Below are positions 1-9,671 of a stretch of DNA of 9,671 nt, one piece after another (the stretch's first letter is position 1; the number at the start of each line of letters is the position of its first letter). The notes under the pieces were generated by a model. That model saw only the letters and a list, made by a program, of their open reading frames with translations. It did not search any database and was not told where the DNA came from. Both the position numbers and the translations under genes were made by a program. The stretch is taken from the IMG/VR virus record IMGVR_UViG_2690316099_000017. One strand, 5' to 3'. This stretch comes from a virus. Lineage: Duplodnaviria > Heunggongvirae > Uroviricota > Caudoviricetes.

Positions 1-15
1 ACACTAAATCAGTAA

Positions 16-528
16 GTTGGCAGCATCACCGGGGGCGCAGACCCTGATTATGTTATCTGGGCGAAAGAAGTTCAGGGTATTAACCGTGCATGGACTTTCA
101 GACACTGGAAAGGCACTGGAACGGTTGGCGTGATGGTGGCGACAAACGATCCGGAACGCCCGGCCCCGGATGAAAGCGTGATTAACGCAGTCAGGGACCA
201 CATCCTTCCTCTGGCACCTGTTGCCGGAAGCGGATTGTATGTATTCGGTGCCACAGAAAAAGTCATCCCGATGACGATTGCATTATCGAAAGACACACCG
301 CAGATCAGGACTGCAATAAAAGCAGAGCTGAATGCACTGATGTTACGGGATGGTGTGCCAGAGGGGCGTATGTATCTGTCCAGAATCAGTGAGGCCATCA
401 GTTTGTCTGCTGGTGAAGTGGCCCACCGGTTAATCGTCCCTTCATCGGATATTGACCTGGGGGAGACCGAGCTTCCGGTGCTCGGCGAGATCACCTGGCA
501 GGCTTATGACCCGGCAAGGAGTAAATAA
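16..528 (+). CDS. Baseplate J-like protein (Mu gp47 / P2 gpJ family), 3' portion only; upstream continuation blocked by in-frame TAA at 13-15
   Basis: Frame 1 is open from 16 to TAA at 526-528. The translation (…VQGINRAW…GTGTVGVMVATNDPERP…LGEITWQAYDPARSK) reads like a baseplate J C-terminal region, and it sits directly upstream of a gp48/DUF2313-like gene as in Mu/e14-type tail clusters. The internal GTG at 130 is the ORF-track start but gives a product too short for this family. Stop overlaps the next start (TAATG). Confidence 0.55.
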   Translation, partial: VGSITGGADPDYVIWAKEVQGINRAWTFRHWKGTGTVGVMVATNDPERPAPDESVINAVRDHILPLAPVAGSGLYVFGATEKVIPMTIALSKDTPQIRTAIKAELNALMLRDGVPEGRMYLSRISEAISLSAGEVAHRLIVPSSDIDLGETELPVLGEITWQAYDPARSK

Positions 529-1118
529 TGGATTCGTTACAGGATGATTATACAAAGCTGCTGTACGGACTGATGCCGCCGGGGCCTGCATGGTCAGATA
601 CCGACGGTGTACTTGACGGTCTGGCACCATCGCTTGTGCGTGTTCACCAGCGGGCTGATGAACTGGTGATTGAAATCGATCCCGGTCAGTCCACAGAGCT
701 GATTGAACGTTATGAAGAATTGTATGGTTTACCTGATTCCTGTTCCCCTGTCGGAACCCAGACATTACGCCAGCGTCAGCAACGTCTTGAAGCAAAAGCC
801 AATGTGGCTGGTGGCATAAATGAGCAGTTCTTCCTGGATCAGCTTGAGGCGCTGGGATATACCGGCGTAACGATCGAACAGTTCCAGCACTTGGATGCAA
901 GCCCCGATCCGGAATGGGGAGATCGCTGGCGTTATTTCTGGCGTGTGACGTTGCCGATGGATGCCGGTGCTCAGTGGCAGACATGCACGGACGCCTGCAA
1001 CACACCGATCCGGACGTGGGGGGATACGGTTGCGGAGTGCGTGATTAATAAATTATGTCCGTCACACACCGTCGTTTTATTTTCCTATCCAGATGAGGAT
1101 GAAGATGCACAGGATTGA
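528..1118 (+). CDS. Phage tail protein, DUF2313 / Mu gp48-like (YmfQ-like)
   Basis: 196-aa ORF with ATG at 528 overlapping the upstream stop (TAATG) and AAGGAG at 516-521 six nt upstream. Size and position between the J-like gene and the tail fiber match the gp48/YmfQ family; acidic C-terminus (…YPDEDEDAQD). Confidence 0.65.
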   Translation: MDSLQDDYTKLLYGLMPPGPAWSDTDGVLDGLAPSLVRVHQRADELVIEIDPGQSTELIERYEELYGLPDSCSPVGTQTLRQRQQRLEAKANVAGGINEQFFLDQLEALGYTGVTIEQFQHLDASPDPEWGDRWRYFWRVTLPMDAGAQWQTCTDACNTPIRTWGDTVAECVINKLCPSHTVVLFSYPDEDEDAQD

Positions 1119-2145
1119 TACGCTGACTGCGGTAAAAGATAAGTTTGGTCCGGGTAAGAACGGATTTACTGACGGAAATCTTCGCACAGGACGTCTTGCT
1201 ACCTGGCTGAACAGTGCCATGTGGAATGCCATTCAGGAGGAAATCTGTGGTGTCATTGAGAAGGCCGGGATAGAACTGAATAAAGAAGAACACGACCAGC
1301 TATATAAGGCTATATTATTGCTGGTGGGCGGTGCAATTAACGAAGAGGCATTGCTGATAAAAAATAACCTTTCGGATGTGGAAGACAGGGATGAGGCTGT
1401 TGAAAACCTCGGATTAAAACCCACGGTGGATAAGGCAAAAAATGCCGTTCAGCGTGATGGCGACACCATGACCGGAGAGCTGAAAATCCGTGGTGTTAAT
1501 GCGCTGAGGATTTTCAACGAAGCTTTTGGCCTGATTTTTCGTCGTTCGGAAGAGTGCCTGCACCTTATTCCCACCAGTGAAGGTCAGGGGGAAAATGGCG
1601 ATATTGGTCCCCTGCGCCCGTTCACCATTAATCTGCGGACGGGTGAAATATCCATGTCGCATAAAGTGTCTGTTGGCGGTGGTTCGCAGGTCAATGGTGC
1701 GCTGGGTATCGGCGTTCAGAACGCCCTGGGGGGGAATTCAATTGTTCTTGGTGATAATGACACCGGATTCAAACAGAATGGTGATGGCCTGCTGGATGTT
1801 TATGCCAATAGCGTGCATGTGTTGCGTTTTCAGAGTGGCAGTATCCAGAGTAATAAAGCTGTAAACGTTACAGGACGGGTAACACCGTCAGACTACGGAA
1901 ACTTTGATGCCCGTTACCAGCAGCGAAATGGTGGCGTGCAGGATGTGCGGTATGGTTATGAAATGTATTACACCCCCGGCAGTAACACCGTTTCGTGGAC
2001 ATTTCGCTCACCTTCGGGACACGGGCTGTCAGGGATATCGATATCGGATACCGGCCGTAACTCAGCGGATAACGTCAACGGCGTGTATTACCGACCGCTG
2101 CAAAAACTGATTAATGGCACCTGGTATAACGTAGCGAGTATTTAA
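1105..2145 (+). CDS. Phage tail fiber protein with P2 gpH-like C-terminal region
   Basis: The ORF is open from 1093; the ATG at 1105 is preferred because GAGGA lies at 1095-1099, five nt upstream. The C-terminal part (…NALGGNSIVLGDNDTGFKQNGDGLLDVYANS…GNFDARY…RPLQKLINGTWYNVASI) closely resembles the P2 gpH / lambdoid tail fiber C-terminus as I remember it; the N-terminus carries an ATWLN…QEEI motif seen in tail-fiber N-termini. Confidence 0.8.
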   Translation: MHRIDTLTAVKDKFGPGKNGFTDGNLRTGRLATWLNSAMWNAIQEEICGVIEKAGIELNKEEHDQLYKAILLLVGGAINEEALLIKNNLSDVEDRDEAVENLGLKPTVDKAKNAVQRDGDTMTGELKIRGVNALRIFNEAFGLIFRRSEECLHLIPTSEGQGENGDIGPLRPFTINLRTGEISMSHKVSVGGGSQVNGALGIGVQNALGGNSIVLGDNDTGFKQNGDGLLDVYANSVHVLRFQSGSIQSNKAVNVTGRVTPSDYGNFDARYQQRNGGVQDVRYGYEMYYTPGSNTVSWTFRSPSGHGLSGISISDTGRNSADNVNGVYYRPLQKLINGTWYNVASI

Positions 2146-2147
2146 CA

Positions 2148-2693
2148 ATGTTGCATTTAAAAAATATTACGGCAGGTAATCCGAAAACCGCGGAATAATA
2201 TCAGCTGACAAAACAGTATGATGTCACCTGGCTTTTTTCGGAAGACGGCAAAAACTGGTATGAAGAACAGAAGAACTTTGCCAGTGACACCATAAAAATG
2301 GTTTACACCGGAGACGGGCGCGTGGTGTGGGTCGGTAAGGATGTGACAGGCATTGAACCCCGTAACGCCAGTGTTATTGAAGTTCCTGATATTACCGCCA
2401 ACCGCCGCATTACCGCGCCGGGTTACTGGTTTTACCGCAATGATGAATTTGTCTTTGACTACAGACTCAAAGCGGAAGATGAGCGTGATGCCCTTCTGGC
2501 TCAGGTCAGTGCCCGGACAGGGGAATGGGAAGAAGACCTGCTGCTGGGGCTAATCAGCGACGAAGACCGGGAAAAACTGAAAGCGTACCGTATTTACGCG
2601 AAATCGCTGCAGGCGATGGATTTCAGCACCATCACTGATAAATCCTCATATAACGCCATTGAATGGTCCGTCTCTCCGGAAGGTTCTTCCTGA
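2148..2693 (+). pseudogene. Tail fiber assembly protein (TfaR/TfaE family) interrupted by in-frame ochre stop at codon 17 (TAA 2196-2198)
   Basis: ATG at 2148 gives MLHLKNITAGNPKTAE, then TAA, then the same frame continues as YQLTKQYDVTWLFSEDGKNWYEEQKNF…VIEVPDITANRR… to TGA 2691-2693. Family members read …KTKEQYQLTK… here, so GAA-TAA corresponds to E-Q (CAA) in homologs. The first in-frame ATG after the stop is at 2298. Confidence 0.75.
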
Positions 2694-2716
2694 TTTAATT
2701 TATCGCGAGAAAAACT

Positions 2717-3985
2717 ATGTCTGTAGTGATATCAGGTGCGCTGACTGATGGCGCAGGCATCCCCATGTCCGGATGCCAGATTATTCTGAAATCCCGTGTA
2801 AACACCTCAGAAGTGGTGATGCGTACCAGGGCTGATGTAGTGACCGGAAATAACGGTGAATATTCGTTTGAGGCACAGGTCGGAAAATATTGCGTGTATC
2901 TGAAACGGGACTGGCGCGACGAGTACTGTGTTGGCGACATTGCTGTATACGACGACTCAAAGCCCGGCACGCTGAATGACTTTCTGATTGCTCCTGATGA
3001 GGGCGACCTGAAACCGGATGTCGTCAAACGCTTTGAGGAAATGGTGGCGCAGGCGCAGCAGAGCGCCGGGGCCGCAGCCGGAAACGCACAGCAGACGGCG
3101 CAGGATGTGGCGGCAGCCGCAGGTTATGCCCGCGCAGCAGAGCAGGCCAAAAATGACATTGATGCTGCGCTGACCGGCACTCTGAAAACGGCTAACCATC
3201 TGTCTGAAATCGCAGCAGCAGGCGAAAAGGCACAACAGAAGTCCCGGGATAATCTGGGGCTGAAAAGTGCGGCCACGATGGAAGCACAGAGCGACATTTA
3301 CGACCGGACAAAAGGCCGTCTGGCGATACCCGGCGCATTCGGCTTTGGGTGTGCTTTTCTGCCTGAAGATGTTATCCGTTTTGACACTAAGAGTGATTTC
3401 CTGGCCTGGGTAAGGAATGCGCTGCCAGGTGAATATTCCGTTGCTGGCCCCTACGACATCATCATACCCGACACACGGTTTGAAGGGGTGCTCAGCATCC
3501 GGTGGACTGATGCACGCCCTGAGACAACAGAACCGAGGTACAGAGCCAAATCCCTTACTTTTTACGGCATTAACGGCCCCATTTATCACACCCGCTACTG
3601 CTACTGGCCCATATCCAGACTGACTGGCTGGGTGAAAATAAATATAACCACAGAAGATATTATTTACAGAATCGTGGCGAGCTCTGTCTGCAACAGATGG
3701 GGAGACCCTGACATTGGCGGGCTGATTATTGCTGCGTACCAGGGAGAAGCTGACGGTGATAAAGTCATCAGACTTGTCAGGGGGCAGTCATACAGAGGCT
3801 CACGACTGGGACCGGTGGGGATTTCAGTGCCCAGTACTCCCACCGGAACGTATATAGCATCCCCACAATTTTTCATTACGGGATGTTCAGAGCATTCATT
3901 ACCGGGGTCATATAGCGCCCTGTCCGGGGTGCCGGATGCTCATGTCTCTGGCGCAATGCCCGGGCTTTTTATTCGCACATCGTGA
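2717..3985 (+). CDS. Side tail fiber protein, lambda Stf-like N-terminal domain with Ala/Gln-rich linker and a divergent C-terminal domain
   Basis: 422-aa ORF. The N-terminus (MSVVISGALTDGAGIPMSGCQIILKSR…VYDDSKPGTLNDFL…) parallels the lambda Stf / StfR N-terminus (MAVKISGVLKDGTGKPVQNCTIQLKAR…VYEDSQPGTLNDFL). This is followed by an alanine-rich segment (…QQSAGAAAGNAQQTAQDVAAAAGYARAAEQAKNDIDAAL…) and a roughly 200-aa Cys-containing C-terminal region that I do not recognise. Confidence 0.75.
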   Translation: MSVVISGALTDGAGIPMSGCQIILKSRVNTSEVVMRTRADVVTGNNGEYSFEAQVGKYCVYLKRDWRDEYCVGDIAVYDDSKPGTLNDFLIAPDEGDLKPDVVKRFEEMVAQAQQSAGAAAGNAQQTAQDVAAAAGYARAAEQAKNDIDAALTGTLKTANHLSEIAAAGEKAQQKSRDNLGLKSAATMEAQSDIYDRTKGRLAIPGAFGFGCAFLPEDVIRFDTKSDFLAWVRNALPGEYSVAGPYDIIIPDTRFEGVLSIRWTDARPETTEPRYRAKSLTFYGINGPIYHTRYCYWPISRLTGWVKINITTEDIIYRIVASSVCNRWGDPDIGGLIIAAYQGEADGDKVIRLVRGQSYRGSRLGPVGISVPSTPTGTYIASPQFFITGCSEHSLPGSYSALSGVPDAHVSGAMPGLFIRTS

Positions 3986-3995
3986 GGAATGCACC

Positions 3996-4559
3996 GTGGA
4001 AATTAAAAAAATCATTAATCCCCGTTATACCGAAAGTGGCGCAGTAGACTGTGACGTTTTTTTTGACGACAGGGACCAGGCAGTCCCCTACACAGCCACC
4101 GCTGATGATGTCGCACCGACGGGTCAGCGAATCTGGCAGGAACTGCAAAGTGGCAAATGGGGTGAGATAGCCCCATTCACTGTGACACCAGAAATGCTGG
4201 AAGCGGCCAGAGAGGCCAGACGTCAGGAAATTGAAGCATGGCGCACAGAACAGGAGGCGAAGCCGTTCACGTTTGAATGGAACGGTCGTATCTGGAATGC
4301 TGGCCCCAACTCACTGGGCCGCCTTTATCCGGTGGTAATGGCTGCGAAATCCGACATTGTACGGGACGTGATGACGTGGGGTGATGCCGATAATCAGCAG
4401 GTGAAACTGTCGATGCCGGAACTGGAAGAACTGGCGGCAGCAATGGCTCAGGCACAGGTTGAGCGCAATGACGAGATTTATCGCCGTCAGCGGGAGCTGA
4501 AGGAAGAGCTGAATAGTCTGAAGGATTTGAATTCGGTTAGGAATTTTATCGTGGAATAA
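3996..4559 (+). CDS. Putative tail fiber chaperone / assembly-like protein (DUF4376-like), phage accessory
   Basis: The ORF is open from 3936 but a GTG at 3996 has GAGGAA at 3984-3989, six nt upstream, and begins just after the Stf stop (3983-3985). The C-terminal half (…FEWNGRIWNAGPNSLGRL…WGDADNQQVKLSMPELEELAAAMAQAQVERNDEIYRRQRELKEEL…) resembles small proteins encoded downstream of prophage tail fibers. Family assignment is from memory and not certain. Confidence 0.5.
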   Translation: MEIKKIINPRYTESGAVDCDVFFDDRDQAVPYTATADDVAPTGQRIWQELQSGKWGEIAPFTVTPEMLEAAREARRQEIEAWRTEQEAKPFTFEWNGRIWNAGPNSLGRLYPVVMAAKSDIVRDVMTWGDADNQQVKLSMPELEELAAAMAQAQVERNDEIYRRQRELKEELNSLKDLNSVRNFIVE

Positions 4560-4567
4560 CAGAAGCT

Positions 4568-4596
4568 GCGGCACGTCGTATGCAGGAACGTGCCGC
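4568..4596. other. GC-rich perfect inverted repeat (9-bp stem GCGGCACGT / ACGTGCCGC, 11-nt loop) at the end of the phage block; candidate transcript-end stem-loop
   Basis: Seen directly: 4568-4576 is the reverse complement of 4588-4596. No strong T-tract follows on the + strand; the - strand has a U-rich run after the stem (…AGCUUCUGUUAUUCC). Confidence 0.4.
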
Positions 4597-4759
4597 GGTT
4601 GGCTGGTAAACTTTCGATAGTGCGAGTATTGAATGATTTCTAGGCGTTATCGATTTTACGTATTTTTTGCATGATAGAATTCGTACCTCCTCCCAACGAC
4701 CTTCCATGGCTTTCCGGACTTCTGTAGGCTGGCGGACGATGCTGTCCTCGGATGTTGTG

Positions 4760-5617
4760 CTAATTGGGTGATAACAGATCCTGTGTATGGGCGTTTCCCT
4801 TTGTGCGTGCGTTGATGCTGGTAACGGTAAACGTCATGATGAACACGACCGCGAATAAGACGACAATCGTCGGAGCTGGTGCGCTGTCGATAAAAAAGGA
4901 CAGCCAGACACCAGTCATTGACACTATTACCGATATGCCAGTCGCCAGTAGGAGCGCAATATGAAAGCGTTGTGTCAGGAGTACTGCAATGGCGCCAGGC
5001 GCAATGAGCAGAGAAATAGAGAGAATGATACCTACTGCTTTCAGCGTCGCCACAATGGTCAGGGAAACCATGCACAGCAGCCCATAATGCAGCCATCTCG
5101 TATGCAAACCGCTTACCTGCGCCTGTTGATAATCAAAGCTGAACAGCAAAAAATCCCGCCATTTTGCGCTAATAACAAGTGTAACCAGCCCGGCAATAAT
5201 CACCGTCTGGATTATATCGCCGATGGTTATCCCGAGCATGTCGCCGAAAAGAATATGGTCAAGATGTACGTCTGGTTTGATTGCAATATACAAGATCAGA
5301 CCTGCGGCAAACATGCCAGAAAAAACAATCCCCATAACTGTATCTTGCTTGATTCGGCTGTTGTCTTTCAGGTATCCCGTCGCCACCGCGCAGAATACTC
5401 CGGCGACGAATGCCCCTGTAGCCAGAGGTAACCCCAGAATCCAGGTAAGCACGATGCCAGGAAAAACCGCATGACTCATCGCGTCACCCATCAGTGCCCA
5501 ACCTTTCAGGACCAGAAAGACCGACAGCAGCGCACAGGGTATGGAAACTACCAGTGAAATCAGCAGTGCGTGACTCATAAAGGTGAACTGCAGTGGCTCC
5601 AGTAATAATGCCATCAT
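4760..5617 (-). CDS. sitD: Mn/Fe ABC transporter permease SitD
   Basis: 285-aa ORF with multiple hydrophobic spans (MMALLLEPLQFTFMSHALLISL…LKGWALMGDAMSHAVFPG…), characteristic of the TroCD/SitCD permease family. ATG at 5617-5615 overlaps the sitC TGA (ATGA overlap) and GGAGGA lies six nt upstream. Stop TAG at 4762-4760. Confidence 0.9.
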   Translation of the reverse strand: MMALLLEPLQFTFMSHALLISLVVSIPCALLSVFLVLKGWALMGDAMSHAVFPGIVLTWILGLPLATGAFVAGVFCAVATGYLKDNSRIKQDTVMGIVFSGMFAAGLILYIAIKPDVHLDHILFGDMLGITIGDIIQTVIIAGLVTLVISAKWRDFLLFSFDYQQAQVSGLHTRWLHYGLLCMVSLTIVATLKAVGIILSISLLIAPGAIAVLLTQRFHIALLLATGISVIVSMTGVWLSFFIDSAPAPTIVVLFAVVFIMTFTVTSINARTKGNAHTQDLLSPN

Positions 5618-6506
5618 GAGCGATCCTCCAGCGCTTTATGCGCACGCCGACGATTTGCCAAAAGTCCATGGGTGGGCGCAAATACAAATGCTAAAAGAAA
5701 CAGCAGTGTCTGCGCCACCACGATGATTCCACCTGTCGCGCCGTCCAGAAAGTAACTGACCCACGCGCCGAGGAAACTGGTTACACTGCCAATAGTTACA
5801 GCAATTATGAGCAGGCGGGGAAAACGATCGGTTAACAACCATGCTGTTGCACCGGGAGTCACCACCAGACAGATCACCAGAAAGGCACCAACCGTTTGCA
5901 GCGCCGCAACGGTCGAAACCGACAGCAGGGTGAAGAAGAGGATTTTTAATCTGCCCGGATGTAATCCAATAGCACGGGCGTGATTCTCGTCGAAAAAGGT
6001 CACCATAAGATCTTTCCATTTGAAAAAAAGCACGATGATCGAGAGAATGCCAATGATAGTGAGTTGCAGGATATCCGCCGGATCGATTGCCAGAATATTG
6101 CCCAGGACGATGGTCTGAATGTTCACGGATGTCGGGTTCAATGACACCATAAACAGCCCCAGGCCAAAAAAGGACGAGAAGATCAGGCCGATGATGGCAT
6201 CTTCTTTTAAGCGGGTGCGTTGGTTAAGAAACAGCATGCTGCCCGCTGCCAGTCCGCCGGAAAAGAAGGCTCCCAGAGAAAACGGAAGCCCCAGCATATA
6301 TGCCCCCGCAACACCCGGGACAATAGAGTGCGACNNNNNNNNNNNNNNNNNNNNNNNNNNNNNNNNNNNNGCGCATCGCCAATCAGCGACCAGCCTTTTA
6401 GCATCAGATAGCATGACAGGAAAGCGCAGAGACCGCCGACCATTGCCGAGACCCACATCGCATTGAGCATATATTCATAGCTGAAGGGTTCCAGTAGCAC
6501 GTTCAT
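5614..6506 (-). CDS. sitC: Mn/Fe ABC transporter permease SitC (interrupted by N run 6335-6370; frame not conserved across the run)
   Basis: The start ATG at 6506-6504 (MNVLLEPFSYEYMLNAMW…LKGWSLIGDA) lies in one frame; after the N run the protein continues (SHSIVPGVAGAYMLGLPF… to TGA 5616-5614) in a different frame. It is paralogous to SitD along its whole length. Confidence 0.85.
6335..6370. other. N run 1 (36 nt) inside sitC
   Basis: Unresolved bases; flanking codons imply the true length is 1 mod 3, so the run length is not faithful or the gene is disrupted. Confidence 0.95.
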
Positions 6507-6508
6507 CT

Positions 6509-6552
6509 NNNNNNNNNNNNNNNNNNNNNNNNNNNNNNNNNNNNNNNNNNNN
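6509..6552. other. N run 2 (44 nt) covering the sitB 3' end and the sitB-sitC junction
   Basis: Unresolved bases; the sitB stop and the sitC ribosome-binding site must lie inside. Confidence 0.95.
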
Positions 6553-7361
6553 ACCGCTGACGGTCGATGTGCCACAAAAGGGCGTTCATCGTCAGTAATA
6601 ATGCTTTCTTCCGAGTCGTTAAGTGTGACATGGCGCAGTACGCCGCTAAAAGCCAGCTCCAGGTTCTCGGCTGTAAAAGTGGTGTCTGTCGGCCCGCTTG
6701 CCAGGACGGTGCCTTTGACCATGACCGTATAATCGCAAAATGTCGTGACTGAGCCGAGATTGTGCGTTGAGACAAGCATCGTTTTGCCTTCCGCGCGTAA
6801 CTCCCTCAACAGGCTGATGATTTTCGCTTCGGTTTTCACATCAACGCCGGTAAAAGGTTCATCCAGCAGGATCACATCACCCTGCTGTGCAATCGCTCTC
6901 GCCAGAAAGACGCGTTTCTTTTGTCCACCGGAAAGCTCGCCGATTTGACGATGGCGAAAATCCACCATATCGACACGTTCCAGCGCATCGGTGACAATCT
7001 GACGATCCCTCTTTTTGGCTATACGCAACATACCCATATGCCCATAGCGGCCCATCATCACCACATCTTCCACCAGTACAGGAAATGACCAGTCAACCTC
7101 TTCTGACTGAGGGACGTAGGCAACCAGGTTTTTCTGTAGCGCCTGTCGCGTGGGAATACCCAGAACAGATATCTTTCCGCTGGTCAGACGCACAAATCCC
7201 ATAATCGCTTTAAACAACGTCGATTTTCCGGAACCGTTTACCCCAACCAGAGCGGCAATAGATCCACTTGGTACTGTGAAGGATGCATCGCGCAGTGCTG
7301 TGTGCCCGTTACGCCAGGTGACAGTAACATCATTAACGACAATGCCTGCAGATTGCATCAT
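6553..7361 (-). CDS. sitB: Mn/Fe ABC transporter ATP-binding protein SitB (3' end masked by N run 6509-6552)
   Basis: ATG at 7361-7359 overlaps the sitA stop (TAATG). Walker A (GVNGSGKST), ABC signature (LSGGQKKR) and Walker B (ILLDEP) are present. 269 residues are readable before the N run; the stop is hidden. Confidence 0.9.
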
Positions 7362-7986
7362 TATTTCTCCCTTTTCCCGGCTTTAATTCCCTGTACCAGC
7401 GTACTGGTAGTAACCTTAAGAAGGTCGATATACGTAGGTACCGGGCCGTTTTCTGTGCTCAGGGAATCGACATAGAGCACACCGCCGTAGTGTGCGCCGG
7501 TTTCACGCGCAACCTGACGCGCTGGTTTATCGGAAATCGTACTCTCGCTAAAGACTGCCGGGATATGATTTTTCTTAACTATATCAACAACCTTACGTAC
7601 CTGCTGCGGTGTTCCTTGTTGATCGGCATTAATCGGCNNNNNNNNNNNNNNNNNNNNNNNNNNNNNNNNNNNNNNNNNNNNNNNNNNNNNNNNNNNNNNN
7701 NNNNNNNNNNNNNNNNNNNNNNNNNNNNNNNNNNNNNNNNNNNNNNNNNNNNNNNNNNNNNNNNNNNNNNNNNNNNNNNNNNNNNNNNNNNNNNNNNNNN
7801 NNNNNNNNNNNNNNNNNNNNNNNNNNNNNNNNNNNNNNNNNNNNNNNNNNNNNNNNNNNNNNNNNNNNNNNNNNNNNNNNNNNNNNNNNNNNNNNNNNNN
7901 NNNNNNNNNNNNNNNNNNNNNNNNNNNNNNNNNNNNNNNNNNNNNNNNNTAAATCAGAGCATTATCTGGCGACATCCATGCATGGG
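7361..7986 (-). CDS. sitA: Periplasmic Mn/Fe-binding protein SitA, 3' portion plus one internal island; 5' end and start masked
   Basis: The readable C-terminal 91 aa (…[60 protein letters not shown]…GKREK, stop TAA 7363-7361) fit the TroA/PsaA/SitA family. The 37-nt island 7950-7986 encodes [11 protein letters not shown] in the same frame, the conserved metal-ligand His motif. The true start lies within or beyond N run 4. Confidence 0.8.
7638..7949. other. N run 3 (312 nt) inside sitA
   Basis: Unresolved bases. Confidence 0.95.
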
Positions 7987-8671
7987 NNNNNNNNNNNNNN
8001 NNNNNNNNNNNNNNNNNNNNNNNNNNNNNNNNNNNNNNNNNNNNNNNNNNNNNNNNNNNNNNNNNNNNNNNNNNNNNNNNNNNNNNNNNNNNNNNNNNNN
8101 NNNNNNNNNNNNNNNNNNNNNNNNNNNNNNNNNNNNNNNNNNNNNNNNNNNNNNNNNNNNNNNNNNNNNNNNNNNNNNNNNNNNNNNNNNNNNNNNNNNN
8201 NNNNNNNNNNNNNNNNNNNNNNNNNNNNNNNNNNNNNNNNNNNNNNNNNNNNNNNNNNNNNNNNNNNNNNNNNNNNNNNNNNNNNNNNNNNNNNNNNNNN
8301 NNNNNNNNNNNNNNNNNNNNNNNNNNNNNNNNNNNNNNNNNNNNNNNNNNNNNNNNNNNNNNNNNNNNNNNNNNNNNNNNNNNNNNNNNNNNNNNNNNNN
8401 NNNNNNNNNNNNNNNNNNNNNNNNNNNNNNNNNNNNNNNNNNNNNNNNNNNNNNNNNNNNNNNNNNNNNNNNNNNNNNNNNNNNNNNNNNNNNNNNNNNN
8501 NNNNNNNNNNNNNNNNNNNNNNNNNNNNNNNNNNNNNNNNNNNNNNNNNNNNNNNNNNNNNNNNNNNNNNNNNNNNNNNNNNNNNNNNNNNNNNNNNNNN
8601 NNNNNNNNNNNNNNNNNNNNNNNNNNNNNNNNNNNNNNNNNNNNNNNNNNNNNNNNNNNNNNNNNNNNNNN
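7987..8671. other. N run 4 (685 nt) covering the sitA 5' region and probably its start and part of its promoter
   Basis: Unresolved bases. If lengths were faithful, sitA would extend to 438 aa from the ATG at 8677, far longer than this family, so the start is inside the run or the run lengths are arbitrary. Confidence 0.95.
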
Positions 8672-8742
8672 CGACATGATATTGAGGAAAAAAGTAGAGC
8701 AGCTATTAGGCTTTGAAATGACTTTATGAGGAAAATTGTTGA

Positions 8743-8795
8743 TGGCAAAAATGGGGCAAAACGCTGTAGAAGGGGCAAAAAAGGGGCAAAAAAAG
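8743..8795. repeat. Four tandem GGGGCAAAA(A) / TGGCAAAAA units with roughly helical spacing (phased G4-C-A5-7 tracts)
   Basis: Seen directly: units begin at about 8743, 8752, 8771 and 8783; an inverted partial copy TTTTGCCC lies at 8884-8891. Confidence 0.55.
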
Positions 8796-8825
8796 AGTGG
8801 GTTATCGTAGCTTATTGTTGTCGCT

Positions 8826-8844
8826 GATAATGTTTAACATATTG
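8826..8844. promoter_or_regulatory. Fur-box-like AT-rich site (GATAATGTTTAACATATTG, about 13/19 to the GATAATGATAATCATTATC consensus) with internal palindrome ATGTT-T-AACAT
   Basis: Manual comparison to the Fur consensus. It lies in the region expected to be upstream of - strand sitA, but the sitA start is masked so spacing is unknown. Confidence 0.3.
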
Positions 8845-9085
8845 AAAAATAAATAAAATACTTATGGGTCAGATAGTTGTGATTTTTGCCCTTACTTGTT
8901 CAGGTTGTATTGTTCTTTCTTACTAATTTCTTGATTTTGCGACATTTAAAAGCGACTCAATTCGTTATATGGCATCAGAAGAGTATGCGTCATGCCGGAA
9001 CGCCCAGCATAAGAAATCTGATATAAAACTGTGGCGTGTATGGTACGGATTAGAGGGGAAAATGTCAGCACATTTGCGAAATGAA

Positions 9086-9112
9086 TCAAAAAGCCCGCAG
9101 CAATGTGCGGGC
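9086..9112 (-). terminator. Rho-independent terminator of uspF
   Basis: On the - strand: stem GCCCGCA (9112-9106) / TGCGGGC (9099-9093) with a 6-nt loop, immediately followed by UUUUU (9092-9088), beginning 8 nt after the uspF stop. Confidence 0.65.
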
Positions 9113-9119
9113 GTTAGTG

Positions 9120-9635
<516 letters not shown>

Positions 9636-9671
9636 TTAGATCAAAGGAGGAAGAATAAGCAGAAAAAGCCC

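Follow-up and report, generated by a model that had tools for sequence, protein, structure and literature searches.

We analyzed a 9,671-nucleotide stretch of phage-derived DNA (IMG/VR record IMGVR_UViG_2690316099_000017; here called the window). The window opens with the terminal 30 nt of an IS1 element (1 to 30), which is inserted in a baseplate J gene and has no match to the intact baseplate J gene of the prophage locus L001. The 3' fragment of this baseplate J/gp47-like gene follows on the plus strand (31 to 528; 165 codons), with the Pfam Baseplate_J match on 130 to 528. It is succeeded, also on the plus strand, by an intact gene for a Mu gp48-like baseplate protein (528 to 1118; 196 aa, the length found in intact relatives; Pfam PF10076, 89.6 bits), tail fiber gene 1 (1105 to 2145; 346 aa, with a weak gp37_trimer match), whose product is the presumed client of Tfa, and the tail fiber assembly gene tfa (2148 to 2693). 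Downstream lie tail fiber gene 2 (2717 to 3985; 422 aa, plus strand), which is intact and has a lambda Stf-like N terminus (Pfam PF08400, 212.6 bits), and a DUF4376 gene (3936 to 4559; 207 aa, plus strand; Pfam PF14301), the probable chaperone of fiber 2. The fiber 2 protein was identical on 674 Shigella sonnei contigs. After 4559, sitD, sitC, sitB, sitA, and uspF lie on the minus strand.

The tfa gene sits directly downstream of a tail fiber gene, as it does in its relatives: the stop codon of fiber gene 1 (TAA) occupies 2143 to 2145, and tfa begins with an ATG at 2148. Its frame, of the Mu U/P2 G type of tail fiber assembly chaperone, comprises 182 codons, that is, 181 and the terminal TGA at 2691 to 2693. 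It contains a single internal stop, an ochre codon (TAA) at 2196 to 2198, which is codon 17, and the remainder is open. The uninterrupted frame of about 175 to 181 codons that is expected of Caudo_TAP chaperones is not found here; the in-frame stop occupies a codon that is sense in all homologs, and the rest of the gene is colinear with theirs. Since the frame is interrupted at codon 17, the gene is, as far as its sequence tells, a pseudogene of the Mu U/P2 G family and not a functional member. Past the TAA, the earliest in-frame ATG, GTG, or TTG is the ATG at 2298 (codon 51), from which a residual ORF of 131 aa runs to 2693 on the plus strand; it is AAZ89357.1 of S. sonnei Ss046. Gene callers also start the remnant at a CTG at 2205 (162 aa, the start in NCBI's call) or at a GTG at 2322 (123 aa).

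All relatives examined have CAA at codon 17, as was first seen in four of them. Using an exact look-up, we found that an intact tfa allele (P0047; 181 aa, with Gln17 and the other 180 residues identical) is present on 18 contigs. When 10 of these loci were fetched, the 546-nt gene differed from that of the window at one position in nine of them, namely 2196, which is C there and T in the window. A C-to-T transition at 2196 has turned Gln17 (CAA) into the ochre codon. The original prediction, which was made from the letters of the window, had described a tfa frame that is whole except for the TAA, a glutamine expected at codon 17, a single CAA-to-TAA change as the cause, and a loss of about 50 residues upon a restart at the ATG at 2298. 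An existing intact allele one nucleotide away bears out the first of these claims, and the lone difference at 2196 bears out the single change. The glutamine proved to be conserved without exception in close relatives as well as in Mu U/U', P1 U', P2, and SEN8, and the ATG at 2298 is indeed the first canonical in-frame start, with 50 residues lost.

With codon 17 read as glutamine, the repaired 181-aa Tfa matched Pfam PF02413 (Caudo_TAP) with 87.7 bits, the cutoff being 22.1, and the match began only at residue 40. The 131-aa residual ORF also matches PF02413 among precomputed hits. The repaired protein aligned over residues 1 to 158 with chain B of PDB entry 5YVQ, the Mu tail fiber assembly protein U (E = 8e-39). 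This alignment starts at residue 1 and has Gln at the mutated position; Mu reads NPKTKEQYQLTK where the window has NPKTAE*YQLTK. When 50,697 phage records were searched with tblastn, 173 had a Tfa homolog, including Mu U', P1 U', and P2-like phages, and most of these aligned from query residue 1. A single-sequence AlphaFold2 model of the intact Tfa had a mean pLDDT of 33, too low for the model to be of use.

Conservation was assessed in an alignment of Tfa sequences, which were the intact allele, the copy of Actinobacillus phage vB_Apl-pPE4, one copy from enteroinvasive E. coli (EIEC), Mu U and U', P1 U', a P2 homolog, and SEN8. Gln17 was invariant in this alignment, and 26 of the 47 invariant columns fell within residues 1 to 50. 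Of the invariant N-terminal residues (among them M1, H3, L4, N6, I7, N11, P12, K13, T14, Q17, Y18, Q19, T21, and K22), the window encodes all but Q17. The family therefore does not normally start downstream of the TAA; such a downstream start is what the original prediction had named as fatal to it, but most of the homologs align from residue 1. The segment that is cut off by the stop is, in this alignment, the most conserved part of the Tfa family. The N-domain of Mu Tfa, which is the portion solved in 5YVQ, binds the fiber, with helices α1, α3, and α4 contributing, and the C-terminal helical domain brings about trimerization (PMC9608196).

The Tfa proteins of Mu (U/U'; TfaMu, PDB 5YVQ) and P1 (U') have about 50% identity to the Tfa of the window over residues 1 to 162. 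They share the N-terminal motif M-x-HLKNI...NPKT-x-EQYQLTK, with Gln at the mutated position, and their genes likewise sit directly after a tail fiber gene. They differ in that the tfa gene of the window is interrupted at codon 17 and the C-terminal 25 or so residues are not the same; moreover, the module in the window lies outside any invertible G/C segment, and a second fiber gene and the DUF4376 gene follow in the same orientation. The P2 gpG-type proteins (Peduoviridae) have 43 to 47% identity from residue 1 and the same invariant N-terminal residues, but they belong to another phage backbone, and their genes are intact in those phages. The tfaE, tfaR, tfaD, tfaS, and tfaX genes of E. coli K-12 belong to the same protein family and lie in decaying cryptic prophages, several of them being annotated as pseudogenes. 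These are different prophages with different lesions, whereas the lesion in the window is a single nonsense codon.

The nearest intact versions of the tail module are those of phiP27, vB_Apl-pPE4, and the EIEC prophages of FDAARGOS_944, CFSAN029787, and RMDEC364. They have the gene order of the window (baseplate J, gp48 or DUF2612, fiber 1, tfa, fiber 2, and DUF4376), which occurs in an all-intact version in the EIEC prophages and in vB_Apl-pPE4. The DNA identity of these modules to the window is 89 to 99% over positions 2100 to 2750, the tfa region; unlike the window, they have the CAA codon for Gln17, and the baseplate J gene was whole in those that were checked. In a comparison with window positions 1459 to 3123, the tfa allele of the window was also observed behind different baseplate backbones, at a distance of 1 nt from the window in L060, L061, and L063 and of 5 nt in L059. 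The backbone of L059 is of the DUF2612/Phage_Wedge1 type, and those of the Mu gp48 type have different fiber N termini. Since the same tfa allele stands behind different backbones, a cassette made up of the fiber C terminus, tfa, and the fiber 2 N terminus appears to move between prophages.

We then examined the state of the prophage. Window positions 1 to 30 run on into IS1 in S. sonnei chromosomes and in the draft assemblies L062 and L064, as identified by ORFs matching Pfam DDE_Tnp_IS1 and Zn_ribbon_InsA. In the S. sonnei chromosomes, IS1 parts a 224-aa 5' portion of baseplate J from the 3' portion that opens the window, while the intact protein has 360 aa in L001 and L057. The split of baseplate J by IS1 upholds the earlier suggestion of a decaying, defective prophage. 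The accompanying mention of a possibly truncated J-like gene holds for baseplate J but not for the fiber gene at 1105 to 2145. Truncation of fiber gene 1 was considered and rejected, as its 346-aa form is also found in the intact prophages L057 and L058. Fiber gene 1 is shorter than the allele of EIEC FDAARGOS_944 by an in-frame 168 nt, or 56 codons (window 1838 to 1873 versus 5571 to 5774 of L001), and because the short form occurs in these intact prophages, the difference is allelic length variation and not damage. Most of the complete S. sonnei chromosomes that we examined have a second IS1 called between the tape-measure and DNA-circularization genes of this prophage.

The TAA codon was found in all 10 Logan contigs that encode the 131-aa ORF, which come from several sequencing projects, and in all 10 complete S. 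sonnei chromosomes fetched via the neighboring fiber gene. Ten further complete-genome places were fetched via the 162-aa post-stop ORF, and their DNA matched the window from base 1; all 20 of these complete-chromosome places had the TAA. The 162-aa post-stop ORF, indexed in 2,404 blocks, is carried by at least 1,000 contigs, compared with 18 for the intact allele. The source names of the exact products are those of S. sonnei, the 131-aa ORF of Ss046 being also UniRef Q3YYQ5. Whether other isolates carry CAA had been put forward as a check with the original prediction: TAA dominates, and CAA is found in the intact allele on 18 contigs and in relatives. A 43-nt pattern spanning the codon, with its variable base left as N, had no match in the GTDB species-representative genomes, in which Shigella is presumably not separately represented.

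Every complete S. sonnei chromosome examined has the TAA-bearing tfa gene in a prophage that adjoins smpB, and some of these chromosomes have a further prophage inserted beside it. We looked for a second TAA-bearing copy in each complete S. sonnei genome, and the smpB-adjacent place alone was returned.

The draft assemblies L062 and L064 have the identical IS1/baseplate J junction and match the window at 99.9% identity across 3 kb, yet they carry CAA at codon 17. Because the junction occurs together with CAA, the simplest order of events would be an IS1 insertion that was followed by the stop mutation. IS1 had killed the prophage beforehand, so that the stop results from the decay of the prophage and did not bring it about.

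Taken together, these results make it highly probable that the window carries a tfa pseudogene of a cryptic Mu-like/P27-like myovirus prophage of S. sonnei, in which a C-to-T change created the stop after the IS1 insertion and the stop then spread by neutral hitch-hiking. The data show what the mutation is, that it is real, its direction, how widely it has spread, and that it came after IS1, whereas the loss of function and the neutrality are inferred. The IS1 in baseplate J had disabled the prophage before the stop arose. Since the prophage had already been made nonfunctional by IS1, the stop was most likely neutral and would have hitch-hiked to high frequency in the clonal S. sonnei. S. sonnei is highly clonal, and in such a population neutral alleles become fixed by hitch-hiking.

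On the other hand, the near-fixation of the TAA allele could also reflect selection. The loss of Tfa, or a polar effect of the stop on the fiber 2 and DUF4376 genes, may have benefited S. sonnei, and the dominance of the TAA allele is consistent with this: at least 1,000 contigs stand against 18 intact ones, of which only a part have the S. sonnei-type locus. However, the module was already nonfunctional through IS1, and S. flexneri has no matching nonsense mutation, as its codon 17 is CAA. Fixation of pseudogenes within Shigella lineages has been reported, and each Shigella reference genome contains at least 199 pseudogenes that arose from insertion sequences, nonsense mutations, and indels (PMC7373316). 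We consider selection for the stop very improbable. A broader nonneutral reading, which takes in selected loss or polarity as well as gene conversion between the smpB-, ipaH-, and sit-adjacent prophage remnants, is improbable too, if by a slightly lesser degree. If it were true, the same remnants would also drive megabase inversions, such as the one that the hybrid junction of the window (described below) would imply.

Translation entering from the upstream fiber gene would end after 16 residues, and any product of a restart would be devoid of 19 to 58 N-terminal residues of the conserved fiber-binding domain. A working chaperone would not be expected, because the lost residues are the most conserved ones and lie in the fiber-binding domain. 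The contrary view, that an N-terminally shortened yet working chaperone is made by a restart at the CTG at 2205, the ATG at 2298, or the GTG at 2322, draws on the 162-, 131-, and 123-aa ORFs called by annotation pipelines and on the Caudo_TAP model, which starts only at residue 40. The CTG is 7 nt past the stop, which makes termination-reinitiation conceivable, but translation starts very poorly at CTG in E. coli. The ATG at 2298 has no Shine-Dalgarno complementarity (-0.2 kcal/mol). The GTG at 2322 is better placed than this ATG, having a GGAG Shine-Dalgarno sequence with good spacing (-6.6 kcal/mol). Against all three starts stand the 26 of 47 invariant columns in residues 1 to 50, which form part of the fiber-binding N-domain of the solved Mu Tfa, and with baseplate J split by IS1, there would be no tail to use the fiber in any case. 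A functional restart product is thus very unlikely.

There is little to recommend the view that a fault in the sequencing or assembly of one record produced the TAA and the gene is truly intact. The window derives from a short-read draft contig (L069, GCA_001248965.1), and the intact allele is just one base away, but dozens of independent assemblies share the TAA, among them the 10 Logan contigs and the 20 complete-chromosome places, which stem from different projects. At least 1,000 contigs have the post-stop ORF, and the annotation of Ss046 already had the truncated ORF. An error at 2196 to 2198, which the original prediction had named as the finding that would undo it, is extremely unlikely. 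Readthrough or recoding of the stop by a suppressor tRNA or a programmed mechanism, giving a full-length protein, has hardly any probability: our search for support at this TAA found none, no tRNA genes were found in the window, no homolog examined has a stop at codon 17, which argues against a conserved recoding site, and the TAA is followed by T, TAA-T being the most efficient termination signal in E. coli.

The TAA-bearing tfa gene was also found in a second setting. The Logan contigs L005, L006, and L012 carry it and show no difference from the window between about 1973 and 4324, with one SNP at 1972. This copy has an ipaH-type right end, and in L005 a gene with an NEL domain lies downstream. 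The nonsense allele is, on these contigs, present in at least two sequence contexts, which would represent a second copy, recombination, or another lineage. The history of the allele may include recombination between prophage copies.

The biological weight of the finding is small: a pathogen whose genome is known to decay has a further fixed pseudogene in a cryptic prophage. Public annotation has contained the shortened ORF since the Ss046 genome (AAZ89357.1), and it is well documented that cryptic prophage genes of Shigella decay through nonsense mutations. The 162-, 131-, and 123-aa remnants are labeled "tail fiber assembly protein" by annotation pipelines and should be flagged as a pseudogene. 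The C/T difference at 2196, combined with the IS1/baseplate J junction, could be used to tell S. sonnei lineages apart. The window also shows how near-identical prophage remnants can mislead draft assemblies.

The last point concerns the passage from the tail genes to the sit genes. In its unmasked parts, the window is 100% identical to the 20,276-nt draft contig CXDU01000079.1 of GCA_001248965.1 (L069). Its match to the smpB-type copy of the prophage remnant is exact over 1 to 4282, and that to the sit-type copy is exact from 3315 on (from 4283 it follows the sit type alone). Over 3315 to 4282 (968 bp), the smpB- and sit-adjacent copies are identical to each other save for lineage SNPs. Because the match to the smpB type ends at 4282 and that to the sit type starts at 3315, the two halves of the window are joined through this shared stretch. 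In complete S. sonnei genomes, the smpB and sit loci are separate from each other, and the DNA adjacent to sitD has just a fiber 2 fragment, from window position 3315, and the DUF4376 gene, cut off by IS elements. The join of tfa to sit is made by one draft contig only, and sister drafts with the same DUF4376 allele begin exactly at 3315. The adjacency of tfa and sit in the window is therefore probably a mis-join across the 968-bp repeat. Possibly the junction arose from a real inversion between the two copies, which in CP104423.1 are inverted and about 1 Mb apart. The conclusion on the stop codon is unaffected by this caveat.

In S. flexneri, the tfa copies have CAA at codon 17. The 162-aa form of this species (P0003, 524 contigs) was considered as the same stop in a second species and rejected on account of this codon. 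Its short call reflects the choice of start site or, in four complete assemblies, a one-base deletion in the A-run of codons 5 and 6. In these four (L017, L018, L021, and L022), A6 has become A5 at about 3960 in locus coordinates, and the deletion may be a genuine frameshift that puts the start codon out of frame with the gene, or long-read sequencing may have miscounted the homopolymer. IS1 or IS3-family elements were called in the same four assemblies where the upstream fiber gene is expected, and a short 3' ORF remnant of the fiber gene is left before tfa.

The sit region of the window contains several odd ORFs, namely a 384-aa "SitB" fusion, a 438-aa "SitA", and IS1-sized plus-strand ORFs at 7490 to 8716. 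Damage to the sit operon was considered and rejected, the odd ORFs being artefacts of masked N runs (6335 to 6370, 6509 to 6552, 7638 to 7949, and 7987 to 8671). These runs do not preserve length: 36 N stand for 1 nt and 44 N for 13 nt, and L069 has 775 nt in place of the 1,034 nt from 7638 to 8671. Both L069 and the complete genomes have an intact sit operon.

Follow-up and report, generated by a model that had tools for sequence, protein, structure and literature searches.

The sitABCD operon beside uspF as the probable last module of a decayed Rac-type prophage

Where the metal-uptake operon sitABCD lies between phage tail genes and the bacterial gene uspF, does it belong to the phage or to the host chromosome? 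The question is raised by a viral stretch of 9,671 nucleotides (IMGVR_UViG_2690316099_000017; hereafter the window), in which the late genes of the plus strand end at 4559 and the edge of sitD follows at 4760 on the opposite strand, a convergent arrangement confirmed here by ORFs and Pfam matches. A preliminary description had read sit as cargo of a prophage at the Rac site, convergent with the tail-fibre module on one side and adjoined by uspF on the other, and our comparisons support this. The window very probably covers the right-hand end of a Rac-type prophage in decay, from a Shigella sonnei-like genome, with sitABCD as the last module before attR.

The window opens with the final 30 bases of an IS1 terminal inverted repeat (1-30; ACACTAAATCAGTAAGTTGGCAGCATCACC), identical at 100% to the IS1 ends in the homologous loci L011, L014 and L029. 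This IS1 breaks the baseplate J gene at the window start; because of that interruption the prophage is defective and therefore cannot now mobilise sit by itself. A Pfam search identifies the plus-strand late-gene ORFs as phage tail genes. Contractile-tail baseplate and fibre genes occupy 130-2145 (the C-terminal part of Baseplate_J, 130-528; a Mu gp48-like protein, 528-1118; a tail fibre, 1093-2145), and the end of the late genes, at 2298-4559, encodes a tail-fibre assembly protein (2298-2693; Caudo_TAP, 7e-21), a further tail fibre whose N-terminal domain is of the prophage tail-fibre type (2717-3985; phage_tail_N, 2e-63) and a DUF4376 protein (3936-4559; DUF4376, 4e-16), the final ORF, which stops at 4559. 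The segment at 130-2145 is ~90% identical to the genome end of the Stx2e phage phiP27 and identical to an smpB-linked remnant of S. sonnei. The likeness to phiP27, again ~90%, covers baseplate, fibre and assembly genes over window positions 31-4571; in the phiP27 record the matching block reaches 42256 of 42575 bp, with no sit annotated under the match.

After the tail block come sitD, sitC, sitB and sitA and then uspF (9120-9554), all on the minus strand and convergent with the tail genes. The permease gene sitD (4760-5617) is complete (ABC-3, E=2e-75), and its exact protein is present in S. sonnei sit loci. The second permease gene, sitC (5614-6506, minus strand, coordinates mapped from locus L001), contains a mask at 6335-6370 and is identified solely by 100% nucleotide identity to S. 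sonnei on both sides of it. The ATPase gene sitB (6503-7361, minus strand; ABC_tran, 8e-31, with L001 mapping) encloses a mask at 6509-6552. For the periplasmic binding protein gene sitA (7361-8534, minus strand, mapped to L001 25567-26481, with a nominal start coordinate), only 7361-7637 and 7950-7986 are readable, and the C-terminal 91 residues carry a ZnuA domain (2e-19). The locus thus holds, with parts masked, the make-up of a SitABCD importer: four co-directional genes for a cluster A-I binding protein of ZnuA fold, an ATPase and two ABC-3 permeases, joined by stop/start overlaps. Annotated sitABCD shows the same gene order and overlaps, the readable parts from sit to uspF are 98-100% identical to annotated sitABCD-uspF loci, and the S. 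sonnei loci reach 99.9-100% identity to the window. The importer predicted from these genes is the SitABCD Mn2+/Fe2+ ABC transporter, its transport function being taken from the literature, where Mn2+/Fe2+ transport and a contribution to virulence are described (PMC7545054). The neighbouring uspF (Usp domain, E=4e-31) forms a minus-strand unit at 9093-9554 with a terminator found by scan at 9093-9112; annotated in all homologous loci, it is host DNA outside the prophage.

Treated in the preliminary description as the sit operon, the interval 4560-8671 does contain the sit genes, but 1,077 of its 4,112 bases (26%) are N. The four runs (6335-6370, 6509-6552, 7638-7949 and 7987-8671) measure 36, 44, 312 and 685 bases against 1, 13, 219 and 519 in homologues. 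Mask length is not true length; position 8671 is therefore a mask edge and not a gene end. Counted back from this edge, the sitA start would fall at about 8534, and the true length of the operon is 3450 bp. Since the masks cover most of sitA and the whole of its promoter region, the intactness and regulation of sit are read from flank-identical S. sonnei loci. Fur and MntR boxes would fall within masked 7987-8671, on both sides of which the S. sonnei locus is identical to the window; upstream of sitA, that locus carries AATGATAATCATTTTCATT and AAACATAGCCGTTGCTATGTTT (a Fur-like box and an MntR-like palindrome).

Upstream of sitA, positions 8535-8731 (minus strand) lead to the right-hand end of the sit module, which closes with ...GGCTTTGAAAT at 8719-8731, a boundary set by comparison with phages 21 and Perceval. 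A Rac-type right arm follows at 8743-8895, 98.5% identical to the final 153 bp of K-12 Rac, and separates sit from the att core. The minus-strand segment 8895-8945 holds the core (8896-8938) together with the displaced ttcA 5' fragment known as ttcC (MSQNQEISKKEQYNLNK to the stop); the core matches the K-12 attL core at 93%, and ttcC is identical to its K-12 counterpart. Because the attR core and ttcC are on the uspF side of sitA, sit lies inside the prophage. Of the two origins offered in the preliminary description, this position between sitA and uspF favours a moron and rules out an insertion at the prophage-host junction. The att duplication anticipated there is present at 8896-8938, as a 5' and not a 3' fragment of ttcA; the search of 4560-4760 found no such duplication, only a 31-bp hairpin common to Rac. 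Three copies of GGGGCAAA stand in the right arm at 8753-8790, against 0.39 expected, and the motif recurs on the P-arm side in K-12 and in pAPEC-O2-ColV; we infer that these repeats are putative integrase arm-type sites.

Rac itself is located between ttcA and ttcC' (PMC4632033), and a rac-like prophage at ttcA has been reported for S. sonnei 53G. The window shares with this family an att core in the ttcA 5' end and a displaced ttcC at attR beside uspF, but its tail genes are phiP27/Mu-like and contractile, not lambdoid J-lom-stf-tfa; in S. sonnei, J-lom-stf' is located beyond the IS cluster. The Rac-type element here is a mosaic or hybrid. Its left end (intR/attL) is outside the window, and attL with IntR/XisR beside ttcA is seen in the complete relative RMDEC364.

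Comparison with K-12 bears out the gene order given in the preliminary description (stfR-tfaR-pinR-ynaE-...-uspF). K-12 Rac has the same attR core, ttcC pseudogene, GGGGCAAA repeats, final 153 bp of right arm and hairpin, and the same host neighbours, uspF-ompN-nifJ. Unlike the window, it retains pinR-ynaE-ynaM, has 37 bp in place of h127 (a 127-bp segment beside sitD) plus sit, and carries lambdoid stfR/tfaR tail genes where the window has phiP27/Mu-like ones. Both flanks of the sit block, which is window 4603-8742 or 3,815 real bases, are present in K-12, 37 bp apart. The suggestion that sit occupies the place of the invertase region has to be revised: pinR is not simply replaced, and what sets the window apart from K-12 is an indel of 3.8 kb, which lies downstream of ynaM and some 150 bp away from the att core. 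Around the indel, 'GACTTT...' stretches were considered as a target-site duplication and rejected, being only weakly similar and unconvincing.

The attB site is empty in 2489 of 5426 complete E. coli genomes, where ttcA directly adjoins uspF and sit is lacking, so that the adjacency of sit and uspF in prophage-free genomes, which would have spoken against the cargo reading, was not encountered. A contiguous sitA-attR-uspF arrangement is found in 495 of the 5426 genomes, and sit at any position in 2337. Rac-type right ends without sit occur in K-12, E. coli B and O157:H7. Conversely, EIEC RMDEC364 carries one complete prophage in the order ttcA-intR-xisR-...-tails-sitDCBA-attR-uspF, and strain AR_0077 shares this right end, preceded there by a lambdoid J-lom-stf tail. 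Other sampled chromosomal contexts place sit at the icd site, again directly before attR.

The sit module is also found in at least 27 deposited phage genomes, placed between the tail-fibre genes and attP/int. Among these are phage 21 (OL657228), Perceval of LF82 (OV696612) and ev207, which share with the infant-gut phages of the Lambda_ev series the same 3.67-kb module at ~98.4% identity. In this group, as in the window, the slot is between side tail-fibre genes and attP/int, in convergent orientation, and published work on such lambdoid phages treats sit as a moron and describes its Fur box (PMC6969025, PMC9928086). Unlike the window, these phages have the icd attachment site, another integrase and siphovirus tails, and they are active whereas the window element is an IS-ridden remnant; their hairpin/h127 piece of the b region is on the opposite side of the module. 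Perceval virions have been reported and its sit is an expressed moron of an active phage, with expression above the prophage background shown for Perceval only (PMC9928086). The record of 'Salmonella phage SPF_0923', considered as an independent phage with the Rac junction, includes uspF-ompN-nifJ and was set aside as a mis-delimited prophage.

ColV/ColBM plasmids (e.g., pAPEC-O2-ColV, NC_007675) carry the same module at ~97-98% identity, and the match takes in 18 bp or more of the adjoining Rac-type right flank. On pAPEC-O2-ColV the match also covers the repeats, the core and a phage-borne ttcA 5' end and reaches the 3' end of intR; this junction has the attP form, whereas that of the window has the attR form. 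The plasmid site further differs in being flanked by aerobactin genes and IS elements, with no tail genes.

The sit module therefore behaves as a moron in that it lies inside prophage boundaries, is present or absent among homologous phages with a defined junction and, in relatives of the defective element seen here, is carried by packaged or active phages. Base composition adds no foreign-DNA signal: the suggested GC comparison yields 0.47-0.53 for sit against 0.47-0.58 for the tail block, no separation, and a GC and GC-skew profile shows no contrast between sit and phage DNA. Such a difference is a frequent, not an obligatory, moron feature. That sit is prophage cargo or a moron is already published, the arrangement being known from phages of E. 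coli and Shigella, and the finding is correct but ordinary; our literature search found no single paper in which sitABCD and the Rac prophage appear together. Prophage 042p3 (ROD21) of EAEC 042 and the Shigella 'PAI sit' (Fisher et al. 2009) are known related elements, and their descriptions, as summarised in a review (PMC7545054), give neither an attR/ttcC position nor the K-12 Rac junction.

The DNA between the tail genes and sitD (4564-4713) consists of a hairpin (4564-4601) and the 127-bp h127 (4587-4713), defined by fold energy and by matches to Rac and lambda. The hairpin (-27.8 kcal/mol, z = -2.7) has a 13-nt loop and no T run, and a scan of 4400-4900 found no consensus terminator or promoter. 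Positions 4572-4602 match K-12 Rac (the 31-bp hairpin stretch), and counterparts of 4572-4711 are present in the lambda b region and in many Stx phages; the segment is generic lambdoid b-region DNA. The sit genes are on the strand opposite to the late operon, with the hairpin in between.

Gene identities, the place inside attR, polymorphism relative to K-12 Rac, empty sites and carriage by deposited phages are observed directly, and they fit the following scheme. A Rac-type prophage integrates into the ttcA 5' end, with sit in the non-essential b region between tail-fibre genes and attachment site, transcribed against the late genes across a strong hairpin. The 3.7-kb module would bring its own Fur/MntR-controlled promoter (masked here), and may be exchanged among temperate phages through recombination in common b-region DNA. 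New hosts would gain sit through lysogeny at ttcA or icd, would express it under metal limitation independently of phage induction, and may keep it after IS-driven decay of the prophage. The transport, regulation and fitness benefit invoked here are drawn from inference or the literature.

The tail genes that now stand upstream of sit require separate treatment. Mismatch maps delimit a 968-bp repeat (3315-4282) common to two S. sonnei prophage remnants, within which the window makes a single switch, between 4229 and 4282, from the smpB-linked to the uspF-linked copy: site 4228 is of the smpB-copy type, and 40 of 40 discriminating sites at 4283-4521 are of the uspF-copy type. The tail block as described earlier is only in part that of the sit prophage, bases 1-3314 belonging to the smpB-linked element in complete S. 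sonnei genomes, and in this lineage these tail genes probably did not adjoin sit originally. The two remnants are combined in the window, which is a hybrid either through a real inversion or as an assembly chimera. An artificial join through the exact repeat, the native S. sonnei order being IS-'fibre-DUF4376-sit, falls just short of an even chance. It agrees with the near-perfect fit of 1-4282 to the smpB-linked copy (1 mismatch) and of 3315-9671 to the uspF-linked copy (2 mismatches), with an IS at 3314/3315 in 6/6 complete S. sonnei sit loci read, and with a window start of exactly 30 nt of IS1, like a short-read contig end. Against it, the two copies are inverted relative to each other in CP032523 and CP104423, and homologous recombination would therefore yield this junction as one end of an inversion; inversion-type rearrangements are common in Shigella. 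EIEC genomes with a complete phiP27-like tail directly upstream of sit, and a naturally mosaic DUF4376 gene in RMDEC364, also speak for a real junction.

How the module came to its slot invites a further proposal, in which sit and h127 together make up a separate cassette; a circular or tandem intermediate would carry it from one phage b region to another, with the conserved hairpin as its target. It would account for phage 21 and Perceval, where the module's right end (...GAAAT) is joined through 16 bp of the hairpin 3' arm (AACGTTCTGCGGTTGG) to the Rac-type left flank, a junction permuted relative to Rac-type prophages, and where h127 in phage 21 stands on the opposite side of sit. We consider it improbable: a recombinase is absent from the cassette, and these data are also explained by two illegitimate recombination events that took place independently.

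Prophage cargo also has to be weighed against an island on the host side, one that entered at the prophage-host junction without being part of the phage itself. Such an island would suit a module without phage function that is the very last before host uspF and shares its direction of transcription, but the position of the att core and ttcC between sit and uspF, the 153 bp of Rac right arm that separate sit from the core and the carriage of sit by packaged phages make it very unlikely, as does pAPEC-O2-ColV, where sit adjoins a junction of attP type (P' arm-core-P arm-intR 3' end) that can derive only from the phage form. Hardly credible at all is an ancestral sitABCD-uspF pair beside which prophages integrated later, since, despite ~98.5% conservation of the sit-uspF block from 4572 on behind very different tail modules, 2489/2489 empty-site genomes have ttcA beside uspF without sit, sit-less Rac-type right ends exist in K-12, B and O157:H7, and the same module is found at the icd site, in phages and on plasmids.

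In summary, sit as prophage cargo shows in textbook fashion how temperate phages carry a fitness or virulence operon in their non-essential, att-proximal region. The increments added here are small: a base-level definition of the sit module and its junctions relative to K-12 Rac; at least one ColV plasmid sit copy that keeps an attP of Rac type, a hint that plasmid sit came from a phage; and a window that joins two different prophage remnants. As the literature already holds, carriage by prophages helps explain the wide spread of sit in pathogenic E. coli and Shigella.

Relative to Rac, the cryptic prophage that Escherichia coli K-12 carries at ttcA, the sitABCD metal-uptake operon (sit) of the window appears as an indel downstream of ynaM and approximately 150 bp from the att core. 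Positions 8743-9671 match K-12 at 98.5%, beginning 153 bp short of the right end annotated for Rac, and a strong hairpin at 4572-4602 (-27.8 kcal/mol) matches Rac 37 bp from the start of that match. Because these flanks are only 37 bp apart in Rac, 4603-8742 (3815 real bases) is a clean indel in the prophage right arm. In the same comparison, 8896-8938 matches the attL/attR core, and the minus strand of 8895-8945 encodes MSQNQEISKKEQYNLNK followed by a stop, identical to the K-12 pseudogene ttcC (the displaced ttcA fragment at attR). The att duplication proposed in the preliminary description is present, but it carries the 5' (N-terminal) fragment of ttcA rather than the 3' fragment named there; the ttcA 5' end is the integration target of Rac (PMC4632033; PMC6379469). 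Three GGGGCAAA repeats, against 0.39 expected, lie at 8753-8790 between sit and the core, and they recur on the other arm at K-12 attL (3965-3990 of locus L003), thus flanking the core on both sides; judged from sequence and placement, they are probably arm-type sites of the integrase (IntR). With the attR core and ttcC on the uspF side of sit, the K-12 comparison upholds the suggestion that sit is a prophage moron. It places the operon inside the prophage, neither at nor beyond the host junction, and discounts the alternative that sit was inserted at the junction itself.

An ORF listing and profile searches returned the late-gene end, sitD end, and uspF where they were originally placed, and the listing confirms that the plus-strand tail block and minus-strand sit block are convergent. 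The tail block, made up of contractile-tail phage genes, comprises the C-terminal part of Baseplate_J (130-528); a Mu gp48-like protein (528-1118); a tail fibre (1093-2145); an assembly protein of the Caudo_TAP family (2298-2693); a second fibre with a prophage tail-fibre N-terminal domain (2717-3985); and a DUF4376 protein (3936-4559), the first 50 bp of whose ORF (3936-3985) are shared, in a different frame, with the 3' end of the fibre gene before it. The sit ORF block contains sitD (4760-5617; ABC-3), sitC (5614-6506), sitB (6503-7361; ABC_tran), and sitA (from 7361; ZnuA domain). An intergenic region separates sitA from uspF (9120-9554, minus strand; Usp), which has a terminator at 9093-9112.

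Four runs of N (6335-6370, 6509-6552, 7638-7949, and 7987-8671) account for 1077 of the 4112 bases in 4560-8671, the segment first assigned to the cargo; its end at 8671 is only the edge of the last mask. Mapped onto unmasked homologues, the runs stand for 1, 13, 219, and 519 bases, respectively, and lengthen the window by 325 positions. As the masks do not preserve length, coordinates inside them are nominal, and ORFs that cross them (e.g., 6207-7361 and 7361-8677) were rejected as artefacts. Most of sitA and its entire promoter are unreadable in the window. The window sequence flanking each mask, on either side, is 100% identical to Shigella sonnei loci, and the unmasked sequences of these loci encode intact sit products of 304, 275, 285, and 285 aa. 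Upstream of sitA, in the part masked in the window, the S. sonnei locus features a Fur-like box and an MntR-like palindrome.

In enteroinvasive E. coli (EIEC) RMDEC364, a single uninterrupted prophage of ~48 kb reads ttcA-intR-xisR-early genes-lysis-heads-contractile tail-fibres-DUF4376-sitDCBA-attR-uspF-ompN-nifJ. AR_0077 has the identical sit-attR-uspF end order but a lambdoid J-lom-stf tail before it. Across 5426 complete E. coli genomes, the site is empty in 2489, with ttcA directly adjoining uspF and no sit; sitA-attR-uspF is contiguous in 495; and further genomes, such as K-12, B, and O157:H7, harbor a Rac-type right end without sit. The operon occurs somewhere in 2337 of the 5426; counted by location, 1683 places are chromosomal and 1060 are on plasmids. 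Of the chromosomal copies not beside uspF, two were sampled, and both belong to lambdoid prophages at the icd site, with sit as the final block ahead of the icd' fragment at attR. Adjacency of sit and uspF without a prophage, which the preliminary description set against its own reading, was not observed.

The window's first 30 positions are exactly 30 nt of the IS1 terminal inverted repeat, which splits baseplate J; the prophage is defective because of this interruption, and a short-read contig may begin at position 1. In complete S. sonnei genomes, 1-4282 corresponds, with 1 base different, to a phiP27/Mu-like remnant beside smpB, and 3315-9671, with 2 bases different, to the uspF-linked sit locus; an IS3-family element occupies 3314/3315 in all six of the complete S. 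sonnei sit loci read. The two copies have a 968-bp repeat in common (3315-4282). At 4228, the only discriminating site in the repeat, the window is of the smpB-copy type, and 40 of 40 discriminating sites in 4283-4521 are of the uspF-copy type; the switch therefore falls in 4229-4282, within the DUF4376 gene. By these sites, the window is a hybrid of smpB-linked and uspF-linked S. sonnei remnants. It could be one junction of a real inversion by crossover, consistent with the mutually inverted copies in two genomes. Alternatively, a short-read contig assembled through the repeat would produce a chimera of the same appearance, to which we assign close to, and slightly below, an even chance. Under either origin, the placement of sit as prophage cargo is unaffected: S. 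sonnei natively has an unbroken run of fibre C-terminus, DUF4376, hairpin, sit, and attR, and EIEC supplies complete relatives. DUF4376 itself varies as a mosaic from strain to strain, RMDEC364 being smpB-type at 4308-4472 and uspF-type at 4493-4521. In S. sonnei 53G, a further IS1 inserted into the fibre gene (9709-9738 of locus L031), with a 9-bp target duplication equivalent to window 3648-3656, shows that the locus is still decaying by IS.

That sit is prophage cargo is already known: it is the commonest virulence/moron locus of infant-gut lambda phages, complete with a Fur box (PMC6969025), the active phage Perceval expresses it as a moron (PMC9928086), and a phage- and IS-rich "PAI sit" of Shigella is on record in a review (PMC7545054). 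We find the module in at least 27 deposited phage genomes at ~98.4% identity, including the classical phage 21, Perceval of LF82, and the ev207/Lambda_ev infant-gut phages. Every annotated phage case has the order J-(lom)-stf-small ORFs-sitDCBA(-)-~2 kb-attP-int, a slot that corresponds to the non-essential b region on the lambda map. The record ON032529 ("Salmonella phage SPF_0923"; L007) includes uspF, ompN, and a portion of nifJ past sit (10225-13310) and was set aside as a prophage prediction running into E. coli-type host DNA. ColV-type plasmids carry the module with at least 18 bp of Rac-type right flank. In pAPEC-O2-ColV (7600-7932 of locus L008), the match runs on through the GGGGCAAA repeats (P' arm) and the core; beyond the core, the sequence agrees with the K-12 attL side at 100% identity and comprises the phage-borne ttcA 5' end (MQENQQITK) and the 3' end of intR. 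A 100-N run follows the attP stretch at 7933-8032. This junction has the attP configuration and therefore implies that the sit copy of this plasmid was captured from a Rac-type phage genome.

The segment common to the window, phage 21, and Perceval extends from ~4740 (20 bp past the sitD stop) to ~8719-8731, ending in GGCTTTGAAAT. The hairpin and the next 127 bp (4572-4711) are generic lambdoid b-region DNA, also found in lambda (~24.2 kb), HK75, the cdtI phage, and many Stx phages. Rac-type prophages have them left of the module; phage 21 and Perceval have them immediately right of it, joined via the 3' arm of the hairpin (127-bp piece, window 4587-4713 vs 9656-9781 of phage 21 locus L004; 82% identity). 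In phage 21, the piece is followed by a remnant like IS3-family orfA. This permuted junction is most simply explained by two separate recombination events within b-region DNA; a cassette-like mobile intermediate would be an improbable alternative. The hairpin and 127-bp piece are contiguous in lambda and many other phages, while K-12 Rac (26739-26806 of L003) retains only the hairpin; its right end may therefore have arisen by deletion from a longer one, perhaps with sit among the lost DNA.

The literature describes sitABCD as a self-contained unit under Fur and MntR control. It lies in the dispensable stretch from the tail-fibre genes to attP, facing the late operon and probably insulated from it by the hairpin, and new hosts most likely receive it when the phage lysogenizes them at ttcA or icd. 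Its spread among phages with other tails and integrases is most likely due to recombination in b-region DNA that they share, and ColV plasmids probably gained it by IS-mediated capture. In Shigella, the carrier phage has decayed and the operon has been retained.
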